64,000 nt of DNA from Candidatus Saccharimonadales bacterium (GTDB lineage: Bacteria; Patescibacteriota; Saccharimonadia; Saccharimonadales; UBA10212). This document shows positions 1 to 64,000 of this stretch, piece by piece (the stretch's first letter is position 1; each line of letters opens with the position of its first letter). The stretch spans positions 354,717-418,716 of the forward strand of contig JBEKOJ010000001.1 of assembly GCA_049521895.1 (NCBI GenBank), read 5' to 3'. The notes beneath the pieces are model-generated. The model worked only from the letters and a program-made list of their open reading frames with translations. It was not told the origin of the DNA and made no database searches. The translations under genes were made by a program, and so were the position numbers.

Positions 1-107
1 AACAATAACTATGATGACGATGGCAATTACCATAATTTAGACTTTACTCCTTTACCCACTTTATAGCCCTTATTATACATCTGGGGAGCTATATTAAATA
101 GCGGAAA

Positions 108-1331
108 GTGTATGATAAAAACATAAGAGGAATTTACGGATTGCGCCAAAAGTTAAGACTCGGGTGGTTGCTGGCGGTGATAGTGCTGGCGGTAATTGGT
201 TTGGTGATTTTTGACTATACCCGACCCCTACCACTAATACGCCCGCAAGCCCAGACACCTAGCCCGATAGCCGCCCAAGCTATTGACTTACCGTGGCCAA
301 CTGGCGGACAAGCAGCTATTGGCGCCGTTGGTTTTGGGGTACTGGCTACAAACCACACCGAGCAAGCTATACCAATGGCCAGCGTAGCTAAAATCATTAC
401 CGCGCTGGCTGTGCTTAAACAAAAGCCCCTGGAGCTGGGCCAGCAAGGACCGACGATTACTTTCGATAGCACGGATGTATCTTATTACCAAACTTATGCT
501 GCCGAGGGCGGTTCTGTGGCAAAAGTTGTCATCGGCGAAAATATCAGTGAATATCAAGTGCTCCAGACCATGCTGCTACCCTCAGCCAATAACATCGCTG
601 AGAGTTTGGCGCGCTGGGCTTTTGGCTCGCCTAACGCCTACATTGCCTACGTCAACCAGTTCGTAAAAACTCTGGGCATGACCCAGACAAACGTGGCCGA
701 TGCCAGCGGTTTTGTATCGCAAACCACCAGCACAGCCAAGGACTTGGTGATCTTGGGCGAGGCGGCAATGAATAATTCTGTTTTAGCGCAAATCGTCGGC
801 CAGAGCCAAGCCACGGTGCCGGTTGCCGGGACGGTTGATAATACAAATTGGTTGCTGGGCAGCGACGGTTTTGTGGGCATTAAAACCGGCAATACCGACC
901 AAGATCCCGGCTGTTATTTGTTTGCTGTTAGCCAGATATTTGGTGGCCAGCCGCTGTATATAGTTGGAGCGGTTATGGGCATGCCCACACTCACAGATGC
1001 GATAAGCAATGGGCGCACTTTGGCTGATGCCGCCAAAACAAGTTTTAGCAACCCGACTATTGTAAAAGCTGGCCAAATAATCGGTGCATACAAATTGCCC
1101 TGGGGCGGCAGTATACAAGCTGTGGCCCAAAAAGATTTAGCGGTTGTTACTTGGAAAGGCGTACAAATAACACCTATAGTGAGTTTGAATCCACTGCATG
1201 CATCAGCCGCGGCTGGAATGCAAATTGGTACTTTGAGCGCAGCTTCTGGCCAAGAAACAGTTAGCGTACCGGTGGTCATTAAGCAGGCTGTTCCTAAACC
1301 TCCCCTTCTCTGGCGCCTATTCCGTCTATAA
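108..1331 (+). CDS. serine-type D-Ala-D-Ala carboxypeptidase (peptidase S11, PBP5-like)
   Basis: 407-aa ORF with GTG start and N-terminal membrane anchor; SxxK (SVAK), SxN (SAN) and KTG (KTGN) motifs in canonical order. Confidence 0.85.
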   Translation: MYDKNIRGIYGLRQKLRLGWLLAVIVLAVIGLVIFDYTRPLPLIRPQAQTPSPIAAQAIDLPWPTGGQAAIGAVGFGVLATNHTEQAIPMASVAKIITALAVLKQKPLELGQQGPTITFDSTDVSYYQTYAAEGGSVAKVVIGENISEYQVLQTMLLPSANNIAESLARWAFGSPNAYIAYVNQFVKTLGMTQTNVADASGFVSQTTSTAKDLVILGEAAMNNSVLAQIVGQSQATVPVAGTVDNTNWLLGSDGFVGIKTGNTDQDPGCYLFAVSQIFGGQPLYIVGAVMGMPTLTDAISNGRTLADAAKTSFSNPTIVKAGQIIGAYKLPWGGSIQAVAQKDLAVVTWKGVQITPIVSLNPLHASAAAGMQIGTLSAASGQETVSVPVVIKQAVPKPPLLWRLFRL

Positions 1332-1350
1332 TACTTGACTTGTTAAGTAT
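1330..1350 (+). promoter_or_regulatory. palindromic box AATACTTGACTTGTTAAGTAT, identical to the box upstream of marR
   Basis: 21/21 nt identical to reverse complement of 47755-47775; 9-2-9 inverted repeat ATACTTGAC-TT-GTTAAGTAT; overlaps the stop codon of the preceding CDS. Confidence 0.55.
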
Positions 1351-1367
1351 TTTATTCCCTGTAGAAA

Positions 1368-1376
1368 TGTTAGAAT
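1368..1376 (+). promoter_or_regulatory. extended -10 element TGTTAGAAT (candidate promoter of the leader/tRNA-Leu transcript)
   Basis: TGnTAGAAT about 135 nt upstream of the tRNA; no convincing -35. Confidence 0.35.
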
Positions 1377-1423
1377 GAATCTGGTCTTAATCAATTTTAC
1401 GAGCCAAGCAGACACTTGCATGT

Positions 1424-1509
1424 AAAATTGAGAGGAGGAAGCGAGCCGAGGCTGGAAGTAAGCAAGTGTTAACGCGCTTACGGAAGCCGTTGTCTCGATT
1501 CCGACGAAG
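1424..1509 (+). other. conserved structured 5' leader (copy L1) abutting tRNA-Leu
   Basis: AAAATTGAGAGGAGG...GATTCCGACGAAGG; homologous to 8308-8390(-) and 47092-47173(-); GGAAGCGAG pairs with CUCGAUUCC; central hairpin GUAAGC/GCUUAC. Confidence 0.6.
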
Positions 1510-1596
1510 GGGCGAATGGCGGAATTGGTAGACGCGCTAGCTTCAGGAGCTAGTGTTCGCAAGAACGTGGAGGTTCAAGTCCTCTTTCGCCCACCA
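1510..1596 (+). tRNA. tRNA-Leu (anticodon CAG)
   Basis: Acceptor GGGCGAA/TTCGCCC, anticodon loop TTCAGGA, long variable arm, T-loop TTCAAGT, encoded CCA. Confidence 0.85.
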
Positions 1597-1669
1597 TGCC
1601 AGAACAAATTTTTCAAAAAGGGGCCGTGTTATCATGATTAGCGAAAACAATTTTCAGGGGGAATAACAG

Positions 1670-3301
1670 TTGAGTAAGGTCGCGCATTATTTACAAGAGC
1701 ATCTGTTGGGGGAAGTGACTGATAGCCCTGAGGTACGTCGGTATTTCTCTCAGGATGCCAGCATTTTGCGCCTAGTGCCGTCTATTGTGGTCTACCCCAG
1801 AAACGAGAGTGATGTGCGCAAGACTGCGCGCTTTAGCTGGCAGTTAGCGGAACGCAAGCGTATCTTACCTATAACTGCCCGCGGCGGCGGCAGCGACACC
1901 TCCGGTGCGGCTATTGGCAGCGGCATTTTGCTGGTCTTCACCACCCACATGAACAAAATCCTGACACTGGATCCGCGCAAAAATTTTGTAACTCTGGAGC
2001 CGGGAGTTACTTACGATAAGCTGGAGCAAACCCTTTATACGCACGGGTTATTTTTGCCTCCCTACCCCAGTTCCAAGCAATACGCTACTATTGGCGGCGG
2101 CCTAGCTAACAATGCCATGGGCGAAAAATCAGTTAAGTATGGTTCTATTGGTGACTATGTGGAACGATTAAGAATTGTACTGACTAACGGCGAGGTTGTT
2201 GAGACCGGTCCTTTGGGCAAGCGTGAGCTTAACCGCAAGCTCGGCTTATCAACTTTTGAAGGCGAGATTTATCGCGGTTTGGACAAATTGCTGGAAGAGA
2301 ATGCTGATTTCATCAAGCGTGAGAAAGGCCAGATAAAGACCCGCTGGAATGCCGCTGGATATAACATTTTTGACATCAAAAAGAAGGGTCATTTTAATTT
2401 AACACCCTTGATTTTGGGCTCACAAGGTACGCTAGGTATCATTACTGAAGCAACTTTAGGAGTGGTCGCCTACAATCCCAGGACCTACTTACTGTTGGCA
2501 AGCTTGGACAACTTGGAAGCTATGGATGGGATTATACCCAAGATACTTGAGCTTAAGCCCAGCAGTTTTGAGATGATAAACCAGGCTGCCATAGGCCACG
2601 TCACAATGATCAGCCCGCCTCAGTTATCGGGGCTGCTGGAGAACCCGGCGGCGGTTATACATTTGTTTATCGAGTTTGATAACCTTAAAGATAGCAGCCA
2701 GAAACACAGCATAAAGAAAGCTAAGAAAATTATCGAGCAGGCTGGCGGCCACACGCAAATAACAAATAATCCTAACGCCCAGGAAAAACTTTGGAAAGTC
2801 CGGCAAAGCGTAGCCACAATTTTAAGCGAACCCCAGAATCAGGCCAAAGCCGTGCCCGTAGCCGAAGATATTAGCGTGCCAACCGATCGTTTGGTGGAGT
2901 TTTTGCAGCGAGCCTCGGCAATTTATGAGCAAAATGGACTGACGGCTAGCGCGTGGGGACACGCTGGTGACGGTATCGTCCGTATGCAACCAGTGTTAGA
3001 TTTATCACAACTGGGCGATAGACAGAGGTTATTTAAGCTAGCCGATTCTATGTACGATTTAGCTATCGAACTGGGGGGATCCATAACCGCGTCTGCGGGC
3101 GACGGCCGGGTACGCAGCCCTTATAGCCGTAAGCTCTACAGTAGCGGTCTGCATGACATAATGCTGCAGGTCAAGAAAATTTTTGACCCGCACGGCATCC
3201 TCAATCCCGGCGTAAAAACGGCCACCATGGACGATGTCCGGGCTTTAATGCGCAGTGATTACAATTTGGGCCATCGCCACGAGCACCTGCCGGGAAGCTA
3301 A
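1670..3301 (+). CDS. FAD-binding oxidoreductase (GlcD / D-lactate dehydrogenase family)
   Basis: 543 aa, TTG start; N-terminal FAD-binding PCMH-type region (RGGGSDTSGAA) plus C-terminal FAD-linked oxidase-like region. Confidence 0.75.
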   Translation: MSKVAHYLQEHLLGEVTDSPEVRRYFSQDASILRLVPSIVVYPRNESDVRKTARFSWQLAERKRILPITARGGGSDTSGAAIGSGILLVFTTHMNKILTLDPRKNFVTLEPGVTYDKLEQTLYTHGLFLPPYPSSKQYATIGGGLANNAMGEKSVKYGSIGDYVERLRIVLTNGEVVETGPLGKRELNRKLGLSTFEGEIYRGLDKLLEENADFIKREKGQIKTRWNAAGYNIFDIKKKGHFNLTPLILGSQGTLGIITEATLGVVAYNPRTYLLLASLDNLEAMDGIIPKILELKPSSFEMINQAAIGHVTMISPPQLSGLLENPAAVIHLFIEFDNLKDSSQKHSIKKAKKIIEQAGGHTQITNNPNAQEKLWKVRQSVATILSEPQNQAKAVPVAEDISVPTDRLVEFLQRASAIYEQNGLTASAWGHAGDGIVRMQPVLDLSQLGDRQRLFKLADSMYDLAIELGGSITASAGDGRVRSPYSRKLYSSGLHDIMLQVKKIFDPHGILNPGVKTATMDDVRALMRSDYNLGHRHEHLPGS

Positions 3302-3303
3302 AG

Positions 3304-3549
3304 ATGTACACATTTATAGGAATTATTGGGGCAATTTTGGTGCTGTTTGGTTTTTATCGCATCAGCATCGGCAAATGGACTGGCAAATCGCGCTTGTATG
3401 AACTGGACAATCTGGTTGGCGCGGTCATGATTACAATTTATCAGCTGCACTTTAGGGTTTACGTAACGGTAATATTGAATATCATTTGGGCTATAGTCGC
3501 CCTGCATGGCTTAACATCTTACAGGGAACGCCGCCAAAAACGCAAATAG
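3304..3549 (+). CDS. small integral membrane protein, function unknown
   Basis: 81 aa, starts 3 nt after upstream stop, three hydrophobic helices, basic C-terminus. Confidence 0.45.
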   Translation: MYTFIGIIGAILVLFGFYRISIGKWTGKSRLYELDNLVGAVMITIYQLHFRVYVTVILNIIWAIVALHGLTSYRERRQKRK

Positions 3550-3635
3550 TGGTGGGCGAGGTGGGATTCGAACCCACAACCCCTTTCGGGGCACGGATTT
3601 TAAGTCCGCTCTGTAAACCATTCCAGCACTCGCCC
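3550..3635 (-). tRNA. tRNA-Leu (anticodon TAA)
   Basis: Reverse complement folds as GGGCGAG..CTCGCCC-A-CCA, anticodon loop CTTAAAA, long variable arm, T-loop TTCGAAT. Confidence 0.85.
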
Positions 3636-3709
3636 TGGAGGCGCGTACGGGTAATGCTCCCGTCTAATGGGTTTTGCAGACCCATGCCTAACTTCTCGGC
3701 CAACGCGCC
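3636..3709 (-). tRNA. tRNA-Cys (anticodon GCA), non-canonical T-loop
   Basis: Acceptor GGCGCGT/ACGCGCC 7/7; anticodon stem TGGGT/ACCCA with loop CTGCAAA; T-stem ACGGG/CCCGT; discriminator U73 plus CCA. T-loop is AGCATTA rather than TTCRAnn, and the D-loop lacks GG. Confidence 0.6.
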
Positions 3710-3749
3710 ATCGTCGGAACACCGACAAGGACATAACAATTATATACCA
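3710..3749 (-). promoter_or_regulatory. promoter (TGgTATATAAT) plus short leader hairpin ending in GTTCCGACGAT before tRNA-Cys
   Basis: Minus-strand read: TGGTATATAAT-tgttatgtcctt-GTCGG-TGTT-CCGAC-GAT followed directly by the tRNA 5' end. Confidence 0.45.
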
Positions 3750-3837
3750 GATATCCACATCTATTAGTTGCGCAAATGCCAAATAAGAGCTATTGTTTAG
3801 ACACAATCATTAAAAAGTGGTGGGCTAGGAGGGTCTA

Positions 3838-3969
3838 ATGGAAGTCGTCTGGCAATGGAACTCGCCCATCGCGCTCAGTATCTTCTTTGTGGGTATGACA
3901 TTGAGTCTTGCCTTAGTCAGCTGGGCATTAAAAACATTCAGAGACATCGGTCCGCCCCGCCGCCGCTAA
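3838..3969 (+). CDS. 43-aa small membrane protein (below the ORF-track length cutoff)
   Basis: GGAGG 6 nt upstream of ATG; MEVVWQWNSPIALSIFFVGMTLSLALVSWALKTFRDIGPPRRR; one TM helix with basic tail; palindrome and terminator follow. Confidence 0.5.
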   Translation: MEVVWQWNSPIALSIFFVGMTLSLALVSWALKTFRDIGPPRRR

Positions 3970-3988
3970 AGTTAAAGCGCTTTAACTT

Positions 3989-4022
3989 AAAAATCTCGCT
4001 CACAGCTTGGGCGAGATTTTTT
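3989..4022. terminator. intrinsic terminator, bidirectional shape
   Basis: AAAAATCTCGC-tcacagcttgg-GCGAGATTTTTT. Confidence 0.6.
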
Positions 4023-4150
4023 GGTACAGCAAGTGAGTAAAAGTTTACACCTTATTAGAGACGAGATGGTTCGTTGAAGGAAGACATTAGATATTTTTTT
4101 ATCAAGAATACCTATACACTAAACCCCATTGAGTAAGAGCAGTGAGTTAC
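4021..4150. repeat. intergenic repeat family, copy R-a (degenerate)
   Basis: TGGTACAGCAAGTGAGTAAAAGTTTACACCTTATTAG... aligns with 6464-6595 and 7170-7304. Confidence 0.55.
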
Positions 4151-4222
4151 GTGCTTAGAGCCATTGTTGAAACGAAGGAACGGGGCGTTGTAAGTACTTG
4201 CCAATGGGAATAGAATTTTATT

Positions 4223-4807
4223 ATGAAAAGAAGCTTGGCTCTGTTTTTTGTAGCTGTATCTATAGTTATTTTGTTTACCCCAAACTTAGTTAGGGCGCAG
4301 AGTGCTTCGGATGCTTTCAGCCAGTACACTGACCCTCATGCCATATGCGATTACTACAGGAGCGGCCAAGCAGATATCACGACGGCCAACGGTATAGTTC
4401 ATCCTGTTATCGAAAGAGAATCAAATAACGAATGCTTGGTTAGCATTGGGTCTGGTAAGTCAAAAACCTTCACTCAATACTATTATTCTGGGGATAACTG
4501 GTGCTACAAACTTTATTCAGGAAGCGAGGTTGTTTCTAGTTTATGCGTCCAAAGACCGAACAAATCTATAGATCTTACGAAGTATAAATCTTATATCATC
4601 GGCGGGGTGATAGTATTCGCCTTCGTTATTACCATGGGCGCTATATCTGGTAACAAACCACCCGTTATCCCCGAACAGCCAGCAACCGAGAATACCCCGA
4701 CATACAGCCAACCCAAGTCAGTTCGTAGCAAGGTGGCGAGGCCCAAAAAGAGAGGCCGCATCTGGCCTGAGCTCAGTCGCTGGCTCAAGCTCGGCCGCAA
4801 AAAATAG
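4223..4807 (+). CDS. secreted / C-terminally membrane-anchored hypothetical protein
   Basis: 194 aa; signal peptide ending VRAQS; Cys-containing ectodomain; one TM helix near the C-terminus; Lys/Arg-rich tail. Confidence 0.6.
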   Translation: MKRSLALFFVAVSIVILFTPNLVRAQSASDAFSQYTDPHAICDYYRSGQADITTANGIVHPVIERESNNECLVSIGSGKSKTFTQYYYSGDNWCYKLYSGSEVVSSLCVQRPNKSIDLTKYKSYIIGGVIVFAFVITMGAISGNKPPVIPEQPATENTPTYSQPKSVRSKVARPKKRGRIWPELSRWLKLGRKK

Positions 4808-4827
4808 CAGGTTTCTACCCCGGGATG

Positions 4828-4856
4828 AAAAGAACACCTGTACAGGTGTTCTTTTC
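4828..4856. terminator. intrinsic terminator
   Basis: GAAAAGAACACCTG-ta-CAGGTGTTCTTTTC. Confidence 0.7.
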
Positions 4857-4872
4857 AAGAAGCTTGCGATAA

Positions 4873-4902
4873 TGGCGCAGTAAGTAGGAAAAAGTTTACA
4901 CG
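4873..4902. repeat. intergenic repeat family, copy R-b (short)
   Basis: TGGCGCAGTAAGTAGGAAAAAGTTTACACG matches the 5' block of R-c/R-d. Confidence 0.45.
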
Positions 4903-4974
4903 AACTAACGCAGCACCACGGCCAGAAGGCCGTAAGATCATACGCTGACTAAATCAGATACGGGTCTAGACCTA

Positions 4975-5685
4975 TTATTGAATCAGTGTGGACGTGGCCG
5001 GCGCTGTGATTGTGACTGATTCATAGGACACAGTCATGTCAGTGGTGGCACCAGCGCTATCTTCTGAAGTTAGACTCTGAAGCCGGTAGTTCTTGGTGTC
5101 AAACCAGAAGAATGTAGTTGTGCCAGTTTGAGTCGGATCAACTTCTTGATACTTGTAACAAGTTAATGTTCCACAGGAAACCTTACTGATGTAGTTATAT
5201 TTCACCTTTTTGGCAGCTTGGGTTTTGAAGTCAGGCTTAAGACTATCGCCAGGGTTAGTCACAGCTGGCGCGGACGTAGATCCTGCAGCGTATCTGTACC
5301 AAGTCGTGGTATTTGGAAGTTCAACATAGGTCGTTCCGGCAGATTTAATGATATCACCTGAAGAGGTGATGTATGAAAGTCCGCCATTACCATCAGATTC
5401 AATCGTTATAGTATCGGCACTGCCGGATTTAGGGGTCGTTTTGATGACTAGCTTATATGGCTTGTTAGTTAATGTGAAAAGGGCGCCAAAATCACAGAGC
5501 TTGGTATCGTTATACGATTTCAAGCAGCTGCTTTGAACAACTTTTTGAGCGGCATTGAGCTTTGGGCTAGAGTTCTTCTTCCATACTACCCAGCCAACTA
5601 GGCCGATGACGACAATCACTGCGATTACTAATAATAATTCTAAGGAATGAAATCCTTGCTGATTTTTACGGAGTTTGCGGTTCAT
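4975..5685 (-). CDS. type IV pilin-like protein (prepilin N-terminal cleavage/methylation motif)
   Basis: Start moved to MNRKLRKNQQ (GAGGTGG upstream); QQG/FHSLE with Glu at +5 followed by a hydrophobic helix; variable C-terminal domain with Cys pair. Confidence 0.7.
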   Translation of the reverse strand: MNRKLRKNQQGFHSLELLLVIAVIVVIGLVGWVVWKKNSSPKLNAAQKVVQSSCLKSYNDTKLCDFGALFTLTNKPYKLVIKTTPKSGSADTITIESDGNGGLSYITSSGDIIKSAGTTYVELPNTTTWYRYAAGSTSAPAVTNPGDSLKPDFKTQAAKKVKYNYISKVSCGTLTCYKYQEVDPTQTGTTTFFWFDTKNYRLQSLTSEDSAGATTDMTVSYESVTITAPATSTLIQ

Positions 5686-5787
5686 GATTTGCCCACCTCG
5701 CTTATGTTTACTTAAGGATAACTGTACTCTGCCTGTGTAGTAAGTCAATAGAGATGGTTATAACCCCTATGGCAGGCTATTAACAAT

Positions 5788-6393
5788 CTAGTATGCGGTT
5801 AGGTGGTTTACTATGTTAGCGAAATCTTGGGTGGTCTGTGTTTGGAGTGCAGTATCGTCGCACTCATTTGAAGCATCAAAATATATGTAATAATAGTTCC
5901 CCACTTTTGAGTAAGCGGGTGGCAGGGTGTTAGATGCTGCAAAATCTTGGCTGAGATATTCCTGCGCAGCCTCTGGAGTAGGGCTTTCTGGCGCGACATT
6001 GTCTGTTGGTAAGTACTTGCCTATATACCCCGCTGCACCGGCTGCAGTCGTACACATTGATGGACCGCCAGCATTGAGTTCAGCCGAACTAACATTCATT
6101 CTGTTTGATGAACTACTGTCTGGTTGATATTGAAGTGTCAAGGAACCACTGTATGGTGCCCTAACGCTCCATTGACTTATGGTGAAGTAATTAACGGCGG
6201 GTGTCGCAGTCTTTGTAGGCGAAGCAGCGGTTTTTGATGGAGCTGAGCTATTAGCTGCGGTAGTTGAAGTCGTTGCCTTGTGATGGTTCTTGTACACCAT
6301 CCAACCGACTACACCCAGCAGCACAACAATTATTAAAACTAACAGTATCTCAACTACTCCAAAACCCTGTTTATTTTTTTTCAATTTAGTCAT
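5788..6393 (-). CDS. type IV pilin-like protein
   Basis: MTKLKKNKQG/FGVVEILLVLIIVVLLGVVGW: Gly-Phe cleavage site, Glu+5, hydrophobic helix; S/T/A-rich linker. Confidence 0.7.
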   Translation of the reverse strand: MTKLKKNKQGFGVVEILLVLIIVVLLGVVGWMVYKNHHKATTSTTAANSSAPSKTAASPTKTATPAVNYFTISQWSVRAPYSGSLTLQYQPDSSSSNRMNVSSAELNAGGPSMCTTAAGAAGYIGKYLPTDNVAPESPTPEAAQEYLSQDFAASNTLPPAYSKVGNYYYIYFDASNECDDTALQTQTTQDFANIVNHLTAY

Positions 6394-6424
6394 TTTGGTT
6401 TAAGCATAAGCTTAGAGATAATTT

Positions 6425-6458
6425 TTTGCAACAAATAGACCCCTTTTCTACAGAGGCC
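6425..6458 (-). terminator. terminator-like hairpin at the end of repeat R-c
   Basis: Minus strand: GGCCUCU-guagaaa-AGGGGUC followed by a U-rich tract. Confidence 0.4.
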
Positions 6459-6463
6459 AAAGT

Positions 6464-6595
6464 GCTTATGCTTGGTGCAGTTAGTGGGTAAAAACTTACA
6501 CGCTATTAGGGATGAGATAGTTCGCTGGAGGAAGATTTTGGAAGTGCCGTATCAGGAGTACTTGTTGGGTAAGTAAGAGTTGGAAATTACACCGA
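6464..6595. repeat. intergenic repeat family, copy R-c
   Basis: GCTTATGCTTGGTGCAG...CGCTGGAGGAAGATTTTGGAAGTGCCGTATCAG...; first 14 nt equal the tRNA-Gly 3' end plus trailer. Confidence 0.7.
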
Positions 6596-7114
6596 CTAAA
6601 AACCCTTAACACTCCTAAAAGTTCTTTCACCTACCTTATCTCTACCTGTATAGAACAGTTGCTCTTTTTCCTCATTAAGATATGCAGCTATGATAGTGCC
6701 AAAGAATACGTAATGGTCAGCTGGCTTAGCATAGCTATGCAGACGACACTCAAAGTTCACACGAGCGTCGGCGAGTAGCGGTGTTTTACCAATAGTACCT
6801 GGAAGGGTAGCAATGCCTGATTCTGCAAATTTATCTACATCTGCTCCGCTTACAGAACCAAAGTACTCTAATTGGCGACGTAATTCAGGACTTGGCACAG
6901 CAATGACAAACTCCTTGCTTTCTAGAATCAACTTATGGGTGTTATTTGTATCTTGCAATGCTACCGCCAGTGTGGGCGGTTTGTATGAACACTTCATATT
7001 CCAGCCAGCAGCCATGCCGTTTGGCTTACCATTAGCGTCAACTGAAAGCACAAAAACAGTTGGTTCAATTAAACTACGTCTCATTGCATATACAATATCG
7101 GTCTGGGGTTTCAT
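6596..7114 (-). CDS. flavin reductase-like (FMN-binding split-barrel) protein
   Basis: 172 aa with the length and pattern of the flavin reductase domain family (NGMAAGW...FVIAVP). Confidence 0.7.
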   Translation of the reverse strand: MKPQTDIVYAMRRSLIEPTVFVLSVDANGKPNGMAAGWNMKCSYKPPTLAVALQDTNNTHKLILESKEFVIAVPSPELRRQLEYFGSVSGADVDKFAESGIATLPGTIGKTPLLADARVNFECRLHSYAKPADHYVFFGTIIAAYLNEEKEQLFYTGRDKVGERTFRSVKGF

Positions 7115-7138
7115 GGCTATAGCATAGCAAAACTAACA

Positions 7139-7164
7139 GAAAAAGACCCCTTATCACAGAGGTC
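7139..7164 (-). terminator. intrinsic terminator at the end of repeat R-d
   Basis: Minus strand: GACCUCU-gugaua-AGGGGUC-UUUUU. Confidence 0.55.
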
Positions 7165-7169
7165 ATATT

Positions 7170-7304
7170 GCTTATGCTTGGTGCAGCAAGTAGGAAAATC
7201 TTTACACCTTATCAGGAATGAAATGGCTCGCTGGAGGAAGATTTTGGAAGTGCCGTATCAGAAGCATCTACTAGCTAAGTAGGAGTTGGGGGTTACACGA
7301 GTAG
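7170..7304. repeat. intergenic repeat family, copy R-d
   Basis: Aligns along about 135 nt with R-c, including a 34-nt perfect block CGCTGGAGGAAGATTTTGGAAGTGCCGTATCAG. Confidence 0.7.
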
Positions 7305-7318
7305 TAAGTGGTTCGATT

Positions 7319-7978
7319 CTATTGCTTATAGAAGGACTTAGCTATCAGTAAAGCGGTTTTAGCATCAGTCGAACTAAACCAACTATCTGCCTGAGTTGCC
7401 GTAAACTGTGTATTAGTATTGTCGTATGCCGCCAAAGATGCCGAGCTGCTCCCTGATGTGTAATCCAAGTACCCTACATTATCCGTTGTGCTACCGCTAG
7501 TTAATGAGTACTGCTGAATAAGTGTAGAATCTATCAGATAGTAAATCGGTGTATTTGTGGCAGTATAGTAGCCGCCAACCACCTTTAAGGCGGAATTGGA
7601 TTTTGCGAGCGAGTCAATACTTGTTGTATGGAAAGTCTGGGGTCCCCCAAAGTCAGATGAAGGATTAGAATACACTACCTGAACTGATTTTGATGGATTT
7701 TCGACTTGTGTATTAATAGAAACACCGCTTGTGAGCGTCCAATCCGACGGATACTGAAAACACTCTTTGGTACTTACATTGCAGTATGTTTTCCAGCCAG
7801 TATATGGATTCGCTTCAGTGGCCGCGGTCGCTGCACTTGTGCTGCTTGCAGTATTAAGAGTTTTGTCTGTGACGTTCTTAGTATGATAGACATACCATCC
7901 TATGAAACCTATCAAACCAATGATAATTACGATGAGCAATCCTTCGATTGCCCCGAATCCTTTTTGATTGTTTTTCAT
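7319..7978 (-). CDS. type IV pilin-like protein
   Basis: MKNNQKG/FGAIEGLLIVIIIGLIGFIGW: Gly-Phe site, Glu+5, hydrophobic helix. Confidence 0.7.
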   Translation of the reverse strand: MKNNQKGFGAIEGLLIVIIIGLIGFIGWYVYHTKNVTDKTLNTASSTSAATAATEANPYTGWKTYCNVSTKECFQYPSDWTLTSGVSINTQVENPSKSVQVVYSNPSSDFGGPQTFHTTSIDSLAKSNSALKVVGGYYTATNTPIYYLIDSTLIQQYSLTSGSTTDNVGYLDYTSGSSSASLAAYDNTNTQFTATQADSWFSSTDAKTALLIAKSFYKQ

Positions 7979-8017
7979 AAATCAATAGTACCAGAAATAT
8001 ACGAAAACACTTATGCT

Positions 8018-8094
8018 TGGTGCGGGTGACGGGACTCTAACCCGTGGCCTCTTCCTTGGCAAGGAAGCGCTCTAAACAACTGAGCTACACCCGC
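8018..8094 (-). tRNA. tRNA-Gly (anticodon GCC), atypical D- and T-loops
   Basis: GCGGGTG..CACCCGC-A-CCA, anticodon loop TTGCCAA; D-loop AGTTGTTTA lacks GG; T-loop is TTAGAGT. Confidence 0.8.
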
Positions 8095-8231
8095 GCTTTT
8101 GCCATTTGGCAAAAGCAATTATCAATTATCAATTTACATCTTTCAATGAATTATCAATGACTAATGCTCAATGAAAAGTTAATGACAAATGATAACTGCT
8201 AAATGTTAAATGCTTTGGCTTAGGCCAAAGC

Positions 8232-8307
8232 TGGTGGCGCCTCTCGGACTTGAACCGAGGACACAAGGCTCTTCAAGCCTCTGCTCTACCAACTGAGCTA
8301 AAGCGCC
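8232..8307 (-). tRNA. tRNA-Phe (anticodon GAA)
   Basis: GGCGCTT..GAGGCGCC-A-CCA fold, anticodon loop TTGAAGA, canonical GG D-loop, T-loop TTCAAGT. Confidence 0.85.
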
Positions 8308-8390
8308 TCGTCGGAACCGACGTTCGATTTCCATAAGCGCGTAAGAACTTGCTTACTTCCAACCTCAGGTCGTTCCCTCCTCTCAATTTT
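8308..8390 (-). other. conserved structured 5' leader (copy L2) abutting tRNA-Phe
   Basis: Sense: AAAATTGAGAGGAGGGAACGAC...GTCGGTTCCGACGA; about 75% identical to L1. Confidence 0.6.
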
Positions 8391-8471
8391 GCAAAGTATT
8401 GCTAAAACGGAACTTCGCAAAATTGTTAAGCTGCAAGAAATATTTTACGGGATTACCTCTGTTTATTCAAG

Positions 8472-8894
8472 TCATGTGGGCGGCCAGATAAAGTCTACGC
8501 AGGTTTTTATGGTCCCCTCGTCAGCAGCAAAATCTAGAGATAAAAATTCATCTCTGGTGACAAACTTGGCTGCTTTCATGTCGCCAAACTTGAAATCAGT
8601 GCTCTTAAGTTCAACTGGCATTGCCACGCGAAGTATCATCCAGCCGTGTACGCTTTTCCCGCGGTATATAAAGGCCACTTGGCCGATTTTTTCTACTTCA
8701 ACCCCTAGCTCTTTCATAATTTCACGCTTGAGACAATCTTCTATGGTTTCATCGTGTTCAAGCCCACCACCAGGTATCTCCCAACCAGTGTTGCTCTCCT
8801 CGCCTGCCCCGACTAGCAATTGCTGATGCTCATCTAGGATAATTGCCTTGATTGTGCCCCTGTAGAAGGGGCTAGGTAATTTGCTCAAGTCCAT
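8472..8894 (-). CDS. NUDIX hydrolase
   Basis: Nudix box GGGLEHDETIEDCLKREIMKELG. Confidence 0.8.
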   Translation of the reverse strand: MDLSKLPSPFYRGTIKAIILDEHQQLLVGAGEESNTGWEIPGGGLEHDETIEDCLKREIMKELGVEVEKIGQVAFIYRGKSVHGWMILRVAMPVELKSTDFKFGDMKAAKFVTRDEFLSLDFAADEGTIKTCVDFIWPPT

Positions 8895-8897
8895 TTT

Positions 8898-9659
8898 TTA
8901 TTTCTTTTCGCGTTCCAAGAAGTTTTTTACGCTCTCGAGCGTGTCCATAAACTGGGCCGGAAAGACGATAGTGCTATTTTTTTCGTCGGCAATCTCGGTT
9001 AAGACCTGAAGGTTGCGTAGCTGCAAGGCGATTGGGTGTTTGGCGATAATATCGGCGGCATCGCCCAGGGCGCCAGCGCTTAACTTCTCGCCTTCAGCGG
9101 TAATAATTTTAGCGCGCTTCTCACGCTCGGCCTCGGCCTGTTTGGCCATAGCTCTCTGCATGGTATCTGGCAATTGGATATCCTTTAGCTCGACAGTGCT
9201 GACAAAAATCCCCCATTTGGCGGTTGCCCCGTCTAAGATTTTTTTGATTTTTTCATTGATAGCGATCGTTTGGCTTAAAACTTCGTCTAGCGAACTTTGC
9301 CCAACAACATTGCGAATGGTAGTCTGGGCAATCTGGTAGGTAGCACTTAGAACGTTCTCTATCTCGACTATCGATTTTATGGGGTCGCTGACTTTATAGT
9401 AGGCTACCGCCGCCACGCCGATAGAGACATTGTCTTTGGTGATGATTTTTTGGCTCTCGATCGGCAGAGTTACAATCCGCAAACTGACTTTGCGCATCTG
9501 GTCAACCAAGGGGATTATGAAGCGTAGACCCGGCTGCTTAATGTCTGGGCGCAATTTGCCCAGCCTGAAGATCACGCCTCTTTGATATTGGTTGACGATT
9601 CTGACTCCGGCCAAAACTAAAAGAACCACGATAACCGCTAAAACCAAAAGTGCCGCCAT
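8898..9659 (-). CDS. SPFH/band-7 (stomatin-like) membrane protein
   Basis: N-terminal TM, PHB domain pattern, C-terminal coiled AEAEREKRA segment. Confidence 0.8.
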
Positions 9660-9764
9660 AGCTTGTTTCTCCCCTACATCTTGATTGTAAGTCCTGGATG
9701 TGAGTCTGGCAATCAGATTGTGTTTTACCTCTGTTTTTTGTAAAATAATCAGGGTATGCTACAC

Positions 9765-9849
9765 GGGTGAGTGGTGAAATTGGTATACACGTAGCCTTGA
9801 GGTGGCTATGCCGAAAGGCGTGGAGGTTCAAGTCCTCTCTCACCCACCA
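9765..9849 (+). tRNA. tRNA-Leu (anticodon GAG)
   Basis: GGGTGAG..CTCACCC-A-CCA, anticodon loop TTGAGGT, long variable arm, T-loop TTCAAGT. Confidence 0.85.
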
Positions 9850-9915
9850 GCCATGATTGAACAACTATTCTCACAAAAACTTACTGAGCCAGAAAATGGC
9901 TTGGGAGGATTGGAA

Positions 9916-10437
9916 ATGCGGCGCGGGCTAGACTTAGAGCTGGCTCTGCAGTTAATTAATAAGTCGTGGGAGTCCGAAATTTATGCCAGTTGCCCCAATG
10001 ACGCCGACAAGAGATTTAAAGACTTGGGCTCACTCGAGGAATGGCTAAGCCGGGAGCGGCAGGTTTATCCTCTGGTTGATGAGCAGTCTCAAGATCTAGG
10101 CGGCATAATTTGGCACGGCCCGAAGCCTTTTCCCAAAGCTGAATTTGGTCCCCAAGCGGCTCAAGACACATTTGCTATCAGACTCTATAAAGGTTACAGG
10201 GGGCGGGGTTTAGCCGAGCCGTTTATGAAAAACTGTCTTTGGGATTACGTAACAACTGTGGTGGAAAACGGCCGAGCGGGATATTTCCATGGTATATGGC
10301 TGTCTTCACGTCTTGATCGCAAAGGTGCACAAGTGCTTTTTAGAAGATTCGGCTATCAAGAAATCGGACGCGACAGCGAGGAGGTATTTATGCTATTATC
10401 CCCCGAGAAAATCAGACAGATTATCGGGGGCGCTTAG
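9916..10437 (+). CDS. GNAT-family N-acetyltransferase (probable)
   Basis: Start chosen at ATG preceded by GGGAGGA, because the upstream in-frame part overlaps tRNA-Leu; RGRGLAEPF acetyl-CoA-loop-like motif. Confidence 0.55.
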   Translation: MRRGLDLELALQLINKSWESEIYASCPNDADKRFKDLGSLEEWLSRERQVYPLVDEQSQDLGGIIWHGPKPFPKAEFGPQAAQDTFAIRLYKGYRGRGLAEPFMKNCLWDYVTTVVENGRAGYFHGIWLSSRLDRKGAQVLFRRFGYQEIGRDSEEVFMLLSPEKIRQIIGGA

Positions 10438-10504
10438 CTCAGTTGGCTAGAGCATCTCGTTTACACCGAGGGGGTCGGGGGTTCAAGTCCCTCAGCGCCC
10501 ACCA
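10428..10504 (+). tRNA. tRNA-Val (anticodon TAC)
   Basis: GGGCGCT..AGCGCCC-A-CCA, anticodon loop TTTACAC, T-loop TTCAAGT. Confidence 0.85.
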
Positions 10505-10505
10505 T

Positions 10506-10535
10506 CAAAAAGCCGGTCGAAAGACCGGCTTTTTG
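10506..10535. terminator. bidirectional intrinsic terminator
   Basis: AAAAAGCCGGTC-gaaa-GACCGGCTTTTT. Confidence 0.8.
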
Positions 10536-10554
10536 ATACCCGCAGCATTAAATT

Positions 10555-12354
10555 TTAGATGTTCTGTTCTTGCTGGCGGACTTCCCACTGGTTGACGTTA
10601 TAGAACTGGTCCAGCTCGCTGTTGTCAGCCTTACGCTGATAGTTAAATACCGGGCCGCGGGTTATATAAAGAAGGTCGGGTTGATACAGCGCCAGCGCTG
10701 GCATGTCCCCCGTCCAGGCAGTTAAAAAGGCTTTGTATTTAAGCACTCTTATTGATGGGTCAGACCGCGTTCGGCCGGCTTCCAGGGCCTGGTCTGTGAC
10801 AGCGGATTTATACTCGCTTAGGTTAAGGTGGCCCTGCGAACTGACGCTAGCCTGGGAACTATCCCAATAGGCAAAAACATCCGGATCAACACCAATATTA
10901 ATACCGTAAAGCAAGATGTCGTAACTATGGTTGGCGATGACTATACTTTGCAGATCTTCGGCATCGTAGTAATGCACCACGACCTTGACGCCGATCTTAG
11001 CCCACTGCTGCTGCAGAAACTGGGCCACGCGCGAGTATTGCGGCGTATCTTGCGAACTCATTGTAAAGCTAAGTGGTTGGCCGTCTTTGTAGCGTATCCC
11101 GCCGGCACCACGGAGCCAGCCATCCTGGTCCAGGCTTTGGTTGGCAGCAGTTAAGTTGTAGTTAGGTTCAGTAATTGAGGAATCGTAACCCAGCTGACCT
11201 GTAAGTAGGGGGCCGGTGACTAATTTGATTGGCGAACCAAACAGATTTTCTAACTGGCTGCGATCAACACTGATAGTAAGCGCCCGGCGGATATTGACAT
11301 CGTTAAGGTTAGCCATAGAGTTATTGAAAAAGGCCATGACGGCGCTAGTTAGCGGTGTGGAATAAGTCTGCACACTGCTGTCATTCGCCAGTTCCGGTGG
11401 TAGCGTTTCTAGACCGCTCATAGCGTTAAGCTGTTTGTGCTCAAAAGCGGATATTAGATGCTGGTCATCAGAAAAAGTAGTCAGACTAAAGCCATCCAGC
11501 TTGGGACGGCCCACCCAGTACTGGTCGTATGCTTGTAGGGCAATACGTTGCTGCCGGTCGTTTGCAGTATTGCCGCTAACATCTATGTATTTCAGTTCAA
11601 ATGGGCCGGTGCCGATAGGCGCCGTATCGAAAGCAGCGCTACGTAACTGTTCCGGTGGTATAGATTTAAGTAAGTGCGCCGGAATAATACCGTTAGTCAG
11701 AGCATATGGAAACGGGCTGAGCGGGTTGGGCAGATCAAAATTAACCGTGTAGGCATCTTGTTTGGTAACAGTAATATCTTTCCAGCTACTGTAGAGCGGC
11801 GACTGAGTCTCGCTGTTTTGGATCGTGTGATAAGTAAAGATTACGTCATCCGCCGTGAACGGTTTACCGTCCTGCCATTTGATACCTTTCTTTAGGTGGA
11901 CCACATAGCGTGTCTGATTATCGCTAAGCGTCCAGTCTTTGGCTAGATCACCAACCAGGTTGTTGTTATTGTCGTATTTGAATAAGCCGGAAAATACCAA
12001 ACGGCTAACTGCGGCATCAGCAGTACCGGTAGCATAAAGCGGATTAGCTGTCGTAAAAGTACCGATCATACCCTCGTTATAGAGTCCTCCTGGTACCGGT
12101 CTAAGCACATGGTAATAAGCTGATAAGCCCCTTAGTTGCCCTATGCCGGCCAAGACCAACACCACGAAAAGGCCGACCCAAAGCAGCACAAAACGGCGGA
12201 CTGAAGCCAATCTGTCAAAACGTCTAATTAACAACTTATCGATATTGGCGTCAGCTTGTTGGCCAAGTTCAATGGCCCCTTTACGGCGTTGGCTAAGACC
12301 CCGGCGCCAGCGGCGCCTGGTGTTTTTATCCAATTGCGGAATCGCTATTTTCAC
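10555..12354 (-). CDS. ABC transporter substrate-binding protein, family 5 (peptide/nickel type), membrane-anchored
   Basis: 599 aa with N-terminal TM anchor; length and sequence pattern of the OppA/DppA-type SBP family. Confidence 0.7.
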   Translation of the reverse strand: MKIAIPQLDKNTRRRWRRGLSQRRKGAIELGQQADANIDKLLIRRFDRLASVRRFVLLWVGLFVVLVLAGIGQLRGLSAYYHVLRPVPGGLYNEGMIGTFTTANPLYATGTADAAVSRLVFSGLFKYDNNNNLVGDLAKDWTLSDNQTRYVVHLKKGIKWQDGKPFTADDVIFTYHTIQNSETQSPLYSSWKDITVTKQDAYTVNFDLPNPLSPFPYALTNGIIPAHLLKSIPPEQLRSAAFDTAPIGTGPFELKYIDVSGNTANDRQQRIALQAYDQYWVGRPKLDGFSLTTFSDDQHLISAFEHKQLNAMSGLETLPPELANDSSVQTYSTPLTSAVMAFFNNSMANLNDVNIRRALTISVDRSQLENLFGSPIKLVTGPLLTGQLGYDSSITEPNYNLTAANQSLDQDGWLRGAGGIRYKDGQPLSFTMSSQDTPQYSRVAQFLQQQWAKIGVKVVVHYYDAEDLQSIVIANHSYDILLYGINIGVDPDVFAYWDSSQASVSSQGHLNLSEYKSAVTDQALEAGRTRSDPSIRVLKYKAFLTAWTGDMPALALYQPDLLYITRGPVFNYQRKADNSELDQFYNVNQWEVRQQEQNI

Positions 12355-12366
12355 TCCCGCCCCAAG

Positions 12367-12582
12367 CTACTTAGCGACAATATTGATAACTATGCTGGCA
12401 GCAAAAATAAAGACCAGGATAATAGTCAGTTGGTGTAACGTCTTATCAGAACCACGTCGCACGGTGTTAACCTCGCCCGCCCCGCCCAAGCCGGCCCCCA
12501 AGCTGGCACCTCGCGTTTGAATTAAAATTAGAATTATCAGCAGAATTACACTAACGATGGTTATATAGTTCCAAACTGTCAT
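12367..12582 (-). CDS. secG: preprotein translocase subunit SecG
   Basis: 71 aa, two TM helices flanking a Gly-rich loop (GASLGAGLGGAG). Confidence 0.75.
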   Translation of the reverse strand: MTVWNYITIVSVILLIILILIQTRGASLGAGLGGAGEVNTVRRGSDKTLHQLTIILVFIFAASIVINIVAK

Positions 12583-12586
12583 CTGC

Positions 12587-12994
12587 TTATCTTAGTTTAC
12601 CTAACGGCTTAAGCGTGTCGTCTAGAACACGCGTTACCAAAAAATTGATTAAGCCAACAATAACACCGGCGATAATAGCTACACCAAAGTTCTCTACAAA
12701 CAGTGGGTGATAAAGCCAACTAGCGATCAGTATTAGCAAGCCGTTAACCAACAGCATGAATAGACCCAAACTGAGCAAAATCGCAGGTATAGACAAGAAA
12801 ACGAGTAATGGTTTTAGAAACATGTTGACTAGGGCTAGAAAAAAGCCGGCGGCAACAACCGTACCCCAGCTAGTACCGACGCTCAAACGAGAATTACCCA
12901 AGATAGCCTCGGCAATCCAAAGCCCCAGAGCCGACACCAGCCAACGGACCAAAAAACGCATAGCTAATCGTTGCATGCGGCTATATTGTACCAA
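12587..12994 (-). CDS. four-helix membrane protein (DUF360 / phage-holin-4-like)
   Basis: 135 aa, four hydrophobic helices; the true start may be an internal Met. Confidence 0.5.
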   Translation of the reverse strand: MVQYSRMQRLAMRFLVRWLVSALGLWIAEAILGNSRLSVGTSWGTVVAAGFFLALVNMFLKPLLVFLSIPAILLSLGLFMLLVNGLLILIASWLYHPLFVENFGVAIIAGVIVGLINFLVTRVLDDTLKPLGKLR

Positions 12995-13019
12995 GCTGGG
13001 CCACCCAAAGGCGAGTTAT

Positions 13020-14513
13020 TTACCTAAGTGCTTCTAGGTACTTAGCGACTTTTGCGCCGGTTCGCCTACCAAGTAGTTCTTGTAATTCCGATGGCTCGGC
13101 ACTAATAGCCGCTCTGGCGGAGCCGAAACGGCGAATAATTTTTTTGCGGGTAGCCGGACCGATGCCTGGAATTTCGTCCAACAGACTTGAGGAGCTGCGC
13201 CGGCGCTTAAGCGTGCTGTGGTAGCTTATGGCGAAACGATGCGATTCATCACGGATACGCTGCAATAGTTTTACAATGTGGCTATTCTTTGGCAAGAGAA
13301 TAGTTATAAATTTTGAGCTTTCGCTAACATATGCGCCCATAGTTTTAGCTTTGGGCGTCGGGTTTTTACCTGGCTGGTTTAAAACGATGATTTCTTCCTC
13401 ACGCTTAGCCAAACCGATCATCGGAATACTAAGACCGGCTGCGTCGCGGGCCTTTAACGCCACTTTGAGCTGACCCTTACCACCGTCGACTAGTATCAAA
13501 TCAGGCGTCCCCCATTTTTGGCGGTTGGTCTCGCTCAAACGCCGGCTCAAGGCTTCATGCAAATGCACAAAATCATCATTGCCAGGAAGCCGCATCTTAA
13601 ATTTGCGGTAGGCGGTTTTATCGGGCACGCCGCTGGCAAAAACTACCATGCTGGCAACGGTATCCGTGCCCTGCATATGGCTGATATCAAAACCTTCTAT
13701 CCGCTTTGGCGGGTCAGCCAAGCCTAGTAGTTCGGCTAACTCAGTTAGTGCCCGGTCCTGGCTAGCATCTTGAAGCTCACGATCGCCAAATAAAATTTGC
13801 CGGTTGAGTTCGTATAGGGCAAAGAGTTGGTTGCGCAAGCTGGCGGCCTTTTCAAAATTCTTGGCCGAGGCAGCTTTCTTCATATCGCGTTCAATGCCGC
13901 GAACCAACGCTACCCGTTGGCCTCGTAGGTACTGCATTAGTTTGCGCAGATTGGCGCGATAATCGCTTAGACTAGTGCGCCCCTCCTCAAGGCCCGGATC
14001 AAGCCCCAAGTGGTAGTGCAGGCTGACGCGTTTTTGCCCAACTGGCCGACTAGTGGCGTATGGGAAAGCCCGGCGTAAATAGCGCAGAGCTTTTTTAACG
14101 GCTAAGCCATTTATGTAGGGGCCAAAATAGCGCGCGCCGTCATCCAGCGGCCGGCGTACTAAACTTACCGTCGGGTAGTCGCTTTTGTCATCAACTCTAA
14201 CAAACTGCTGGCTTTTATCATCGCGTAGCAAGATGTTAAAGCGCGGTTGGTAACGGCGCACGAGCTCGGCTTCTAAAAACAGGGCGTCGGCTTCATTCTC
14301 TAGCTCTGTCCAATCAACATCGGCAATTTCGGCGACCAGTATATCAGTTTTAGAATCGCGGGCGCGGCTTGGCTGAAAATACTGGCGTACGCGGTTGCGC
14401 AAATTGGCCGCTTTGCCGATATAAATGATCTCACCGGCTTGGTCTTTATGAAAATAAACCCCCGGCGAGGTTGGCAACCGCGATAATTTGGTCTGCAGTT
14501 TTTTAGGACTCAT
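13020..14513 (-). CDS. uvrC: excinuclease ABC subunit C
   Basis: GIY-YIG N-terminus (GVYFH..IIYIGKAANLRNRV), UvrC core, C-terminal HhH (IPGIGPATRKKI). Confidence 0.85.
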   Translation of the reverse strand: MSPKKLQTKLSRLPTSPGVYFHKDQAGEIIYIGKAANLRNRVRQYFQPSRARDSKTDILVAEIADVDWTELENEADALFLEAELVRRYQPRFNILLRDDKSQQFVRVDDKSDYPTVSLVRRPLDDGARYFGPYINGLAVKKALRYLRRAFPYATSRPVGQKRVSLHYHLGLDPGLEEGRTSLSDYRANLRKLMQYLRGQRVALVRGIERDMKKAASAKNFEKAASLRNQLFALYELNRQILFGDRELQDASQDRALTELAELLGLADPPKRIEGFDISHMQGTDTVASMVVFASGVPDKTAYRKFKMRLPGNDDFVHLHEALSRRLSETNRQKWGTPDLILVDGGKGQLKVALKARDAAGLSIPMIGLAKREEEIIVLNQPGKNPTPKAKTMGAYVSESSKFITILLPKNSHIVKLLQRIRDESHRFAISYHSTLKRRRSSSSLLDEIPGIGPATRKKIIRRFGSARAAISAEPSELQELLGRRTGAKVAKYLEALR

Positions 14514-14545
14514 TACAATCTTTAGCCTAACAGGCTATAAAATGT

Positions 14546-14575
14546 TTGTCATCAGATCGATGTAGGTGTTATAAT
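14546..14575 (+). promoter_or_regulatory. sigma70-type promoter (TTGTCA-18-TGtTATAAT)
   Basis: -35 at 14546-14551, extended -10 at 14567-14575. Confidence 0.55.
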
Positions 14576-14616
14576 GCTTGGACTAATTATTTAACGGGGA
14601 GAAAGGAGCAGCCGAC

Positions 14617-14670
14617 ATGAAAAAAATTGCACTTAATATAAATACTCTGGCTGCTTCTGTAGCCTGTTAA
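14617..14670 (+). CDS. 17-codon upstream ORF (MKKIALNINTLAASVAC)
   Basis: AAAGGAGCAGCCGAC-ATG; the same AAGGAGC-GCCGAC context recurs before the ABC exporter start. Confidence 0.3.
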   Translation: MKKIALNINTLAASVAC

Positions 14671-14736
14671 CTCTTGCAAATAAATATCTTCTCAGACTGA
14701 ATTTAGGCAATGTAAGCGCGGTAAGGAGCCGACGCA

Positions 14737-16521
14737 ATGCGACCTCGTAAGGATCAAACCAAACAAATTCTAGCTTTCTATGGACAACGAGTCTGGAAAT
14801 ATCCCAGAAAAGTTATTGGCCTATTGCTTGTCATACCCTTAACTGTTTTACTCAACCAGTTCTTGCCGCCGATCATACTCGCTAACGTCTTAAACCGGCT
14901 TAGTACTAAGAACTTTGACGCACACCACATTTGGAATAGTTTTGGCGGGGATTTATTAGCCTATGCCGCGTTGACACTGTTTGGCGGAGTCATAGCTTGG
15001 CGAATAGTCGACTCGTTGGCCTGGCGGCTAGAAGGTAACGTTGAACAGGACATAGCTAGAAAAGTTTTTGACCATTTGTTGAGTCTCGGTGCTGATTTCC
15101 ACGCAAATTATTTCGGAGGATCGTTAGTATCGCAGACCAATAAACTTATGGGGTCATACATTCGTATGGCCGACACCACTATATACCAGGTGGTGCCGCT
15201 GATAGCCAGCTTGTTATTTGCTACTATAATCCTGGCTCACCGGGCACCGTTATTCGTGATAATATTGCTGATTTTTTCAGTCTTTTATATAGTTACCTCT
15301 TTTTTTGTAACCAAGCCGGTGCGTAAACTTGGCGCCGAGCAAGCCGCAACTGAAAGTATTCAAACCGGCTATCTGGCTGATGCCATCACCAACATCATGA
15401 CCATTAAAAGCTTTGCCGCCAAAGCTCATGAAAATCGCCGTTTTGCTAAAGCGACCAACAATACCAAAGACAGCCTAATGGCTTTGATGCGAGGCCACCA
15501 AAGACAGCAGATTTATTTCTCGTCGATGGCAAGTCTGATATCAGCTGCTTCCCTTACGATGGCGGTTGTTGGTGTGGCTATTTTCAAAGCCAATTTAGCG
15601 ACAGTTTTCCTGATTCTGAACTATACCGCCAGCATTGTTGGACAATTGTTTCAGTTCAGTAATTCGGCGTTGCGTAACTACAACCGTTCGTTAGGTGACG
15701 CCAGTAATATGGTCTCCATACTGCAGCTGAATCAAGAGGTGGAGGATTCACCAAACCCCGAGAAATTAAAGATCAGGCAAGGAATTATTGAGTTTAAAAA
15801 TGTAGTGTTTGGCCATGAAGGTTCTAGCGAAGCTATTTTTGAAGACTTTAATTTAACAATTTATCCAGGTGAAAAAATCGGTTTAGTGGGACACTCCGGG
15901 TCCGGTAAGACGACTTTTGCACGATTGTTGTTGCGGTTTTCAGATATCAGGGGTGGTGAAATAACTATAGATAGCCAGAATATCGCTGCTGTTGCACAGG
16001 ATGATTTACGTTCCGCTATTGCTTATGTGCCGCAAGAACCGCTGCTTTTTCACCGCAGTATCGCTGAAAATATCGCGTATGGTAAGTCCGGCGCGAGCGT
16101 AGCCGAAATCGAGCAGGCCGCCAAGCTGGCTAACGCTCATGGGTTCATCAAAAACTTACCGAATGGCTATGAAACTTTAGTTGGTGAGCGTGGTATTAAA
16201 TTATCCGGCGGACAGCGCCAGCGCATTGCTATTGCCCGGGCCATGCTTAAGAACGCCCCGGTTTTGGCGCTCGATGAGGCTACCAGTGCTCTGGATTCCG
16301 AGAGTGAAAAGTTAATCCAAGCAGCTCTTTGGAAATTAATGGAAGGTCGCACCGCCATAGTTATTGCACACCGCTTAAGCACGATCCAGCGGATGGATCG
16401 GATTGTGGTATTGGAAGAAGGAAAAATCGTTGAACAAGGCTCACACAAAGAGCTTATCGGCCAAAATGGCGTGTACGCTAAACTTTGGGCCCACCAGTCC
16501 GGCGGATTTTTAGAAGATTAA
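14737..16521 (+). CDS. ABC exporter, fused permease/ATPase (MsbA/multidrug type)
   Basis: Six-TM domain; Walker A GHSGSGKTT; signature LSGGQRQR; Walker B VLALDEATS. Confidence 0.85.
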   Translation: MRPRKDQTKQILAFYGQRVWKYPRKVIGLLLVIPLTVLLNQFLPPIILANVLNRLSTKNFDAHHIWNSFGGDLLAYAALTLFGGVIAWRIVDSLAWRLEGNVEQDIARKVFDHLLSLGADFHANYFGGSLVSQTNKLMGSYIRMADTTIYQVVPLIASLLFATIILAHRAPLFVIILLIFSVFYIVTSFFVTKPVRKLGAEQAATESIQTGYLADAITNIMTIKSFAAKAHENRRFAKATNNTKDSLMALMRGHQRQQIYFSSMASLISAASLTMAVVGVAIFKANLATVFLILNYTASIVGQLFQFSNSALRNYNRSLGDASNMVSILQLNQEVEDSPNPEKLKIRQGIIEFKNVVFGHEGSSEAIFEDFNLTIYPGEKIGLVGHSGSGKTTFARLLLRFSDIRGGEITIDSQNIAAVAQDDLRSAIAYVPQEPLLFHRSIAENIAYGKSGASVAEIEQAAKLANAHGFIKNLPNGYETLVGERGIKLSGGQRQRIAIARAMLKNAPVLALDEATSALDSESEKLIQAALWKLMEGRTAIVIAHRLSTIQRMDRIVVLEEGKIVEQGSHKELIGQNGVYAKLWAHQSGGFLED

Positions 16522-16530
16522 AGAGATACT

Positions 16531-17235
16531 TTATTTTTCGGCTTTTTGCTGGCTTGAAGTATCCGTTTCAGTTGCCTCGCCTTTGCCGGCCTGGCCTTCG
16601 GCGGCCTCGGCTTCGGCAGCTTCACCTTCGGCGCCCTCTTCAGCCTCGACAGCCTCTTCAATCTCTTCAGAGATCTGAGCCTTGGTCTCTACAACACTAG
16701 CAATCGGATGTTCGGGGTCTGTCAAGATGATCACGTCCGAGGGGACAACCAAATCGGCAACTGTAATCTTGTCGTGCAGTTCAGCCAGTTTGTTGCCATC
16801 AACGATGAACTCATTCGGCAGGTCTTTTGGCAAAGCTTCAACCTCCACTGTGTCAAGCTGATGCAGTACGACCAAACCGATTTTTTCAGCCGGTATTTCA
16901 CCTTCGATATGTATGGGAACTTCGGCCTCGACTTTCTCATCCCGTTTAACAGCTTGAAAAACTACGTGCTGCATACGCCTTTTAAGCGGGTTGATATGGA
17001 CGTCTTTGATTAACGCCAAGAAGTTTTGCGAGCCAACGCTAAGGTTGAGGGGGTGGTGCTTGCCGGCCTCTTGATACACCCGGACCATCTCACGCTCAGC
17101 CACAGCTACATGGATTGATGGCTGACCGTGGTTATGGATCACCGCCGGTATTAGCCCTTCATGGCGCAGCGAACCTAAGCGTTTCCCAATAACAGTACGC
17201 TCTTGCAACTTCAACGGTTCGTCCAAACTGCCCAT
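16531..17235 (-). CDS. rplY: 50S ribosomal protein L25/Ctc form with acidic C-terminal tail
   Basis: L25 N-terminal domain pattern (RHEGLIPAVIH) followed by an E/A-rich tail. Confidence 0.8.
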   Translation of the reverse strand: MGSLDEPLKLQERTVIGKRLGSLRHEGLIPAVIHNHGQPSIHVAVAEREMVRVYQEAGKHHPLNLSVGSQNFLALIKDVHINPLKRRMQHVVFQAVKRDEKVEAEVPIHIEGEIPAEKIGLVVLHQLDTVEVEALPKDLPNEFIVDGNKLAELHDKITVADLVVPSDVIILTDPEHPIASVVETKAQISEEIEEAVEAEEGAEGEAAEAEAAEGQAGKGEATETDTSSQQKAEK

Positions 17236-17298
17236 GGATTAAAACTAAACTCCACTTCTTACCGCCAATATTGTAACAGATAAAGACCTTTTTGTTGA

Positions 17299-17304
17299 TA
17301 CAAT
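17299..17304 (+). promoter_or_regulatory. -10 element TACAAT 7 nt upstream of the dedA ATG (leaderless-type geometry)
   Basis: TACAAT-tagactt-ATG with no Shine-Dalgarno. Confidence 0.35.
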
Positions 17305-17311
17305 TAGACTT

Positions 17312-17962
17312 ATGATTTTTAGCGTTGATCATATTTTACAGGCCGGAGGAATTTTAGCGGTGGCGCTGATTATTTTTGCCGAGTGCGGCCTGCTGGTCGG
17401 GTTTTTCCTGCCAGGGGATACCTTGCTGATTGCCGCTGGTATTTTTGCCAGCGAGCATAAATTAAATATCTTCGCGTTATTACCAGTAGTAATAATCGCT
17501 GCCATAGCTGGCTACCAAGTTGGTTACCAAATAGGTTGGCGCGGTGGACCAAAACTTTTTAAGCGTAAAGATGGCCTGCTTTTCAGGGAAGATTATATCC
17601 CGCGTACCGAAAAATATGTCACCCGGCACGGTGGCAAAACTATGGTATTGGCTCGTTTCATTGCCGTAATACGCACCCTGGTACCGTTGGTCGCAGGTAT
17701 CGGCAAAATGCGTAAAAGCACTTTCTTGTTTTATAACATCATCGGTGCGATCATCTGGATTAGCAGTATAACCCTAGGGTCTTATTGGGTCGGCAACCGC
17801 GTGGAAAATGTCGATAGGTTTATCATTCCGGTAGTGATTATCGGCATCGCCCTGACCGCCGGAGCCGAATTCTGGTTTGTTCTACGCAATAAGTCATCAA
17901 GGCGCCAACTGATTGAGGGCTTGCGCGAAGAATATAGGTATTTCTTTAAAAAGAAAGTGTAA
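17312..17962 (+). CDS. DedA-family membrane protein
   Basis: 216 aa; DedA/SNARE-associated pattern (GFFLPGDTLL...RFIAVIRTLVP). Confidence 0.8.
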   Translation: MIFSVDHILQAGGILAVALIIFAECGLLVGFFLPGDTLLIAAGIFASEHKLNIFALLPVVIIAAIAGYQVGYQIGWRGGPKLFKRKDGLLFREDYIPRTEKYVTRHGGKTMVLARFIAVIRTLVPLVAGIGKMRKSTFLFYNIIGAIIWISSITLGSYWVGNRVENVDRFIIPVVIIGIALTAGAEFWFVLRNKSSRRQLIEGLREEYRYFFKKKV

Positions 17963-17994
17963 AGATTTGTCTTCTTTTCCAAAGAAGCAAAAAC

Positions 17995-18028
17995 TTTTTG
18001 ACACCTTTTACCGAAAAGGTGTCGCCAA
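17995..18028. terminator. hairpin terminator between convergent genes
   Basis: TTTTTGACACCTTTT-accg-AAAAGGTGTC. Confidence 0.5.
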
Positions 18029-18159
18029 ACTCTGGGCGCATGGCTCGCTTGATACAATCACCCGTCAAAGCGCCCAACAGCCTGCGGAACGACCCCTACG
18101 GGGATCGGTCTCGCTCTTTACTGTTTTTAGATGAGTCGCTCGGCTAAGTCCTCGGCTTA

Positions 18160-18534
18160 TTAGTTGTGCTTTTGACGTGTTTGCTCAGGCTCGCCCTGCA
18201 TGCCCAAATGATCAGTTTTCTCGAGTCCCAGAGAAATTCGCTTCCCAGGGTCCGGCTCTGGAACACTCACGGCGGGGTCTAGTAGAAATTCATAAAGAAT
18301 TCTAGCTTTTCTAATGTCCTCATCTAGAACGCGGATAACTGTAGCTAGGTCAAGCAAAGACTTGGATGGTAGTAGCAATCTGCGAGCTTCCATCTCATCG
18401 GCAATAACAGACACGTTATTGCGCCTGTCGTGCGCCAATGATAATGCTTGTAGGGCAACTGCCAGTCTTTGAGCTCTTTCCAGAGTCGACTGATTAGCCT
18501 CTAGCGCCACTCTCTCCTTAAAATCACTTGTCAT
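18160..18534 (-). CDS. hypothetical helical protein translationally coupled to uvrA
   Basis: 124 aa; its ATG overlaps the uvrA TGA (ATGA). Confidence 0.5.
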
Positions 18535-21344
18535 TTAAGTGTTTTGGCTAGGAATTGGCCGGTATAGCTGGTTTTGATTCTGGCGACCTGCTCCGGCGTG
18601 CCTTCAGCGATAATTCTGCCGCCGGCGTCGCCGCCTTCGGGGCCCATATCAATAATGTGATCGGCGTTTTTAATCATATCCAGGTTGTGCTCAATCACGA
18701 TCATGCTATTGCCGCCGTCTACCAGCGCGTGTAGGACATCCAACAGTTTGGCCTCGTCGGCCATGTGCAAGCCGGTTGTTGGTTCGTCCAAGATGTAAAG
18801 CGTGCGGCCGGTAGCGCGACGCGACAGTTCAGAAGCTAGCTTGATGCGTTGGGCTTCCCCGCCGGACAACGTCGTAGCCGGCTGGCCCAAGGTTATATAG
18901 CCCAAGCCAACGTCAACTAAGGTTTGCAGTTTGCGGGCGATGGCCGGAATATTGGTAAAAAATTCCAGAGCCTGTTCGCAGGTCATTGCCAACACGTCAC
19001 TAATAGTCTTGCCTTTGTAATGGATTTCCAACGCTTCGCGGTTATAGCGTTTACCGTGGCAGACCTCGCAGGTAACGTAAACATCCGGCAAAAAGTGCAT
19101 TTCTATCTTGATTACACCATCACCGGCACAGTTTTCGCAGCGGCCGCCGCGCACATTAAAGCTGAAGCGGCCCGGACCATAACCGCGCAGTCGAGCCTCT
19201 GGAGTGGTTGAAAATAATTCACGGATGGGCGTAAAAACACCAGTATAGGTCGCGGGGTTAGAGCGTGGAGTGCGGCCAATTGGCGATTGATCTATGACAA
19301 TCGCTTTATCAAGATTATTAATGCCCTCAATATCGTCATGTCGTCCTGGCACTGTTTGGGCACGCATTAACCTAGCTGAGAGCTCGCGCGCCAAAATGTC
19401 GTTTACCAAGCTGGATTTGCCGGAGCCAGATACACCGCTAACCACCACTAGCTGTCCCAACGGTATAGTTACATCCAGGTTTTTAAGATTATTTTCGCGG
19501 GCACCTCTTACGACCAATCGCTTGCCATTGCCCGGCCGGTGGGTCTTAGGCCTTGGAATAAACTTTTCGTGGCGCAAAAACTCCGCTGTGATACTGTTTT
19601 TAGCCTTGGCGACTTCATCTGGAGTACCGGTGGCTACCACCTCGCCACCATGGATACCGGCTCCGGGGCCAATGTCTACTAGGAAGTCGGCGCTACGAAT
19701 AGTTTCTTCGTCGTGTTCTACCACGATTACGCTATTCCCCAGATCGCGCAATTTCTCTAGGGTATTAAGCAGGCGTTTGTTGTCGCGCTTGTGCAAGCCG
19801 ATGCTGGGTTCATCTAAAACGTACAGAACTCCCTGCAAGCCCGAGCCGATCTGGGTTGCCAAGCGGATGCGCTGGGCTTCCCCGCCGCTCAAACCGACGG
19901 CGCCACGGGCCAGTGTAAGATAATTCAAGCCAACGTCCTGCAAAAATCTCAGGCGGGCATTGATTTCTTTTAGAATTTGATGGGCAATTTTCATCTCGGC
20001 GTCTGATAGTTTAAGGTTCTTGAAGAAATCACCCGCGTTGTCAATCGACAGCTCGCAAATGTCCATGATATTTTGCCCGACAACAGTTATGGCCAGCACT
20101 TCCGGTTTAAGGCGCCGGCCTCCGCAAGCATTGCATGGCCGCTCTTGCATAAAACGCTCTATGTCGTGGCGGATAAAATCGCTCTCAGTTTCTTTGTGGC
20201 GGCGCTCTAAGTTGGATATTACACCCTCGTAAGTAGTATTAAACGAGCGGCCGGGACCCAGGCTGATTTTATAGGTTTCACTACCTGTGCCATATAAGAT
20301 TTTACCCAGCTGGTTTTTGCTCAGTTCGCCTGTCGGTTGGTGGATAGAAAACCCATAGTGCTCGGCCACGGCCTGCATTTTTCTCATGTACCAAGCGTCC
20401 GTATTTATACGGTTGTATGGCCTAATAGCCCCTTCGGCGATAGTCAGCCGGCCGTTAGGAATTACCAGCTCCGGATCAACCTCTAGGCGATTGCCCAGGC
20501 CGGTGCAAACCGGACAGGCGCCATACGGCGAATTAAAACTGAAGGTCCGCGGTTCCAGGTCTGGTATAGCCACGTCAGGGTGGTCGACACAGGCATACTT
20601 AAGGCTATATAGCTTGTCCTGCTTGTTATCGGCGTCATTAATTATCAATAAGCCCTCGGTTATATCAAAGGCCTGCTCCACACTTTGCACTAACCGGGTA
20701 CGGCTGTCTTCATTATTAACCAAGCGGTCTACGACAATTTCTATTTTGTGTTTGTAGTTTTTATCCAAGGTCGGAAATTCATCCAAGGCATAAATTACGC
20801 CATCTACCCGAGCCCGGGCAAAACCGACGCGCAAATACTGTTCCGGGATATGTTCAAAGGCGCCTTTTTTATCTATTACCACTGGTGCCAAGATTATCAG
20901 TCTGGCACCTGGGCTGCCGGCCACAATTTGGTCGACCACGGCTGTAGTGGTTTGCCGCTGCACCGGCTTGGCGCAGACCGGGCAGTGCGGAATGCCGATG
21001 CGCGCGTATAGTAGACGTAAATAATCATAGATTTCGGTCACGGTTGCTACTGTACTGCGCGGATTACGGCTGGCGGATTTTTGGTCGATGCTAATGGCCG
21101 GGCTAAGGCCGTCAATCTGGTCGACATCCGGTTTTTCCATCAAGCCCAAAAATTGGCGGGCGTAAGCACTTAGTGATTCTACATAGCGGCGCTGGCCCTC
21201 GGCGTAAATGGTATCGAAAGCCAAAGAAGATTTACCGGAACCCGAAAGCCCGGTTATAACCACCAGCTTACCGCGCGGAATCTCAAGGGAAATATTCTTG
21301 AGGTTGTGCTCGCGCGCGCCCCGAATAGATATAACTTCACTCAT
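18531..21344 (-). CDS. uvrA: excinuclease ABC subunit A
   Basis: 937 aa; two ABC modules ([18 protein letters not shown]), LSGGE signatures, CxxC zinc modules. Confidence 0.95.
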
Positions 21345-21441
21345 TAAACCGAACGATTATACACAAATTTGCGGTTTTTTTCTAGACCCTAAGGTGGTAC
21401 TACGAACACGAGCGCAAGCATAAGCATATAAATAAATATTA

Positions 21442-21470
21442 TTGATTAGTATGCAATTTAATTATAGAAT
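21442..21470 (+). promoter_or_regulatory. sigma70-type promoter TTGATT-17-TAGAAT
   Basis: Spacing is exactly 17 nt; lies 26 nt upstream of the 21496 ORF. Confidence 0.55.
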
Positions 21471-21495
21471 GTAGATAAGTTTTGGAGCGCTCTTT

Positions 21496-21783
21496 ATGCT
21501 TAATGATCTAATCTTCTTGGGGCAAATCCCCGGAACCAATTTTCAGATAACTTTTACCGACATCGTGGACATATCTCTACTCAGCCTGGCTCTACTTCTT
21601 TGCGGCTACCTTTATTATCTGGAGTTGAAAGCAGCGTGGGACAGGAAATTCTCCGAGAAGTTGCAGAACCAGCGTTTTATTCTGCCGGTACAAGCGATTG
21701 GCCATATAAGTTTAGCTCTTCCAGCAAATAACGATCCTGTTCAGCTAGACCTGTTTGTTTTTCCAATTCCCCAAGACGCTTAA
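21496..21783 (+). CDS. small hypothetical membrane protein
   Basis: Has its own promoter and a weak SD (TGGAG); one TM helix; the 3' third overlaps the convergent sbcB end, so the true stop and extent are uncertain. Confidence 0.4.
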   Translation: MLNDLIFLGQIPGTNFQITFTDIVDISLLSLALLLCGYLYYLELKAAWDRKFSEKLQNQRFILPVQAIGHISLALPANNDPVQLDLFVFPIPQDA

Positions 21784-23266
21784 AGAAATGGGCGGCGCGG
21801 CTAGCCCCACCGCCTTCCATCAGACGCTGGCGGCGGAATTTTTCCCATTGTTCTTGCTCGCCGGGGCTGAGTGATTTGGGATAATTACGGGCTTTATATA
21901 GCGGTAGCAACAGTTTTAGCCTCTCATCAGCAAAATCCAGCTGAAGATCAGCCAGCTTTTCCGCGTCCGCGGCCCGGACTACGCGCATTCTGGTTCTATC
22001 AGTATCATTAATGAAACCATCGTAGAGCTGTTCGTCGACTTTCTGCGGGTCGGCAATTATCCCGGCTTGGACTTTGGGCCAGATAATTTCGGCGGCGGCT
22101 ACCAGTTTGTCGCCAAAATCCTCAGCCTTTAGCAGCTTGGCCAGATTGGTATCAACTTCGGCGCTGTTAATTTTCAGCCGGCTAGCGCTTTTGGCGTCCA
22201 AAACTGACAACGGGGCAATAGTTGGGCATCTGTTATAAGACAGGACCTTTACAGGAAAATACGGCTCCGCAACACGCACTGCGCCAACCTGCTTACTGGC
22301 AGAGCCAGTAACTCTGCTGGCGCTTGCGGCGGATTGCGATGTTGCCGGCTGTGACTGCTCCTTCGCAGTACCATTACTGTACAGCTCAGTCCGCTGCTCG
22401 CCGGCGCCTTGCACTCCACTCGCCTGCGTGCTGCTGGAAGACCGATATTGCCATGCTGCCGCGAGCTCTGTCGGAGACATTGACAAAAACGGGGTAGGGT
22501 CAATGCGCAAATCATATACCAGGGCAGCATTTTTGCTGGGGTCTGGCGCAACCATTACCGCTATGGTAGTTTTTTCGTATTCAGCCGGGTAGCGTCCGCT
22601 GGTATAGATAAAGGGTCTGCCCGTGGCGACCAGTGCGGCGATTTTATTTTTGTCGCGCAGTTTGAGTAGATAATTAAACAGTTTTGGCTGCTTGGTTTTT
22701 ACCAGATTGGCCAGCGCAATTACGGCTTTAACATCGCTTAGGGCGTTGTGGGCGTTAGCGTGCTCCAGTTTATTAATCTGACTGATATCTTCCAAGCGGT
22801 TACTGGCTTTGCCATCAGGGGCAAATGGCCATTTTATACCTTCCGGCCTGAGCGCCCGCGTCATACGTACCACGTCAAGCAGATCCCACTTGCCACGGCT
22901 ATCTTTCCATTGCCACTCGTAAGCATCCACGAAGTTGCGCCAGAGTGTGAAGCGTATAAATTCATCGTCAAAACGGATATTATTATAACCAGCAGCGATG
23001 GTATCCGGCGTAAATACTTGACGTGTTAAGTATTTTGTAAACTCAGCTTCGGTGACCCCTTCGGTGATTGTCTGTTGCGGAGTAATACCATGCACCATCA
23101 CGGCGTCCGGTTCCGGCAAAATATCGGATGTCATCTTAACTAGCGTGTTATCAGGCTCGCCTACTGGTTTAAGGTTCATGTCAGTTCGTTGCCCGGCAAA
23201 CTGCATGATACGTGCCAAGCGAGGGTTGAAGCCGCTGGTTTCCAGATCATAAAAATAAAAAGTCAT
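21677..23266 (-). CDS. sbcB: exodeoxyribonuclease I
   Basis: N-terminal DEDDh motif (FYFYDLETSG) with ExoI-like architecture; contains an S/T/A/Q low-complexity insertion. Confidence 0.8.
   Translation of the reverse strand: MTFYFYDLETSGFNPRLARIMQFAGQRTDMNLKPVGEPDNTLVKMTSDILPEPDAVMVHGITPQQTITEGVTEAEFTKYLTRQVFTPDTIAAGYNNIRFDDEFIRFTLWRNFVDAYEWQWKDSRGKWDLLDVVRMTRALRPEGIKWPFAPDGKASNRLEDISQINKLEHANAHNALSDVKAVIALANLVKTKQPKLFNYLLKLRDKNKIAALVATGRPFIYTSGRYPAEYEKTTIAVMVAPDPSKNAALVYDLRIDPTPFLSMSPTELAAAWQYRSSSSTQASGVQGAGEQRTELYSNGTAKEQSQPATSQSAASASRVTGSASKQVGAVRVAEPYFPVKVLSYNRCPTIAPLSVLDAKSASRLKINSAEVDTNLAKLLKAEDFGDKLVAAAEIIWPKVQAGIIADPQKVDEQLYDGFINDTDRTRMRVVRAADAEKLADLQLDFADERLKLLLPLYKARNYPKSLSPGEQEQWEKFRRQRLMEGGGASRAAHFFKRLGELEKQTGLAEQDRYLLEELNLYGQSLVPAE
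23013..23033 (+). promoter_or_regulatory. intragenic copy of the marR-type palindromic box
   Basis: AATACTTGACGTGTTAAGTAT(TTT), 24/25 identical to 1330-1354; lies antisense inside sbcB. Confidence 0.45.
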
Positions 23267-23268
23267 TT

Positions 23269-24543
23269 TTAGTATTCCAGTTCGCCTATCTTTGGGTTGC
23301 CGATTTGGACCACCTGCCCGGGTTCAATATTTTGGCGTTCTAGCTCGCGCATGACCCCCATTTTACGCAAGATGTCGCGCAAGCGCTGTTGCCCATGATA
23401 ATCGTTAAAGTTAATGCGGTTAGCAAAGCGTTCAACTTTTTTGCCGGTAATTATAAATACGCGGCCGGCTTTTTGGACGGCCCAGGAATCATCATTGTCT
23501 TTGAGGCCGATAGTTGGCAGTCTGAGTTTTCTGGATGTCCTGTGGACTTTTTTGTGGGCTTTATCAACTTTGCTGAGAGCGGCGCGCAGGAGTTCCTCCA
23601 TCCCCTGACGGTTCGTATTGGAAATTGCCAGCAGCAGAGTCCCGCGGGGTAATACTTTTTTAAGACGAGCTATTTTCTTGTTAAGTTCTTTTTTGTCGAA
23701 GCCGTCGATTTTAGTCAATGTTACTATCTGTGGTTTTTTGCTTAGATCGACTTGATAGGCAGCAAGTTCTGACATGATGGTTCTATAAGCCTCGGCGACA
23801 TCTTCGTTGTAGACGTCAATCAGATGTACGAGCACGCTGGTGCGTTCCACATGGCGCAGAAACTCGTCACCCAGGCCCCTGCCCTGGCTGGCACCCTTAA
23901 TCAGTCCCGGGATGTCAGCAAACAGTAAGCTATGTTTTTTATCAATATCGACGACGCCTAAATTGGGAGTCAATGTTGTGAACGGATAGTCGGCAATTTC
24001 CGGCTTGGCGTTACTAATAACTGACAGCAGGGTGGATTTACCGGCGTTGGGTAAGCCGACTATCCCGACATCGGCAATCATCTTTAGTTCCATAATCCCC
24101 TCGAGCTGCTGGCCCTTTTCACCCTTTTCGGCGATACGGGGCGCTTGCCGGATAGAGCTTACGAAATGGGCGTTACCAAATCCGCCCTTTCCGCCTTTAG
24201 CAACTACGAACTCCTGACCATCGGCGGCCAGGTCGGACAATGTTTGACCACTACTGTTAACCACCGTACCAACCGGTACATCCACTAGTAAATCCTCGCC
24301 GCTTTTGCCGTGGCGCTTAGACTTGGCGCCGGGCTGGCCATCTTGGGCTTTAAGTAACTTCTTATAGCGAAAGGTTGCCAGCGTGTTTTGGTTACGACTG
24401 GCGCGCAAAATTACGCTACCGCCATTGCCGCCGTCACCGCCGTCCGGTCCGCCTTTTGGACGGAATTTTTCGTGCCTGAAACTAAGCGCGCCGTTGCCGC
24501 CATCACCTGCCCGGAGTATCACCTGAACTCTGTCAACAAACAT
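23269..24543 (-). CDS. obg: GTPase Obg
   Basis: Gly-rich Obg fold (GGDGGNGGS), G1 GLPNAGKST, G3 DIPG, C-terminal extension. Confidence 0.9.
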   Translation of the reverse strand: MFVDRVQVILRAGDGGNGALSFRHEKFRPKGGPDGGDGGNGGSVILRASRNQNTLATFRYKKLLKAQDGQPGAKSKRHGKSGEDLLVDVPVGTVVNSSGQTLSDLAADGQEFVVAKGGKGGFGNAHFVSSIRQAPRIAEKGEKGQQLEGIMELKMIADVGIVGLPNAGKSTLLSVISNAKPEIADYPFTTLTPNLGVVDIDKKHSLLFADIPGLIKGASQGRGLGDEFLRHVERTSVLVHLIDVYNEDVAEAYRTIMSELAAYQVDLSKKPQIVTLTKIDGFDKKELNKKIARLKKVLPRGTLLLAISNTNRQGMEELLRAALSKVDKAHKKVHRTSRKLRLPTIGLKDNDDSWAVQKAGRVFIITGKKVERFANRINFNDYHGQQRLRDILRKMGVMRELERQNIEPGQVVQIGNPKIGELEY

Positions 24544-24591
24544 ATAATTAAGGGTAGCGCGTTTAGCTTACAGGGTAAAGCAAGTCTGTCT

Positions 24592-25689
24592 CTAGTAAAG
24601 ATAGCTGAAGTCACCCACCTGGTCGGCAGGTATAGTCCGGTAGTCTACCGTATCCCAGCCTTCTTGATTCATTTCAGAAATGGTAGCGCTGCCGTCGCTA
24701 TTCACGCTCTCGACGAATCCTACGTGGTCATAAGAAAACCAGATAACAGCGCCCGCCTGCGGTGTATTGCTCCAAGGCAAGCCATGTTCAATATAATAGC
24801 TTTTCCAGGTGTAAGCATCGCCCATGTTTTGCGGAACCGGGCGGCCAATCTGGGCCCGCCTAAAAGCTGCCCACCATGTGCACCAGCCACAGTCATAGGC
24901 ATCGTTTATCCCGAGGCTGCATGAGCCAAAACGGTGGGCCCCGGTAGCTGCTATATTTCCAAATAAGTTTAGGGCGGCCGTAGCCACCACTGGTTGAATG
25001 CCGTTAGGTATCCAGACCAGCTCGCCGCTGCTTACACCATTTTCGGCATCATTGACCGTTATAAAAGTATCGACATTGGCTTGATATTTATTGGTGATAC
25101 TAGCTACGGTGTCTCCGGGTTTGACCTGGTAAACTATACCCTCTGCCGGCGGAATCAGCAGTATGGTATCAACTTTTAAGGTGTCGCTAGTAAGATTATT
25201 GGACCAACGGATGCTATTGGCGCCAATGCTAAATTTAGTGGCTAAACTGCCGAGGCTATCGCCGTTGGCGACAGTGTAATGAGTGATGTCATAGCGTGAT
25301 TTTTCGGCGGTGGAGACGATTTGTGGCTTAGCCAAAGTAGTGCTGTCATTGGGCACCACAGCCAGCAGGATGGCTGAGGAATCGGCGCGGTTGCGCACCA
25401 TGGTCAGTTCAGGTAAATGAGCCATCTGGGCGGCTTGCAGGGCGATTTCGTCAGATGACAGCTGATCCAAAGGACTGGAAACTGAGCTGGCCGTGCTCAC
25501 CAGACTATCGGCAGCACTGCTGCGAACTGTCTGGCTAGCCGAACGGTTAACTAGTAAAAACACACTTATGGTTACAAGTAATATAAAGTTTCCCGCGATC
25601 ACACCCCAGCGGGTGGCCCGGCGGCGAGATTTCTTATTCATCTTATCGAATCTATAGGGTAGGCCTGGTAGAGCCATGACAGTTTCCAT
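24592..25689 (-). CDS. LysM-repeat / CHAP-domain peptidoglycan hydrolase
   Basis: TM anchor, two LysM-like repeats (YTVANGDSLGSLA, YQVKPGDTVASIT), C-terminal CHAP with catalytic Cys (CGWCTWW) and His (DHVGFVE); start uncertain, as the ORF extends to 25797. Confidence 0.75.
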   Translation of the reverse strand: METVMALPGLPYRFDKMNKKSRRRATRWGVIAGNFILLVTISVFLLVNRSASQTVRSSAADSLVSTASSVSSPLDQLSSDEIALQAAQMAHLPELTMVRNRADSSAILLAVVPNDSTTLAKPQIVSTAEKSRYDITHYTVANGDSLGSLATKFSIGANSIRWSNNLTSDTLKVDTILLIPPAEGIVYQVKPGDTVASITNKYQANVDTFITVNDAENGVSSGELVWIPNGIQPVVATAALNLFGNIAATGAHRFGSCSLGINDAYDCGWCTWWAAFRRAQIGRPVPQNMGDAYTWKSYYIEHGLPWSNTPQAGAVIWFSYDHVGFVESVNSDGSATISEMNQEGWDTVDYRTIPADQVGDFSYLY

Positions 25690-25837
25690 GCCCCGCTTGC
25701 CCTTACGCCTAATAAACGCCAATTTGGGTCTACGAATTTCTAAATCACTCCTAGGAGCGCGCCTTCGGCTGCTTTTACCAGGTCGCCCGCGCCGCATATC
25801 ATTATAGCAAATAGCACCTTTGCGCCCCTACCCGAAT

Positions 25838-26908
25838 CTATGGCTGCGCACACGTGGTCGGACAATATTGCTGGATGGCTTGATTCTGCTCGGCCTGCGT
25901 ATCGGAGTAGTGAATTTTGCCGTCGTCGCCAGCTATGAAATATAGGTAATTAGTGTTAGAGGGATGCGCTACGGCCTTCAGCGCCGCGGCCGTTACATTG
26001 CTGATAGGCCCGGGCGGCAAGCCCGCATGCAGGTAAGTATTATAGGGCGAGTCGATGTTAACACTGCGCGGTACTCCGGCTATATCGGCCGCGTAGTCAG
26101 CGGTGACATTAGACTGCAGCATCATGCCTTGCTTCAGGCGGCTGATAAAGACTTGGGCAATGGTCGGTTCCTGGGCTGCATCACCGCTTTCCTGCAACAC
26201 AATTGATGCCAGGGTTATTCCCTGGTAGGTACTCAGTCCTTGAACAGAAAAACCTTGTATGATATCCGGTGTAAGTTGTTGGGCCATTTCATTCAGCGAT
26301 TCCTGAACAATAGTTGCGGCTGGGGTGCCGGCTTCTTTTTGGAAAGAGTCAGGATAAAGATAACCTTCCAGACCGGCGCCAGCCGGCAAGCTGGTCAGCG
26401 CCGGGTTACCGGCATAGGTCACGGGGTTAAAAACCGTGTCTATTTCAGCTTGGCTATAGCCGGACTTGGCAAAGGCTTGCTCTATTTGGTCTACGCGCAA
26501 GCCGGGTAAAATAGTAAGCAGATTCTTGGTCACCTCGCCCTTGACCATTTTATCGACTATTTGCTGGGTGCTCATAGATGGGCTCAAAGAATAAGTACCG
26601 GCCTGTAAACTGGCCTGCAGCTCTTTATCGCGAACATAGGTTTCGAAAGCCCCAGCGCTGCGAATTAGACCGGCTTGTTGCAAATTAACAGCGATTTGGT
26701 TTATGCCCACGCCCGAGCTAACCGTAAAGTATTTAGCAGTGGTAGATGAAGATACTGGTTGCAGGTTGTGGTTATATTGAATATGCACACCAACCGCACC
26801 TCCAATAACAATTAATCCGATCAGAACTACAGTAATTAGCCATACGCTGCGGCGCTGGCGGCGGACCGGCGGTTTGAATTTGTATCTTTTTATTTTTAAG
26901 CCTAGCAT
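25838..26908 (-). CDS. mltG: endolytic transglycosylase MltG (YceG-like)
   Basis: N-terminal TM plus YceG domain pattern (LTLASIVLQES...YNTY...LPPGPI). Confidence 0.8.
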   Translation of the reverse strand: MLGLKIKRYKFKPPVRRQRRSVWLITVVLIGLIVIGGAVGVHIQYNHNLQPVSSSTTAKYFTVSSGVGINQIAVNLQQAGLIRSAGAFETYVRDKELQASLQAGTYSLSPSMSTQQIVDKMVKGEVTKNLLTILPGLRVDQIEQAFAKSGYSQAEIDTVFNPVTYAGNPALTSLPAGAGLEGYLYPDSFQKEAGTPAATIVQESLNEMAQQLTPDIIQGFSVQGLSTYQGITLASIVLQESGDAAQEPTIAQVFISRLKQGMMLQSNVTADYAADIAGVPRSVNIDSPYNTYLHAGLPPGPISNVTAAALKAVAHPSNTNYLYFIAGDDGKIHYSDTQAEQNQAIQQYCPTTCAQP

Positions 26909-27312
26909 GGCACTCTTTCTGATTCCGGCGCGTCTAAAAAGTCTTGCAAAATTATGGCGGCGGCCAAAGCGTCAATATCCTGATCCTTGGCTTTTAGCCT
27001 CAGTCCTTCAGCTTTGATACTGGTAAGGGCTTCGTCTTGCCAGTAAAACGGCAACTCTATGCGCTTCTTAGCGGCGTCTACCCAGTTTTGCACCCAGGCC
27101 GTTTGGGCGGTATCATACCCTTGTAGATTACGCGGCAGACCGACCACGACGATTTGCATGTCGTGCTCTTTGATGATCTGCTGCAACGCTTTTAGCGCAC
27201 CGGCGGTCTTGATGGTTGTCAGCGGCTCGGGCAAGCGAGCAAGGCTTGAGGCACGGGCTATACCGATGCGCTTTTTTCCCACATCCAAGCCCAACAGTTG
27301 TTTAACTTCCAC
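26902..27312 (-). CDS. ruvX: Holliday junction resolvase-like nuclease RuvX/YqgF
   Basis: 136 aa; LGLDVGKKRIGIA N-terminus typical of YqgF. Confidence 0.8.
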   Translation of the reverse strand: MEVKQLLGLDVGKKRIGIARASSLARLPEPLTTIKTAGALKALQQIIKEHDMQIVVVGLPRNLQGYDTAQTAWVQNWVDAAKKRIELPFYWQDEALTSIKAEGLRLKAKDQDIDALAAAIILQDFLDAPESERVPC

Positions 27313-29023
27313 TTTTGACCTGTTGCTGCACCACCGTTATTTTACTGGCTTTGGGCGCTTTGGAAACCCAGAACGGGCTCAGCTTGACAGTTACGTTTTT
27401 AACACCGGGCAAGTTATCTATAGCCGCGGCAATATCGCCGGTTTTTTGGCCGACAGCTTCTTTCTTGATGCTGGCGACATCCAGAATTGGTACCGCTGTG
27501 GTGTCTTCGGTAACGGCTAGAGTTGCGGTAGTTGGCGAGCTTTGGCTTTGAACGCTTACAGTCGCGCTATTTAGTACGTTACCGTTGCTAAGCTTTTGCT
27601 CACTGGAGTTAACTTGTTTATTGAGGGCGTCGGTAATGGCTTTTTGCAGGTCGCTCTTTTGCAAAGTGAGCACAGTATAAGTGATTTTAATGGTCACGCT
27701 GACTGTGCTGGCTTGCTGGCCCACGGCCGGAGTAGACGTAACCACCGGTGTACCGGCCTGAAGCGTAGAGGTTAGAACATAGAGGCCCTGACTAGCCAGT
27801 TGGTTTTCAAAACTCTTTGTGAAGCTGCTGGTGTCGCTGCTGGTAAGTTTGCTCTGAGCGCCATCTAAGTCTGCCTGACTGACAACGGTGATGATATTAT
27901 CTGTACCGCCGCTCATTTTTGATCCAGAGCCAGTGATAGTAGAGTACCCAGAAACCGAGTAGCCACCAGAGATGTCCTGATTGAATTTGCTGCCCCCGGT
28001 TTGGGAAACCACATCCACGTTATTGCTAGCCATGTCATCCTCGCAGCCACTTCCATTGAAATGGCTAGGAGGAACTACCGCGTTTTCTTGTGTGATATAG
28101 GTTAGTCCATTCAAAGTTATCCCCGTGCCGGCAGACACCGTATGGTTTGTGCCCGATAAAGTATCGTTTTGATTACAATTATAAAAAACCATGGTGCCAG
28201 AAGCTTTTTGGCCGTTGTTTTGCTGGCCGGTGACTGGCACGCTCTGGGTACTGGTTTCGGTGGAGCTTTTTTGGGCGGCGGGTATGTTGCCGCCAGTTTC
28301 GTCAAGGGTTTTAACGGCGCTTGACGCATTAAGCGTCAGGCTGGCGGAAACCGGCAAGCTGGTAGTCTGGACGGTGATGGTAGCTTTGGGCAGCACAAAC
28401 ACTGCCAAAATGATGAATACTATCAACAGAATAAAAGCCAACATACCCAAGCCCAGCATTATACGAAAACGGTCAAAATTGGGTACCTTTACCTTGTTAG
28501 ATTTGGGAGTCTTGGCAGATTTTTCCGGTTTTTCCGCTGGCTTATCTTCATCCCCCAGGGCAATGGCCTCCGGTTCTTCCTCTTCGTGATCGCCTGCCAA
28601 CTCGCCAATAGAACGGTGGTAATCTAGCTTGGCGTTATCTTCATCAATATCGCCTTCGTTAGTCGGTATACCTTCGGCTTTAGGCGCCGGCATTCCGGCA
28701 CGCGGTGAAGGCGGGATTTCGGGCTTGTCCTGTAGGCTGCTAGCCACATGTAAACCGGCGGCGCCAGCTAGCGGCAAGAGGGCTTCTTCTTTAGTTATCA
28801 AAACCACGTTTTTGTCAGCGTTGTCGGCGCTACGCCCAAGCAGGCGCATATTGACTATGCTTTGCAGCGTGGTTGAGCGTTTTGGCAGCACCAGGGCTAC
28901 AATCTTCTCTTTAGCAGTCTCTACCTTATCAATGATGGTTGTAATCTCATCATCCACATCCACATACACCGTCTCTTTGTCGAGCTTGGGGGGAATTTTG
29001 CCAGATGGTTTAGTCGCGCTCAT
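27302..29023 (-). CDS. large bitopic membrane protein, function unknown, co-transcribed after the ftsA-like gene
   Basis: 573 aa: cytoplasmic N-domain, acidic linker, one TM, S/T/Q-rich ectodomain. Confidence 0.55.
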   Translation of the reverse strand: MSATKPSGKIPPKLDKETVYVDVDDEITTIIDKVETAKEKIVALVLPKRSTTLQSIVNMRLLGRSADNADKNVVLITKEEALLPLAGAAGLHVASSLQDKPEIPPSPRAGMPAPKAEGIPTNEGDIDEDNAKLDYHRSIGELAGDHEEEEPEAIALGDEDKPAEKPEKSAKTPKSNKVKVPNFDRFRIMLGLGMLAFILLIVFIILAVFVLPKATITVQTTSLPVSASLTLNASSAVKTLDETGGNIPAAQKSSTETSTQSVPVTGQQNNGQKASGTMVFYNCNQNDTLSGTNHTVSAGTGITLNGLTYITQENAVVPPSHFNGSGCEDDMASNNVDVVSQTGGSKFNQDISGGYSVSGYSTITGSGSKMSGGTDNIITVVSQADLDGAQSKLTSSDTSSFTKSFENQLASQGLYVLTSTLQAGTPVVTSTPAVGQQASTVSVTIKITYTVLTLQKSDLQKAITDALNKQVNSSEQKLSNGNVLNSATVSVQSQSSPTTATLAVTEDTTAVPILDVASIKKEAVGQKTGDIAAAIDNLPGVKNVTVKLSPFWVSKAPKASKITVVQQQVKSGS

Positions 29024-29027
29024 AGGC

Positions 29028-30326
29028 TTATATTCTTAACATCTTATTGAGTTTATCCTTAACGGAGGCGTTATCGCCAGCCACGCCGCTATTTATAGTG
29101 TCCATACCGACTCTAAGTAAACCCATGGCCGTGATAAAGGTATGGTCGTTAACATCGCCGGTGGTATCGGTGATACCTACCACCTCATCTGGTTGTATGT
29201 GGTGCACAGTAGGCTTTTTGGTAAACGGCAGGCTTTTGTACCAGTCGCCGTCCTGAAGTTGATCCATCAACATGTGCAAGGAAGAACCGCCGCCGCACAA
29301 CAACAGGTGCTGCGGCAGATGGTCTAATTTATCAAATTCGGAAAGCGCCAGTTCTACGCCGCTAAGCCAGACGTTCAGAGTTTTTGACAAGGCTTTTTCT
29401 ATCTCGGCCTTTTTTGCACCTTCTTGGGCAGCGCTTAGGGCCAGCTTTAGCGATTCTGCTTTAGTGAAATCTATGTCCAACTCACGCTCAATAGCATGGG
29501 TAAAGGCCCGGCCGCCGATGCCAAACATCTTAGTACCTTCTACGCCGCCTTCGTTGACTACGGCTATATCTGTAGTGCCGCCGCCGACATCCATTAGTAC
29601 GGCGCTTATAGAAGTGCTGGCGTTATCGCCAACTACCGAACGGGCTACAGCGAACGGCTCAGCCGCCACCGCCAAAAGCTCCAAATCAAGTTCGGCGGCT
29701 GTGCGCTCCAGTGCGCCGATATGGATCATCGGCGCGAAGGCGGTGTACATCTCTACCACCACGTCGCGTCCCTGGAAACCTACCGGATTGGTAACTTTAT
29801 AGCCATCGATGTCAATACGTACCAACGCACTGTTTACCAAGCGCACTTCTACGTCTTTGCCGCCCAGCTCCCAAGCCAGTTGCTGCCGTGCTTTGGCCTC
29901 AGCGCGCTCTTGTACCAACTCTATGATGCGCGACATCTCATCAATGCTCAGTTCTTTTTCGGAATTTTTGCGGGTAAAACGTACCGTGCTGGTAGTGCCT
30001 TTTACGAGTTCGCCGGCGATACCCAGTATAGCCGTGCGGGCGCTCACGCCGGCCTGTTGCTCGGCCTTAGCCAGGGCTTTGTCGCAGTTGGCTACCACAG
30101 CTTCGATATCAGAAATTGCGCCGGCTTGCATATCAGACAGGTTCTGATGGGCTCGCCCGACCCCTATAATCTCCACGCTATCGCCGATAACCCGGCCAAC
30201 AAGAGCTTTTATAAATTCGGTGCCCACATCTAAGGCCACTATATATTTGCCCACCGGTTTACCCCGCCTGGCAACTTCTTTGACTTTGGGGAGTTTGCTC
30301 CTTAGAGCTTTAGCTTTATCAAGCAT
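29028..30326 (-). CDS. ftsA: actin-like ATPase, FtsA-like cell division protein
   Basis: ALDVGTEFIKA and DVGGGTTDIAV phosphate-binding motifs; start moved to the ATG (MLDKAKAL) because the upstream GTG extension lies in the C1 RNA helix. Confidence 0.7.
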   Translation of the reverse strand: MLDKAKALRSKLPKVKEVARRGKPVGKYIVALDVGTEFIKALVGRVIGDSVEIIGVGRAHQNLSDMQAGAISDIEAVVANCDKALAKAEQQAGVSARTAILGIAGELVKGTTSTVRFTRKNSEKELSIDEMSRIIELVQERAEAKARQQLAWELGGKDVEVRLVNSALVRIDIDGYKVTNPVGFQGRDVVVEMYTAFAPMIHIGALERTAAELDLELLAVAAEPFAVARSVVGDNASTSISAVLMDVGGGTTDIAVVNEGGVEGTKMFGIGGRAFTHAIERELDIDFTKAESLKLALSAAQEGAKKAEIEKALSKTLNVWLSGVELALSEFDKLDHLPQHLLLCGGGSSLHMLMDQLQDGDWYKSLPFTKKPTVHHIQPDEVVGITDTTGDVNDHTFITAMGLLRVGMDTINSGVAGDNASVKDKLNKMLRI

Positions 30327-30348
30327 ATTATCAGATTGATTATAGCAC

Positions 30349-30514
30349 GCTAACACCTGCACCGTCCGCCCTGCTGCCCGGCAAAGCCGGGCATTCCGGC
30401 GGACTTTTGGCGCATTACGGCGTCAGAGTCTCCGCTACTCCTTCACGGTATTGTACATACAGCTCAGTTTGTTGCTCGACTCTTCCTTGTACTGCATCCA
30501 GGTGCAGGGTTAGC
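30349..30514 (-). ncRNA. candidate structured RNA, family copy C1
   Basis: Closing helix GCUAAC-CCUGCACC / GGUGCAGG-U-GUUAGC; P2 AGAGUC/GACUCU; terminal hairpin UGCCCGGC-UUU-GCCGGGCA; homologous to 45163-45327 and 56087-56257. Confidence 0.55.
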
Positions 30515-30517
30515 AAT

Positions 30518-32443
30518 TTATTGTAGGACGGCTTTGATACGGCGCACGCCCGCCGAGGACGCTTCTTCTTTCATAATGTGGAACTTCTTGCCGCCTTCGC
30601 CGATTTGGCCGGTGTGCTCTACATGCGGGCCGCCGCAAATTTCGCGGCTGAAAGGTTTAACCGAATCACCAATAGTATAAACTTTAACTTTGTCGCCATA
30701 TTTATCACCAAAAGCACCGCTCGCAGTTTTTAGAGCATTTTTGGTTGATTCTTCTTTCCAAGTCACCGGCAAATCTTCGGCAATTTTTTCATTGACGATT
30801 TTTTCTACCTCCGCTAACTGCTCTGGTGTGACTTTTTCTGGGTGACTAAAGTCAAAACGCGTGCGCTCGGAAGTAATATTGCTGCCGCGCTGCACCACAT
30901 GACCGCCCAAAACATTTTTGAGCGCCTGGTACATCAAATGCGTCACGGTGTGATACTTAACAACTTGCTCGGAATGGTCCGCCAGCCCACCCTTGAACAT
31001 GCCAGTTGTTGCTGTACGCGAACGCTTACGCTGGTTCTCCATTAGTTCTTCAAAGTCTTTCTCTAAATTTTCATCTATTTTCATTTTTAGACGTTTTGCT
31101 TCTTCCTCGGAAAGTTCAATCGGAAAACCATAGGTATCAAAGAGAGTGAAAGCCATTTTACCATCAAGTGTTGCCCCTGGCATACTAATTAATTCTCCGT
31201 ATAAACGGTGAATGGGGGTTGGTTTCAAAATATATTTTTCAAACTCGTGAAGGCCTTTACGGAGGGTTTGGCGGAAGAGTTTTTCTTCGCGGGCAAAGGC
31301 TTCCAGTACCTCTTTTTTGCGTTTGGCCACTTCTGGAAAATCTTCTTTGTATAAATCTACAATGACGGGTGCGATTTTTTCGCATAAATCCTGCTCTATG
31401 CCCAAATCAAAGGCGTAGCGGATGGCCCGGCGCAGCAAGCGGCGTAAAACGTAACCACGGTCTTTATTGCTAGCTACCACGCCATTTGCGCCCAAAAAGG
31501 TCGCGGCACGCAAGTGGTCGGCTATTACGCGCATACTATGTGAGTGCTCTTCGTATTTTTTACTGCTTAACTTTTCTAACCTGTCAATAATTGGTTTGAG
31601 CAGGTTCGTTTGATACGCATCACCAGTACCCAAAGCGGCTGCGGAAATGCGCTCTAAGCCGCCGCCAAAATCCACATTAGGTTCGGGTAAGTGCTCAAAC
31701 TGCTCACCTACTTTTTTATAAGTCATAAACACACTGTTGCCAATTTCTAGAAACCGGCCGCACTCGCAGTTGGGATGGCAGTGCTCACCAAATTCGTCTT
31801 TGTGGGGTGATTCAGTATCGAAAAAAACTTCACTGTCGGGACCACCGGGCTCGCCTTCGCGCATATCTGCCGGTCCACCTTCGCGGCTCCACCAATTACA
31901 AGATGCATCGTAATAAAAAATCCGCTCGCCCGGCTTCATGCCACGCACGTAGCCATTCTCAGTATTCCCAATATCCCCAGTTTTGGCTTCTACATTTTTA
32001 GCGTTAAAAAGCTTTTGCCATATTTCCGTGGCTTCAGTGTCCTTATGAATGCCGTTATTTTCATCGCCGATAAAACACGTCACATAGAGTCTGGTCGGAT
32101 CCAGACCGATAACATCTGTCAGAAACTCAAAAAACCAGGGAAGCTGTTCTTTCTTGAAATAATCACCCAAGCTCCAGTTACCTAGCATTTCAAAAAAAGT
32201 AAAATGTCGACCATCGCCAATGTCTTTGATATCTGGAGTTCTAACGCATGGCTGTGAGTTAACTAGACGATTACCGTTCGGGTGTTTTTCGCCCAGCAAA
32301 TACGGTACTAGTGGCTGCATGCCGCTGCCGGTAAACAGAGTCGTCGGGTCGTCTTGGGGCACTAAGCTAGCCCGCGGAATAACTTTGTGTCCGCGTGCCT
32401 TAAAGAACTCCAAATATTTTTTGCGTATTTCCTGCGCCGTCAT
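30518..32443 (-). CDS. alaS: alanine--tRNA ligase (short form, 641 aa)
   Basis: Class II AlaRS core, editing HxxxH (HTVTHL), CGGPHV; lacks a long C-terminal domain. Confidence 0.85.
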   Translation of the reverse strand: MTAQEIRKKYLEFFKARGHKVIPRASLVPQDDPTTLFTGSGMQPLVPYLLGEKHPNGNRLVNSQPCVRTPDIKDIGDGRHFTFFEMLGNWSLGDYFKKEQLPWFFEFLTDVIGLDPTRLYVTCFIGDENNGIHKDTEATEIWQKLFNAKNVEAKTGDIGNTENGYVRGMKPGERIFYYDASCNWWSREGGPADMREGEPGGPDSEVFFDTESPHKDEFGEHCHPNCECGRFLEIGNSVFMTYKKVGEQFEHLPEPNVDFGGGLERISAAALGTGDAYQTNLLKPIIDRLEKLSSKKYEEHSHSMRVIADHLRAATFLGANGVVASNKDRGYVLRRLLRRAIRYAFDLGIEQDLCEKIAPVIVDLYKEDFPEVAKRKKEVLEAFAREEKLFRQTLRKGLHEFEKYILKPTPIHRLYGELISMPGATLDGKMAFTLFDTYGFPIELSEEEAKRLKMKIDENLEKDFEELMENQRKRSRTATTGMFKGGLADHSEQVVKYHTVTHLMYQALKNVLGGHVVQRGSNITSERTRFDFSHPEKVTPEQLAEVEKIVNEKIAEDLPVTWKEESTKNALKTASGAFGDKYGDKVKVYTIGDSVKPFSREICGGPHVEHTGQIGEGGKKFHIMKEEASSAGVRRIKAVLQ

Positions 32444-32470
32444 TACTGTTATTGTAACAGATTATAGGTG

Positions 32471-33007
32471 TTAAATCTTTAAGTGCAGTTCCTCAGCATT
32501 AGGACGCGGACCAGTTTTTTCGCCCGTTACCAGATAGTGTATCCATCTAACTATGCCACCATGCGTAACGATTAGTGCCATTTTATAGGGTTGGTCTTTC
32601 AAGTCTTCTAGAAAGGATTGGACGCGTGTTTCAACTTGGGTAGATGATTCGCCACCATAGGGTATCAGGTCATATTCATATTGATTGAACAGATCACGCA
32701 TCTCGGAGCCCAGTTCCTTTTTAACCTCAGTATTTGGTTTACCTTCAAATCGACCAAGGCTTACTTCTATTAGTCGGTGGTCAATGTTGATGGTTTTTCC
32801 TAGTTTTTCAGCTATTGGCATCGCCGTAAATGTGGCACGTTTAAGCGGTGAGCTGTAAATTATTTCAATCGGTTTAGGCGCAAGTCTTTCTGCAAGTTCT
32901 TGGGCTTGAATTTCTCCTTCACTAGCAAGGGGTTCATCAAGCTGGCCGTTCGTAATGCCATTGATATTTGCCTCTGTTACGCCGTGTCTAACTACAATGA
33001 GCTCCAT
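32471..33007 (-). CDS. histidine phosphatase family protein (phosphoglycerate mutase-like)
   Basis: LIVVRHG catalytic motif and a C-terminal THGG motif; start moved to MELIVV. Confidence 0.75.
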   Translation of the reverse strand: MELIVVRHGVTEANINGITNGQLDEPLASEGEIQAQELAERLAPKPIEIIYSSPLKRATFTAMPIAEKLGKTINIDHRLIEVSLGRFEGKPNTEVKKELGSEMRDLFNQYEYDLIPYGGESSTQVETRVQSFLEDLKDQPYKMALIVTHGGIVRWIHYLVTGEKTGPRPNAEELHLKI

Positions 33008-33117
33008 CTCGCTATTTATACCACAATGCCGCCGCCCCGGCACCAAAAACTTGAAGTTCCACAATCTGATTGCAGACTGCTCCACTCAGGTTTTGATGCG
33101 GGGCAAGCCGAGACATT

Positions 33118-34191
33118 CTAAATTACTATTCCTCCGCCCAAACACTCTTGGTCGGAGTAGAAGACGGCGGATTGACCGGGAGTTAGCGCCCGAACTTCTT
33201 CTTCTAGCTCTGTAATCCACTCCTGCTTTCCAAGGACCAGCCTTGGAAACAACCTTTTGACAGGAACTAACTTGGCGCGGTGGCGCGTACGGACAGACAG
33301 TTTATAGTTTTTAGGTTTTAGTTTATAGGCAGCTTCAAAATCTGTGTTTATCCAATACATATCGGTTAGTTTGACTTCCCTGCTCCATAATTTCTCGTCC
33401 TGCAGATCAGTTGTTACATAGACTTCGTTCTCTTTCATATCCTTGCCGGTGACGTAATAGGGCAGGCCACCGCCGACCTCCAACCCGCGGCGCTGACCGA
33501 TGGTATAGAAAATTGCGCCATCATGTGTCCCTACTTCCCTGCCCATTTGGTCGATTATCTTGCCGGGTTTGGTTTTGACAAACTGCTGCAAAAACTCTTT
33601 GATACCGACCTTGCCCACAAAACAAATGCCCATGCTGTCTTTTTTATCGGCTGTAACCAGATTGAATTTCTTGGCTAGTTCCCTAACCTGTGGTTTGGTA
33701 AAATCGCCCAGCGGAAAAATCGTCTTGGCTAGGGCTTCTTTGGTCACGCGGTACAAAAAATAAGTTTGATCTTTGTTGGCGTCTTTGGCCGTGAGTAGTC
33801 GCCCATCTTTTGTCCGTGCATAGTGTCCGGTAGCGATAAATTCGGCGTCATTCTCAAGAGCTGTTTCTAGAAAAAGTTTGAATTTAATTTCCTGGTTGCA
33901 CATGATGTCCGGATTAGGTGTAAAACCTGCTCTAAAACCATCCAGCATATATTCCACTACCTTTTCCCTGTATTGTTCTTCGAAGTCATAAACTTTGAGA
34001 TCTACACCAAGTTGTACGGCGACTCTTTTGGCGTCCTGGAAATCATCCATCCAAGGGCATGGCATACCGGGCAAGTCTTGAGTCCAGTTTTTCATATAAA
34101 CGCCCACGACCTGGTAGCCCTGCTGTTTTAGCAGGGCGGCTGCCACCGAACTATCCACACCTCCACTGAGGCCCACAAAAACGGTCTTCAT
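33118..34191 (-). CDS. mnmA: tRNA 2-thiouridine(34) synthase
   Basis: PP-loop SGGVDSSVAA; catalytic Cys regions. Confidence 0.9.
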   Translation of the reverse strand: MKTVFVGLSGGVDSSVAAALLKQQGYQVVGVYMKNWTQDLPGMPCPWMDDFQDAKRVAVQLGVDLKVYDFEEQYREKVVEYMLDGFRAGFTPNPDIMCNQEIKFKLFLETALENDAEFIATGHYARTKDGRLLTAKDANKDQTYFLYRVTKEALAKTIFPLGDFTKPQVRELAKKFNLVTADKKDSMGICFVGKVGIKEFLQQFVKTKPGKIIDQMGREVGTHDGAIFYTIGQRRGLEVGGGLPYYVTGKDMKENEVYVTTDLQDEKLWSREVKLTDMYWINTDFEAAYKLKPKNYKLSVRTRHRAKLVPVKRLFPRLVLGKQEWITELEEEVRALTPGQSAVFYSDQECLGGGIVI

Positions 34192-34245
34192 CGGTATCAG
34201 TTTAACAGATTAAGCAACTAGAATGGACGCTCACCTCTAGAATGT

Positions 34246-36673
<2,428 letters not shown>

Positions 36674-36677
36674 ATTT

Positions 36678-38123
36678 TTAGACTGCCCCCGGGCTGTTAA
36701 CGCGTTCTCTCAGCTCGACCCGTACGCGTTCGTAATCCGCTTCGGTTTTGACTTGTGCAGCAGCCTCGTTGGCACTGCGCTTTAAGGCGGTAATATTGAC
36801 ATTGGGTGACTGCGGATCCATCAGGATATCAAGCATCAGTTGTTGGGCCATTAAATTATAAGTTTCGCCTGGCACCTGGGTTAAAAGTTCGTAAAAACGG
36901 CGTCCACGGCTCATATCTTTCTGGATAGTCCCTTCCGCTTCGGAACCGAAGTGAGCGAACTCTTGCGCCCGGGCATAATCTGCCAGCAGTTTTAAGGCTT
37001 GAGTAGTTTGGCTTTTTTGACGTTCATTGTGGCCGCGACTACCCACACGGGTAACGCTCAAACCGACGCTCAGTGCTGGCCGTAAACCTTCGTGGAAAAC
37101 ATCCATGTCCAGAATCCACTGGCCATCGGTAATCGACATGATATTGGTGGGCAAGTAGGCAGTTATATCGCCGGCGTCGGCTAGTACTAACGGTATAGCC
37201 GTCAGACACTTATGATTTTTGCTTAACTTACCCGCCCGTTCTAGCAAACTAGAGTGAGTATGAAAAATATCGCCAGGGTAAGAATCACGCCCTGGACTGA
37301 CGCCGGAAAGCAGTGCAATTTCACGATAAGCTTGGGCGTGAGTAGTTAAATCGTCATAAATTACAATGCTGTCTTGGTTGGCTACCTGCCAGAGATATTC
37401 GCCCAGCGCGCAACCAACGTAGGGCGCTAAGTAACTAATGACCAACGACTCAAGGATGGTTGAGACTACCACGATAGTTTTTTCCATAGCTTGGTTATCA
37501 GCTAGCCGGCTAAGTAGGTTATCTATATCGCTGCGCCTTTTAGCCACCAGGACGTAAATTACTACTTGGTCGGTGGTGCGCTGGTTAATAGCAATTTGGG
37601 TCGCCAGCGTAGATTTACCCGACTTGCTATCTCCCAGAAGGGCCATGCGTTGGCCACGGACAATCGGGAAAAGTGTATCGATCAGTGTTACGCCAGTCTC
37701 CAACTGGGTATCCAAATGTTCACGGGCATAAATTGGCGGAGAGGTGTTGAATACCGGCCAATTGGCGTCAGCGGCAACCGCGCCTTTACCGTCTAGCGGT
37801 TCGCCAGTTACGGAGATTACCCGGCCGATAAAATCTTTGCCTACCTTAGCTGAAAGTTCTGGTTGCTGGACTACGGCTACCATACCGACTCTGAGCAGCG
37901 AAGTACCCATATGTAGTACCAGCACCTTATCTTCAAAAATTCGTTGCACAAAACCGCGGCTACCGTCTTCAAAAACCACCAACGCATGAATATTCACTGG
38001 CTGCAGGCCGCGGACTTCCACCAAAAAACTGTTAATAGCGATAATTTCGCCCACCGGGTTACCGGCAGCGACAAAACGTTGAAAGTGCGAGCCGCCCTTA
38101 ATGTCCATGGGCAGCTCCCGCAA
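36678..38123 (-). CDS. atpA: F-type ATPase alpha subunit (divergent P-loop)
   Basis: P-loop GDSKSGKST, alpha-type architecture, operon position. Confidence 0.85.
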   Translation of the reverse strand: MRELPMDIKGGSHFQRFVAAGNPVGEIIAINSFLVEVRGLQPVNIHALVVFEDGSRGFVQRIFEDKVLVLHMGTSLLRVGMVAVVQQPELSAKVGKDFIGRVISVTGEPLDGKGAVAADANWPVFNTSPPIYAREHLDTQLETGVTLIDTLFPIVRGQRMALLGDSKSGKSTLATQIAINQRTTDQVVIYVLVAKRRSDIDNLLSRLADNQAMEKTIVVVSTILESLVISYLAPYVGCALGEYLWQVANQDSIVIYDDLTTHAQAYREIALLSGVSPGRDSYPGDIFHTHSSLLERAGKLSKNHKCLTAIPLVLADAGDITAYLPTNIMSITDGQWILDMDVFHEGLRPALSVGLSVTRVGSRGHNERQKSQTTQALKLLADYARAQEFAHFGSEAEGTIQKDMSRGRRFYELLTQVPGETYNLMAQQLMLDILMDPQSPNVNITALKRSANEAAAQVKTEADYERVRVELRERVNSPGAV

Positions 38124-38583
38124 TTAGTGTCACCAGATATGGTTCCTGCTGCTTCAGACGAGTACGCAGGCTGAGGTCAAAAATCTTATTAGGTGTCCGG
38201 AGTACGCAGCCGGCGGCAATAGTCGGTTGCAAGCCTACTTGCACCAAGGTTTGCGGATGGATATTAATTCTAAGCCAGACTAATATGCGTTCCATAACCT
38301 GTGGCGAGGGCTCGCTGGCAAAACTGATGTGCAATAGCGGGGCGCTCTTAAGTACCTGGTCAAGTTTGTTATTTAGCTCCCCGCGCTGATTCTTATCCAG
38401 CAAGTTGAATTTGTTGCTTCTGGCCAAGCTATCAAGAGTGCGCGACAACCGCGGTGGTGTCATCGGCGTACCGCTTTGACGCGTAGCAACAGAAGTAAAA
38501 AAATCTTCCAAGTTGTTAAGCTCGCGGATCAAGCGCGCCACATCAATCTGGCTCATAACAGTGTTTGGGATCTTAAGTTCCAC
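38098..38583 (-). CDS. atpH: F-type ATPase delta (OSCP)-like subunit
   Basis: 161 aa; assigned from operon position and helical composition only. Confidence 0.5.
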   Translation of the reverse strand: MELKIPNTVMSQIDVARLIRELNNLEDFFTSVATRQSGTPMTPPRLSRTLDSLARSNKFNLLDKNQRGELNNKLDQVLKSAPLLHISFASEPSPQVMERILVWLRINIHPQTLVQVGLQPTIAAGCVLRTPNKIFDLSLRTRLKQQEPYLVTLIAGAAHGH

Positions 38584-39202
38584 GCTTGATATCCTCTAAA
38601 ATAGCCGGTTTATTAGCTTCCAGCTCCGCTAAGATATATTCCAACTGATCCGATAAATCTATCTGGTTGCCGATGGCCCTAAGCACATAGTGGTTGACGA
38701 TGCTGGCCATTTCAGTTTCAAAGGCGGCAACTATCCGGGCTTTTTGGGCTTCCGACTGCGTCTGTAGCTGAGTTTCCAGAAATTGGCGCTGTTGCTCGAT
38801 AGTGGTGATAGTTTTGTCGATTGAATCCAGTGCCAGTTTTTTAGCATCGGCAATCGATTGCTCGTATTTTTTAAACTCTTCCTGCAGTGTGCGCGTTATC
38901 TCAGAGCGCATATAGTCATTAAGCTGACTAGTGGTTTGGCGCAAATCCTGCTGCAAAAACATCGCATTTTCGCCAATAATCTTCTCGAAGTGCAGCCGCC
39001 CGCGGTTTCTTAACTCTTCGCGAAATTCATCATTAAAGATATGCTCTACATCTTTGCTAGCAGCGTTTTCAAGCCCAGTGGCAGGCAGTTTGCTCTGCCT
39101 GTCTGGACTACCCGAACTGCCAATTTTGCGAGCCAGCCAAATGAAAGCTGCCGTTGCTGCCAGCAGCAAGCCAATGATTAAAATTAGCCCACCCGTATCC
39201 AC
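38573..39202 (-). CDS. atpF: F-type ATPase b-like stalk subunit
   Basis: Single N-terminal TM followed by a long charged coiled helix; operon position. Confidence 0.5.
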   Translation of the reverse strand: MDTGGLILIIGLLLAATAAFIWLARKIGSSGSPDRQSKLPATGLENAASKDVEHIFNDEFREELRNRGRLHFEKIIGENAMFLQQDLRQTTSQLNDYMRSEITRTLQEEFKKYEQSIADAKKLALDSIDKTITTIEQQRQFLETQLQTQSEAQKARIVAAFETEMASIVNHYVLRAIGNQIDLSDQLEYILAELEANKPAILEDIKRGT

Positions 39203-39221
39203 AAAAATTAACCTGCTGTTT

Positions 39222-40028
39222 TCATAGCTTCAGTAATAAATATACTCCTATGACGCCTAAGCTTAAAACTGCTACTGCTACTATAACCACCTGCACCAAA
39301 CCGTTGAGTATGAAATGGCGGCTGAGAGGATTACGGCCAATGGCTATCATCGCGCTACGAATACCGACTATCAGGGCACCACAAGCGATCACTGCCGCTA
39401 CCAAAAATACGGCTAAAGCAGCATAGATACGCAGCGGGCTGACTTCTTTGCCAGCAATGGCGTCACCGGCACCTTTTAGAAACGAAGGTATGGCTACGGT
39501 ATTTTGCAAAAATGGATTGCGCTGAATAGATACGGTTACCTGTATCATACCAACCGCGGAACCGTTGCTACCGGAGTTCAGTACATTGCTGGTACCGTTA
39601 AATTTCTGTAGCGCTTGCCCCAAAACAAGCACTTGGCTATTACTGGCCTTGGCAGCAGTACCGTTAGTGCCTGATATGGATAGATAATCGCCAACGCTAA
39701 TAGGACCATTCTGGGTCGATACCAGTACTGGGTAGGTGCCGCTAGTAGCTACGAAGACCTGTTGGCCAGTTTGCCGCTGCAGTGTTAGAGGTGCCTGGCT
39801 AGGGTCGATTGATACGCCGTAAAGTTGCTGGGGCTGATTGGCCGGTGCTAGCTCTACCATATTGGTCGAACCGGGTTTGATAGCCACCACCCAGCCGGTT
39901 TTTATGGGACTCTGGGATGCAAAACTTTGCACGATAGTGTCAGCGCTGACACTGGCTGCTACCAGACTAAGGCCGGCAACTACTAGAGCGGCCAGAGGAA
40001 AGGTTATGCGGTGAAGCCATTTTTTCAT
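39222..40028 (-). CDS. secreted domain fused to a C-terminal two-helix hairpin resembling ATPase subunit c
   Basis: Signal peptide, ~190-aa ectodomain, then helix-IGRNP-helix (compare the c-subunit ARQP/RNP loop); no Asp/Glu in helix 2. Confidence 0.45.
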   Translation of the reverse strand: MKKWLHRITFPLAALVVAGLSLVAASVSADTIVQSFASQSPIKTGWVVAIKPGSTNMVELAPANQPQQLYGVSIDPSQAPLTLQRQTGQQVFVATSGTYPVLVSTQNGPISVGDYLSISGTNGTAAKASNSQVLVLGQALQKFNGTSNVLNSGSNGSAVGMIQVTVSIQRNPFLQNTVAIPSFLKGAGDAIAGKEVSPLRIYAALAVFLVAAVIACGALIVGIRSAMIAIGRNPLSRHFILNGLVQVVIVAVAVLSLGVIGVYLLLKL

Positions 40029-40056
40029 TACTAATGATTATAACGGTTTTGCTTGC

Positions 40057-40139
40057 CCAGTAGTAGACTTTCGAGTTGCCCCACCAGAGGTGGGGCTAAA
40101 TATCCGCGTAGGTGGATAATCTCGAAAGCTCACTACTGG
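40057..40139 (-). other. 83-nt three-way-junction-like structured element between the desulfurase stop and the atp promoter
   Basis: Sense: CCAGUAGUGAGCUUUCGAG...UAUCC-n8-GGAUA...GCCCCACC-ucu-GGUGGGGC...CUCGAAAGUCUACUACUGG. Confidence 0.45.
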
Positions 40140-40151
40140 ACTTAAGACTGG

Positions 40152-41300
40152 CTATCTGTTATTAGAAAGCACCAGACTGATTAATCTCAGGGTCTTTCCC
40201 AGATCGCGTATGGTAGTCGGGCGGCCGAAGCTGAAGCGCAGGCTAGCACGTGCTAACTCATCGCTCAGGCCTATGGCTTTAAGTACATGCGAGGCTTCGC
40301 TTTGACTGGCGCTGCAGGCGCTGCCCACAGCAACTTGCACGCCACGCTCATCCAGTTCCATCATTAGCCGTTCGTTATCGATGCCCGGGAAAGTAACGTT
40401 AACAATATGCGGCGATTGGTGTTTGTCCGAGCCATTAATTATGGTTTTAGGGAGTTGCTGCTGTAGCCGCCCCACAAAAAACTTACGCAGACCTTCAAGC
40501 TTTTCTACTTCTTCGTGCCGCTGTTTTTGGGCGATGTCCAGAGCTTTGGCCAGACCCACGGCGCCAGCGACATTTTCGGTGCCACTGCGCAGGCCATACT
40601 CTTGTCCGCCTCCCAGTATCTGGGGCTTTAATTTAACGGCGGAGTGTACATAAAGTGCACCGGTTTGCTTAGGGCCATAAATTTTACCGCCATTAACAGT
40701 TAGTAGATCAACGCCCAAACGGGTAGTTTGGAGACCCAGATAGCTTGGTGCCTGGGCAGCGTCGGTATGAAGATAAAGCGGTAATTTATTACCAGCCAGG
40801 CGTCGTGAATTGCTTAACTTGTTAAGTATTTGTGAAATTTTTCTTAGTGGTTGGATGGTTCCTAGCTCATTGTTAATCAGCATTACGCTGACTAGTACAG
40901 TTTTGTCGGTGAGCATTTTTTGCAATTTAGCGGTATCAACCATGCCCTGCGGTGTTACTGGTATCTGCCTACTATTGAATTGTCCGGCCGGCGCCAGGAC
41001 TGATTCGTGCTCAATAGAACTAACTAACAGTTCGCTGTCCGGGTAGCGGCGCATCACTCCATTTACCGCCAAGTTGTTAGCCTCGGTGGCTCCGGCAGTA
41101 AAGATAACCTCGCCAGGCCTAGCTCCTAAATTCCGGGCTACGCTAGCCCGGGCTTTATCAAGGTCCTTTCGCGCCGCCCGCCCGGCTAGATAGGTAGCCG
41201 ACGGGTTATGAAAATTCTGACTAAAATAAGGCTGCATCGCCCGTAATACCCGTGGGTCAAGCGGTGTGGCGGCGGCATAATCCAGATAGATGCTTCTCAT
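40152..41300 (-). CDS. cysteine desulfurase (class V aminotransferase, NifS/IscS-like)
   Basis: 382 aa with a class V fold pattern and a C-terminal active-site region GSACSAS. Confidence 0.8.
   Translation of the reverse strand: MRSIYLDYAAATPLDPRVLRAMQPYFSQNFHNPSATYLAGRAARKDLDKARASVARNLGARPGEVIFTAGATEANNLAVNGVMRRYPDSELLVSSIEHESVLAPAGQFNSRQIPVTPQGMVDTAKLQKMLTDKTVLVSVMLINNELGTIQPLRKISQILNKLSNSRRLAGNKLPLYLHTDAAQAPSYLGLQTTRLGVDLLTVNGGKIYGPKQTGALYVHSAVKLKPQILGGGQEYGLRSGTENVAGAVGLAKALDIAQKQRHEEVEKLEGLRKFFVGRLQQQLPKTIINGSDKHQSPHIVNVTFPGIDNERLMMELDERGVQVAVGSACSASQSEASHVLKAIGLSDELARASLRFSFGRPTTIRDLGKTLRLISLVLSNNR
40809..40829 (+). promoter_or_regulatory. intragenic partial copy of the marR-type box
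   Basis: AATTGCTTAACTTGTTAAGTAT(TT); the right half-site is perfect; lies antisense inside the desulfurase gene. Confidence 0.35.
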
Positions 41301-42094
41301 TTTATGCGCTCTTCGCCTAAGGAGAAAAATTCTACGGCATTTTTAGTCGAAGCCCTGGCGATTTGCTCGGGATCTTGTTGTCTAAGTTCAGCCAGAAAAC
41401 GGCAAGTATCAGCTGTGTGCTTAGGCTCACAGCGGCGGCCGCGGTAAGGTTTAGGTGTCAAAAACGGCGCGTCGGTTTCCAGCACCAGTCTCTCCAGTGG
41501 TACTTGCTTGGCGGCTTCCAGCCAACTATTATCCTTGGTGTAGGTCATCAGGCCATTAAGCGCAACCAGCAGCCCGCGCCCCAGTGCTTGTTCTAGCCTA
41601 TCCGGGCCGGCACTAAAACTATGTACTACGCCCCTAATATCGCTATAAGAGTCAAAGATGGACCAAAAATCATCCCAGGCCTCACGTACGTGGAATACAA
41701 ACGGCAGGTTGGTTTGCAGGCCAATCTCCAATTGCATCCGCAGCGCCTTAATCTGGTCAGCTTTGGGCGTGATATCACGGTAATAATCCAGGCCAATTTC
41801 GCCTACCGCCGCGACCTTTGGCTTGGCCAGCATTTTAGCCAGTTTGACACTAGCTTGTTCGTCCCCTAAAAAATCTGCACCATCATGCGGGTGCGCGCCG
41901 GCAGTCGCCCAAACTCCAGAATGGTCTTGGGCGAAGTTAATAGCTTTTTGGCTATCATCCAAACTGCAACCGACGCAGATTATACGTTTAACGCCGGCGG
42001 CCACGGAACTGGCTAAAACTTGCTTGCGGTCAGTATCGTAGTCAGCAAAGTGTAGGTGGCAGTGGGTATCAACCAGCTCAAGCGGCTCAGTCAT
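41297..42094 (-). CDS. tatD: TatD-family metal-dependent hydrolase
   Basis: DTHCHL N-terminal motif plus later HSF and LETDAPF motifs. Confidence 0.85.
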   Translation of the reverse strand: MTEPLELVDTHCHLHFADYDTDRKQVLASSVAAGVKRIICVGCSLDDSQKAINFAQDHSGVWATAGAHPHDGADFLGDEQASVKLAKMLAKPKVAAVGEIGLDYYRDITPKADQIKALRMQLEIGLQTNLPFVFHVREAWDDFWSIFDSYSDIRGVVHSFSAGPDRLEQALGRGLLVALNGLMTYTKDNSWLEAAKQVPLERLVLETDAPFLTPKPYRGRRCEPKHTADTCRFLAELRQQDPEQIARASTKNAVEFFSLGEERIK

Positions 42095-42106
42095 CCAGTC
42101 CCTCAG

Positions 42107-43549
42107 TCACCCAGCCGTTTTGTGCTTGGGAAACAATGTTCCCGGTAATGGTTTTAATATGCCGCTAGCAAAGACTGCTTTGATTTTAGTTGCCGTATCG
42201 GGCATGAAGGGGTTGAGCAGAGCAGCGATTTCCAACAGGCAGGCCACAGTGTAAGCCAGTACTTCACGCAGGTGCTCCTCGTCGCCGGTTTTGGCGATTT
42301 CCCAAGGCTTAGTCTCATCAATATATTGATTAAGGCCTTTAACCTGCTCCCAGACTTCGTCTAGCGCGCGGTCAAAACGACAATCACTTATAGCCTGCTG
42401 ATAAGGCGCGATGTCATGATCCGGGTCGGGGATATCACCTATCAGGCCTTTTTGATAACGTGTAATCATGGCCGCGGTACGTGAAACAGCGTTGCCCAAT
42501 TGGTCAGCCAGCTCATCGTTGTACGCGGCTTCCAAGCGCTTCCAGTTGAAGTCCCCGTCCTCATAGCTGGGGATGTGGCGCAGAAAGAAATAGCGGAAAG
42601 TATCAACGTTATACTTATGAACGATATCTATGGGAGCCACCACATTACCGAGAGTTTTACTCATTTTCTTACCATCTACTTCTATAAATCCGTGCACGTA
42701 AAGCAGTTTGGGCAACGGCAGACCAAGAGCCATAAGCATCGCTGGCCAGACAGCGGCATGAAAACGCAGGATGTCCTTGCCGATGACCTGCACGTCAGCC
42801 GGCCAGAATTTTTTAAAATCAGCTTGTTCGGGATAGCCCAAAACTGTGATGTAGTTCATTAAGGCTTCAAACCAAACATACATTACCTGGCTGGGATCGC
42901 CCGGTACAGTAATTCCCCAAGCAATCTTATCTTTCGGACGGCTAACGCTAATATCTTCCAGCCCATCTTTTAACACTGCCAGAATCTCGTTTTTGCGGCT
43001 TTGCGGGATTATAAGCAAGGCATCGGTCTCTATGGCTTGTTTGACCTTTTGCGTAAAAGTACTGAGCTTAAAAAAGTAGTTATCCTCCTCAAGATGCTCA
43101 TACGGCCGGTTATGTAGCGGGCATATGCCCTTATTGGCTTTGACGACCTGTTCGGGAAAATACTCCTCATGCCCCACGCAATACCAGCCGCTATATTTAC
43201 CCCTGTAAATATATGGGCTGAGACTTTTCCAAATTAGCTGGGCGCGTTGTTCGTGCCCGGGGTCGGTAGTGCGGATAAAGCGGTCGTTGCTGATATTTAA
43301 GTCCTTCATCAGGTCGCGGAAAGTTTGGCTGACTTTGTCAGTAAATTCTTGCGGAGTTAACTTGGCCTCAACAGCTTTTTCGGCGATTTTACCGCCATGC
43401 TCATCAGTGCCAGTGCTAAAGATGACTTCGTCGCCGAGCTGCCGGTGGTAACGCGCTAAAACATCGGCGTACAGATGCAACATGGCGTGGCCAAGGTGCG
43501 GCTTATCATTAACGTAAGGAATAGCCGTGGTAATGTAGAACTTACTCAT
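42107..43549 (-). CDS. metG: methionine--tRNA ligase (core form)
   Basis: HLGH-type motif (PHLGHA) and KMSKT. Confidence 0.9.
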   Translation of the reverse strand: MSKFYITTAIPYVNDKPHLGHAMLHLYADVLARYHRQLGDEVIFSTGTDEHGGKIAEKAVEAKLTPQEFTDKVSQTFRDLMKDLNISNDRFIRTTDPGHEQRAQLIWKSLSPYIYRGKYSGWYCVGHEEYFPEQVVKANKGICPLHNRPYEHLEEDNYFFKLSTFTQKVKQAIETDALLIIPQSRKNEILAVLKDGLEDISVSRPKDKIAWGITVPGDPSQVMYVWFEALMNYITVLGYPEQADFKKFWPADVQVIGKDILRFHAAVWPAMLMALGLPLPKLLYVHGFIEVDGKKMSKTLGNVVAPIDIVHKYNVDTFRYFFLRHIPSYEDGDFNWKRLEAAYNDELADQLGNAVSRTAAMITRYQKGLIGDIPDPDHDIAPYQQAISDCRFDRALDEVWEQVKGLNQYIDETKPWEIAKTGDEEHLREVLAYTVACLLEIAALLNPFMPDTATKIKAVFASGILKPLPGTLFPKHKTAG

Positions 43550-43582
43550 TATCTTAATTGTATCTGATCTGAGGGTTTACCG

Positions 43583-44098
43583 CTAGAACAGGGATGGTTG
43601 CACGGATCCAGATGAATCTTTATCTGTTTTCATTTTAATGCCTAGTTTTTGCGCTAGCCTCTCCAAAAATTCCACTTGAGCCGGGATAAGTTTACTGGCC
43701 GCTACATCCAGCGGAAAATAAACTGCGCGGTCAATTTCGGGAAATTCCTGCATTTTGCCGGAGCGCGGCGGCCACTCCATTTCAAAAGTGTTACTTTTTA
43801 CTTCACTAATGTCCAAGTTGCCTTCGACTGCCCAGGCGACTACAGTTTTACTATTTTTCTGCTCAATCATTCCTAGGTCCTGCCATTCGCCTTTCGGAAT
43901 TTCTTTACCCAGTTCTTCCTTAAATTCCCGCTTGGCTACTGACTTAGGGTTCTCATCTTCCCCATATTCGCCTTTGGGGACAGACCAATGCCCGGCATCT
44001 TTTTTAGCGTGGAACGGCCCGCCCATATGGGCAATTAACACCTCGATTGAGTTGCCTGCTTTTCTATAAACTAAAAGTCCTGCGCTGTGCTTTTTCAT
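43583..44098 (-). CDS. NUDIX hydrolase
   Basis: Nudix box GEYGEDENPKSVAKREFKEELG; start moved to MKKHSAG because the upstream extension overlaps tRNA-Val. Confidence 0.8.
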   Translation of the reverse strand: MKKHSAGLLVYRKAGNSIEVLIAHMGGPFHAKKDAGHWSVPKGEYGEDENPKSVAKREFKEELGKEIPKGEWQDLGMIEQKNSKTVVAWAVEGNLDISEVKSNTFEMEWPPRSGKMQEFPEIDRAVYFPLDVAASKLIPAQVEFLERLAQKLGIKMKTDKDSSGSVQPSLF

Positions 44099-44103
44099 AA
44101 TTT

Positions 44104-44179
44104 TGGTGGGATCAGAGGGATTTGAACCCCCGACTTCTTGCGTGTGATGCAAGCACTCTAGCCGCTGAGTTATGATCCC
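44104..44179 (-). tRNA. tRNA-Val (anticodon CAC)
   Basis: GGGATCA..TGATCCC-A-CCA, anticodon loop ATCACAC, T-loop TTCAAAT. Confidence 0.8.
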
Positions 44180-44210
44180 GCTCTAAGAATGATTATAGCC
44201 GATTCAATTT

Positions 44211-44378
44211 TTAGAACATATCTTTGGTTCTAACAGCTGCCCATATTCCCACAAAGGCGCCTATGGTGCCACCGATTATACTAATTGCCGAGAAAAAGCC
44301 TTGATGAAAAAGAACAGGCAGATATGAGCCGATGGAACTACCAATAAATATCCAAAGGTAAACATAACCTTTACTCAT
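44211..44378 (-). CDS. 55-aa small membrane protein (below the ORF-track cutoff)
   Basis: MSKGYVYLWIFIGSSIGSYLPVLFHQGFFSAISIIGGTIGAFVGIWAAVRTKDMF; two hydrophobic helices; native low GC. Confidence 0.4.
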   Translation of the reverse strand: MSKGYVYLWIFIGSSIGSYLPVLFHQGFFSAISIIGGTIGAFVGIWAAVRTKDMF

Positions 44379-44419
44379 CCCATTAAGCATAACAAATATG
44401 AATAGGAGATGGTGCCGAG

Positions 44420-44452
44420 ACGGCGGGCGTGGGAAGGTCCCGCGCCCGCCGT
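44420..44452 (-). terminator. GC-rich hairpin downstream of the foreign ORF (no U-tract)
   Basis: ACGGCGGGCG-n13-CGCCCGCCGT, a perfect 10-bp stem. Confidence 0.4.
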
Positions 44453-44459
44453 AAACCCT

Positions 44460-44933
44460 TCAGACCAGCGCGAAACTGGGGACGAAGGCGGGTCGCTCTC
44501 CTAGCGCATCCCTCTGGATGCCACTCCGAGAGAACTCAAGCCAAACGTCCTCGGCCGTCAAGTCATCGGGGCGGTACATCATTGCACCGCACACGAGACC
44601 CCATATGGCCTGAGTGTCAGTGGCGTGAGGTCTGATACCGGCGAGCCTGACGCAGGCTGCCAGCAACTCAGTGCGTACGGCCGTGCGATTCCCGAAAAGA
44701 AACGCGCCGTCGTAGAAGCGGCGGGCTTCCCGTCGGTTGCCCAACGCGAAAAGCGTTGCCGAGGCGTGGATGTAGACTCGCAAGAACACGCGTCGTGTTC
44801 TGCGGTGGCCGAAACGGTTGCAAGTCTCGTGGTAGCGGATAGCCGCTACTGACCTACAAGGTCGTTTCGTCATCCTTCTGGACCCGAATGCCTCAACTGC
44901 GTTGGCTGCTGCGGCAATAAGACCTTCCGACAT
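44460..44933 (-). CDS. hypothetical protein on a high-GC island
   Basis: 157 aa from an ATG with GAGGAGG 8 nt upstream; Arg-rich, helical, with no motif I recognise; GC clearly above the flanks. Confidence 0.55.
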   Translation of the reverse strand: MSEGLIAAAANAVEAFGSRRMTKRPCRSVAAIRYHETCNRFGHRRTRRVFLRVYIHASATLFALGNRREARRFYDGAFLFGNRTAVRTELLAACVRLAGIRPHATDTQAIWGLVCGAMMYRPDDLTAEDVWLEFSRSGIQRDALGERPAFVPSFALV

Positions 44934-45162
44934 TGGTACAGCCTCCTCTTGTTTGCACAACACGACTTTGAGACCAAAGAGACTATTAACGAAAGACCTT
45001 GGCTCTCACCACCTTCTTAAGGGTACGCGTCACTTTTAGGCGGACGCACGTTTGCCCTTTTAGTCTTCAGAGGCACTTGCGATTCGTCATCACAAGCTTA
45101 CTGCCTCCCCGCTGGGCTCTGGTGCTTGCTGACTTCAAGCCCAGCGGACAGGCAACAAAATT

Positions 45163-45327
45163 CGCGCTTCACATCTGGATGCAGTGCAAGGAAGCGGCGA
45201 GTAGCACAATGAGCTGTATTCTAAATACAGTGATTGAGCAACGGAGCCGCTGACACAGCAATGCGCCAGAAGCATTGGCGGTGCATCCGTCTTCGGCGGA
45301 TGGCAGGACAATGCGTTGTGAAGTGCG
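45163..45327 (+). ncRNA. candidate structured RNA, family copy C2
   Basis: P1 CGCGCUUCACA/UGUGAAGUGCG; P2 AGCGGC/GCCGCU; P3 CUGUAUU-cua-AAUACAG; hairpin CAAUGC-gccagaa-GCAUUG; hairpin CAUCCGUC-uuc-GGCGGAUG; a terminator follows. Confidence 0.6.
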
Positions 45328-45330
45328 AAT

Positions 45331-45365
45331 AAAAAACGACTGCTTCTTGCTGCAGTCGTTGTTTC
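45331..45365. terminator. intrinsic terminator (bidirectional shape)
   Basis: AAAAAACGACTGC-ttcttgct-GCAGTCGTTGTTT. Confidence 0.7.
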
Positions 45366-45538
45366 TAGCTTTTTGTTACTCTTGGTGCGCTATTTACCTA
45401 AACTGCAGCACTATCGCTCTTGACGAGGATAATCCAGCGGCCGGTAAACATGTGCTTTTGCACCATGCGTACCTTTATACCTTGCGAGCCAGATTTGCGC
45501 AAGTACTTTTTTAGCGGATTTTAAAGTATCCTAAAAGC

Positions 45539-46402
45539 GTGATATCTATTTTCCAAGCGATAATTCTAGGTTTGCTGCAGGGCTTAACCGAACTTTTTCC
45601 CATATCCAGCCTTGGCCACAGTGTGATCATCCCCAAGCTCTTGAGCTGGAATATTAACCAAAACAGCTCCAATTTTCTGACTTTCTTGGTGGCCACCCAT
45701 TTGGCCACCGCCATTGTGCTGTTCATCTTCTTTTGGGATGAGTGGGTGAAGATAATAAAAGCGATTTTCAGGTCGCTGCGGGCACGTTATATCGCCAGCG
45801 ACGATGCCTATGCCAAGCTGGGGTGGCTGCTAGTAGTGGGCACGATTCCGGCAGGCGTTATCGGCCTACTGTTCCAGGATTCGCTACGTAAATTCTTCGC
45901 TTCTGCCCAATACGCCGCCGGCTTTTTGATTATCAACGGATTGGTATTGATGTTAGCGGAGCGTTTGCGAAAAAATAATACTAGGGGCCAAGCCGCCGCC
46001 GCGGCCAGCACTAAAAGCATCGCCAAGTTGCGTTGGTCCCGGGCAGTTTACATCGGTACGGCCCAGGCGGCCGCTCTCTTCCCCGGTATTTCGCGCTCTG
46101 GTTCCTCTATGGCCGGTGGTCTTTTAACGGGCTTAAACAACGAAGATGCTGCCCGCTTTAGTTTCTTGTTAGCGACTCCAATAATTGGCGCAGCGGCACT
46201 ACTTAAACTGCCCGATTTATTCACGGCTTCTGCTGCATCACTGCGAGGAGCAGCCATAGCTGGAGCCATTGCAGCGGCGATAGCTGCCTACTTATCTGTA
46301 CGTTTCCTAATTAAGTATTTCCAGACCAATACGCTCAAGCCGTTTGCGCTTTACTGTTTGGCGGCCGGGATTATTGCAAGTCTTTACTTTGCCCTGACTT
46401 AG
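45539..46402 (+). CDS. uppP: undecaprenyl-diphosphate phosphatase
   Basis: BacA-family pattern (LLQGLTELFPISSLGH...PGISRSG); GTG start. Confidence 0.85.
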   Translation: MISIFQAIILGLLQGLTELFPISSLGHSVIIPKLLSWNINQNSSNFLTFLVATHLATAIVLFIFFWDEWVKIIKAIFRSLRARYIASDDAYAKLGWLLVVGTIPAGVIGLLFQDSLRKFFASAQYAAGFLIINGLVLMLAERLRKNNTRGQAAAAASTKSIAKLRWSRAVYIGTAQAAALFPGISRSGSSMAGGLLTGLNNEDAARFSFLLATPIIGAAALLKLPDLFTASAASLRGAAIAGAIAAAIAAYLSVRFLIKYFQTNTLKPFALYCLAAGIIASLYFALT

Positions 46403-46622
46403 ATTCGGGCTTGCTGCCCGAGGCAAACCATGCCCAAATAAAACAACCAACGCCAAGGACAAGTGCTAGCGCGCCGTGTTTAAGGTGGTGATGGACGGAT
46501 CTGATCTCATAGCCAGGCAGCCAATGCGGTAAAGATCCGGCTGCAGTCGCCCAGTAATAAATTGCCAAAGCTACGAATAATACACCTATGATTATCAATA
46601 TCGGTGTATAACTTTTTTTCAT
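46371..46622 (-). CDS. small two-helix membrane protein
   Basis: Start moved to MKKSY (AAGGAG 7 nt upstream); the 3' end overlaps the convergent uppP end by 32 nt. Confidence 0.5.
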   Translation of the reverse strand: MKKSYTPILIIIGVLFVALAIYYWATAAGSLPHWLPGYEIRSVHHHLKHGALALVLGVGCFIWAWFASGSKPESKSGQSKDLQ

Positions 46623-46650
46623 AGAATTCTCCTTATCCACACATCATATC

Positions 46651-46680
46651 AAAAAAGCACCAGAAATGACTTCTGATGCC
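46651..46680 (-). terminator. intrinsic terminator of tmRNA
   Basis: Sense: GCAUCAGAA-gucau-UUCUGGUGC-UUUUUU. Confidence 0.8.
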
Positions 46681-46684
46681 CATT

Positions 46685-47091
46685 TGGTGGAGCTGGTGGG
46701 CACTACCCCCACGTCCGATTGGTAACTAACCCAGGTGACTACAAGCTTAGATCGCTTGAAATTTCTTAAGCCAAACTATAGAAACGATCCAAAACAGTCC
46801 GGCTAAAGTCCATTAAACTTAATAAGCTGCGGGCGGACCACCCAGCTGCTTACGCGATCAGATAATATGGCGCCATGTCGTTTTATCTGATGTCAAACGA
46901 TTGACGGTAGCCTATTAAATTAGGCTACGTTGAGAGCAAAGCTGCGGGGAGCGAACAAGTTCGCGACCGCCTCAAATGCCCTAGAGATAGAGTTTTTGAC
47001 AGCTATCTTGTTTGATCCGGCTAACGTGCAGATCAATCCGGCCTGCCACCTGAATTGTTAAAGTCCATTCGTCGAGCTTAAATTCAGCCCC
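46685..47091 (-). ncRNA. ssrA: transfer-messenger RNA
   Basis: 5' GGGGCUGAAUUUAAGCUCGACG pairs with 3' CAGCUCC-A-CCA (G3-U pair as in tRNA-Ala); T-arm-like GUGGG-GGUAGUG-CCCAC; internal tag-like frame ending ...FALNVA-TAA (tag start not determined). Confidence 0.85.
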
Positions 47092-47173
47092 TCGTCGGAA
47101 CCTACGCCTCTACCTCGTTTTGCATTAGTTTGCAAAAGCTTTGGTTTAAGGCTATGTTCCTCCTCTCATTTTT
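47092..47173 (-). other. conserved structured 5' leader (copy L3) abutting tmRNA
   Basis: Sense: AAAAATGAGAGGAGGAACAUAGCC...GGCGUAGGUUCCGACGAG; central hairpin UUUUGCA/UGCAAAA. Confidence 0.6.
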
Positions 47174-47271
47174 GCAAGCAAGACAATTACTTGTCTCGCA
47201 AAATTGGATAAGAGTAGGTTACGTGAAGCGGATGAATTTTTAAGGATATCACTCCGGTAGTGACTACAGTC

Positions 47272-47299
47272 ATTATACCATAAAAGGTTTGTAAAGCAA
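47272..47299 (-). promoter_or_regulatory. promoter TTGCTT-16-TGGTATAAT for the tmRNA transcript
   Basis: Extended -10 at 47272-47280 (reverse complement); implies a leader of about 165-175 nt. Confidence 0.5.
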
Positions 47300-47305
47300 A
47301 GGTTT

Positions 47306-47734
47306 CTAGTGGTGGGAGAGTTTTTGGGCAGCGAATTCCAAGGCATCGGCTTCGCCCTTGTTGAGAGCCCTCAAGAACTTGCTTTGCTGGGACCTTAGAG
47401 CTTTTTCAGCCTTCTGATAGGTATGGTTGCCCTTGGTGGTTAGAATAACGTCGCGTTGCCGGCCGTCTTTTTTGTTCTTAGTAATGCTAACTAGCCCGTG
47501 CCTTTTCATCTCTTTGAGCTGGCGGCTGATATTGGCCTCGGTTTGGTTGAGCTCGGCTGCTAGATGCCGCTGCGATCGGGCGACAGATGAACTGAGGCCG
47601 CTCATTATTCGCGCCTGGCTTAGTCCTACTCCCGCCTTGGCCAAGAGAAGTTCTTCAGCCAGATGTTGTAAATTATACGTAAAGTGGAGCAGGGGAGGAA
47701 ATTTTGATTTTATGGTTGGCAAATTATTTTTCAT
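47306..47734 (-). CDS. MarR-family transcriptional regulator
   Basis: 142 aa with a winged-HTH pattern (SQRHLAAELNQTEANISRQLKEMKRHGLV). Confidence 0.8.
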   Translation of the reverse strand: MKNNLPTIKSKFPPLLHFTYNLQHLAEELLLAKAGVGLSQARIMSGLSSSVARSQRHLAAELNQTEANISRQLKEMKRHGLVSITKNKKDGRQRDVILTTKGNHTYQKAEKALRSQQSKFLRALNKGEADALEFAAQKLSHH

Positions 47735-47754
47735 ACTTAAAGCTTAAGGCTAAG

Positions 47755-47775
47755 ATACTTAACAAGTCAAGTATT
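47755..47775 (-). promoter_or_regulatory. palindromic box (candidate MarR operator) 20 nt upstream of the marR start
   Basis: Sense: AATACTTGACTTGTTAAGTAT; the half-sites ATACTTGAC / GTTAAGTAT form a 9-2-9 inverted repeat with one mismatch. Confidence 0.55.
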
Positions 47776-47793
47776 TTATGGTTGGGGCAGGGG

Positions 47794-48582
47794 TTAAATT
47801 ATTTTTTGGGCTATAGCCTTATTGTAAATAGAATGCCAGTCCTGTAATTTGAGGTTTTGGGCACGCAAATTACCATCAATACCGGCCTTTTTGAGCAGAT
47901 TGTCTACTTCTTCTTTGCTGATATGCAGACCAGCACTCAAAGAGCTGCGTAGTTTTTTGCGACGGGCTGAAAAGCCGGCCTTAACCAGACGGAAAAATCT
48001 TTTAGTATCCAAAGTATTAAATAGCGGTTTGGCGTGGCGTTTTAGCACTACCACCCGCGAGTCCACTTTTGGCGCTGGGTTAAAAAGCTTCCTTGGTACG
48101 ACTATTCCTAGCTCCACCCGGTAGTAGAGCTGGATGCTGACGGCCAGCAGGCTCATCTGCCCTGGCCTGGCGCAAATCCGTTGCGCCACTTCTTTTTGTA
48201 CCAGCAACACCATCAGCTTTGGCGGGTTTAATGACTCACTCAAACGGCGCAGCAGATTGCTTGTTAAATAATAGGGGATATTGGCTACTACTTTATATCC
48301 AGCCAGTAAATTACCCAGGTCAAAGTGCATGATATTTGCTTGGACCACTTGTAAGTTGCGCGCCGGTACCCGATTTGGCAGCGCGGCAGCTAGTTCTTCG
48401 TCCAGCTCGACAGCGATAACATGGCGAGCTTGTTTTACTAGACGGTGCGTTAGACTACCTAAGCCCGGGCCGATTTCTAAAACCGTGTCGCTGGGTTGTA
48501 ATTCGGCGAATTCAGTAATTGCTTCTAGTGCCTCAACATCCGTTAGCCAATGCTGTCCCAAAGATTTTTTAGCGGTAGCCAT
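47794..48582 (-). CDS. rsmA: 16S rRNA (adenine1518/1519-N6)-dimethyltransferase
   Basis: KSLGQHWL N-terminus; SAM motif LEIGPGLGSLT; NIPYYLTS. Confidence 0.9.
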   Translation of the reverse strand: MATAKKSLGQHWLTDVEALEAITEFAELQPSDTVLEIGPGLGSLTHRLVKQARHVIAVELDEELAAALPNRVPARNLQVVQANIMHFDLGNLLAGYKVVANIPYYLTSNLLRRLSESLNPPKLMVLLVQKEVAQRICARPGQMSLLAVSIQLYYRVELGIVVPRKLFNPAPKVDSRVVVLKRHAKPLFNTLDTKRFFRLVKAGFSARRKKLRSSLSAGLHISKEEVDNLLKKAGIDGNLRAQNLKLQDWHSIYNKAIAQKII

Positions 48583-48664
48583 ACCATCATTCTAACTCAA
48601 AGGAAAAATAGTAGCCAAGATCCACCCCTGGTGAAAGCAGGCCGGTGCGCGGTGCGAGGCTTGG

Positions 48665-49948
48665 CTACCAGTTACTATAGGCAGCCCAGTGCTCATAGGC
48701 AGCTGCCCAGCTACCGTACCGGGTCAGGGCGTAATCATTGCACCACTCAAGTTGGGTTACGGGATTAGTCTCCCAGTCAGCGCCATTGGAAGCCATTTTA
48801 TAACCCGGTGTTGCTTGCCCCAATCCATACCCTAAATAGCTAGGGATATCACTAGGGGCATTAGGCGGGCAGTAGCCAGCCTGGCCTTGCAGCTTAGTGG
48901 CACACCAGCCGGATTCACGGCTAAGGATATAGTTGACGTACTGAAAATCCGAGCTCGGGATACCGGCAGCGGCCATGAGTTTGATTTTTGCGCTATCGAT
49001 GTCAATCACCGTGCCTACGGCCACAATTTGTGGTACTGGATCTTGGACGACAATCTCCTGGATAAGCTCGCGGCTGACTTCGACGTTTTTATCGGTAGTA
49101 ATTATGTAGGTGTCAATTTTTTTGCCAGCTATGCCGTTTTGGCGCACAGCCGTGGTGCCAAAACTCAAGGAGGAATCAGCTATATCCTCCACCGGAGCCG
49201 GTATGGTGCCCTCCACGGTAGCCACTTGGGCACCGGGATTAAGTACAAAGATCAACATGCCCGGAGTAATTTTAGTATCTGACGCCGGCGAGACACTAAC
49301 TCCATTTTCCAGTTTGATGTGTTTTTCTTGCAACATGCCGCCGATGGTTTTAGCTTGGGTATAAGTCGGTACTTGGGAACCGTAAAGGTTAAGCGTGATG
49401 GGTGTAGCCGGCGACACGATTACCTGTTCGCCAATAATGTTTTGTGCCAGATTGCCCTGGGCGAAGGTCGCGATATCTTCAGGGTTGATATGCAGACCGG
49501 CCTGCTCAGCTACTTGGCGGGCACTTTTTTGGGCCGTTAGCGTAACAATTTTAGTGCTACCCTCCACCACCGTTACCGGCCGCGCGCGGTAAATGTTGAT
49601 GCGGAAATTATCCTCCACGATTGGCGTATCGGTGGCCGGTTCAATTATGTCCTGCGCAATTAGATGCAGGGGTAACCTGTTGACCAGTTCGCCAACGGTA
49701 GCGGCCTTAGTATCCAGTGTTTCCTGCTTGCCACTATCAAACAAAAAAACCACGTGGGCGTTGCTAGGCTGGCTAGGCCGGCCACCGTGGGCCCAGATTA
49801 CGCCCGCCACCATTGCCATGCCTATAAGTAGCCCGAATATTGGTATTAAATACGGGCGCCTGCGTAGTTGCGATTTGCTTTGGTCCTGGACGTTCTGGTA
49901 CTGCCCAATGAGCCTGTTTTGGCTTTTCATCTGGTTCAAACTTCTCAT
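48665..49948 (-). CDS. DUF348/G5-domain cell-wall hydrolase (YabE/RpfB-like architecture)
   Basis: TM anchor, repeated DUF348-like modules, G5-like module, Trp/Tyr-rich C-terminal lysozyme-like domain. Confidence 0.6.
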   Translation of the reverse strand: MRSLNQMKSQNRLIGQYQNVQDQSKSQLRRRPYLIPIFGLLIGMAMVAGVIWAHGGRPSQPSNAHVVFLFDSGKQETLDTKAATVGELVNRLPLHLIAQDIIEPATDTPIVEDNFRINIYRARPVTVVEGSTKIVTLTAQKSARQVAEQAGLHINPEDIATFAQGNLAQNIIGEQVIVSPATPITLNLYGSQVPTYTQAKTIGGMLQEKHIKLENGVSVSPASDTKITPGMLIFVLNPGAQVATVEGTIPAPVEDIADSSLSFGTTAVRQNGIAGKKIDTYIITTDKNVEVSRELIQEIVVQDPVPQIVAVGTVIDIDSAKIKLMAAAGIPSSDFQYVNYILSRESGWCATKLQGQAGYCPPNAPSDIPSYLGYGLGQATPGYKMASNGADWETNPVTQLEWCNDYALTRYGSWAAAYEHWAAYSNW

Positions 49949-52093
49949 TTATTCTAGCTTAACCAGCGGTGCGAAGGCGATATCCAACTTTTTTGTGCCC
50001 TTCCCCTTGAAATAAATTGTGGCAATATCGCCGTCTACATCTAAAACGGTACCAACGCCAAAAACTTGGTGCTTGATACCGTCACCTTCGTTCAATTCTG
50101 GTACGTATCTGGGCTCATCCACACCCAAGGCGCTATTTACGGAGATATCTGAGGACGTCGCAGTTGTTAGACCCTCCACATCGGCCAAAAACCGGCTGGG
50201 AGGATTAGATAAGCGGCCGCCATACAGTGTGCGACTGGTAGCATAAGTAAGATAAAGCTCTTCGCGCGCCCGGGTCATGCCGACGTACATTAGCCGGCGT
50301 TCCTCTTCCATCTCGGCCCCGTCATAAAGCGCCCGGCTGTGCGGCAAGACCGATTCCTCCAGGCCGGTGATAAATACCACCGGGAATTCCAGTCCTTTGG
50401 CCGAATGCAGTGTCATAAGAGTCACAAAATCACTACCAAAGTCAGTGTTATCGAGATCGGAAACCAGTGTAACTTCCTCTAGAAAACCTGCCAGGCCTAA
50501 ATCGCCATATTCGCTGGCAACGCTCAGTAGCTCACGCACGTTCTCAATGCGGGCTTCACCCTGCGGCGTGCCGTCCTGTAAAAAATGGAGGTAGTCCAGA
50601 CGTCTCAGCAGTCCGTCAATCAAAGCTGGAGGTGCCAGCTCATCTATCTGGGCCCTGAAGCTGGTAATAATATCAGCTAAATCTGTAAATCCCTGTTTCG
50701 CTTTAGATATCAAGCTATCGCACTCGGCAACTTTCGTAAGTCCCTCTAGCAGACTGTAGCCGTTCACCGCCCGGAAGGCATGGAAAACATCCAAGGATTT
50801 AGTTCCCAGCCCGCGCGACGGCACATTGACTATACGCTCGAAACTAACTGTGTCCTCTGGCTGATAGATCAACCTCAGATAGGCCATGATGTCCTTGATT
50901 TCTTTGCGGTCGTAAAAGCGCACTCCGCCGATGATGCGATACGGCAGTCCGTGATGTACGAACACCTCCTCGAGAGCCCGGCTCTGGGCGTTAGTACGAT
51001 AAAGTATTGCAAAGTCTTTAAAATTACGGGCTTTGATATCTACCGACATCTTGATATGCCTAACGATGCTTTCGGCTTCGGCGCGCTCGGAACTAACAGT
51101 TACTATCTGTACCGGTGAACCGGCTCCGGATGCGGTCCAGAGTTTTTTGTCGCTACGCTGCTGGTTGTGGGTTATCACGCTATGCGCGGCGTCTAAGATA
51201 TTTTTGCTGCTGCGGTAGTTTTGCTCCAGTTTAATAACCGTGCAGTTAGGATAATCTTTTTCAAAATTTAAGATGTTGCGGAAATCGGCCCCCCGCCAGC
51301 TGTAGATACTTTGCCAGTCATCGCCCACCACGGCGATGTTTTTATGCGGGCCGGTCAGCAATTTTACCAACTGGTACTGGGCGGCATTGGTGTCTTGGTA
51401 CTCGTCAACCATGACGTAGGCAAACTGTTTCTGCCAATGCTCGCGCAGCTTTTTTTGCGATTTTAGCATTGATACCGTGCGGGCAATCAAATCGTCAAAA
51501 TCCAGCGCCGAGGCTTCGTGCAAGGATTTTTCATAGGCCGGAAAAACTTTGGCAGCGGCAAGCTGCGCCGGACCGCTGGCAACTGAGGCAAATTCGGCTG
51601 ATCCCACCATCTCGTTTTTGGCAGCACTTATTAAACTGGCTAGTAGGCGCGCCGGGAAGCTTTTCTCGTCAATGTGCAAGTTCTTGGCCGCTTGTTTGAC
51701 GGCCGCCAATCGGTCCAGTTCATCCCAAATTACGAAGTTGCGCGGTATGCCCACGGCCTCGCCGTGCAGGCGCAGGATACGCACACAAATACTGTGGAAA
51801 GTCCCCATAAACGGCATGAAGCCGCGGTTGTCCGGATTATGCCCGGTGAGCTTAGCGATGCGCTGGCGCATCTCGCCGGCAGCTTTGTTGGTAAAGGTCA
51901 CAGCCAAGATATTAAACGGCGTAGCTTTGCCGCTGGCTAACAGGTAGGCAATCCGGTGGGTTAGGGTTTTGGTTTTACCACTGCCAGCACCGGCCAAAAT
52001 TAGCAATGGTCCCTCGGTAGTTTTAACCGCCCTTTGTTGCTCAGGATTTAGCCCTTTGAACAACTCCGCCTGACTGACGTTCTTAATTGGCAT
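49949..52093 (-). CDS. pcrA: ATP-dependent DNA helicase PcrA/UvrD
   Basis: Walker A AGAGSGKT, motif II VDEYQDTN, SF1 motifs throughout. Confidence 0.9.
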   Translation of the reverse strand: MPIKNVSQAELFKGLNPEQQRAVKTTEGPLLILAGAGSGKTKTLTHRIAYLLASGKATPFNILAVTFTNKAAGEMRQRIAKLTGHNPDNRGFMPFMGTFHSICVRILRLHGEAVGIPRNFVIWDELDRLAAVKQAAKNLHIDEKSFPARLLASLISAAKNEMVGSAEFASVASGPAQLAAAKVFPAYEKSLHEASALDFDDLIARTVSMLKSQKKLREHWQKQFAYVMVDEYQDTNAAQYQLVKLLTGPHKNIAVVGDDWQSIYSWRGADFRNILNFEKDYPNCTVIKLEQNYRSSKNILDAAHSVITHNQQRSDKKLWTASGAGSPVQIVTVSSERAEAESIVRHIKMSVDIKARNFKDFAILYRTNAQSRALEEVFVHHGLPYRIIGGVRFYDRKEIKDIMAYLRLIYQPEDTVSFERIVNVPSRGLGTKSLDVFHAFRAVNGYSLLEGLTKVAECDSLISKAKQGFTDLADIITSFRAQIDELAPPALIDGLLRRLDYLHFLQDGTPQGEARIENVRELLSVASEYGDLGLAGFLEEVTLVSDLDNTDFGSDFVTLMTLHSAKGLEFPVVFITGLEESVLPHSRALYDGAEMEEERRLMYVGMTRAREELYLTYATSRTLYGGRLSNPPSRFLADVEGLTTATSSDISVNSALGVDEPRYVPELNEGDGIKHQVFGVGTVLDVDGDIATIYFKGKGTKKLDIAFAPLVKLE

Positions 52094-52132
52094 GATCTAA
52101 TTCTAACAGATGTGGGTTAGCTGGTGGCGTAG

Positions 52133-53425
52133 CTATTGCTGGCTGCTGGTAGAACTTGTGCTAGCAGCAACCGTAATAGTCCCGAGCAGTGTCTTGATAA
52201 GGTTACCGTTGCTCATAGCCGTATCCTTGACGCGTACGACCGGCAAGCTGGTATTAGTAAGGTTTTTAGTATACAGATCTCCTAGTGCCGTACCGTCTGG
52301 AGCTTGGGTATTAAGTTCGACGATAGTACTGCTGTTCACAGTAGAAGCATCGGCAAGCGGCCCTTGGTCGCAAGTGATAGTTGAAGGCGTATCCACGCCA
52401 TCGTTAGTAGTAAAGTGCATCACCGACTTATAGAACTTATTGTCATTGGTGCCGGTGCACCATTTAAGATAATCGTAATACAATGCTGCCCGGGCAGCAG
52501 GCAGATATTTAGACGATGTGAAGGCTAGTTGTACACCCTTATTAGTGACAAAGCTGACTAGATAAGCGTATGCCCCATCGGACTGGTTGGCGCCGCCACG
52601 CTTACTAAACCCGGGGTCAGTGGTTATAGACGGTGTACCCCAAGTAGTAGGGTAATCAAAACTGACACCAGTGCTGCTCAGCGAATAGGCCGTAAAGCCG
52701 TCTGGTAAGCTTGACGGTGTGCCGGTACTCGGCGCAGTGGTTACAGGAACCGACGAGGGAGTTTGAGCTGGAGTGGTTTTACGCAACAGATAAAACGGTA
52801 AGCTGACAGATGTTTTGGCATCAAGCAGCGCGTATACACCAGCCAATACTATCAAGATTATTAAGATCCAGAGCCATTTTTTTCTCCTGCCTTTGGAGGT
52901 TTGGCTGCCGTGGTGCGACGATAGTGGCAAATCGCTGAAAGGAGCACCGCTGTCGGGCTGCGGTTCATCGGCCATTGGTGTGCCTGGCGCTGCCAGATCC
53001 GCCTCTTCATGTACGGGCTGCGGTTCAGCAGAATCTGGTTGTACAGTTTCATTCTGCGAATAAATAGCCGCTGGCTCCCCGTGTACGGGCATCTCTGCAG
53101 GTTGAGATTCCTCGGCAGATTCAGCCGGCAGAGAAGGCGATCCTTTAGAGTCTTCGAGCAGAGGTGTTTTCAGCTGGGCTACGTCATCGCTATGCTGCAA
53201 CAGAGGCATGGCTGACGGCTCATTATTATCTTCGACAGAAATTAGTACATGTGTTGGTTCGGGTGATTGTTTTAAATGCGCTGGTTCGTCGAGCCGGTCC
53301 TTAGTAACCATCGGGTCATTCATTATTGGGTGGTGGCCAACAATTATTGGTTTACTGGTAGCACTGGGGCTAGTCTTATGCGGTTTACTTACGTCAAACA
53401 CCCGGTCTTCGTCACCATAGGCCAT
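52133..53425 (-). CDS. bitopic membrane protein with acidic/Pro-rich cytoplasmic N-region, function unknown
   Basis: 430 aa, one TM (WLWILIILIVLAGVYALL), extracellular C-domain. Confidence 0.55.
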   Translation of the reverse strand: MAYGDEDRVFDVSKPHKTSPSATSKPIIVGHHPIMNDPMVTKDRLDEPAHLKQSPEPTHVLISVEDNNEPSAMPLLQHSDDVAQLKTPLLEDSKGSPSLPAESAEESQPAEMPVHGEPAAIYSQNETVQPDSAEPQPVHEEADLAAPGTPMADEPQPDSGAPFSDLPLSSHHGSQTSKGRRKKWLWILIILIVLAGVYALLDAKTSVSLPFYLLRKTTPAQTPSSVPVTTAPSTGTPSSLPDGFTAYSLSSTGVSFDYPTTWGTPSITTDPGFSKRGGANQSDGAYAYLVSFVTNKGVQLAFTSSKYLPAARAALYYDYLKWCTGTNDNKFYKSVMHFTTNDGVDTPSTITCDQGPLADASTVNSSTIVELNTQAPDGTALGDLYTKNLTNTSLPVVRVKDTAMSNGNLIKTLLGTITVAASTSSTSSQQ

Positions 53426-54205
53426 TTATTGTTCCTCCTTATTTCTTTGCCAGCGTCTGGCTTCATTTACAATTGACGCGAACTGATAATAATTCAAGCT
53501 CTCATGCCCTACTAAAAACCCATCAACGCCGTTTACGTCCAAGTAGCCATGGATTGATTCGGGCATTACCCCGCCGCCATATAATACTCGTAGATTTTTG
53601 GTCGCTTTCGGTCCGAACACGTCTCGCACATAGGCCCGTATATAGTCCACGGAGTTTTGGATTAGGTCCGGCTTGGCGATATTTTCTTCGCCGATCGCCC
53701 AAACCGGTTCGTAAGAGATAACCATAGTGCCGACTTCACCGGCCGTAAGATTGGAAAGCCCAGTCATCAACTGGTCGTGCAACACCTGCTTGGTTTCACC
53801 TTCCTCACGCTCGTGTTTGGTCTCGCCAACGCACAAAATCGGCATAATATCATTGCGCACCGCAGCGGCTACTTTGTCGCGGATCATATCAAGGTCCTCG
53901 TGAAAAATGTGTCGACGCTCGCTATGGCCAATAATTACATAGTGAACCAGCTCCCGCAGCATCGTGAAGCTTATCTCGCCCGTAAAGGCCCCTTCGTCAT
54001 GGAAGTAAGCGTTTTGCGCGGCTAGGCGAAATTTGCGGCGGTCAATTTGAATACTCAGTGGTTGCAACGTCAGCATGCTGGGCGCTAGAACTACTTCGAT
54101 GTCACGATGAATCATGATGCGTTCCTGTAAACGATGCAAGAGCAAACTAGCCTGAGAAGCATTTAGATACATCTTCCAGTTGCCGACTATTAGAATTCTT
54201 CGCAT
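53426..54205 (-). CDS. tpiA: triose-phosphate isomerase
   Basis: VGNWKMY, GHSERR, YEPVWAIG motifs. Confidence 0.9.
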   Translation of the reverse strand: MRRILIVGNWKMYLNASQASLLLHRLQERIMIHRDIEVVLAPSMLTLQPLSIQIDRRKFRLAAQNAYFHDEGAFTGEISFTMLRELVHYVIIGHSERRHIFHEDLDMIRDKVAAAVRNDIMPILCVGETKHEREEGETKQVLHDQLMTGLSNLTAGEVGTMVISYEPVWAIGEENIAKPDLIQNSVDYIRAYVRDVFGPKATKNLRVLYGGGVMPESIHGYLDVNGVDGFLVGHESLNYYQFASIVNEARRWQRNKEEQ

Positions 54206-54348
54206 ACTCTAGTCTCCTTTTGTCTGAGGAAAAGAGCAGCCCGAGCGTCGGATTCACTCCGCGCCCGGCGCGATGAGGAAAACCATAGGTTGTCTTCATA
54301 AGGCGAAGCCGCCATATTCCAGTTGCCGACTATTAGAATTCTTCGCAT
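54174..54348. repeat. 32-nt perfect direct repeat (54174-54205 and 54317-54348) duplicating the tpiA start, flanking a 111-nt insert
   Basis: TTCCAGTTGCCGACTATTAGAATTCTTCGCAT occurs twice; the insert has a GC-rich core flanked by TGAGGAAAA direct repeats. Confidence 0.8.
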
Positions 54349-54389
54349 GCTTCCACCCTCATAAACCTTACGCTTATTGTAGCATTCTT

Positions 54390-55697
54390 TTACTTATCCG
54401 GCAGCGCTTCAACGCCTGGCAGTTTATATCCGCTCATTAGATCCAAGCTGGCTCCGCCGCCGGTAGACACAAAGTTGAAGTCATCCAATAAGCCTTCGGA
54501 TTCCACGTAGGCCGCCGTGTCGCCGCCGCCAACTAAACTAAACGGTTTATTTTTGTCTTTATTGCCGCTGGCAATCATAGCTTCCACTATTATTCTGGTG
54601 CCATGGGCATAGGGGCTATGGGCTCCGGCTATGCCCTTTACTTCTGTCACTCCGCAAGGGCCGTTCCAGATCACAGTTTTGGCAAACTTCATCGCTCCGG
54701 CAATTTGCATGGCGCTTAATGGGCCGATATCCAAAATCATCTCTTCCGCACCCACGGTGTAGGCCTCGGGCGACGGCATTTTAGGGTAGGCTTCTATGTC
54801 AGCCAGACTATGGCTAGATAAGTCAACCACCCTGGTGGGCGCTGTGCCGTCCATGCTGGATGATACAACGGCGTCCAGCGGAACTAAGAAACTAAATGGC
54901 CGTTTCAGCGAGGTTGCGTGAGCATGCTCTAAGACTTCTTTAGCCGTATCTGCCGTCCCTGACTCTACCAAACTTCTACCCACCTTGATGCCCTGCGCCA
55001 GCAGAAAGTCGTTGGCCATAGCTCCGCCTATTGCCACGCAGTCGGCCAGATCAATCAAGCGATTCAAAAAGTCAATCTTATCGCTTATTTTAGCGCCGCC
55101 TATTACGGCCATTAGTGGGTGCTCGGGCTTTTCCATTACCTTAGTAATGGTTTCAACCTCATCGGCTAGCAACAGCCCGGCGGCGGATGGCAGCAATTTA
55201 GTAATAGCGTTAGTTGAGGCATGCGCCCGGTGGACTACGCCAAATCCATCTTGCACGAAAACCTGCGCCTCGGCGGCAGTCACTACCTGCTTAGCAAACG
55301 TCTTGTCGTCGTTTTCTTCCCCAGCATGGAAGCGTAGGTTTTCAAACATCAGGACTTCACCGGCTTTTAGTTCGCTGGCCAGTTTTTTAGCCGCATCCCC
55401 GACGCAGTCTGGTGCAAATTTTACTTCTTGGCCCAATAGCTCGCTGAGGTGTTTGGCAACCGGCTTAAGGCTCAAATTTTTGTCGCTGGAGCCTTTTGGC
55501 CTGCCGAGATGTGAGATTATCACCAAGCTCGAACCCAGTTGCTTTAAGATATACTTCACGGTTGGCAGCGATCTCTTCATACGGTAGTCATCAGAGATAA
55601 CCCCGTTTTCTACAGGCACGTTATAGTCGGCCCGCAGCAATACGCGCTTGCCTTTCAAATTTATATCTTTGACGGTTTTTTTATTAAACAAAGCCAC
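54390..55697 (-). CDS. pgk: phosphoglycerate kinase
   Basis: RADYNVP N-terminal motif plus a C-terminal GGGDT and STGGGA pattern. Confidence 0.9.
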   Translation of the reverse strand: MALFNKKTVKDINLKGKRVLLRADYNVPVENGVISDDYRMKRSLPTVKYILKQLGSSLVIISHLGRPKGSSDKNLSLKPVAKHLSELLGQEVKFAPDCVGDAAKKLASELKAGEVLMFENLRFHAGEENDDKTFAKQVVTAAEAQVFVQDGFGVVHRAHASTNAITKLLPSAAGLLLADEVETITKVMEKPEHPLMAVIGGAKISDKIDFLNRLIDLADCVAIGGAMANDFLLAQGIKVGRSLVESGTADTAKEVLEHAHATSLKRPFSFLVPLDAVVSSSMDGTAPTRVVDLSSHSLADIEAYPKMPSPEAYTVGAEEMILDIGPLSAMQIAGAMKFAKTVIWNGPCGVTEVKGIAGAHSPYAHGTRIIVEAMIASGNKDKNKPFSLVGGGDTAAYVESEGLLDDFNFVSTGGGASLDLMSGYKLPGVEALPDK

Positions 55698-55762
55698 CCT
55701 TTTTCATAAAGCTTACGCTGTTATAAGTATGTCAAGATTAATGACTAAATACCAGGAGATCA

Positions 55763-55837
<75 letters not shown>

Positions 55838-56086
55838 TCGACCACTTTACATTTTACATTTTACAGTTCACATTGCATACAGAATTCAAGGGTTATTCTG
55901 GATACCAAAAATCCCTTGCTGCTATCTCCACCATAGCCCACAAGGGATTTACTGGTTATTTCAATTTTTATTTTGGATCGGAGCGGTCAGTCAGTGCTCT
56001 GGTTCCTAAAATTAACCCTAGCACATTTAGACGTTTTTCTCAACCTGTTATCCACAGGTTTAGCTTTATTTAAAACGCTGCGCGCT

Positions 56087-56257
56087 CGAAACTAGCAGAC
56101 TCGAGCGTAGTACAAGGCGCAAGCGCGGAGCGCAAAGGAAACGTATTGAAATACGTTGACTGCGCCCCACAGCTTGCAACGATGTAATGCGCCGAGAGCA
56201 TTACCCGGTGTGCCTGGCTAAGCCGGGCAGCAGGGGGAATGCGGTCTGTTAGTTTCG
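56087..56257 (+). ncRNA. candidate structured RNA, family copy C3
   Basis: P1 CGAAACUAGCAGAC/GUCUGUUAGUUUCG; P2 GGCGCA/UGCGCC; P3 ACGUAUU-gaa-AAUACGU; GUAAUGC-gccgaga-GCAUUAC; UGCCUGGC-uaa-GCCGGGCA. Confidence 0.55.
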
Positions 56258-56935
56258 GCGGCGGCGGTTAACGACGTAGTGCCCAACTGCACCGAGTCCG
56301 GAAGCACCGACGAACAATTCAGCTACATCGCCAGGACCAGTGTTAGGCAAGGCTGTAGATTTGGTAACAGCAGCCGGAGTAACAATTGGTTTTGCTGGTG
56401 TGACCGGTGCAGGACAGCTAACTTTGGCTTTAAAGTTCACAAACTCTACCGTAGAACCGGCCAGGTTGCCTACATTCACACCACTAGTTGTAATAGTGTC
56501 AGGTAAAGTCCTGATGACAGCACCACTACCATTGTAAAGTGTAGTTGTACCGTTTTCGTAGACTAAGTTCCCGTTAGACACACCATTTACCGTAACGCTA
56601 CCGGAAGCACCAGCGCTAGCACCTTCCGCGGGTGTAGCTGTGGCGGTAGAGGTGCTTGCAGCACCGCTAGGCAGTGTAGCGTTAACTACAAGGCTCGTAA
56701 GACCACCGAAGGCGCCGTTGTGAAGGTCAATACTGTATTGGACTTCTTCGTTGCAGGCAGCGCTGGCAGAAGCGCCGTAGCTACCACTTTGTGTAATGTT
56801 TTTTACGACGTAGAAATTAGAACCGCTGAGCAGCTGACCAGGACTATCTGCAAAAACTGGAGATAGACCAAAGACAGCCATAGCAAGGACAGTGAAGCCG
56901 GTCGTAAGAGCGGCTAGTTTAGATTGAATTTTCAT
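56249..56935 (-). CDS. LPXTG-anchored surface protein
   Basis: Signal peptide, then C-terminal LPNTG, hydrophobic segment and RRRRN sorting signal. Confidence 0.8.
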   Translation of the reverse strand: MKIQSKLAALTTGFTVLAMAVFGLSPVFADSPGQLLSGSNFYVVKNITQSGSYGASASAACNEEVQYSIDLHNGAFGGLTSLVVNATLPSGAASTSTATATPAEGASAGASGSVTVNGVSNGNLVYENGTTTLYNGSGAVIRTLPDTITTSGVNVGNLAGSTVEFVNFKAKVSCPAPVTPAKPIVTPAAVTKSTALPNTGPGDVAELFVGASGLGAVGHYVVNRRRRN

Positions 56936-57135
56936 ATATCAATCCCCTTTCTTATAGGTTAATTACTTGTGCGCAAACTAGATAGTTATTGGGTTTTAGA
57001 TTTATGGTCTAACGACCGACGAAAATCTTTCACTACGAGCCTTAGCCTAAGCCAAGAGTTGTTACTAAATTTCCGCCGGTCGGAGGGGCGGCTCGCGCGT
57101 ACGCGAGCCGTCCCAAGAACGAACCGACTACTACT

Positions 57136-59001
57136 TCACGGATGCACGTCCGGGTCGTGGATCGGGAACGGGGTGGTCGCGCTCACAGCCAGGACGGCTG
57201 AGTTCGTAACGTCCGTTACCGTCACCGTGTAGGTGTCGTTGCCGCCCGGCGGAATTTCCGTCGGAGCGACGTAGTTGCACGGCGCGTACACACGGTTGTA
57301 GCCCGCCGACGTGAACGTCGTCGAGGCCAAGCACGTGAAGTGCCCGTAGGACGTGCTGAACACCACCGTGATCGTGTCGCCACTCGGCGAGTACACGTCA
57401 CAGTAGAGATTGGCATACTGCTGCCCGACCGCATCCTCCTCCGGCTGGTAGCAGTTGTTGATCAGCATCGTCGGCGTCGGAGGAGACGGCGGCGAAGCTA
57501 CCGAGCAGCTGACACTCGCCTCAGCCGAAGCCAAGGCAAGCGCGTACGCTGCTGCATACGCTTCTGCATAGGTCGTCGCCTCAGCTGAGGCTGTTGCCGA
57601 GGCCGAGGCCGTCGTGCCATCAGAACACGACGCTGAAGCCGTAGCAGTAGCCGTCGCCGAAACAACAATTACCGGCGGCGGAGCCGTTACCGTCTTGCGG
57701 TTGACGAACGGAAACGTGTACGTCTCGCCCGCAACCGCGGTGTGCGTGATGCACGTCTGGTCGGGCGTGTATCCGCCCGTTGACGTCTCACACTCTTGGA
57801 CGACAGCTCCGGCGTTGAACGTACCGAGATCCCGCGACTGGCCGCTGGCGGCGTTCGTCGTGGACGACGTTGCCGATCCGTTGACCGATTGCGAGAACCC
57901 GAACTCACCGCCGTTGAGCGTGACCTGCGTACCGTTCAGGTACGCCGTCTTGCCAAGCAACAGGTGAGCCGTTGGCGTCGGCGGCGGAGCCGTTACCGTC
58001 TTGCGGTTGACGAACGGAAACGTGTACGTCTCGCCCGCAACCGCGGTGTGCGTGATGCACGTCTGGTCGGGCGTGTATCCGCCCGTTGACGTCTCACACT
58101 CTTGGACGACAGCTCCGGCGTTGAACGTACCGAGATCCCGCGACTGGCCGCTGGCGGCGTTCGTCGTGGACGACGTTGCCGATCCGTTGACCGATTGCGA
58201 GAACCCGAACTCACCGCCGTTGAGCGTGACCTGCGTACCGTTCAGGTACGCCGTCTTGCCAAGCAACAGGTGAGCCGTTGGCGTCGGCGGCGGAGCCGGT
58301 CCGCACTTGAGCGTGACCCAGGACTTGACGTGCAGGGAAACCTTCTCCCTCAGCTTGAGGTCCAGGGAACCCTGGACCTTGCCCCAGGTGGTTGCACGAG
58401 TGAAGCCGGAAACCGTCGTTGTCAACACGCCGCTTACCTTCTGCCCCGAGGGGCATGTGATGGAAACGGGCTTGCTGAGCTTGCGGTTGAACCGGATGAC
58501 CGTGCCCTTGCTGAATGGCTTCCAGGGAAGGACGACGACCGAGACCGAAGGCTTGAGGCGCGGATTTCCGCACCTGACCATCAACTCGACCGTCTTCTGG
58601 CTCACGATGTTGATCATGAGAAAGACCTTCACGTACTGGCTGCCGTTGTGGTCAGCAACTGGCACGACTGTTCCGCCGCCTGTGATGCCCGAGTTCGTAC
58701 TGCCCGGGGACGCATGGGGTGCGTAGCCCTCAGCACGATATTCGGACAGAACGAAGTCCGGACGATCCGCCTGCTGGGCGATAGTCATCGCGTAGCTCGG
58801 ATCCCAGGCTGCACGACCTTCGACTTGCTGCAGCGCGTGCTGCGGGTTGTTGGGGTCGATGCCGTTCGGGAACGGTCGGTACAGGTTCACCGAGGCGTTA
58901 ACCTTGGTGATGGAGTTAGTGCTGGCGAGCGCGGGGCTCGCGATCATGAGGAACGCCCCGACCACAATGGCCGGGACGCTAAGACTACGCATGACGCGCA
59001 T
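57136..59001 (-). CDS. secreted adhesin-like protein with two identical Cna-B/SpaA-like repeats, high-GC codon usage
   Basis: Start at MRVMRSLSVPAIVVGAFLMIASPALA (signal peptide); 102-aa unit (..LNGGEFGF..VQECETSTGGYTPD..) repeated twice; Cys-bounded Ala/Ser/Thr tract; no LPXTG. Confidence 0.7.
   Translation of the reverse strand: MRVMRSLSVPAIVVGAFLMIASPALASTNSITKVNASVNLYRPFPNGIDPNNPQHALQQVEGRAAWDPSYAMTIAQQADRPDFVLSEYRAEGYAPHASPGSTNSGITGGGTVVPVADHNGSQYVKVFLMINIVSQKTVELMVRCGNPRLKPSVSVVVLPWKPFSKGTVIRFNRKLSKPVSITCPSGQKVSGVLTTTVSGFTRATTWGKVQGSLDLKLREKVSLHVKSWVTLKCGPAPPPTPTAHLLLGKTAYLNGTQVTLNGGEFGFSQSVNGSATSSTTNAASGQSRDLGTFNAGAVVQECETSTGGYTPDQTCITHTAVAGETYTFPFVNRKTVTAPPPTPTAHLLLGKTAYLNGTQVTLNGGEFGFSQSVNGSATSSTTNAASGQSRDLGTFNAGAVVQECETSTGGYTPDQTCITHTAVAGETYTFPFVNRKTVTAPPPVIVVSATATATASASCSDGTTASASATASAEATTYAEAYAAAYALALASAEASVSCSVASPPSPPTPTMLINNCYQPEEDAVGQQYANLYCDVYSPSGDTITVVFSTSYGHFTCLASTTFTSAGYNRVYAPCNYVAPTEIPPGGNDTYTVTVTDVTNSAVLAVSATTPFPIHDPDVHP
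57673..58299. repeat. perfect 306-bp tandem duplication (2 copies plus about 15 bp)
   Basis: 57673-57978 equals 57979-58284; the alternate-frame ORFs at 57687-57908 and 57993-58214 are letter-identical. Confidence 0.9.
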
Positions 59002-59451
59002 CTTTAGCACTTCCCTTCTGTGATCGGGGACAAGAAAGCACAGCACCAGCCGATCGAACCGGTGCTGTGCGACCACCCCCAAGAAACAGGGGCGGAATAA
59101 TCTAATGACGAGGAGTTCGTCACCAAATTACTCCGCCCATTGCTTAGAAGGATTATGACCGCGCAACACGGAATGATCAGTTTGAAAATTGGTAGTCGGT
59201 TAAGGACTTACTTTGCTTGCGAGCCAAAAAGCTCTAGCAAAAACAAAATAAAGCCCAATAACTATCTAGCTTGCCTGTAAACAAAATCTTTTGTTTTTAG
59301 ACAAACTTACTAATTTGTTAAGGTTATCACCTCACCCACTACTGCTTCCGAAAGGGTTACTTATCTGTTACCCCTCCGTAAGAGATTCTTGCCCAGTTCT
59401 TATCTGTAAGAGCTGCGACCCACCTCTTCGCTGTCAAGCGAGGATGCCCAT

Positions 59452-59480
59452 ACTCTACCACTATACTTGAAGTATGTCAA
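59452..59480 (-). promoter_or_regulatory. strong sigma70-type promoter TTGACA-17-TGgTAGAGT pointing toward the right IR and adhesin gene
   Basis: -35 TTGACA (reverse complement of 59475-59480), 17-nt spacer, extended -10 (reverse complement of 59452-59460). Confidence 0.6.
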
Positions 59481-59646
59481 TATGTTTATGCTATATTATT
59501 TAGCCAAGCACAAGAGCTTTGATTTACAAATTCAGCCTAAAAAATTAAGATCCACCCAAATGTTTGAGCGGGCAACGCCGGTTAGCGCCAATGACAAGAA
59601 ATTGTTAGTGAGCGCAGAAAATCAAATCTTAATTTACGCTTTTGCT

Positions 59647-61068
59647 TTAGCCTGTTCTTTTACTTCTGGGGAAACTGAAGCCAAACATGCTTCCCTCGCC
59701 CTCCGTGCTCTTAAAGATGATTGCTCCCCCCTGGGCTACTATCACCTTTTTAGCCATATACAGCCCCAACCCCGTGCCATCAGGCCGCATTTTTCTAGCA
59801 TTGTCTGCCCGGTAAAACTTAGTGAATAGACGATGCTGCATACTCTTGGGCACGCCTATGCCTGTATCGGTCACCGTATAACTAACTTCTTTATCCGTCA
59901 TCGCCAGATCGGCTGTAACGCTTCCGCCTTTGGGGGTGTAGTAGATGGCGTTATCTATAAAGTTCATCACCACTTGCCGTATCTTAGTCTCGTCCAGCTC
60001 AAGTACCGGAAAATTATCGGGTTTGTGGTAAGTAAGCTTAATCTGTTTGTTGGCCGCCTGTTCATTAAACTGGCTGACTTCGCTTCCAACTACCTCTGCC
60101 AGATTAGTGGGTCTATTTTCTATGACAAATTTGCCGCTTTGTAAACGGGAGACATTGAGCAGGTCAGCTATCAGGTAGACCATGCGGTTAGCGCCATCAA
60201 AGGCATGCTGCATTAGTTCTTTCTGCTGTTTCTTGACAACCCCTGTATCCCCATCAAGTATCATGCTTAGATAGCCTTTGACGGTCGTCAGAGGTGTTCT
60301 GAGCTGGTGGCTGGCCATGCTAATAAACTCATCCTTGGTCTTATCCAGCTCCCGCAATCGAATATTGACTTTACGCAATTGGGCCAGCACTTGCTGATTC
60401 TCCTCAAACAGCATTTTGTTATCAAAAGCCACGCCAACAGCTTCGCCCAACCTGTTAAGCAGCATAGAGTCAAATTCTTCCAAATCGGCCAAGGGGTGCA
60501 GGAAGCCAGTAGCCATAATACCTACCAATTTCTGACGGGTTTGTAGTTTTACTAAATATAAAGAATGGAGGGGTAATTTTAGGCGTATTTCCTCAACTTG
60601 TTCTTCTGTCGTGTGGAGTATACGACCAAGGCGTTTATTGGGGTGGCTATCCAGCTGTATAAGTTTGTTCTTTTTATCAGAGCGGAACCAGTCCATGTTG
60701 ACATTAATACGTAATCCAGATGAGTCGGGTAAGCTATTATCTATACCGGTTATCTTCTTGATGCCCAGCCCATAGATTTCCAACTCGCGAGGAAAGTGCT
60801 CGGAGTATCCCATTAAAGCCACAAAGGGGTAGTCAGTTAACTCGACTATGGAGTTAGCTATTTGGCTACTAAGTTCTTTTAGGGTGGATTGGGAACTAAG
60901 AACGAGGTTATCAATAGTCCTTAAAAGTGACAGGATACGGTTAGTGTCGGCTAACTCCTTATTGCGGCGATACATCTCCTGGGTAATATGCTCCAGGTCC
61001 CGCTCCAATTGTTTTTTACGCCCAAAGGTATGCTTAAGAGGTTTGGCTTGGGCTTCTTTCACCGCCAT
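59647..61068 (-). CDS. cytoplasmic sensor histidine kinase
   Basis: H-box SHQLRTPLT, N-box, G-boxes DTGIGV and GTGLGL; GAF-like N-region; no TM segment. Confidence 0.85.
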   Translation of the reverse strand: MAVKEAQAKPLKHTFGRKKQLERDLEHITQEMYRRNKELADTNRILSLLRTIDNLVLSSQSTLKELSSQIANSIVELTDYPFVALMGYSEHFPRELEIYGLGIKKITGIDNSLPDSSGLRINVNMDWFRSDKKNKLIQLDSHPNKRLGRILHTTEEQVEEIRLKLPLHSLYLVKLQTRQKLVGIMATGFLHPLADLEEFDSMLLNRLGEAVGVAFDNKMLFEENQQVLAQLRKVNIRLRELDKTKDEFISMASHQLRTPLTTVKGYLSMILDGDTGVVKKQQKELMQHAFDGANRMVYLIADLLNVSRLQSGKFVIENRPTNLAEVVGSEVSQFNEQAANKQIKLTYHKPDNFPVLELDETKIRQVVMNFIDNAIYYTPKGGSVTADLAMTDKEVSYTVTDTGIGVPKSMQHRLFTKFYRADNARKMRPDGTGLGLYMAKKVIVAQGGAIIFKSTEGEGSMFGFSFPRSKRTG

Positions 61069-61086
61069 ACGCTACTCCATCCCAAT

Positions 61087-61368
61087 TTAAGCTACTAAAG
61101 TTTTTGGTAGCTCATTTTGGGGTAATTGATCAATCAGGGAGCTTGCCGCTTCGCGGCAGACTTCGACGGAAACACGTCCAAAAATTTTCTTGTATTGTTC
61201 TACTAAGTCATCGATAACCTTAGTGCCGTTACCAGACACGGTAACATGGTGCTTATCCCAATCTAGTTTCAGGTTATGGACATGCTGAGCTTGTTCAATC
61301 GCCACTGGACCTATAATAGACTCCTGGTGTTTAATAATTTGCTCGACTATCTGTGAATAAACGTCCAT
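61087..61368 (-). CDS. small hypothetical protein between the membrane protein and the kinase
   Basis: 93 aa from MDVYSQ; the start overlaps the upstream stop. Confidence 0.45.
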   Translation of the reverse strand: MDVYSQIVEQIIKHQESIIGPVAIEQAQHVHNLKLDWDKHHVTVSGNGTKVIDDLVEQYKKIFGRVSVEVCREAASSLIDQLPQNELPKTLVA

Positions 61369-61369
61369 A

Positions 61370-62209
61370 TCAGACTCGCCCCGGTGACCCAATGGACTTT
61401 GCTCGAGAACGCAACTCGCTATACGTCATATAAAACTTGATCATCGCGGCGGTCATTACGAAATAGGATATGAAGTAAAACAAGTCGTCAAATTGACCCC
61501 CTAAGTACGTGCCCCTATTGCTCTGGTACAGGAATGTAAAATCAGATATGTATTGCAAGAATAGTGCCAGCATAACCACTATGATTCCAGCCCTCATAAT
61601 TCCTCCTAGCAGTTTTCTAGACAATAAATACGCGGTAATAGCCAAGGAAATGTAAGTAGCGTCACCTATGGGATAGCCAAGATCCAGAAAAACCGTGAGA
61701 GGCTTATGCCAGTCATATTGATGATTGTGTAAAAATACCCAATAAGAAATTGCCAGTAATATAGCGGGGACCAGAATAGCTATAATCTTATACCTGTTAG
61801 TTTTAAGCGAGAATTTAACTCCAGCTGCTTTGGCCAAAAAAACTCCTCCACAGATATACGACAGCGTGCTACCAAAATAAGCCACATCACCCCAGGAAGG
61901 GTAAGGAATCTGTATTTTGGAAACGTAGTTATAGTAGGTGAATATAAGCTGCCCGGCTTCTTGGGCAAAAAGCCCTAAAGCGAAAAACATCAGAGCTTTT
62001 CCGAGAACTGTTCTAAACCCTCCCCACTGGCGTGCGGTAATAAAACCGATGATCGCCCCTACCAAGGCCATAAGGCCATAGGTGTAGCCAAAGCGCTGCA
62101 CCGACAAGCCTTGGTTATGCACGACTGATTGGAAACTTATCCACCAGACAAGATAGGCAAGAAAAAATAATGTTATAAGTATCTGAAGTTTGTTTTTTAG
62201 TATACTCAC
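61370..62209 (-). CDS. polytopic membrane protein (about 8 TM), possible sensor partner of the kinase
   Basis: 279 aa, strongly hydrophobic, first gene of the three-gene minus-strand unit. Confidence 0.55.
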   Translation of the reverse strand: MSILKNKLQILITLFFLAYLVWWISFQSVVHNQGLSVQRFGYTYGLMALVGAIIGFITARQWGGFRTVLGKALMFFALGLFAQEAGQLIFTYYNYVSKIQIPYPSWGDVAYFGSTLSYICGGVFLAKAAGVKFSLKTNRYKIIAILVPAILLAISYWVFLHNHQYDWHKPLTVFLDLGYPIGDATYISLAITAYLLSRKLLGGIMRAGIIVVMLALFLQYISDFTFLYQSNRGTYLGGQFDDLFYFISYFVMTAAMIKFYMTYSELRSRAKSIGSPGRV

Positions 62210-62312
62210 CCTGTTTTTATTATCCCTGCCGGAAAACTGATGTCAAGGATGTAAACATAAGCATCTCTATACGTTTTGCATACGCTGGGGCGCGTTTTAT
62301 ACTTTAAATCAG

Positions 62313-63239
62313 ATGACTTTACCCGACTTTCCGATGTTCGCTAAGCTCAGTCTTGAAGATAAGGAAGATTATAACAAGCTCATTAGGGGATTCCCGCCTT
62401 TTTCGGACATCTCTTTTACCAACCTGCATATCTGGTGGAACTTGGACGGCCGCTTGTCTGCTTCTATCCTGAACCAAAACCTAGTACTCAATTACCGCCT
62501 GCCTTTCGATAAAGAAAATTCTGGCTACGGTCTAGTCGGCAACCACAACATAGACGAGTCAATCCAAACAATATTTGTCTACCTGCGCCAACAAGGAAAA
62601 CCAGTCAAACTAGTCCATATACCGGAATTCGTGGTCGAAAAAATCACGGATATATCGAAGCTGGATATAGTAGAAGAGTTGGACTTCCATGAATATATTA
62701 TGAGTAGTCAAGACCTAGCTAGACTGGAAGGCAGCGGCCATGCCTATAACAGGAAAAAGGTTAAACGTTTCATAAGAGAAACGCAAAATAAAAAAATTCA
62801 AATAAAAAGTCTTGGTTTGTCTTCTGAGGAAAACACACACCTGATATTGGCCTCTTTCCATGATTGGCAGAAGAAATTCGCTGACAAGAACGACCCTAAA
62901 CGCACCGAGAACTTGGCAATCGAAAGAACATTGACCCATTCCCAAGCGCTCGAAACTAAGAATCTATGTCTATTTATTGACGGAAAGCTTAGCGGATTTG
63001 CTCTTTATCACCTGACGATAGATAAACAGTATTATATAGTTAACCATCTCAAGGTCGATTACAGTATTCCGCGTATGTATGACTACCTTACTAATCAGTT
63101 AGCAATTAAAGCCGCTGATGAAAATGTGCCCTTTCTTAATATAGAGATGGATTTAGGGATCGAGGGGCTGAGAGAACACAAGATGGGCTTACGGCCAATT
63201 AGATTTAATAAAAAATATACTGTAAAGCCGCTAAACTGA
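62313..63239 (+). CDS. DUF2156-like (lysyl-phosphatidylglycerol synthase C-terminal/GNAT-fold-like) protein
   Basis: 308 aa; N-terminal pattern (SFTNLHIWW) recalled from this family; low certainty. Confidence 0.45.
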   Translation: MTLPDFPMFAKLSLEDKEDYNKLIRGFPPFSDISFTNLHIWWNLDGRLSASILNQNLVLNYRLPFDKENSGYGLVGNHNIDESIQTIFVYLRQQGKPVKLVHIPEFVVEKITDISKLDIVEELDFHEYIMSSQDLARLEGSGHAYNRKKVKRFIRETQNKKIQIKSLGLSSEENTHLILASFHDWQKKFADKNDPKRTENLAIERTLTHSQALETKNLCLFIDGKLSGFALYHLTIDKQYYIVNHLKVDYSIPRMYDYLTNQLAIKAADENVPFLNIEMDLGIEGLREHKMGLRPIRFNKKYTVKPLN

Positions 63240-64000
63240 AAGTTGTCTAAAATTAATTGTTCCTAAACCCTTACCCATCGAGTAGTCTATCCGTAGTTTA
63301 AATTTGTGTGGTCCTGCTACTGGGTCTATGTAGAGTATTTTTGGCCCATTAAAGGCATTGGTCGCACCAAGCAATACACTAGAGGTCAAATGTGCCATTC
63401 CGCTCAGCTCAATACCGTTAGCCTGCTTGCCGGCCGGTATGTCAATATCCAGTGTTACATCTACGTCGGGGCTGACTATCTGAGATTGAAAATCAAAATA
63501 GCCTAGGCTTTGGGGCTCGGTAATATCTTGCTTTTTTACCTGCTCCCAGCCGTTTTTGGCATCTGAATAGTACGGCCAATCGTGCATGGGGGCCATTATT
63601 TTATAACCATAAAAAGAATTATCAATATCTACCAGCTTTATGAAAGTTTCGTAGCCAGCCGGCAAAACTTTGGTTTTTCCGCCTATTACCCCTTTGCGCC
63701 GGAGTTCGTTCATCACCTTTAGCTGCATCTCTTCCAGGAGGCCGGTCTCGATGATTTCAGCCAGGACCACATCTGCATTCATTGGTAACTTGACCTGTAG
63801 GGCATCGCCTTCTACTATCTCAATAATATCTTCTAAGGAATTTGCCCTGACGCTCTGCCTGAGTGATTCCGCCAAAAAATGGTCAATTTCGACTGCATAG
63901 ACTTTCTTAGCGCCGGCCTCGGCAGCAAAAAAAGCTAAAATACCCGAACCGGAACCGATATCTACAGTTATGTCGCCCGGTTTTACGGTTTCTAGAATCG
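63231..64000 (-). CDS. class I SAM-dependent methyltransferase (PRMT-like), 5' end outside the window
   Basis: The frame stays open to the window edge: ...GDITVDIGSGSGILAFFAAEAGAKKVYAVE (motif I); beta-barrel-like C-domain. Confidence 0.65.
   Translation of the reverse strand, partial: ILETVKPGDITVDIGSGSGILAFFAAEAGAKKVYAVEIDHFLAESLRQSVRANSLEDIIEIVEGDALQVKLPMNADVVLAEIIETGLLEEMQLKVMNELRRKGVIGGKTKVLPAGYETFIKLVDIDNSFYGYKIMAPMHDWPYYSDAKNGWEQVKKQDITEPQSLGYFDFQSQIVSPDVDVTLDIDIPAGKQANGIELSGMAHLTSSVLLGATNAFNGPKILYIDPVAGPHKFKLRIDYSMGKGLGTINFRQLSV

Follow-up and report, generated by a model that had tools for sequence, protein, structure and literature searches.

A structured element ending flush with tRNA and tmRNA genes in Candidatus Saccharimonadales and other bacteria

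A shared box at the 5' ends of stable RNA genes

The question raised by this locus is what lies directly in front of several stable RNA genes in a 64-kb stretch of DNA (referred to here as the window, i.e., the whole stretch that was analyzed) and whether these genes depend on it. The earlier note had reported a common box ending 0 to 2 nt before the mature 5' ends of four such genes and had suggested that it could belong to a processing or regulatory leader. Nine tRNAs were annotated in the window by ARAGORN, and Rfam added a tmRNA. The box, TTCCGACGA, has four matches in the 64 kb (expected number, 0.36, the mean of dinucleotide shuffles; 0 of 100 shuffles gave four). All four lie at stable RNA genes as claimed, with gaps of 2 nt to tRNA-Leu(CAG) (1510, forward strand), 0 nt to tRNA-Phe (8307, reverse strand), 0 nt to the tmRNA (47091, reverse strand), and 1 nt to tRNA-Cys (3709, reverse strand).

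Three of these sites are long copies that have AAAWTGAGAGGAGG...TTCCGACGA in common. An element of about 85 nt had been proposed for them; the sharing held up, while the proposed start did not, given that the conserved unit begins about 35 to 40 nt further upstream with a hairpin (P1). We label this structured element E (about 105 to 125 nt; about 115 nt in the three window copies, L1 to L3). A covariance model built from relatives found exactly these three sites in the window (55, 41, and 113 bits), the next match being at 14.8 bits (E = 0.13). The features of the window are given below; E copies rest on the sequence and the model, and the promoter elements are putative, having been read from the sequence.

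1371..1376, forward strand: -10 box TAGAAT with TG extension (TGTTAGAAT), 15 nt 5' of P1 of L1
1392..1507, forward strand: E copy L1, type A (model, 55.0 bits, E = 3.8e-11; MFE, -44.9 kcal/mol, z = -4.8)
Parts of L1, forward strand: P1, 1392-1430; AGAGGA, 1431-1436; long hairpin, 1437-1502; GACGA, 1503-1507
Spacer between L1 and tRNA-Leu(CAG), forward strand: 2 nt, AG
1510..1596, forward strand: tRNA-Leu(CAG), directly 3' of L1 (ARAGORN; Rfam, 56.9 bits)
3550..3709, reverse strand: tRNA-Cys (3636-3709) and tRNA-Leu(UAA) (3550-3635), zero spacer (ARAGORN)
3711..3728, reverse strand: tRNA-Cys leader hairpin UUGUCGG-UGUU-CCGACGA, 18 nt, 1 nt from tRNA-Cys (MFE, -9.3 kcal/mol, z = -3.1)
8018..8307, reverse strand: unit led by L2, tRNA-Phe (8232-8307) and tRNA-Gly (8018-8094) (ARAGORN, Rfam)
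8308..8425, reverse strand: E copy L2, type A, 0 nt from tRNA-Phe (model, 40.8 bits, E = 8.8e-8; MFE z = -3.2)
8442..8470, reverse strand: promoter-like TTGAAT-17-TAAAAT, predicted start about 10 nt before P1 of L2
46685..47091, reverse strand: tmRNA gene (Rfam RF00023, 87.5 bits; missed by ARAGORN)
47092..47206, reverse strand: E copy L3, type B, 0 nt from the tmRNA (model, 113.2 bits, E = 6e-25; MFE z = -5.2)
47272..47277, reverse strand: TATAAT -10 box, about 65 nt 5' of P1 of L3

A consensus promoter scan with strict -35 rules gave no match for the L1 promoter. The open reading frames flanking the window copies encode peptidase S11, an FAD oxidase, a Band 7 protein, KsgA, and BacA. The fourth site, at tRNA-Cys, is probably an E remnant: its hairpin retains the last 10 nt of E (GUUCCGACGA), with the box Watson-Crick paired, and the full covariance model gives no match to it.

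The earlier note had also listed tRNAs that lack the box. Four of these, tRNA-Leu(GAG), tRNA-Val(TAC), tRNA-Val(CAC), and tRNA-Glu, were borne out, having short leaders right behind -10-like boxes and no E. The fifth, tRNA-Gly, is not an independent case. It and tRNA-Leu(UAA) have no box of their own because both are the second genes of box-led units (i.e., Phe-Gly and Cys-Leu).

Fold and covariation

From 5' to 3', E consists of the P1 hairpin, a linker (A-GAGGA), a long irregular hairpin, and the tail GACGA. P1 spans 19 to 81 nt; its base is invariably CAA/UUG, and the rest of its sequence is free to vary among relatives. The first helix of the long hairpin (P2) is usually GGAAY/RUUCC. The inner domain is of type A in L1 and L2 (GGCU-GGAA-GUAAGC...) and of type B in L3 (GCC-GAAGC-UUUUGCC...GGCAAAA-CGAG-GGC), and it forms two hairpins in the copies of Clostridia. 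MFE folding of L1 to L3 returned the same two-domain structure as the covariation model and reproduced the pairings that had been described for these copies (z = -4.8, -3.2, and -5.2).

In 39 relatives, 92.3% of the cells are paired, compared with 77.6% in column shuffles (0 of 500 shuffles as high), and 24 of the 37 pairs show changes on both sides. Pairing falls to 31 to 45% when the partner columns are slid as a control. GU/UG pairs outnumber AC/CA pairs (44 versus 11; p = 9e-6), which favors the annotated strand. The covariants of P2 include GUAAC/GUUAU, GAAGAA/UUCU, and ACCAU/AUGGU.

We propose that the GACGA tail pairs with GAGGA (G4.A+5, A5.G+4, G6-C+3, G7.A+2, and A8.G+1) in a purine-rich clamp, which would set the last nucleotide of E beside the base of P1. 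Copies with G at position 4 and an unconstrained last base end in A (17 of 19) or U (2 of 19), and copies with A at position 4 end in C (23 copies), U (21), or A (9) (Fisher's exact test, p = 2.8e-8). The GAGGA/GACGA pairing and the covariation of position 4 with the terminal base fit an RNA helix and the tip pairing of IS200/IS605-type elements equally well. The invariant nucleotides (CAA/UUG, AGAGGA, the base of P2, and GACGA) gather around the exact 3' boundary.

Distribution of the element

A scan for TGAGAGGAGG-N50-70-TTCCGACGA in one genome per species returned at least 118 loci; among the matches listed, about 95 have the full architecture, and the remainder are chance matches in coding DNA. 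The hosts among these matches are mostly Candidatus Saccharibacteria/Saccharimonadales, with further members of the Candidate Phyla Radiation (CPR; Woesebacteria, Curtissbacteria, Parcubacteria, and Peribacteria). Outside the CPR, E occurs in rumen Bacteroidales (Paludibacteraceae) and in Clostridia (Oscillospiraceae, Christensenella, and Monoglobus). A variant scan of metagenomes (A at position 4) returned 120 loci, 64 of which are real, and the genomes and metagenomes together yielded more than 200 relatives. A scan of 2.9 million viral contigs gave one match only, and an association with phages was rejected on this single match. The distribution is patchy across phyla, and the cores are near-identical. 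As a structured unit, E is new, widespread, and strand specific, and its boundaries are exact.

Placement, orientation, and promoters

Among the matches listed for the genome set, 47 copies have a same-strand tRNA starting 0 to 3 nt downstream of them, and another 6 touch the 3' end of a tRNA encoded on the opposite strand. Four copies precede a tmRNA (three loci and the window copy). The model-derived alignment of 55 loci (48 from metagenomes and 7 genome loci picked for contact with an opposite-strand tRNA) contained 24 same-strand, 24 opposite-strand, and 23 other placements; the unselected metagenome set contained 22 same-strand versus 15 opposite-strand placements. The GACGN end of E faces the tRNA in every case.

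The two orientations differ in their promoters. A -10-like box was found within 45 nt 5' of P1 in 74% of the same-strand copies (perfect TATAAT in 30%), compared with 17% of the opposite-strand copies (0% perfect) and 14% of random controls (p = 1e-4). Because of this difference in frequency, we interpret the same-strand copies as leaders of tRNA units and the opposite-strand copies as lacking a promoter of their own. P1 and P2 of the opposite-strand copies are still biased toward the sense strand (GU 13 versus AC 3; p = 0.02).

The copies of the window sit in leader position. Since they are located between a promoter and +1, they would be transcribed as the 5' leaders of tRNA-Leu(CAG), of the tRNA-Phe-Gly unit, and of the tmRNA.

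Comparison of syntenic loci

The window is syntenic with metagenome-assembled genomes (MAGs) of Saccharimonadales at protein identities of 50 to 79%. A search of relatives placed E flush with tRNA and tmRNA genes there too, and the order KsgA, E, tmRNA is kept in four genomes (the window, L008, L068, and L073). The syntenic tmRNA-leader copies differ by compensatory changes, which indicates selection in place. The fold of E is conserved over the long term at some loci.

At other loci, E comes and goes. The relative L009 carries tRNA-Leu(CAG) in the same intergenic region, inverted, with a TAGAAT box, an 11-nt leader, and no E. Its tRNA-Phe has no E, and its tRNA-Gly has one. The E-free leaders of tRNA-Leu(CAG) and tRNA-Phe in this genome are 11 to 15 nt long, and the promoter type is as in the window. 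In the relative L095, what comes after the gene for peptidase S11 is E with tRNA-Cys, not E with tRNA-Leu. E is dispensable for a given tRNA.

These comparisons divide the leader reading of the earlier note. Its core stands for this genome, as regards the position from promoter to +1, the structured RNA with compensatory changes, and the conservation in relatives. The idea that E is a processing signal on which a subset of stable RNAs depends fails: L009 has the same tRNA-Leu(CAG) and tRNA-Phe without E, in other lineages about one copy in two abuts the 3' end of an opposite-strand tRNA and has no promoter, and some copies stand alone with a terminator or are multicopy repeats; nothing in the data points to RNase E, the enzyme type that had also been suggested. 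The leader interpretation is partly right for this genome and too narrow for the E family.

Arrangements of copies and partial tRNA copies

Several arrangements go beyond single copies. In one genome, an inverted pair of E copies fills exactly the spacer of two same-strand tRNA-Leu genes; a long duplex between the two arms was rejected, the arms being too diverged and each folding alone. One Clostridia MAG carries about 10 near-identical doublets of about 280 nt with TCGTC...GACGA ends at unrelated sites. Tandem copies are present in the family. A single stand-alone copy comes with a TATAAT box of its own and with an intrinsic terminator that starts from the last base of GACGA. The copies inside a given genome are old and diverged.

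At nine loci, the first 13 to 64 nt of a tRNA are exactly duplicated flush with E, the intact gene lying 55 to 194 nt beyond. At four others, the sequence flush with E is antisense and repeats the last 17 to 22 nt of a tRNA, with its end in the T-loop (about position 56). At these 13 loci, the intervening DNA is only about 35 to 130 nt long; insertion of the integrase type would involve a partial direct repeat of the tRNA end together with an integrase and an island. Campbell-type integration predicts a tRNA fragment upstream of E, but none was found there, all fragments being on the tRNA side. No conserved motif was found 5' of P1 beyond C/A at -1, and no target duplications were found at E.

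Comparison with known families

Rfam 15, searched at the gathering threshold with the window and 34 loci, gave only tRNA, tmRNA, rRNA, and pemK matches, none of them on E. At E <= 10, L1, L3, and one Clostridial copy returned nothing relevant, ribozymes and riboswitches included. A full-text literature search produced no description resembling E.

Clostridiales-1 RNA (RF01699) was rejected at 19.7 bits (E = 0.037; gathering threshold, 48), in a match that builds its outer helix partly from tRNA sequence. Its hairpin 2 resembles the type A inner hairpin of E (CUG-GAAG-stem-CGGAAG-CC), and both are orphan RNAs of gut Clostridia. In contrast, E has a UGAGAGGA/GACGA core and no outer closing helix, and the type B and Clostridial copies are unmatched. 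The LOOT motif was rejected as well: the main text of its source paper does not contain it, another paper gives six helices and about 43 pairs, and Rfam, which presumably includes this motif among its families, gave no match.

T-box leaders were rejected because no Rfam T-box match was found at E <= 10 and no terminator lies between E and the tRNA; as for a specifier, the P4 loops (4 to 12 nt) hold no consistent codon, and their complementarity to the downstream tRNA is inconsistent. A hammerhead shares with E only GA-N-GA and the 3' GA, whereas C3/U4 and A14 are missing, P1 is a closed hairpin, and Rfam gives no match. The tandem G.A pairs of a kink-turn would be possible by P2 (G7.A+2 and A8.G+1), but the C-stem that this motif requires is absent, and covariation favors pairing of position 4 with +5 instead. 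An RNase P RNA 3' of E at one locus was dismissed for want of an Rfam match. The boxA reading of CAATTTTGCGAG was also abandoned; this sequence simply forms the 5' arm of P1, where relatives differ freely from one another. Like the boxA/boxB leaders of rRNA operons, E is a structured, hairpin-first leader of untranslated stable RNA operons, but it has no conserved boxA-like sequence 5' of it or within it. E was not found upstream of the one 16S gene examined.

Ordinary pre-tRNA and pre-tmRNA leaders are generally short, unstructured, and unconserved. E shares with such RNase P-removed leaders a place between promoter and +1, an end at the RNase P site, and dispensability for the mature RNA; it differs from them in its two-domain fold of about 115 nt across phyla, in having its last five nucleotides in a helix, and in occurring away from 5' ends. 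In MALAT1/mascRNA, in plant tRNA-snoRNA dicistrons, and in 3'ETS-leuZ of Escherichia coli, the ends of noncoding RNAs are made by tRNA-processing enzymes. The likeness lies in a non-tRNA RNA joined to a tRNA or tRNA-like structure, in an end that RNase P would set, and in a 3' end protected by structure. E is set apart by being bacterial, multicopy, upstream or antisense, and flush; a stable RNA released from E would be a predicted one.

Among mobile elements, a TnpB omega-RNA with a tRNA-end guide was rejected because there is no conserved 5' flank or TAM, no tnpB-like open reading frame at the window copies, and too much divergence among copies. A MITE was rejected because single copies have no terminal inverted repeats or target-site duplication and the doublets (TCGTC...GACGA) show no duplication. 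The right ends of IS200/IS605 elements, PATEs, and REP/BIME sequences resemble E in their strand-specific hairpin, in inverted doublets, and, if the GAGGA/GACGA pairing is read at the DNA level, in a 5' flank that pairs with the tip of the element, and they share with single E copies the lack of inverted terminal repeats and target duplications. The hairpin of E is much larger, with conserved internal loops and a strict flush site at tRNA ends; it lacks a conserved target motif, and neither a Y1 transposase nor TnpB was seen in the flanks of the window copies. Junctions at mature tRNA termini are known from the hybrid cDNAs of the Neurospora Mauriceville retroplasmid with tRNA and from the retroviral primer-binding site. 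These systems and E have in common tRNA-terminus junctions, partial tRNA copies stopping in the T-loop, and insertion at tRNA genes. E differs from these systems in residing on bacterial chromosomes, where no reverse transcriptase was identified and where many copies are old and under selection.

Proposed explanation and alternatives

Our preferred reading, held with about even confidence, takes E for an insertion-like RNA module that is optional, rather than for a ribosome-binding site or a processing signal that the genes require. Cleavage by RNase P at +1 is established in tRNA and tmRNA maturation, and in the window it would remove E. The same cut would free an E RNA whose 3' end is tucked in the clamp beside the base of P1. 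Since the fold of E is kept by selection, the RNA or the single strand presumably does something. Its most likely role, as far as can be inferred, would be that of a self-contained RNA with a 3' end set by an adjoining tRNA-like structure or by a terminator. Indirect evidence for a defined 3' end of this kind comes from its place in the clamp and from the flush terminator of one stand-alone copy.

Several observations speak against this role. A trans-acting RNA would not be expected to have many diverged paralogues in genomes as small as about 1 Mb, and the opposite-strand copies have no visible promoter, so that an RNA role is conjectural for them. No transposase, integrase, or reverse transcriptase could be linked to E, nor were target duplications or a conserved target motif found. 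Some copies are flush with tRNA fragments of 13 to 64 nt, which cannot be RNase P substrates. The most interesting puzzles are that promoterless opposite-strand copies keep the fold and that the junctions coincide with mature tRNA termini.

One tentative and rather unlikely possibility is that E is an RNA-based genetic element, i.e., a 3'-edge ribozyme or a nonautonomous retro- or single-strand element whose GACGA tip is joined to mature tRNA termini. The tip would join at +1, at CCA, or at 3' fragments ending in the T-loop, and copies landing between a promoter and a tRNA would be retained as leaders. This reading would account for the flush sites in both orientations, the partial tRNA copies, and the gain and loss between relatives.

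E may instead be a dedicated cis-acting leader, in which the clamp stacks nucleotides -1 to -5 on the acceptor stem and so tunes RNase P cleavage, precursor stability, or folding of selected stable RNAs; we consider this unlikely but worth weighing. The four window sites and the 47 genome-set copies (among the matches listed) within 0 to 3 nt of a same-strand +1 are what such a leader predicts, as are the promoters upstream, the placement of copies always ahead of the first gene of a unit, the tRNA-Cys remnant with its box in a flush 7-bp hairpin, and the conservation of orthologous tmRNA leaders with compensatory changes. It could offset the reduced RNase P RNAs of CPR bacteria, which often are without P13, P14, P12, or the CCA-binding GGU (GGU being absent in two-thirds; PMC8172020); this reduction is a further point in its favor. 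However, the same tRNAs of a relative and four further tRNA units of the window do without E, and in other lineages the 3' end of an opposite-strand tRNA is what roughly half of the copies face. Stand-alone and multicopy forms exist as well. The presence of E in Bacteroidales and Clostridia is also against it; we know of no report of reduced RNase P RNA in these groups.

That E is the end of a mobile element is a quite doubtful alternative, which takes two forms. In the first, an HUH-type single-strand element would have GAGGA, the 5' flank of the hairpin, pair with the cleavage site GACGA as at an IS200/IS605 right end, PATE, or REP. In the second, template switching or priming by tRNA would attach the RNA 3' end of a retroelement to the termini of mature tRNAs, and the hybrid cDNA would then recombine at the tRNA gene. 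Presence and absence at orthologous sites, the two orientations that are always tip to tRNA, the doublet termini and the burst of near-identical copies in one MAG, and the patchy distribution with near-identical cores would all suit such an element. So would the sense-strand GU bias (13 versus 3) of promoterless opposite-strand copies. In IS608, the guide pairs with the cleavage site, and the pairing of position 4 with the terminal base mirrors this arrangement. The flush partial tRNAs begin at +1 or run from the 3' end to the T-loop (about position 56), and such end points resemble the footprints of primer copies. Against a mobile element, no transposase, TnpB, or reverse transcriptase lies beside the window copies, no target or TAM was found 5' of P1, no target duplications were seen, and 2.9 million viral contigs gave one match. 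Copies that share a genome are old and have diverged from each other, those at syntenic loci are under selection in place, and the hairpin is far more elaborate than the known HUH recognition hairpins.

A self-cleaving ribozyme, cutting after GACGA whatever follows, would free an RNA with a 5'-OH and set its own 3' end; we judge this very unlikely. It would explain why invariant nucleotides cluster at the exact 3' boundary and why this boundary stays the same whether E borders a tRNA, a tRNA fragment, a terminator, or unrelated DNA. E also resembles known small ribozymes in its small size, in its variable peripheral helices, in its patchy spread, and in occurring in tandem, inverted, and multicopy arrangements. 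Yet no similarity to an Rfam ribozyme was found at E <= 10, and we know of no ribozyme class that cuts at its 3' edge without pairing the downstream strand. The spacers of 0 to 3 nt imply that RNase P would still be needed, and the promoterless opposite-strand copies speak against a role at the RNA level there.

Finally, the anti-Shine-Dalgarno sequence at the 16S 3' end is established, and the 9-mer GAGAGGAGG could pair with it, but it is improbable in the extreme that it serves a small leader peptide as a true Shine-Dalgarno sequence or that 30S subunits dock there, given that no common start codon or open reading frame follows it in the three copies, that its last two Gs covary with the CC of the 3' box (e.g., GAGUAAC/GUUAU and Clostridial GAGGAACCAU/AUGGU), and that G/A at position 4 varies together with the last base of E. 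The earlier note had rightly seen that no translation start follows; its description of the sequence as exposed does not hold, since the last two Gs are paired (GGAAY/RUUCC). The resemblance is a by-product, because the sequence is made up of a helix and a purine clamp, with P2 covarying away from GGAA/UUCC.

Implications

In the CPR, whose genomes are tiny and have scarce noncoding DNA, E would represent a class of structured RNA or element that is both new and widespread, and it is present in rumen and gut Bacteroidales and Clostridia as well. To our knowledge, there is no precedent for a strict tip-to-tRNA placement in both orientations, and the literature search found none. Four of the readings weighed above would, if true, each mean a mechanism undescribed in bacteria: an RNA relying on RNase P for the formation of its own end (the explanation that we favor), tuning of RNase P by a leader in bacteria with reduced RNase P RNA, a ribozyme that cuts at its 3' edge, or a mobile element that targets tRNA ends. 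E accounts for the "empty" stretches of about 115 nt beside CPR tRNAs and marks rearrangement breakpoints. As a module that ends exactly where any downstream RNA starts, it may also serve as an insulator or a processing cassette.

Doublets and multicopy loci

The element, a structured unit whose 3' GACGA end faces the adjoining tRNA or tmRNA gene, is present in seven copies within approximately 2.1 kb of a tRNA cluster on a CPR-like contig (L156, 7882-8256 and 9024-9778). This contig contains two doublets (i.e., two element copies arranged head to head), in which the P1 hairpins are only about 12 nt apart.

An inverted doublet of approximately 280 nt recurs, nearly identical in sequence, about 10 times at loci unrelated to one another: L001, L017, L042, L058, L075, L079, L091, and L093 (Clostridia MAG CALCQO01), together with L096 and L113. 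The left arm of this doublet is followed by a terminator-like hairpin, built with the GACGC tail, and then by UUUUU.

Sequences adjoining the element

At nine loci (L010, L015, L018, L033, L036, L044, L092, L106, and L117), the element is followed flush on its 3' side by an exact copy of the first 13 to 64 nt of a tRNA, then by an unrelated spacer; the intact tRNA lies 55 to 194 nt downstream. Such partial copies may have arisen by att-like duplication, from hybrid cDNA, or through illegitimate recombination. At four loci (L133, L141, L159, and L094), the flush sequence is 17 to 22 nt long and repeats, in antisense, the 3' end of a tRNA encoded close by on the opposite strand. Every one of these copies ends within the T-loop (...GGAYTCG|), with the intact gene located approximately 60 to 90 nt away.

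In a Saccharibacteria MAG, a GC-rich, structured-looking stretch of approximately 240 nt (L002, 7293 to about 7540) lies flush 3' of an element copy. An Rfam search of this stretch returned no match; it may be an unrecognized stable RNA. Three identical element copies in a Christensenella MAG (L005, L034, and L109) each carry GGCGGTAG 7 nt past GACGA. This sequence resembles the ops element, a likeness that is probably coincidental.

Genomic context in relatives

Element-tRNA/tmRNA loci of the Saccharibacteria/CPR type were also found in one MAG labeled Binatia (L052, L068, and L083) and in MAGs labeled Gammaproteobacteria (L064 and L094). Their contigs exhibit synteny with the window and are probably misbinned. 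In a syntenic relative (L009), two single tRNA genes are inverted relative to the window, and the protein genes flanking them stay in the same order:

L009 3642-3728, window 1510-1596: tRNA-Leu(CAG)
L009 6800-6875, window 8232-8307: tRNA-Phe

Stable RNA genes of the window

Three further features concern the stable RNA genes of the window:

3550-3709 (-): tRNA-Cys and tRNA-Leu(UAA), zero spacer
8095-8231 (-): tRNA-Phe/tRNA-Gly spacer, 137 nt
46685-47091 (-): tmRNA, Rfam 87.5 bits

Because no nucleotide separates tRNA-Cys from tRNA-Leu(UAA), the RNase P site of the latter coincides with the 3' end of the former. The tRNA-Phe/tRNA-Gly spacer is AT-rich and contains short direct repeats (cattgataattg...). 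Although Rfam detects the tmRNA, ARAGORN did not call it in the window, and a tRNA/tmRNA annotation relying only on ARAGORN would overlook this gene.

Follow-up and report, generated by a model that had tools for sequence, protein, structure and literature searches.

Composite islands of the staphylococcal cassette chromosome (SCC) arise through serine recombinases that target the 3′ end of rlmH (orfX), and their units are tens of kilobases long. Archaeal viruses and plasmids encode integrases of the SSV1 type, tyrosine recombinases whose attP lies within the integrase gene; the split that they undergo is a major one. The accretion of ICEs and CIMEs in Streptococcus thermophilus depends on a tyrosine integrase, targets the 3′ end of fda, and involves autonomous elements that are conjugative. 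In Prochlorococcus, tRNA-seeded additive genomic islands are driven by tycheposons, 910 of 937 of which have tyrosine recombinases and many of which carry replication modules (bioRxiv 10.1101/2020.12.28.424599). The locus described here is a new variation on these already known tRNA-seeded islands, in which the scars are recombinase tails and the enzyme is a large serine recombinase (LSR). From sequence comparison, we consider it likely that positions 3989–8023 of the window (the whole 64,000-nt stretch of DNA that was analysed) are an additive genomic island that has tRNA-Gly(GCC) as its seed and was built by small LSR-carrying integrative elements.

The tRNA-Gly(GCC) gene lies at 8018–8094 on the minus strand, with its CCA encoded (ARAGORN; Rfam, 73.5 bits). 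Its last 6 nt, GCACCA (8018–8023, minus strand), are the attachment and crossover block, as judged from two other contigs (L003 and L030) in which the insert junctions fall exactly after them. Directly 3′ of the gene is the trailer AGCATAAGT (8009–8017, minus strand), and the same 8–9 nt also occur 3′ of the cores of two copies, R-d and R-c, of a repeat that we call R. No terminator was found between tRNA-Gly and pilin-like gene 3 in the window. A scan of the window for GCTTATGCTTGGTGC gave exact matches at 6464 and 7170 and one with a single mismatch at 8009 (3 matches vs 0.19 expected; a count of 3 was reached in 1 of 100 shuffles). Distally, the variable region is bounded by tRNA-Cys (3636–3709, minus strand), and the array of another contig (L012) is likewise flanked by tRNA-Gly and tRNA-Cys. 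The GC content is 0.40–0.45 in the island vs 0.48–0.52 in its flanks.

The array in the window consists of four units and carries no recombinase. Pilin-like gene 3 (7319–7978, minus strand; 219 aa), the cargo of the tRNA-proximal unit, starts 39 nt past tRNA-Gly; its N-terminus, MKNNQKG/FGAIE, is followed by a hydrophobic helix, and no Pfam or NCBIfam family matched it above threshold. The second unit holds a flavin-reductase-like gene (6596–7114, minus strand; 172 aa; Pfam Flavin_Reduct, E 2e-30). The third holds pilin-like gene 2 (5788–6393, minus strand; 201 aa; QG/FGVVE in the N-terminus, then a hydrophobic helix), which has weak sub-threshold matches to N_methyl and GspG, and pilin-like gene 1 (4975–5685, minus strand; 236 aa from ATG; QG/FHSLE, then a hydrophobic helix), which has a weak prepilin match. 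These three are the only ORFs in the 64 kb with a prepilin-type N-terminus (G/Fxxx-E) and a hydrophobic helix, and they are assigned as pilins by that N-terminal motif, their Pfam and NCBIfam matches being sub-threshold; they are 26% identical, in the N-terminus only. The cargo of the fourth unit is ORF194 (4223–4807, plus strand; 194 aa), which is oriented opposite to the other cargo, encodes a signal peptide, a membrane helix and a basic tail, matched no family in searches, and is among the genes predicted on every conspecific contig. The first-pass annotation of this DNA had described a tRNA-Gly, three divergent pilin-like genes with a prepilin motif, a flavin-reductase-like gene and a four-copy repeat family in which the tRNA 3′ end and trailer are copied, with no integrase. 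This description holds: the copied tRNA end and trailer are exact in R-c and R-d, and a search of the full 64 kb revealed no LSR body.

An nhmmer profile search of the window recovered four copies of R, all in one orientation. R-d (7178–7300, plus strand; E 4e-33) has a 34-codon frame at 7178–7282 that reads LVQQVGKSLHLIRNEMARWRKILEVPYQKHLLAK before a stop, a TGGTGC core at 7179–7184, and a conserved post-stop motif that extends to 7300. R-c (6472–6596, plus strand; E 8e-34) has a frame at 6472–6576 that reads LVQLVGKNLHAIRDEIVRWRKILEVPYQEYLLGK before a stop, with the core at 6473–6478. On the minus strand, each core is followed by the trailer AGCATAAGC and a terminator-like hairpin (7140–7177 after R-d, with the hairpin at 7145–7164 and a T run; 6434–6471 after R-c, with the hairpin at 6438–6458). 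R-b (4872–4902, plus strand; E 1e-4, profile positions 2–31) is a truncated stub of the same family, of which the core-proximal 30 nt alone remain, with the core decayed to TGGCGC; after it lies a perfect 16/16 palindrome bordered by A and T runs (4826–4857), found by inverted-repeat search, which is terminator-like in both directions. R-a (4021–4150, plus strand; E 3e-21), probably the oldest copy of the array, is degenerate, with a premature stop after 18 codons and a core decayed to TGGTAC, and a minus-strand terminator-like hairpin with a T run (3989–4021; inverted-repeat search and terminator scan) closes the array distally. R-c and R-d are 78% identical over 152 nt, post-core hairpin included, and have in common an exact 31-mer that is absent elsewhere in the window (0 expected). 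The repeated unit takes in the trailer and hairpin as well, and the two AAGTAGG/TTACAC submotifs noted earlier have spacers of 7 and 9 nt, not 8–10.

R is a coding frame on the plus strand, opposite to the tRNA strand, with 34 conserved codons and then about 20 conserved bases. The frame, xTG GTG CAG and onward, reads VQQVGKSLHLIRDEIARWRKILEVPYQEYLLSK before a stop (15 copies from 11 genomes) and is open in 22 of 27 near-full copies. Arginine is kept through switches between CGN and AGR codons and leucine through switches between TTR and CTN, and third codon positions are less conserved than the other two (0.74 vs 0.86 and 0.88). Conservation continues beyond the stop in the motif GAGCTGGGAGTTACAC. 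Direct searches with the R consensus returned short ORFs only. When a profile of 13 genomic R peptides was compared with 120 LSR homologues, it matched only the extreme C-termini of three: P0105 (residues 519–544 of 544; E 3e-9, Z=1e6), P0051 (514–543 of 547; E 6e-6) and P0114 (521–547 of 549; E 2e-3). Conversely, R-c and R-d are the sole tblastn matches of these three proteins in the window, the P0105 tail matching R-d at 7202–7279 (E 2e-5) and the P0105 and P0051 tails matching R-c at 6472–6573. By these comparisons, R is a homologue of the extreme C-terminus of Saccharibacteria-wide LSRs, and R-c and R-d are relic LSR 3′ ends. The first-pass annotation had missed this recombinase coding fragment.

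Set against this, the R tail is fused in only 3 of the 120 LSR homologues. About 105 of the 120 end in (L/M)VRVx(G/R)L or continue to GLKPLASSLARKRSIN, both of which are antisense translations of tRNA-Gly. The overlap of the LSR gene with tRNA-Gly is observed directly in two contigs (L003 and L023). At the position of the trailer, the LSR 3′ end encodes KK and a hairpin, the latter being terminator-like and located within the coding sequence 13 nt past the tRNA CCA. In circular and tandem forms, the LSR frame and the R frame are continuous, in the same phase through TGGTGC. The last 34 LSR residues are predicted to form a terminal helix behind a disordered linker, whatever role this tail may have.

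Elsewhere in the same population, the cognate LSR is found at the identical tRNA-Gly position. Four contigs from two independent samples (L003, L018, L019 and L031) carry a 6.4-kb LSR element at the GCACCA of tRNA-Gly, between CCGCACCA on one side and CTGCACCA on the other, the latter joined to AGCATAAGT and pilin-like gene 3. The L003 element has its own R copy (E 9e-28), and the outer right end of the insert has no recognisable R. In another contig (L030), a 1159-bp insert without a recombinase, bounded by CGCACCA, is located at tRNA-Gly; its right end also has no recognisable R, and it lacks the trailer-hairpin left end as well. A 5409-bp contig (L021) has no tRNA, an LSR fused to an R tail, and an ORF in frame across its ends, and it is taken as circular from a 30-bp, k-mer-sized terminal repeat that a tandem duplication would give equally. 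In L022 and L023, tRNA-Gly is followed by an LSR of 519 aa and then by an R fused to a second LSR of 544 aa and a further R. Beyond this population, a degenerate 29-nt R pattern was found at 10 loci in 596 Gb (vs about 0.3 expected, as estimated from base counts), 9 of which are labelled Saccharibacteria; five of the loci have R in the same orientation, at a distance of 0.7–2.3 kb on the 3′ side of tRNA-Gly. Profile searches gave 2–6 same-orientation copies per locus, and five or more Saccharibacteria genomes besides this one have such arrays 3′ of tRNA-Gly, frequently carrying pilin genes. One of the two readings in the first-pass annotation was that cassettes had accreted serially at a tRNA att site. 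It is supported by the insertion polymorphisms that conspecific metagenome contigs show exactly at GCACCA and by the same-orientation arrays in other Saccharibacteria.

These comparisons show a split-gene geometry. The attachment site of the element lies inside the LSR gene, about 34 codons ahead of its stop, and insertion into the GCACCA end of tRNA-Gly splits the gene. The LSR body is left beside tRNA-Gly, antisense to it, and its reading frame now runs into the tRNA and closes there with (L/M)VRVx(G/R)L. R (34 codons and about 20 nt of 3′ flank) is separated from the body by the rest of the element and makes up the element's arm of attR, at its other end. Just before the crossover, a stretch coding for NKK and a palindrome forms a hairpin and T run on the tRNA strand, and this LSR-borne structure should take over as the terminator of the tRNA operon. 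New insertions at tRNA-Gly would displace older units outward, and over time the recombinase bodies would be lost and the cargo retained, with R copies decaying with distance. Such a gradient is seen in the window: R-d and R-c remain intact, only a stub is left of R-b, and a stop interrupts R-a. Standard LSRs recombine attP with attB only, and insertion beside an occupied tRNA, an attL-type site, is not predicted for them; the tandem arrays require such insertion, contrary to standard behaviour. Moreover, the same AGCATAAG(C/T) follows R-d, R-c and tRNA-Gly itself, which would not be expected if whole elements had simply inserted one after another. This common sequence implies either recombinase-less units with a conserved left end of their own or the pick-up and drop-off of neighbouring units. 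The lack of a recognisable R at the outer right end of the L003 insert and at the right end of the L030 insert also counts against the model.

It is possible, though we think it doubtful, that the recombinase-less units (trailer, hairpin, cargo and R) are themselves the mobile cassettes, which would leave as small circles and re-enter at tRNA-Gly with an LSR supplied in trans from elsewhere in the population, in integron-like or SCC-like traffic, and would not be decayed or left-behind pieces of larger elements. The units have conserved sequence at both ends. The one on the left (AGCATAAGC, hairpin and T run) follows no fewer than 10 R cores, spread over five genomes, and lies immediately 3′ of tRNA-Gly in the window and in two other contigs (L012 and L009). 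The units are also small (0.7–1.6 kb in the window), and the 1.16-kb insert that is polymorphic at tRNA-Gly has no recombinase. That insert, however, has neither R nor the conserved left end, no small cassette circle was seen, and the trailer is equally explicable as a decayed LSR 3′ stub, in which KK and a hairpin occur too. Such cassettes would also require recombination of an attR-type site with attB, which to our knowledge has not been described for LSRs.

The remaining explanations are less probable still. An independent gene of 34–35 aa in each unit, expressed in place and only secondarily resembling an LSR tail, would account for the open frame, its conservation at the protein level, the 16 R-matching short ORFs already annotated by gene callers, and the TTG, GTG or ATG that begins most copies. 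We regard it as improbable, as we do a start at this xTG or at the GTG inside the core: the first base of the first codon takes all four values, no ribosome-binding or promoter-like site was found upstream, the distal copies decay in place (the stop in R-a and the stub R-b), the frame runs on from the LSR body, and conservation carries on past the stop. R is also flanked by the stop codon of the minus-strand gene upstream and by a terminator-like hairpin, and it is therefore probably transcribed as a 3′ UTR. The suggestion in the first-pass annotation that it is a common 3′ UTR or small-RNA module of pilin transcripts is nevertheless very improbable, given no Rfam match, fold z-scores (−1.1 to +1.0) no better than those of shuffles, an RNAalifold consensus of −2.2 kcal/mol with 0 covarying pairs over 19 copies, the occurrence of R after the flavin-reductase gene and the oppositely oriented ORF, and substitutions that track codons on the opposite strand. 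Local tandem duplication of a pilin-plus-spacer unit beside tRNA-Gly, with no mobile element, would give three pilin-like genes and repeated spacers in a single orientation. We find it hardly credible, because the pilins resemble one another only in the N-terminus, unrelated cargo lies between the repeats, R-c and R-d (76% identical to one another in this comparison) are each nearer to copies from other genomes, and LSR insertions are polymorphic at the site.

The additive island built by LSR elements resembles integrons in its ordered arrays of small, mostly single-gene units with a common recombination site and fixed orientation, and in the entry of new units at one end. Unlike in integrons, the tyrosine recombinase IntI is absent, insertion takes place at a tRNA end instead of an attI site, and R lacks the folded, imperfectly palindromic structure of attC (fold tests and RNAalifold). 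Like ICE/CIME accretion, it places non-autonomous, att-bounded units in tandem with autonomous elements at a single chromosomal site, where they would be able to travel with the composite upon excision; the tyrosine integrase, the fda target and the conjugative autonomous elements are all on the ICE side. With SSV1-type integrases, it has in common an attachment site inside the recombinase coding sequence, partition of the gene upon tRNA integration, and a detached part that marks the opposite end of the element. Unlike them, the bacterial LSR loses just its last 34 residues and gains a 5-residue tail from antisense tRNA. As in SCC, a serine recombinase targets the 3′ end of a single conserved gene, arrays bounded by direct repeats arise from successive insertions, and many units have no recombinase and depend on supply in trans, as do ccr-less pseudo-SCC elements. 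Unlike in SCC, whose Ccr genes do not extend across the attachment site, the target is a tRNA instead of rlmH (orfX). The likeness to tycheposon islands includes a full-length tRNA as seed, transient integrative elements that enter on the tRNA-proximal side, a build-up of cargo and degenerate pieces between partial-tRNA repeats, and strain heterogeneity that peaks beside the tRNA (10.1101/2020.12.28.424599). Unlike in the tycheposons of Prochlorococcus, the enzyme is an LSR, replication genes were not detected at this locus, the host is a Saccharibacteria (CPR) genome, and the repeat goes beyond a tRNA fragment to a 125-nt fragment of recombinase coding sequence.

ARAGORN and Rfam locate the tRNA-Gly(GCC) gene of the window at 8018–8094 (minus strand, CCA encoded). 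It is preceded by tRNA-Phe and shares its strand with tRNA-Cys and tRNA-Leu(UAA), which come some 4.3 kb further downstream. Reading from tRNA-Gly in the tRNA direction, pilin-like gene 3 (7978–7319) comes first, followed by R-d, a copy of the ~125-nt repeat R, and a hairpin; then come a flavin-reductase-like gene (7114–6596; Pfam E-value 2e-30), R-c with its hairpin, pilin-like genes 2 and then 1, the stub R-b and a palindrome, an oppositely oriented ORF of 194 aa (ORF194), and the degenerate R-a, whose hairpin is the last feature before tRNA-Cys. The first-pass annotation had noticed that these repeats carry a copy of the tRNA 3' end, and this observation was borne out: the 15-mer GCTTATGCTTGGTGC occurs exactly at 6464 and 7170 and with one mismatch at the tRNA end (0.19 occurrences expected), R-c and R-d are 78 per cent identical across 152 nt, and the GC content of the island (0.40–0.45) is below that of its flanks (0.48–0.52).

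Promoter-like sites for the tRNA-Phe/tRNA-Gly operon lie at 8177–8118, and the AT-rich spacer between the two tRNA genes (8117–8192) contains short direct repeats, AATTATCAAT and TCAATGA..AATGAC units (families D5 and D11), that overlap these sites. Pilin-like gene 3 starts 39 nt past the CCA of tRNA-Gly, no terminator-like hairpin is found in 7979–8017, and the gene may be co-transcribed with the operon.

In a motif scan, all three pilin-like ORFs showed a class III signal peptide (G|F/M, Glu at +5) and a hydrophobic N-terminal helix, and no further class III signal peptide was found among all other ORFs of the window. Curated family models gave sub-threshold, N-terminal matches only (N_methyl, the PRK10506 model of prepilin peptidase-dependent proteins, and GspG), and the similarity among the three window pilins is likewise confined to their N-termini. 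At the related locus L012, the spacer and the pilin N-terminus directly after tRNA-Gly are much like those of the window, and the C-terminal domain of the pilin is unrelated; we rejected orthology of this tRNA-adjacent pilin with pilin-like gene 3, as the similarity is limited to the N-terminal 49 residues. Pilins belong to the class of surface proteins thought to set host specificity in episymbiotic Saccharibacteria. Prepilin-type genes are also found among the cargo of L008, L012, and L015 (two in L015), and clade-specific pilins were noted in a published pangenome study (PMC7739484).

To compare haplotypes, we used contigs encoding proteins identical to those of the window's neighbouring genes. 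The junction between tRNA-Gly and pilin-like gene 3 occurs in three haplotypes that all differ on the tRNA-proximal side, the form identical to the window being the commonest. A 6.4-kb insert occupies the junction in L003, L018, L019, and L031 (two independent samples), and an insert of 1159 bp with a TIGR02391 (Hypoth_Ymh) gene occupies it in L030. Both inserts start right after the GCACCA of the tRNA and end in (C)GCACCA, which is followed by the window's AGCATAAGT and pilin-like gene 3. Empty and occupied sites from one population differ by a precise insertion in which GCACCA is the sole duplicated sequence. L030 also carries an IS1595 transposase gene and two more ORFs near the distal end.

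Among the products of the L003 insert is a large serine recombinase of 522 aa (LSR; Pfam Resolvase, E-value 3e-10; Recombinase, E-value 1e-3, just below threshold), with a sub-threshold XisF-like match over its whole length. The LSR gene adjoins the tRNA on the opposite strand and has its stop codon inside the tRNA, and the insert contains an R copy of its own (E-value 9e-28). Disruption of the LSR in L019 was considered and rejected; the sequence is identical to that of L018, and the gene is merely uncalled. No primase, helicase, or polymerase matches were found in the L003 element. Beside the LSR in L003:13275–14179 and in L021:737–1612 are two small conserved genes, one encoding a protein of 75–86 aa (86/75 aa) that contains ..LAxLIYD.., the other a helix-turn-helix protein of 81–99 aa (99/81 aa) with a weak excisionase-like match (E-value 0.035); both are candidate directionality or regulatory factors. 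The cargo of LSR elements (L023:1896–7122, in a related tandem array, and L003:14261–17981) includes two Mrr-type nuclease genes, an 813-aa SEC-C-motif protein, a proteasome-like (Ntn) protein, and a phosphodiesterase/PglZ-like protein, a content suggestive of defence functions. PADLOC returned no match for the seven proteins scanned (four L003-element cargo proteins, the L030 insert gene, the window flavin reductase, and ORF194).

We scanned one genome per species (185,579 species) with a degenerate 29-nt pattern of the core-proximal part of R and found 10 loci, against ~0.3 expected by our own base-count estimate. Nine are labelled Saccharibacteria, and the tenth, on a 'Binatia' MAG contig, is probably misbinned, because its gene order is shared with the window. 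At five loci R is found 0.7–2.3 kb from the 3' end of tRNA-Gly(GCC) and points, relative to this gene, the same way as the window copies. A DNA profile revealed two to six R copies per locus, in one orientation and spaced 0.4–2.4 kb apart, and the cargo between them varies from genome to genome. Most of the ~30 copies with a retained core-proximal end terminate in CTGCACCA, and nearly all of these ~30 are followed within ~50 nt by a hairpin and a T run. The island abuts a full-length tRNA, its att repeats lie inside, and the element-borne integrases are specific for tRNA-Gly. One of the two readings first proposed for the locus, serial accretion at the tRNA, was thus right, given the insertion haplotypes at the GCACCA of tRNA-Gly and the R arrays 3' of that gene.

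L014, from a related genome that shares the window's flanking genes, is a contig labelled 'Candidatus Binatia' (probably a binning error). In it, tRNA-Gly and the array are inverted relative to tRNA-Phe (L014:6277–6654 versus window 8018–8307), and the block from Band_7 to tRNA-Val is likewise rearranged. This arrangement implies an inversion that broke at the attachment region of tRNA-Gly. Directly after tRNA-Gly, the tRNA strand of L014:6655–6700 reads ..CCAAGTAGTCAATTTACAC.., followed by a hairpin; CCAAGTAGTCAATTTACAC is an inverted copy of the core-proximal motif of R, such as the other attachment half-site might be expected to show.

The second initial reading, that R is an RNA module, did not hold. 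A permissive Rfam scan of 3000–9000 matched nothing but the tRNAs, single-sequence folds of the four repeats and of core-plus-hairpin segments were no better than shuffles (z from −1.7 to +1.0), and RNAalifold found no conserved structure in 19 R copies from 11 genomes (five invariant pairs, zero covariation, −2.2 kcal/mol). We therefore dropped R as a structured small RNA or 3' UTR element. Antisense to the tRNA, each good R copy forms a frame xTG GTG CAG ... with the translation VQQVGKSLHLIRDEIARWRKILEVPYQEYLLSK*, and this 34-codon frame is open in 22 of 27 near-full copies. Arg is retained across CGN/AGR switches and Leu across TTR/CTN switches, and conservation is lower at third codon positions (0.74) than at the other two (0.86 and 0.88). 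By this pattern of amino-acid retention across codon changes and less conserved third positions, R reads as coding sequence on the strand opposite the tRNA. All four bases occur directly ahead of TGGTGC, which leaves the apparent start codon of R unconstrained.

The protein to which this frame belongs is the LSR. We found 611 LSR homologues at E ≤ 1e-10; where a source is stated for the best 120, it is nearly always Saccharimonadales or Patescibacteria. About 105 of these 120 end in ..(L/M)VRVx(G/R)L* or continue as ..GLKPLASSLARKRSIN*. Such C-termini result from antisense translation of tRNA-Gly, and their variable residues track T-stem variants; the family is therefore almost always found integrated at tRNA-Gly in one orientation. 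Three homologues among the best 120 share the (L/M)V but then continue with a tail of the R type: P0105 (C-terminus ..SHLVHYAELFLHEIRDELTRWRIILAVPYREHLSSK*), P0051 (..ALLVHQIEKSFHSIREEYTRWRSLLNVQYREFSGIR*), and P0114 (..LLVHPKGLSLHPLRGEIARWRALTEVKFAEYLANE*). A profile built from genomic R copies alone matches only these three C-termini among the 120 LSRs (E-values of 3e-9, 6e-6, and 2e-3, respectively, at Z = 1e6), and a tblastn search of the three proteins against the window hits R-c and R-d only. The repeats turn out to be fragments of the recombinase gene. No recombinase was found in the window, which holds only the last 34 LSR codons, in two intact copies. When a database was queried with the R consensus (41 aa, padded), 16 short ORFs and no long protein were returned, an outcome that at first seemed to speak against R as a recombinase tail. 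The fused tails, however, have diverged so far that they have no 5-mer in common with the consensus; they were found only via the LSR search.

Two loci place the R tail in its genomic context. L021, the 5409-bp contig that encodes P0051, carries no tRNA; its ends share a 30-bp repeat and are spanned by an in-frame ORF, and its LSR is fused to R. It would be a circle or a tandem copy in attP configuration, since a tandem duplicate would assemble identically. The locus of P0105 consists of tRNA-Gly, a 519-aa LSR with a tRNA-derived tail, cargo, and an R tail fused to a second LSR body, beyond which lie cargo that includes Mrr-like nucleases and then another R. Because the L003 LSR and every R copy read through the TGGTGC core in one and the same phase, recombination of the tRNA-side junction with any intact R would restore a complete gene.

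An AlphaFold2 model of P0105 (mean pLDDT 77.6) comprises a catalytic (resolvase) domain, a recombinase domain, a zinc ribbon with an embedded long coiled coil, a disordered linker (residues 500–518), and a terminal helix (519–543) that corresponds to the R tail. LSR linkers consist of NKK plus palindromic codons (for example, KKDAEAS, KKDTEVS, and KKDLPETEKS), and on the tRNA strand these codons give a hairpin with a T run behind it, from ~13 nt past the CCA; a terminator scan detects this hairpin in L003. The 3' stretch of the LSR gene accordingly combines three overlapping features, protein, attachment site, and antisense terminator-like signal, the last of which presumably stops transcription of the interrupted tRNA operon.

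The ~18 nt after the LSR stop codon, GAGCTGGGAGTTACAC (reading *ELGVTL), are conserved as strongly as the coding part, with sites at 7283–7300 and 6577–6596 of the window and in all R copies of L006–L015 and L021. GAGCTGGGAGTTACAC resembles the core-proximal GGGTAAAAGTTTACAC, and the pair corresponds to two submotifs that the first-pass annotation had picked out. The database ORFs P0011 and P0014 have a sense codon in place of the stop. The post-stop motif could serve as an accessory site for binding, as a −35-like element, or as a signal for readthrough.

The four R copies of the window are the element-side arms of old right-hand junctions. The farther a copy lies from the tRNA, the less intact it is: R-d and R-c are undamaged, R-b has been cut down to a 30-nt stub, and R-a combines a stop with a mutated core. 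Entry of new DNA on the tRNA side would lead one to expect such a gradient. Because R-c and R-d, at 76 per cent identity, are each nearer to copies in other genomes than to one another, and because the pilins share only their N-termini, the units were acquired separately and not duplicated in place. In several genomes AGCATAAG(C/T), usually with a related hairpin, comes after many internal R cores as well as after the tRNA, which plain serial insertion of complete elements does not predict. The same recurrence led us to reject AGCATAAGC and its hairpin as the native trailer and terminator of tRNA-Gly.

The trailer AGCATAAGC with its hairpin may mark a conserved left end shared by non-autonomous units that are mobilized in trans, or it may be a decayed 3' stub of the LSR, which encodes KK and a hairpin at the same place; the DNA similarity of the trailer to LSR 3' ends is no more than suggestive. 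Alternatively, neighbouring units may be picked up on excision at a more distal R and dropped at a proximal R. The L003 insert, in which an LSR unit ending in R is joined to a further phosphodiesterase/PglZ-like unit, looks like a composite formed by such a pick-up. Tandem arrays also imply insertion beside an already occupied tRNA, which is not classical LSR behaviour.

We consider it possible, if rather doubtful, that the self-splitting of the LSR gene is a directionality or activity switch, that intact R scars are alternative excision ends, and that the system is a serine-recombinase analogue of an integron. With such a built-in switch, the full protein with its terminal helix would be made from the excised form only, and the integrated form would make a protein with a tRNA-derived tail of five residues. 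Each intact R would restore a complete in-frame recombinase upon alternative excision, capturing the cargo units in between. If true, this analogue would redistribute pilin genes, and others with surface or defence roles, across Saccharibacteria.

Insertions at tRNA-Gly explain a hypervariable locus with pilin-like genes, and the LSR family behind them is widespread, nearly all of the best 120 of its 611 members being locked to one tRNA. In metagenome-assembled genomes the 125-nt R scar is a practical marker that records earlier insertions and shows where cargo units begin and end, and the LSR tail, through its putative control of directionality, may be relevant to recombinase biology and tools. 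Our literature search found no description of this system in Saccharibacteria. To our knowledge, mobile elements of Saccharibacteria and other CPR bacteria have barely been described, and we know of neither a natural enzyme that swaps its own C-terminus on integration nor a coding sequence that doubles as the attachment site and antisense terminator of its target tRNA.

Several known systems share parts of this organization. SCC elements are serine-recombinase cassette arrays at one gene end, as is the array here at tRNA-Gly, and CIMEs arise by accretion of non-autonomous units, a process that the island resembles. As in the LSR gene, the attachment site of SSV1-type archaeal tyrosine integrases lies within the recombinase gene. 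The window island is not an integron: no IntI-type tyrosine recombinase with attI is found in or next to it, the site-linked enzyme of its relatives is a serine recombinase, and R lacks an attC-like fold (shuffle-level folding, no conserved pairing). The general process, tRNA-seeded growth of additive islands, is that of the tycheposons of Prochlorococcus (bioRxiv 10.1101/2020.12.28.424599), which differ in having a tyrosine recombinase and a replication module, whereas an LSR is found here and no replication genes were matched in the L003 element.

Follow-up and report, generated by a model that had tools for sequence, protein, structure and literature searches.

A dispersed folded repeat of Saccharibacteria, probably RPE-like, lies in the spacer between alaS and the ftsA promoter

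Introduction

Several short, non-autonomous intergenic repeats are found in either orientation, among them ERIC, Correia/NEMIS, BOX, REPIN (with RAYT) and the Coxiella QMITE; such repeats and MITEs are co-transcribed, fold as RNA hairpins and can adjoin or create promoters (PMC10969869), and in-frame intragenic copies occur occasionally (PMC10969869; PMC5896051). Rickettsia palindromic elements (RPEs), which come closest to the repeat described here, are dispersed elements of ~100-170 nt with a stable hairpin-like fold, present in tens of copies in a small host-dependent genome, where they lie both between genes and in frame within unrelated housekeeping genes, to which they contribute a conserved peptide read in a single frame; no transposase is recognised for them (PMC10969869).

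Here we analyse C1, a folded element between alaS and an ftsA-like gene, together with the family to which it belongs. In a literature search, such repeats turned out not to be described for Saccharibacteria or for the Candidate Phyla Radiation, and the family is apparently an undescribed dispersed folded repeat of ~170 bases. Like RPEs, it is multi-copy (four copies in 64 kb), stably folded (z = -7.7 for C1) and inserted in frame, in a single frame, in housekeeping ORFs, with one such copy, C4, absent from SbcB homologues. The likeness is one of behaviour, and the phylum is a different one: the matches found here are almost all from Saccharibacteria. The fold also differs, a three-way junction with invariant unpaired motifs and strand-specific covariation replacing the simple palindrome of RPEs, and orthologous copies are conserved far above the synonymous sites of their hosts while the outer closing helix is specific to each locus.

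Results

Layout of the alaS-ftsA junction

The window, by which we mean the whole 64,000-nt stretch analysed, contains exactly four copies of the repeat, a count on which nhmmer, a motif pattern and a covariance model agree. The copies and the features of the alaS-ftsA junction are as follows.

30518-32443, minus strand: alaS, 641 aa, a short form ending past the editing-domain SAD motif (ORF list and Pfam)
30349-30514, minus strand: C1 (166 nt), composed of closing helix P1, long imperfect arm P2 and hairpin arm P3
30501-30514, minus strand: 5' strand of P1 in C1, GCUAACCCUGCACC, pairing with GGUGCAGGUGUUAGC
30408-30500, minus strand: P2 arm of C1, with the family's most conserved motifs and invariant columns of the 59-copy alignment
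30364-30404, minus strand: P3 hairpin arm of C1, with the conserved internal-loop motif AGCAGG (30375-30370)
30349-30363, minus strand: 3' strand of P1 in C1, GGUGCAGGUGUUAGC, holding a spurious GTG start (30362-30360)
30339-30347, minus strand: extended -10-like box of ftsA, TGCTATAAT, host sequence outside C1
29028-30326, minus strand: ftsA-like gene, 432 aa, Pfam FtsA, start ATG at 30326-30324
22265-22438, minus strand: C4, in frame in sbcB (exonuclease I; ORF 21677-23266, minus strand)
45160-45330, plus strand: C2, intergenic, divergent from an ORF (44460-44963, minus strand) and upstream of uppP/bacA (45539-46402, plus strand)
56086-56258, plus strand: C3, antisense to tRNA-Glu (55763-55837, minus strand) and to an ORF (56249-56935, minus strand)

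The alaS ORF, which matches Pfam tRNA-synt_2c (2.9e-116) and tRNA_SAD, ends in a TAA codon at 30520-30518, followed by the 3-nt spacer ATT and then by C1; because its C-terminus ...GVRRIKAVLQ* is kept in relatives, this stop is ancestral. C1 itself scores 156.8 bits (E 2e-45) against the family covariance model, and its minimum free energy of -87.8 kcal/mol compares with -56.0 +/- 4.2 in dinucleotide shuffles. Its P2 arm contains the motifs AGUACAAGG (30493-30485) and ACGCCGUAAUGCGCC (30423-30409), with the invariant U.G wobble and G-A mismatch. Past the 3' end of C1, 1 nt intervenes before the TG of the extended -10 and 4 nt before the TATAAT hexamer, and a further 12 nt separate the hexamer from the ATG at 30326-30324. 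This ATG, which no Shine-Dalgarno or AGGAGG-like motif precedes, shares its reading frame with the GTG at 30362-30360, the start used in the mechanical ORF list. Checked on the minus strand, these coordinates bear out the original prediction in placing C1 3 nt past the alaS stop and the -10 at 12 nt from an ftsA ATG without a Shine-Dalgarno; its statement that the 3' strand ends 4 nt before the extended -10 is right for the hexamer and wrong for the TG, which lies 1 nt away. Elsewhere in the window, a terminator-like hairpin (45335-45360) follows C2, and the stop codon of the minus-strand ORF at 56249-56935 falls within the 3' strand of P1 in C3.

A repeat family of Saccharibacteria

The family search pattern, AGTRCAAGG...ACNNNGYAATSCGCC...RGCAGG, would be expected nowhere in the window by chance. 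It matched 62 loci in GTDB species genomes, nearly all of them in Candidatus Saccharibacteria/Saccharimonadales and several genomes having multiple matches; the full Saccharibacteria-type architecture is present in 55 of the 62. The covariance model, against which C2-C4 give E values of 1e-37 to 1e-50, adds copies beyond the pattern. Copies in Saccharibacteria genomes number more than 60, with lengths of 150-190 nt across the family.

In Rfam 15 no family reached its gathering threshold in the whole window or in 12 loci, the best sub-threshold match being Poribacteria-1 (18.7 bits vs. 74.2 needed), and nothing relevant appeared up to E 10 in C1, C2, the window or the 12 loci. Suspected resemblances to hammerhead, twister, SRP-like or retron-like RNAs found no support in Rfam. 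A phage or plasmid origin was likewise set aside, as blastn against phage and plasmid collections gave no match to the repeat and the single viral pattern match failed the covariance model, and so was an integron attC site, suggested by GCTAAC...GTTAGC in C1: the ends of other copies are unrelated and GCTAAC also occurs at an element-free site. Protein searches with peptide profiles and single peptides recovered only short ORFs called on the repeats themselves.

A three-way junction that folds on one strand

The alignment of 59 copies gives a consensus three-way junction in which the closing helix P1 leads to the long arm P2 and the hairpin P3. Covariation is very strong: compensatory double changes occur in 41 of the 53 consensus pairs, standard pairs fill 92.3% of cells vs. 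72.7% in column shuffles (a value reached in none of 500) and 26-40% with slid partners, and cells changed on both sides number 712 vs. 212 in shuffles. The base of P2 is the most conserved region, with its invariant U.G wobble, its G-A mismatch and the motifs AGURCAAGG and GYAAUGCGCC, and the internal loop of P3 carries a GCAGG motif family-wide. P1 spans 12-17 bp, of which the inner 5-7 bp (YGCA/TGCR) are conserved, and the outer 6-10 bp vary between copies, that is, are locus-specific. The covariation is also specific to one strand. The alifold consensus energy is -60.3 for the forward strand vs. -32.3 for its reverse complement, in 58 of 59 copies it is the forward strand that folds more stably, there are 240 G-U against 59 A-C, and among departures from the commonest pair a G-U excess of ~2:1 holds in every context class.

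Such a fold invites a functional reading, one that we regard as unlikely on the whole: the family could be a host-maintained cis-acting RNA, either a ligand aptamer or a protein platform, with P1 gating the adjacent signal, in which case C1 would act on ftsA or on how alaS and ftsA are coupled. A three-way junction with invariant unpaired nucleotides, the U.G wobble, the heavy covariation and the strand specificity all speak for it. Whatever the context class, and even where a copy is antisense to both of its neighbours, the folding strand is the same, which would also suit independent sRNA genes, a paralogous family in which each member has its own promoter on the folding strand. Copies divergent from their upstream gene usually do have 25-400 nt of upstream spacer, and C2 is followed by its terminator-like hairpin. 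However, no promoter was found at a fixed distance, either when C1-C3 were scanned for consensus sequences or when -10-like hexamers were sought by position ahead of every copy; neither C1 nor C3 is followed by a terminator; and copies within ORFs or 5-25 nt past a stop codon leave no room for a promoter. We therefore hold sRNA genes to be very improbable.

Orientation and the boundaries of copies

The context census covered 65 copies, a few of them unclassifiable where the contig ends. Among intergenic copies, 13 have both neighbours on the element's strand and 16 have both on the opposite strand, while 6 share the strand of the upstream neighbour with the downstream one opposite and 5 show the reverse arrangement (upstream opposite, downstream same), so that orientation relative to neighbouring genes is as expected at random. 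In an rRNA operon, the 23S gene is flanked by two copies, one sense and one antisense. With respect to replication direction, no GC-skew switch was seen between minus-strand and plus-strand copies.

Random insertion does not predict one regularity, in that the 3' strand of P1 systematically abuts or overlaps the next host signal. In at least 10 same-strand copies a start codon lies 0-3 nt past this strand, the genes concerned including MutM, Obg, a MurC-like ligase, L27, MetRS and NrdR. GGAG or GAGG lies within the 3' strand at no fewer than four loci (MetRS, L27, NrdR and the L006 gene), and a Shine-Dalgarno or ATG lies in or adjoins it at about seven. Between P1 and the ftsA signal, the three ftsA copies leave 1 nt up to TGn and 4 nt up to TATAAT, and a convergent gene has its stop codon between -10 and +11 nt from the end of P1 in 12 copies. 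At the 5' end a spacer of 6-22 nt is usually left. As candidate target-site duplications, flank matches of at least 3 nt occur in 7 of 59 copies against ~1.5 expected, with no consistent length or motif and with uncertain helix boundaries.

These boundaries speak for a cis-acting RNA, with start codons 0-3 nt past P1 in at least 10 copies, GGAG/GAGG inside it at four or more loci and P1 ending 4 nt before TATAAT in three ftsA copies. Against that reading stand the 16-18 intergenic copies that are antisense to both neighbours, the 13 copies within coding sequence and the others in rRNA spacers, the functionally unrelated nature of the adjacent genes, the lack of any visible terminator platform, and close relatives that have the same ftsA promoter without the element. 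The repeat shares with riboswitches and RNA thermometers a conserved multi-helix junction and a variable closing helix that contains a Shine-Dalgarno or abuts a start codon, but differs in lying also antisense, within ORFs and in rRNA spacers, beside unrelated neighbours and with a patchy distribution among close relatives; consistent sense placement in the 5' UTRs of functionally coherent genes was not found.

In-frame copies within housekeeping genes

All 13 copies found within ORFs are in the sense orientation. The 12 in long ORFs share one reading frame and encode related, hydrophilic peptides (..LDGVQG..EQR..TQQSAKS.. or ..LDAVQGS.EER..DTAMRQE..); the frame of the copy in a 149-aa ORF (L056) is another one. 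According to Pfam, the host proteins are SbcB, LigA (NAD-dependent DNA ligase), UvrA, UvrD/PcrA, a Mur ligase and a DinB-type polymerase, along with Dus (two sites), TsaB-like, KhpB/Jag and NYN-domain proteins. Open frames run through 54-65% of copies in antisense and 7-13% in sense, and antisense in-ORF copies number zero; because antisense frames are so often open, filtering by frame alone does not explain the sense-only bias.

C4 illustrates the effect on a host protein. The SbcB of the window has 529 aa vs. 472-479 aa in nearly all of 120 homologues, and C4 adds 55 residues (~aa 277-334) between W.xR and PYFPVK. In sbcB of the closest relative, L066, 165 nt are missing exactly at C4, and ~115 other homologues likewise have no insertion. 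The AlphaFold model of SbcB is poor (mean pLDDT 54), with residues 275-334 unstructured (pLDDT ~25) and confidently modelled blocks on either side.

Presence, absence and conservation at orthologous sites

Both states occur at the alaS-ftsA site. An orthologous copy stands in the same place in L067 (FtsA 89% identical), with P1 strands GCUAACAUCUGCA/UGCAGGUGUUAGC. L064 and L068 (82%) have just TAA-GCTAACAGATAGGTCGTGG-TATAAT, that is, 19 nt from the alaS stop to TATAAT, L086 (79%) has TAG-TTCTCCGCAGGTGTTAGCGTGT-TATAAT, L072 has a 23-nt spacer and no element, and L063 (89%) has an extra gene in place of the element. The covariance model gave no match in element-free L064, L068, L086 and L072, and the spacer between alaS stop and -10 in element-free relatives is 19-23 nt. 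L079 (79%) carries a copy behind a different upstream gene, ending exactly 4 nt before TATAAT; at 74% identity to C1 this candidate orthologue does no better than paralogues (median 70%). In the FtsA tree the element-present and element-absent states are interleaved.

Pieces of the outer closing helix are also seen at sites that lack the element: GCAGGTGTTAGC, from the 3' strand of P1 in C1, stands at the same distance from TATAAT in L086, and the outer GCUAAC of the 5' strand directly follows the alaS stop in L064 and L068. Since L086 and L064 carry halves of outer P1, insertion and deletion both fit at this site, and these sequences were either left behind when an older insertion was deleted or go back to a small hairpin that was there before. 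Whichever the direction of change, the alaS stop and the ftsA promoter are independent of the element. At a second site, the region upstream of Obg in the window was considered as an empty site for the L018 copy and proved too diverged.

Where orthologous copies exist, they are far more conserved than synonymous sites of the host. C1 and the L067 copy are 84% identical vs. 58% at four-fold degenerate sites of ftsA, with two differences in the P3 arm; of their 58 pairs, 45 are unchanged, 3 have compensatory changes and 5 have one-side changes that still pair, the few scored as broken representing a one-base register shift in a loop. For L049 and L060, in a Mur ligase, identity is 87% in the element, 36% at host four-fold sites and 69% between the host proteins. 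Concerted evolution is not the source of this similarity, because paralogues within one genome are only ~70% identical. The excess over synonymous sites thus shows that the copies are under purifying selection at the nucleotide level, which also counts in favour of a cis-acting RNA. Such selection is unlike what is expected of purely decaying selfish DNA, and function of some kind must therefore be considered.

The ftsA start codon and promoter

Two lines of evidence bear on the ftsA start: a database protein of 432 aa, corresponding to the ATG form, is 100% identical, and M[LI][DE]KAK..LK.KLPK is kept from the ATG onward in 12 aligned FtsA homologues, in which nothing corresponds to the 12 residues that the GTG start would add. 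Hundreds of FtsA homologues have lengths of 431-441 aa. Because the identical protein and the homologue N-termini begin at the ATG, the GTG start at 30362 is wrong, an artefact of the open frame running into the P1 helix.

Extended -10 promoters can do without a -35, and the signal upstream of ftsA fits this description. TGnTATAAT precedes ftsA in 18 genomes, and TG[N]TATAAT is present at 17 of 17 orthologous loci inspected, 10-12 nt from the ATG in nearly all, the exceptions being L063, where the ATG is 27 nt past the box, and L073, where the box lies much further upstream. No -35 was matched upstream of ftsA in a two-hexamer scan, and C1 fills the position where one would be. The box is independent both of the upstream gene (alaS, a 336-aa membrane-protein gene or others) and of the element, and it is found in element-free L064, L068, L086, L072 and L063; because it occurs with or without the element and behind any upstream gene, the promoter-like box is ancestral and C1 only adjoins it. 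An ancestral extended -10 promoter that works without a -35 is the best reading of the signal, and it would give an mRNA with a 3-5-nt leader. In this ftsA agrees with extended -10 leaderless promoters (TGCTATAAT, no -35, 10-12 nt to the ATG, no Shine-Dalgarno), a likeness that is predicted from sequence and concerns the host promoter beside C1 and not the element. The original prediction had anticipated both the doubtful GTG start, now countered by the identical 432-aa protein and 12 homologues, and the extended -10, now seen at all 17 loci; it had also stated that C1 overlaps the ftsA promoter, and here it is not supported, as the box exists in element-free genomes and C1 neither carries nor overlaps the -10.

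Discussion

Possible role of C1 between alaS and ftsA

C1 probably represents a resident copy of a Saccharibacteria-wide, RPE-like structured repeat, occupying the spacer beside a host ftsA promoter. The repeats would be insertions, present or absent at orthologous sites, in either orientation in intergenic spacers that are very short and in frame within housekeeping genes, and C1 would occupy the only dispensable stretch between the ancestral alaS stop and the ftsA -10. Since it starts 3 nt past the stop with no terminator between, C1 must be co-transcribed with alaS and would form the 3' end of the alaS mRNA. It would be neither a terminator nor the source of the ftsA promoter, and at most would work locally, as a stable structure at the 3' end or as a site of double-strand processing, to keep RNA reading through from alaS apart from the ftsA transcript made at its own promoter. 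Because the ftsA ATG has no Shine-Dalgarno, the read-through RNA is probably poorly translated, and ftsA expression should accordingly depend on its own promoter.

A more specific proposal is that C1 serves as an alaS 3' UTR, a terminator surrogate or an insulator between alaS and ftsA, which we consider improbable. Its position 3 nt past the stop, its great stability (-87.8 kcal/mol), its co-orientation with both genes and the retention of the same arrangement in L067 are all compatible with such a role, and the near-continuous helix of P1 and the P2 base could be a site for a double-strand-specific RNase. But relatives manage with 19-23 nt between stop and -10, and the random orientation seen family-wide means that a sense 3' UTR cannot be the selected function. 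Termination fares no better: P1 is followed by GUGCUAUAAUCAAUC and by no U-run, and a scan of the minus strand after C1 found no terminator-like site, so that C1 is not an intrinsic terminator and the earlier idea of a terminator surrogate is unlikely. The companion suggestion, of an alaS 3' UTR or ftsA regulator, fails as a property of the family, because copies occur in both orientations to their neighbours as well as inside ORFs and rRNA spacers and because relatives with this promoter lack C1, but survives in a local form: an effect of C1 on RNA stability, processing or read-through is plausible, and we keep it in view given the clear purifying selection on the L067 orthologue.

A probable RPE- or MITE-like repeat under selection

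The C1 family thus appears to be an RPE- or MITE-like structured repeat, unusually conserved, in a phylum of the Candidate Phyla Radiation; its mobility we infer from distribution. Several observations run against classing C1 as a resident copy of such a repeat, among them the sense-only bias within ORFs, the abutment of P1 on host signals and the halves of outer P1 at element-free sites. RPEs have been described as decaying, and for decaying selfish DNA one would not expect orthologous copies to be so much better conserved than synonymous sites, which points to a function. In MITEs, terminal inverted repeats are conserved and target-site duplications occur, whereas the Saccharibacteria repeat conserves only the inner 5-7 bp of P1, with no terminal inverted repeat beyond them and no convincing target-site duplication.

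The repeats could also be a host-maintained, strand-specific nucleic-acid module dispersed through a reduced genome, although we give this reading only a minor chance of being correct: the junction would bind a common factor or signal, and unrelated housekeeping genes, ftsA included, would share one input. The locus-specific P1 would then pair with the adjacent host signal, be it a Shine-Dalgarno or start codon, the edge of a -10 or the end of a gene, and even copies that lie within coding sequence would be retained. It is also possible, along similar lines, that the repeat inserts by a process in which the 5' arm comes to match the 3' flank of the target as its complement.

To our knowledge, hardly any lineage but Rickettsia has been credited with structured repeats inserted in frame, in a single frame, in housekeeping genes. 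If Saccharibacteria, which are also reduced and host-dependent, provide another and unrelated example, this would suggest that such repeats are a recurrent outcome of genome reduction. Purifying selection stronger than that on host genes also makes one ask what function a dispersed 170-nt fold could have in a genome of ~1 Mb. The repeats matter in practice as well. The repeats cause wrong start calls, as with the ftsA GTG, and spurious "hypothetical proteins" of 46-93 aa, and they make conserved proteins, SbcB, LigA and UvrA among them, look longer than they are elsewhere; with a covariance model of the family, copies could be masked and counted.

Matches outside Saccharibacteria

Seven pattern matches fall outside Saccharibacteria, in assemblies assigned to Bacteroidales, Barnesiella and gammaproteobacteria. 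Their model scores are 26-51 bits; they match no Rfam family and have only the hairpin of P1 and the P2 base (GGAUGSAGUGCAAGG...GCAAUSCGCC), without P3; these sequences may belong to a wider superfamily, be mis-binned or have arisen by convergence. In one case the match forms a perfect tandem array of 121 nt, flanked by the genes for enolase and a metallo-beta-lactamase-fold protein.

Repeat Copies and Neighboring Genes

In the 3' flanks of the repeat copies at L062/L012, L033/L043, L051, L006, L015, L018 and L059/L028 (loci from other genomes), the downstream gene's start codon follows the closing-helix 3' strand at a distance of 0-3 nt, and at several loci (metG, rpmA, nrdR and others) a Shine-Dalgarno-like motif, GGAG or GAGG, is embedded in this strand. 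At 56249-56251 in the window and at 11 other loci, a convergent gene has its stop codon inside that strand or a few nucleotides away (-10 to +11 nt), and its final codons therefore run into the repeat. Immediately past C2, one of the window copies, is a terminator-like hairpin (45335-45360) with A- and T-runs flanking both sides, which the scan assigned to the minus strand.

One window copy lies within a coding sequence, and two copies in a single Saccharimonadales genome (L014) flank the 23S rRNA gene:

22265-22438, minus strand: C4, in frame within sbcB (exonuclease I; host ORF 21677-23266)
L014 2074-2257, plus strand: copy 1, 16S-23S spacer, sense
L014 5873-6059, minus strand: copy 2, 23S-5S spacer, antisense

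Exonuclease I gains 55 residues from C4, a segment missing in nearly all homologues; one homologue, P0196, carries a different, 28-residue insertion at the identical insertion point. Public annotations for Saccharimonadales include "hypothetical proteins" of 46-93 aa (P0241-P0264) that are nothing more than ORFs called on intergenic repeat copies.

Variation at the alaS-ftsA Junction

Some relatives carry a gene of ~330 aa between alaS and ftsA (L063 2426-3436; X-type loci L069, L070, L097, L071, L085 and L079) that is missing from others and has no Pfam match. Its presence and absence are interleaved on the FtsA tree, a pattern implying that loss or gain has recurred at the junction.

A second candidate for a leaderless-type start resembling that of ftsA belongs to ORF 18531-21344: the segment upstream of it (21345-21369, minus strand) has GTGTATAAT, then 11 nt to the ATG, and no Shine-Dalgarno sequence. 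Its 937-aa product is UvrA-like by length and position only.

Motif-Sharing Hairpins and Other Repeats

The P2-base motifs (GGAUGSAGUGCAAGG...GCAAUSCGCC) are the sole part common to the repeat family and to hairpins of Bacteroidales, Barnesiella and gammaproteobacterial assemblies (L005, L042, L047, L061, L029, L036 and L048), for which Rfam returned no match. In L005 (6640-7160) these hairpins form a perfect tandem array of four 121-nt units, located between an enolase gene and a metallo-beta-lactamase-fold gene.

A second intergenic repeat family, unrelated to the C1-type repeat (71-152 nt, 76-86% identity, 3-4 copies), adjoins short ORFs near the tRNA cluster of the window:

4021-4091, 4873-4901, 6441-6592 and 7147-7298: second intergenic repeat family

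Lastly, a perfect 306-nt (102-codon) tandem duplication occupies 57673-58278 within ORF 57136-59082 (minus strand, 648 aa), in a region of higher G+C, and a third, diverged unit starts at 58285.

Follow-up and report, generated by a model that had tools for sequence, protein, structure and literature searches.

The main outcome of this work is that C2, a 169-nt element on the plus strand of a Candidatus Saccharimonadales genome (45161-45329), probably belongs to a previously undescribed family of structured insertion elements of Saccharibacteria (Saccharimonadales), which are non-autonomous and behave like Rickettsia palindromic elements (RPEs). Positions refer to the window, the whole stretch of 64,000 nucleotides that was analysed (GCA_049521895.1, JBEKOJ010000001.1:354717-418716). 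The original prediction had taken C2 and two further copies for discrete small-RNA genes; what was found is a large interspersed family with random orientation, copies in frame within genes and no fixed promoter or terminator, in which C2 itself appears as an insertion with an empty counterpart site. The analysis confirmed a homologous family with a strand-specific structure under real compensatory change.

Results

Copies in the window and their fold

Sequence, pattern and fold all confirmed that C1, C2 and C3 are homologous and that they lie at the places and on the strands originally proposed. C1 (30349-30514, minus strand) lies in the intergenic region between alaS and ftsA and is co-oriented with both genes, and C3 (56087-56257, plus strand) is an intergenic copy antisense to its minus-strand neighbours, with a tRNA and pgk on one side and a hypothetical gene on the other. 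For C2, which had been placed at 45163-45327, the location stood and the ends were corrected to 45161 and 45329 by comparison of an occupied with an empty site (L192 and L193). R1, a covariance model of the left arm that recovers more divergent copies than a sequence pattern does, gave 92.5 bits for the left arm of C2, 84.4 bits for C1 and 71.4 bits for C3.

The three copies share one MFE fold, a Y-shaped three-way junction. Helix P1 closes it, the left arm is long and irregular, and the right arm is shorter and ends in a terminal GC hairpin. In C2, the 5' and 3' arms of P1 occupy 45161-45173 and 45317-45329, the left arm 45174-45270 and the right arm 45272-45314. Compared with shuffled sequences, the folds were exceptionally stable: -79.6 kcal/mol for C2 (z -7.1), -86.3 kcal/mol for C1 (z -8.2) and -89.3 kcal/mol for C3 (z -8.2). 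The helices first quoted for P1, P3 and the terminal hairpins were found again in these folds, whereas the P2 helix assigned to C3 (GGCGCA/UGCGCC) has to be replaced by GCAAGC/GCUUGC, which both alignment and fold gave.

Throughout the family, copies measure about 165-200 nt, of which about 100 nt form the left arm, with its conserved internal loops, and about 45 nt the right arm. P1 is a near-perfect duplex with a median of about 20 bp. Its inner part is semi-conserved in the copies of Saccharibacteria (TTCGCAC/GTGCGAA, often preceded by CACAAnn) and its outer part is copy-specific; the termini of these copies are likewise semi-conserved, roughly CACAAnnTTCGCAC / GTGCGAAnnTTGTG. A composite pattern (GYAGTRCAAGG, 58-78 nt, AATGCGCC, 28-45 nt, GCAGG) matched only C1, C2 and C3 in the window, with 0 matches expected from shuffles, and the spacing between the first and the second shared block is exactly 68 nt in all three.

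The count of three copies had to be raised to four, since an unfiltered search of the window with R1 returned, besides C1, C2 and C3, the core of a further copy, C4, at 22324-22424 on the minus strand (64.5 bits, E 8e-14), everything else scoring at most 9 bits. The whole of C4 covers 22265-22441 (minus strand, 177 nt), folds at -96.3 kcal/mol (z -6.0) and has UGGA/UCCG where the UGCA/UGCG helix is usual, which is a compensatory change; it lies in frame and free of stop codons in the exonuclease I gene. The density in the window is therefore 4 copies per 64 kb, about one per 16 kb. The 332-nt gap between sbcB and uvrA is unstructured (z +0.66) and holds no further copy.

Size, distribution and age of the family

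Among GTDB species representatives, the composite pattern detected 71 loci, about 46 of them in metagenome-assembled genomes (MAGs) of Candidatus Saccharibacteria/Saccharimonadales, often several per genome, and in metagenomes at least 111 loci. The proteins encoded in the window, too, are closest to those of Saccharimonadales. More than 130 distinct copies were recovered, and 134 of them were analysed for spanning open reading frames (ORFs). On viral contigs, the search gave two chance matches only, both within coding sequence, so that the element does not appear to be phage-borne. No description of this element was found in the searchable literature. As originally stated, no known RNA family was matched: a scan of the whole window against Rfam 15 at gathering thresholds gave nothing at C1-C4, a search with C2 in E-value mode up to E 10 gave nothing relevant, and there was no match in 13 related loci and none at E<=10 for the proteobacterial pair in locus L027.

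Identity between copies of one genome does not exceed 78% (mean 63%), and the most similar pairs are orthologues across genomes (L012/L071, 91%; L052/L069, 87%). Since near-identical copies within a genome were not found, there is no sign of recent activity or of a burst. Where different species carry copies at one and the same locus, these differ in a particular manner: the pair L029/L068 shows nine double changes, four changes of the G-U type and six leaving a mismatch, and the pair L018/L043 shows 12, three and 12, respectively. So many compensatory differences at a single locus imply that the fold is selected, or repaired, locus by locus, and this locus-level maintenance, as read from the sequences, argues for selection beyond what pure "junk" would need.

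Covariation and strand specificity

Covariation was evaluated on an alignment (A2) of 49 distinct copies, with a structure derived by RNAalifold, and was supported on these further homologues. Double compensatory changes were present in 39 of the 52 pairs, standard pairs filled 92.4% of the cells, against 74.6% in shuffles, and the covariation score was 0.56, against 0.22 in shuffled alignments and 0.06-0.12 with slid partners; the proposal that pairing is kept while the sequence changes thus holds over the family. The column pairs with the highest mutual information almost all belong to nested helices, and by this measure no pseudoknot or long-range pairing was seen in the 49-copy alignment.

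The pairing is also specific to one strand. G-U and U-G cells numbered 196 and A-C and C-A cells 48 in the 49 copies (116 and 47 after removal of two conserved wobble pairs), and the sense strand gave the more stable fold in 48 of the 49, with a mean of -70.0 kcal/mol against -56.2 kcal/mol for the complement. The argument from G-U pairs made in the original prediction was correct in excluding a double-stranded cruciform; its further step to RNA did not follow, as a strand-specific single-stranded DNA (ssDNA) intermediate would leave the same bias. The aligned copies also share invariant internal-loop nucleotides and one conserved U-G pair, block invariance being due in part to the search pattern, which demanded those blocks. 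Divergent copies recovered with R1 change the "invariant" positions with compensation, having CCC/GGG for URC/GYA, and UGAA/UUCG or UGGA/UCCG for UGCA/UGCG.

An empty site at the C2 locus

Loci related to that of C2 were found through homologues of UppP. In L192, whose UppP is 81% identical, an element of 91.8 bits occupies the same place in the same orientation, and L193 (UppP 76% identical, same upstream neighbours) and L194 are without it. The flanks are conserved in all three loci compared at the junctions. The empty site of L193 reads ...AGCCCAGCGGAAGAGCAA-CAAAA-AACGACTGC..., the occupied site of the window ...GGCAA-CAAAA-TTCGCGCTTCACA ... TGTGAAGTGCGAA-TAAAA-AACGACTGC..., with the element running from TTCGCGCTTCACA to TGTGAAGTGCGAA, and the occupied site of L192 ...GGCAA-CAATA-TTCGCTCTTCACA ... 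TGTGAAGGGCGAA-CAAAA-AACGACTGC..., with the element running from TTCGCTCTTCACA to TGTGAAGGGCGAA. The length difference between the window and L193 is 174 nt, that is, the 169-nt element plus 5 nt, which together with the flanking CAAAA (45156-45160) and TAAAA (45330-45334) fits a putative target-site duplication of 5 bp (CAAAA) that has since acquired one mismatch per genome; its exact length is uncertain because the site is an A-run. This comparison, which was clean at one locus, C2, indicates that C2 is an insertion absent from a syntenic relative.

C2 had also been described as followed by a clean intrinsic terminator, as expected for a discrete small RNA. That reading failed: the hairpin adjoining C2 (45335-45360) is bidirectional and terminator-like, it was scored as a minus-strand terminator, the T-rich tail being weaker on the plus strand, and it is kept in L193. 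An upstream hairpin (about 45104-45148) is likewise present at the empty site. The downstream hairpin therefore predates the insertion of C2 and is part of the locus, not of the element.

Genomic context and turnover

The neighbours of the copies are unrelated housekeeping genes and, as originally noted, they differ from locus to locus (alaS/ftsA for C1, uppP, upstream of which C2 lies, and a tRNA and pgk for C3). All-against-all clustering of the ORFs from 56 loci revealed no recurrent neighbour protein family, and no transposase, integrase or reverse transcriptase adjoined any copy among these neighbour ORFs. With respect to the upstream and downstream ORFs, the copies were opposite/opposite in 18 cases, same/same in 17, same/opposite in eight and opposite/same in six; the intergenic copies are thus without orientation preference, and many of them occupy short gaps, antisense to both neighbours. 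The GC skew is uniformly negative over 28-64 kb, a region with C1 on the minus strand but C2 and C3 on the plus strand, so orientation is independent of the direction of replication. A consensus scan found no sigma-70-like promoter at C1-C3, and over 48 copies there was no positional enrichment of a -10 box upstream or of a U-tract downstream.

Turnover can be followed in one conserved operon, in which L018 and L043 have a copy between genes 11 (or x) and 9, whereas in L060 the copy points the other way and lies between genes 8 and 12. In L001 and L017, copies occupy the same intergenic gap, in opposite orientations and with unrelated P1 sequences. The outermost P1 pairs can take in native flanking sequence: in L060 they include the final codons of gene 8, in L018 the initial codons of gene 9, and relatives have each of these stretches at the empty site as well. 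In some copies at least, outer P1 thus seems to be made by copying the flank or by matching it, and such an origin would account for its hypervariability. "Palindrome correction" by template switching may, without selection, add to the compensatory pattern, although it would give no 4:1 excess of G-U over A-C. In L012/L071, the downstream ribosome-binding site and start codon lie within P1.

Copies inside genes

Twelve copies lie inside housekeeping genes, at least nine different ones (ExoI, UvrD, MurE, Dus, DinB, Der, RecG, LigA and TruB), and all are in sense orientation and in frame 0. Apart from C4, those at genome loci are in a UvrD/PcrA helicase (L048), the Mur ligase MurE (L052 and its orthologue L069), Dus (L022) and a DinB-type polymerase (L055); those at metagenome loci are in Der/EngA (L105), Dus at a second position (L116), RecG (L128), UvrD of a second lineage (L178), LigA (L169) and TruB (L180). 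About 10% of copies are intragenic.

When ORFs with at least 50 codons on each side of the element were counted over the 134 distinct copies, ten spanned it in sense frame 0, none in the two other sense frames and two in antisense. In L022, the antisense ORF mirrors the true sense ORF on the opposite strand. In L090, the open frame precedes the real start of the neighbouring gene, which makes this copy intergenic. Frame 0 was open in all 12 intragenic copies, against 14 of the 122 others (11%), although open antisense frames are generally far commoner (18-26 of 49 copies). The simplest reading of these sequences is that only the orientation and frame yielding a benign peptide would survive.

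The peptide encoded by all intragenic copies is similar, hydrophilic and about 57 aa long (approximately HLDAVQGSxEER...SER...ADTAMRQE...SAGRQGKAVRG), and no Pfam family matches it. A search of 5.8 billion proteins with a peptide profile retrieved only 15 short hypothetical ORFs (46-101 aa) and missed the known long host proteins, so this number is no guide to frequency. The host of C4, an sbcB-like exonuclease I gene (21677-23266, minus strand), encodes 529 aa, against about 474 aa in homologues without the insert. Aligned with these homologues, the window protein has 59 residues in place of four (DKDA or similar) in a variable loop, and the counterpart empty site was seen in the DNA of L079. 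The AlphaFold model of ExoI with its insert was poor overall (mean pLDDT 56); the insert had pLDDT 21-25 and no secondary structure, with better modelled flanks, which lends weak support to the idea that the insert is a tolerated loop. Given that the frame is kept open in 12 of 12 cases, which splicing would not need, read-through is favoured, and the intragenic copies are most likely translated as part of the host protein.

Relatives in other phyla

A shorter form, composed of the left arm and a long closing stem without the right arm, was detected at loci of Gallionellaceae, Nitrosomonadales, Burkholderiales, Gammaproteobacteria and Bacteroidales. Its terminal inverted repeats are conserved and of more than one type (TCTTACTGTGTCA..., GAGCCTGTTCA... 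and GGAACCTCTAWAAATTCA...), and CTAA or TTA direct repeats are present at both ends of the copies, so that, by sequence, the short forms appear to combine classical MITE features with a shared core of about 100 nt. In Proteobacteria, small genes are flanked by copies in L027 (a PilZ gene), L002 and L016.

Discussion

Taken together, these results make it probable that C2 belongs to an insertion-element family of the RPE kind, and a possible mechanism can be outlined. A trans-acting enzyme encoded elsewhere would insert the element through a short staggered cut, and the outermost part of P1 would often derive from flanking host sequence. Selection would act on a single-stranded form of defined polarity, either a transcript or an ssDNA or RNA intermediate of propagation; if a transcript, the long P1 could, for example, be a substrate of the RNase III type, limiting harm to the neighbours. 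Copies that land within genes would most likely be translated with their hosts, whose proteins would gain a hydrophilic stretch of about 57 aa. The element may have a role at the RNA level.

A multi-copy family of trans-acting small RNAs, in which every copy would be transcribed from a promoter of its own and the conserved internal loops would all contact one protein or target, is in our view unlikely. It would explain the strong covariation, the invariant loop nucleotides, the conserved U-G pair and the strand-specific G-U pairs, as well as the compensatory divergence at the same locus, and it would be a new class, there being no Rfam match; it retains some weight because old, diverged copies still fold and the core is conserved across phyla. 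The lack of a sigma-70-like promoter at C1-C3 and of -10 enrichment over 48 copies speaks against it, as do the many copies antisense to both neighbours in short gaps, the 12 copies within ORFs held open in one frame and, at C2, a terminator older than the element together with the 5-bp flanking duplication and the empty site. Domesticated cis-acting punctuation, where the hairpin would insulate genes from one another, terminate transcription between them or offer RNase III a site for processing or stabilisation, was judged rather improbable. Such activity has been reported for Correia and ERIC elements (PMC10969869), and this reviewed precedent, the near-perfect P1 duplex of about 20 bp, the mostly intergenic location, the fold kept at each locus and the inclusion of the downstream ribosome-binding site and start codon in P1 (L012/L071) are what one would expect of it. 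A random orientation to the flanking genes is difficult to reconcile with punctuation by a strand-specific fold, however, most copies have no U-tract after P1, and the in-frame intragenic copies would be left unexplained.

The intragenic copies, all in sense and with a P1 that brings the insertion boundaries together, could be seen as introns removed from RNA, P1 joining the flanks for excision and ligation. We consider this very improbable, as splicing needs no open frame and yet all 12 intragenic copies keep frame 0 open, against 11% of the others; moreover, Rfam gave no match to a group I or group II intron or to a ribozyme, and most copies are intergenic. It is hardly more credible that the element is an ssDNA recombination site, attC-like or a substrate of HUH or Xer enzymes, and we would rank this lower still. 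The strand-specific fold with conserved bulged bases and the proteobacterial small genes flanked by copies (L027 with PilZ, L002 and L016) are reminiscent of such sites, and G-T wobbles are tolerated in ssDNA too; but the termini inspected lack RYYYAAC/GTTRRRY cores at the hairpin base, which is the least conserved part, the flanking copies are inverted or mixed and form no co-oriented array, both orientations are present within the one replichore of the window, and no integrase is nearby. As for a riboswitch or cis-regulatory leader, suggested by the size, the three-way junction, the aptamer-like internal loops and the position of C1 upstream of ftsA on the same strand, it is effectively refuted by the context statistics, i.e., by unrelated neighbours, random orientation and copies within ORFs, besides the missing Rfam match.

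Some narrower resemblances were considered as well and rejected. A small toxin ORF, as in type I toxin-antitoxin systems, could begin at an ATG in GGAUGCAG, but in C3 and several further copies a stop comes after this ATG, and substitutions follow the pairing and not codons. GUACAAGGA matches the CsrA SELEX motif RUACARGGA, but several host groups have no CsrA and each element holds one site. With the XerC arm of dif, only ATGCGC is in common, and the likenesses to K-turns, C/D boxes and the sarcin-ricin loop did not hold.

Certain features of the family fit less easily with the insertion-element reading that we prefer. Termini are semi-conserved and outer P1 is copy-specific, unlike the terminal inverted repeats of classical MITEs. 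The duplication at C2 lies in an A-run, with one mismatch per genome, at one locus. No mobilising gene adjoins the copies, and no genome holds near-identical ones; to these may be added the compensatory divergence at each locus, as in L029/L068, and the core shared across phyla.

RPEs are hairpin-forming repeats of about 150 nt that are found between genes and in frame within unrelated genes, where they encode a conserved peptide (PMC10969869). The element described here resembles them as a palindromic hairpin repeat without a gene of its own, with intergenic copies and in-frame copies in housekeeping genes that encode a similar peptide, in a small, host-dependent genome. It differs in its three-way junction, its asymmetric conserved internal-loop core and its extensive covariation, in having Saccharibacteria and not Rickettsia as host, in a core common to other phyla and in the share of intragenic copies, about 10% against nearly half for some RPE families. 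It would therefore be an analogue of the RPEs and not a member, the likeness being one of behaviour.

With MITEs (Correia/NEMIS, ERIC/YPAL and IS5-derived elements), the family has in common that it consists of small non-autonomous interspersed repeats forming long hairpins in transcripts, that its insertions are polymorphic, that C2 is flanked by a short target-site duplication and that the proteobacterial relatives have conserved ends and CTAA or TTA repeats. In the copies of Saccharibacteria, by contrast, terminal repeats are semi-conserved and the outer stem is copy-specific, it is the interior and not the ends that is conserved, no parent insertion sequence was found among the neighbour ORFs of 56 loci, and the copies are old and yet keep their fold. 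The REP/REPIN (RAYT) system offers a further parallel in strand-specific hairpin repeats that are mostly intergenic and numerous in a genome. REPs are palindromes of 20-40 nt with a conserved GTAG motif, and REPINs are REP doublets; neither the doublet organisation nor the REP motif is present in the element. Sites of the attC type are defined by structure too, with a strand-specific fold, bulged bases and a variable, sometimes branched tip. However, attC sites are conserved at the hairpin base (R''/R', with GTT/AAC cores) and are arranged in co-oriented arrays by cassettes, whereas our element is most variable at the base and its copies are solitary. The element is thus no member of an Rfam family, no classical MITE by its ends, no attC site and no riboswitch, and is best called a structurally unusual, previously undescribed insertion element of a known general type.

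If this assignment is correct, it would account for conspicuous GC-rich structured intergenic sequences in Saccharibacteria, which gene-calling programs have missed or miscalled as hypothetical proteins of 46-101 aa, and it would mean that the reduced genomes of bacteria of the Candidate Phyla Radiation (CPR) contain an abundant insertion element. It would also provide a concrete source for the unexplained inserts of about 57 aa in ExoI, UvrD, MurE, LigA, RecG, TruB, Der, Dus and DinB. A covariance model of the family would better annotation and reduce false calls of "novel sRNA", and the combination of a covarying, strand-specific fold with a core shared across phyla would make this a good system for studying how non-autonomous palindromic elements spread.

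The core of the left arm can be written as UGCA-G-URC-AA-GGA ... GAC-NNN-GYA-A-UGCG, with tandem G-A loops, and its conservation across phyla hints at a function or at a shared partner. One may speculate, with considerable doubt, that this core is an autonomous functional module, acting as RNA or ssDNA, and that it either attracts a host enzyme of wide conservation or is itself the catalyst of some step in its spread; in that event, it would represent a new class of structure-driven mobile element that is also remodelling essential CPR proteins. A more diverged version of the element is repeated on plasmids of the Pseudomonas syringae group, where it is unannotated.

Sequences flanking the element copies

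Upstream of uppP, the gene that follows copy C2, the divergent intergenic region contains a hairpin (CCGCTGGGCT...AGCCCAGCGG, window 45104-45148) and a terminator-like hairpin with an A-tract/T-tract (window 45335-45360), both of which are kept in relatives, whether the element is present or absent. The pair may act as an attenuator-like leader for uppP, or may make up a small transcription unit. Several copies (C1 and those at the comparison loci L045, L025 and L001) also have an extended -10 box resembling TGnTATAAT immediately past their 3' end; the box of C1 (GTGCTATAAT, window 30325-30345, minus strand) lies just downstream of the copy, before ftsA. Such boxes could represent the promoter of the downstream gene or, alternatively, an element-associated promoter that faces outward.

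As regards known RNA genes, about 1.4 kb separate C2 from a tmRNA gene (window 46685-47091, minus strand; 87.5 bits in Rfam). Nine tRNA genes occur at other places in the window, and one of these (55766-55837, minus strand) is 250 nt away from C3. Among 13 related loci, the sole Rfam match was a ribosomal protein L10 leader (L008, 1414-1544, minus strand), whose 46.5 bits are barely over the gathering score.

Insertion sites and gene calls

The loop of exonuclease I that holds copy C4 seems to be an insertion hot spot. In the homologue P0076 (locus L078), exactly the same loop is occupied by an AT-rich insertion of about 30 amino acids (residues about 275-305), which is unlike C4 and was not recognized by the element model. 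At L029, an element 3' fragment (6075-6112; …GCTGGACAGCAGGC…GGTGCGAAACTTGTG), which resembles the element at the orthologous site L068, is followed immediately by a complete element with a different interior, an arrangement suggestive of one insertion nested in another, a partial duplication, or replacement between copies. Public gene calls from Saccharimonadales also include "hypothetical proteins" of 46-101 amino acids (P0121-P0135) that are translated intergenic element copies whose frame is open by chance.

Related repeats in Proteobacteria

Both ends of the 4.7-kb contig L016 (Nitrosomonadales) carry a copy of the short form, which has a left arm and no right arm; these two copies are identical and inverted relative to each other (17-114, plus strand, and 4627-4724, minus strand), and a third, diverged copy is internal (1954-2042, minus strand). 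The small genes between them include a PIN-like/DUF433 toxin-antitoxin pair and DUF1640 proteins, and the layout looks like either a cassette organization or an assembly break at repeats. At two other proteobacterial loci, a pair of copies brackets one small gene: a PilZ-domain gene lies between inverted copies in L027 (1865-1963, minus strand; 2670-2768, plus strand), and a small secreted protein is encoded between direct copies in L002 (5184-5280 and 5921-6019, both minus strand).

On plasmids of the Pseudomonas syringae group and P. veronii (L074-L077), a hairpin repeat about 140 nt long, which carries no annotation, contains a diverged version of the element core (…CAAGGCAAAA…GGAAGCGGAGTYTACG…GTAAATGAGCATTYTGAG…). 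This repeat, present in 35 plasmid records, lies near IS5/IS91 transposases and also near effector and coronatine genes.
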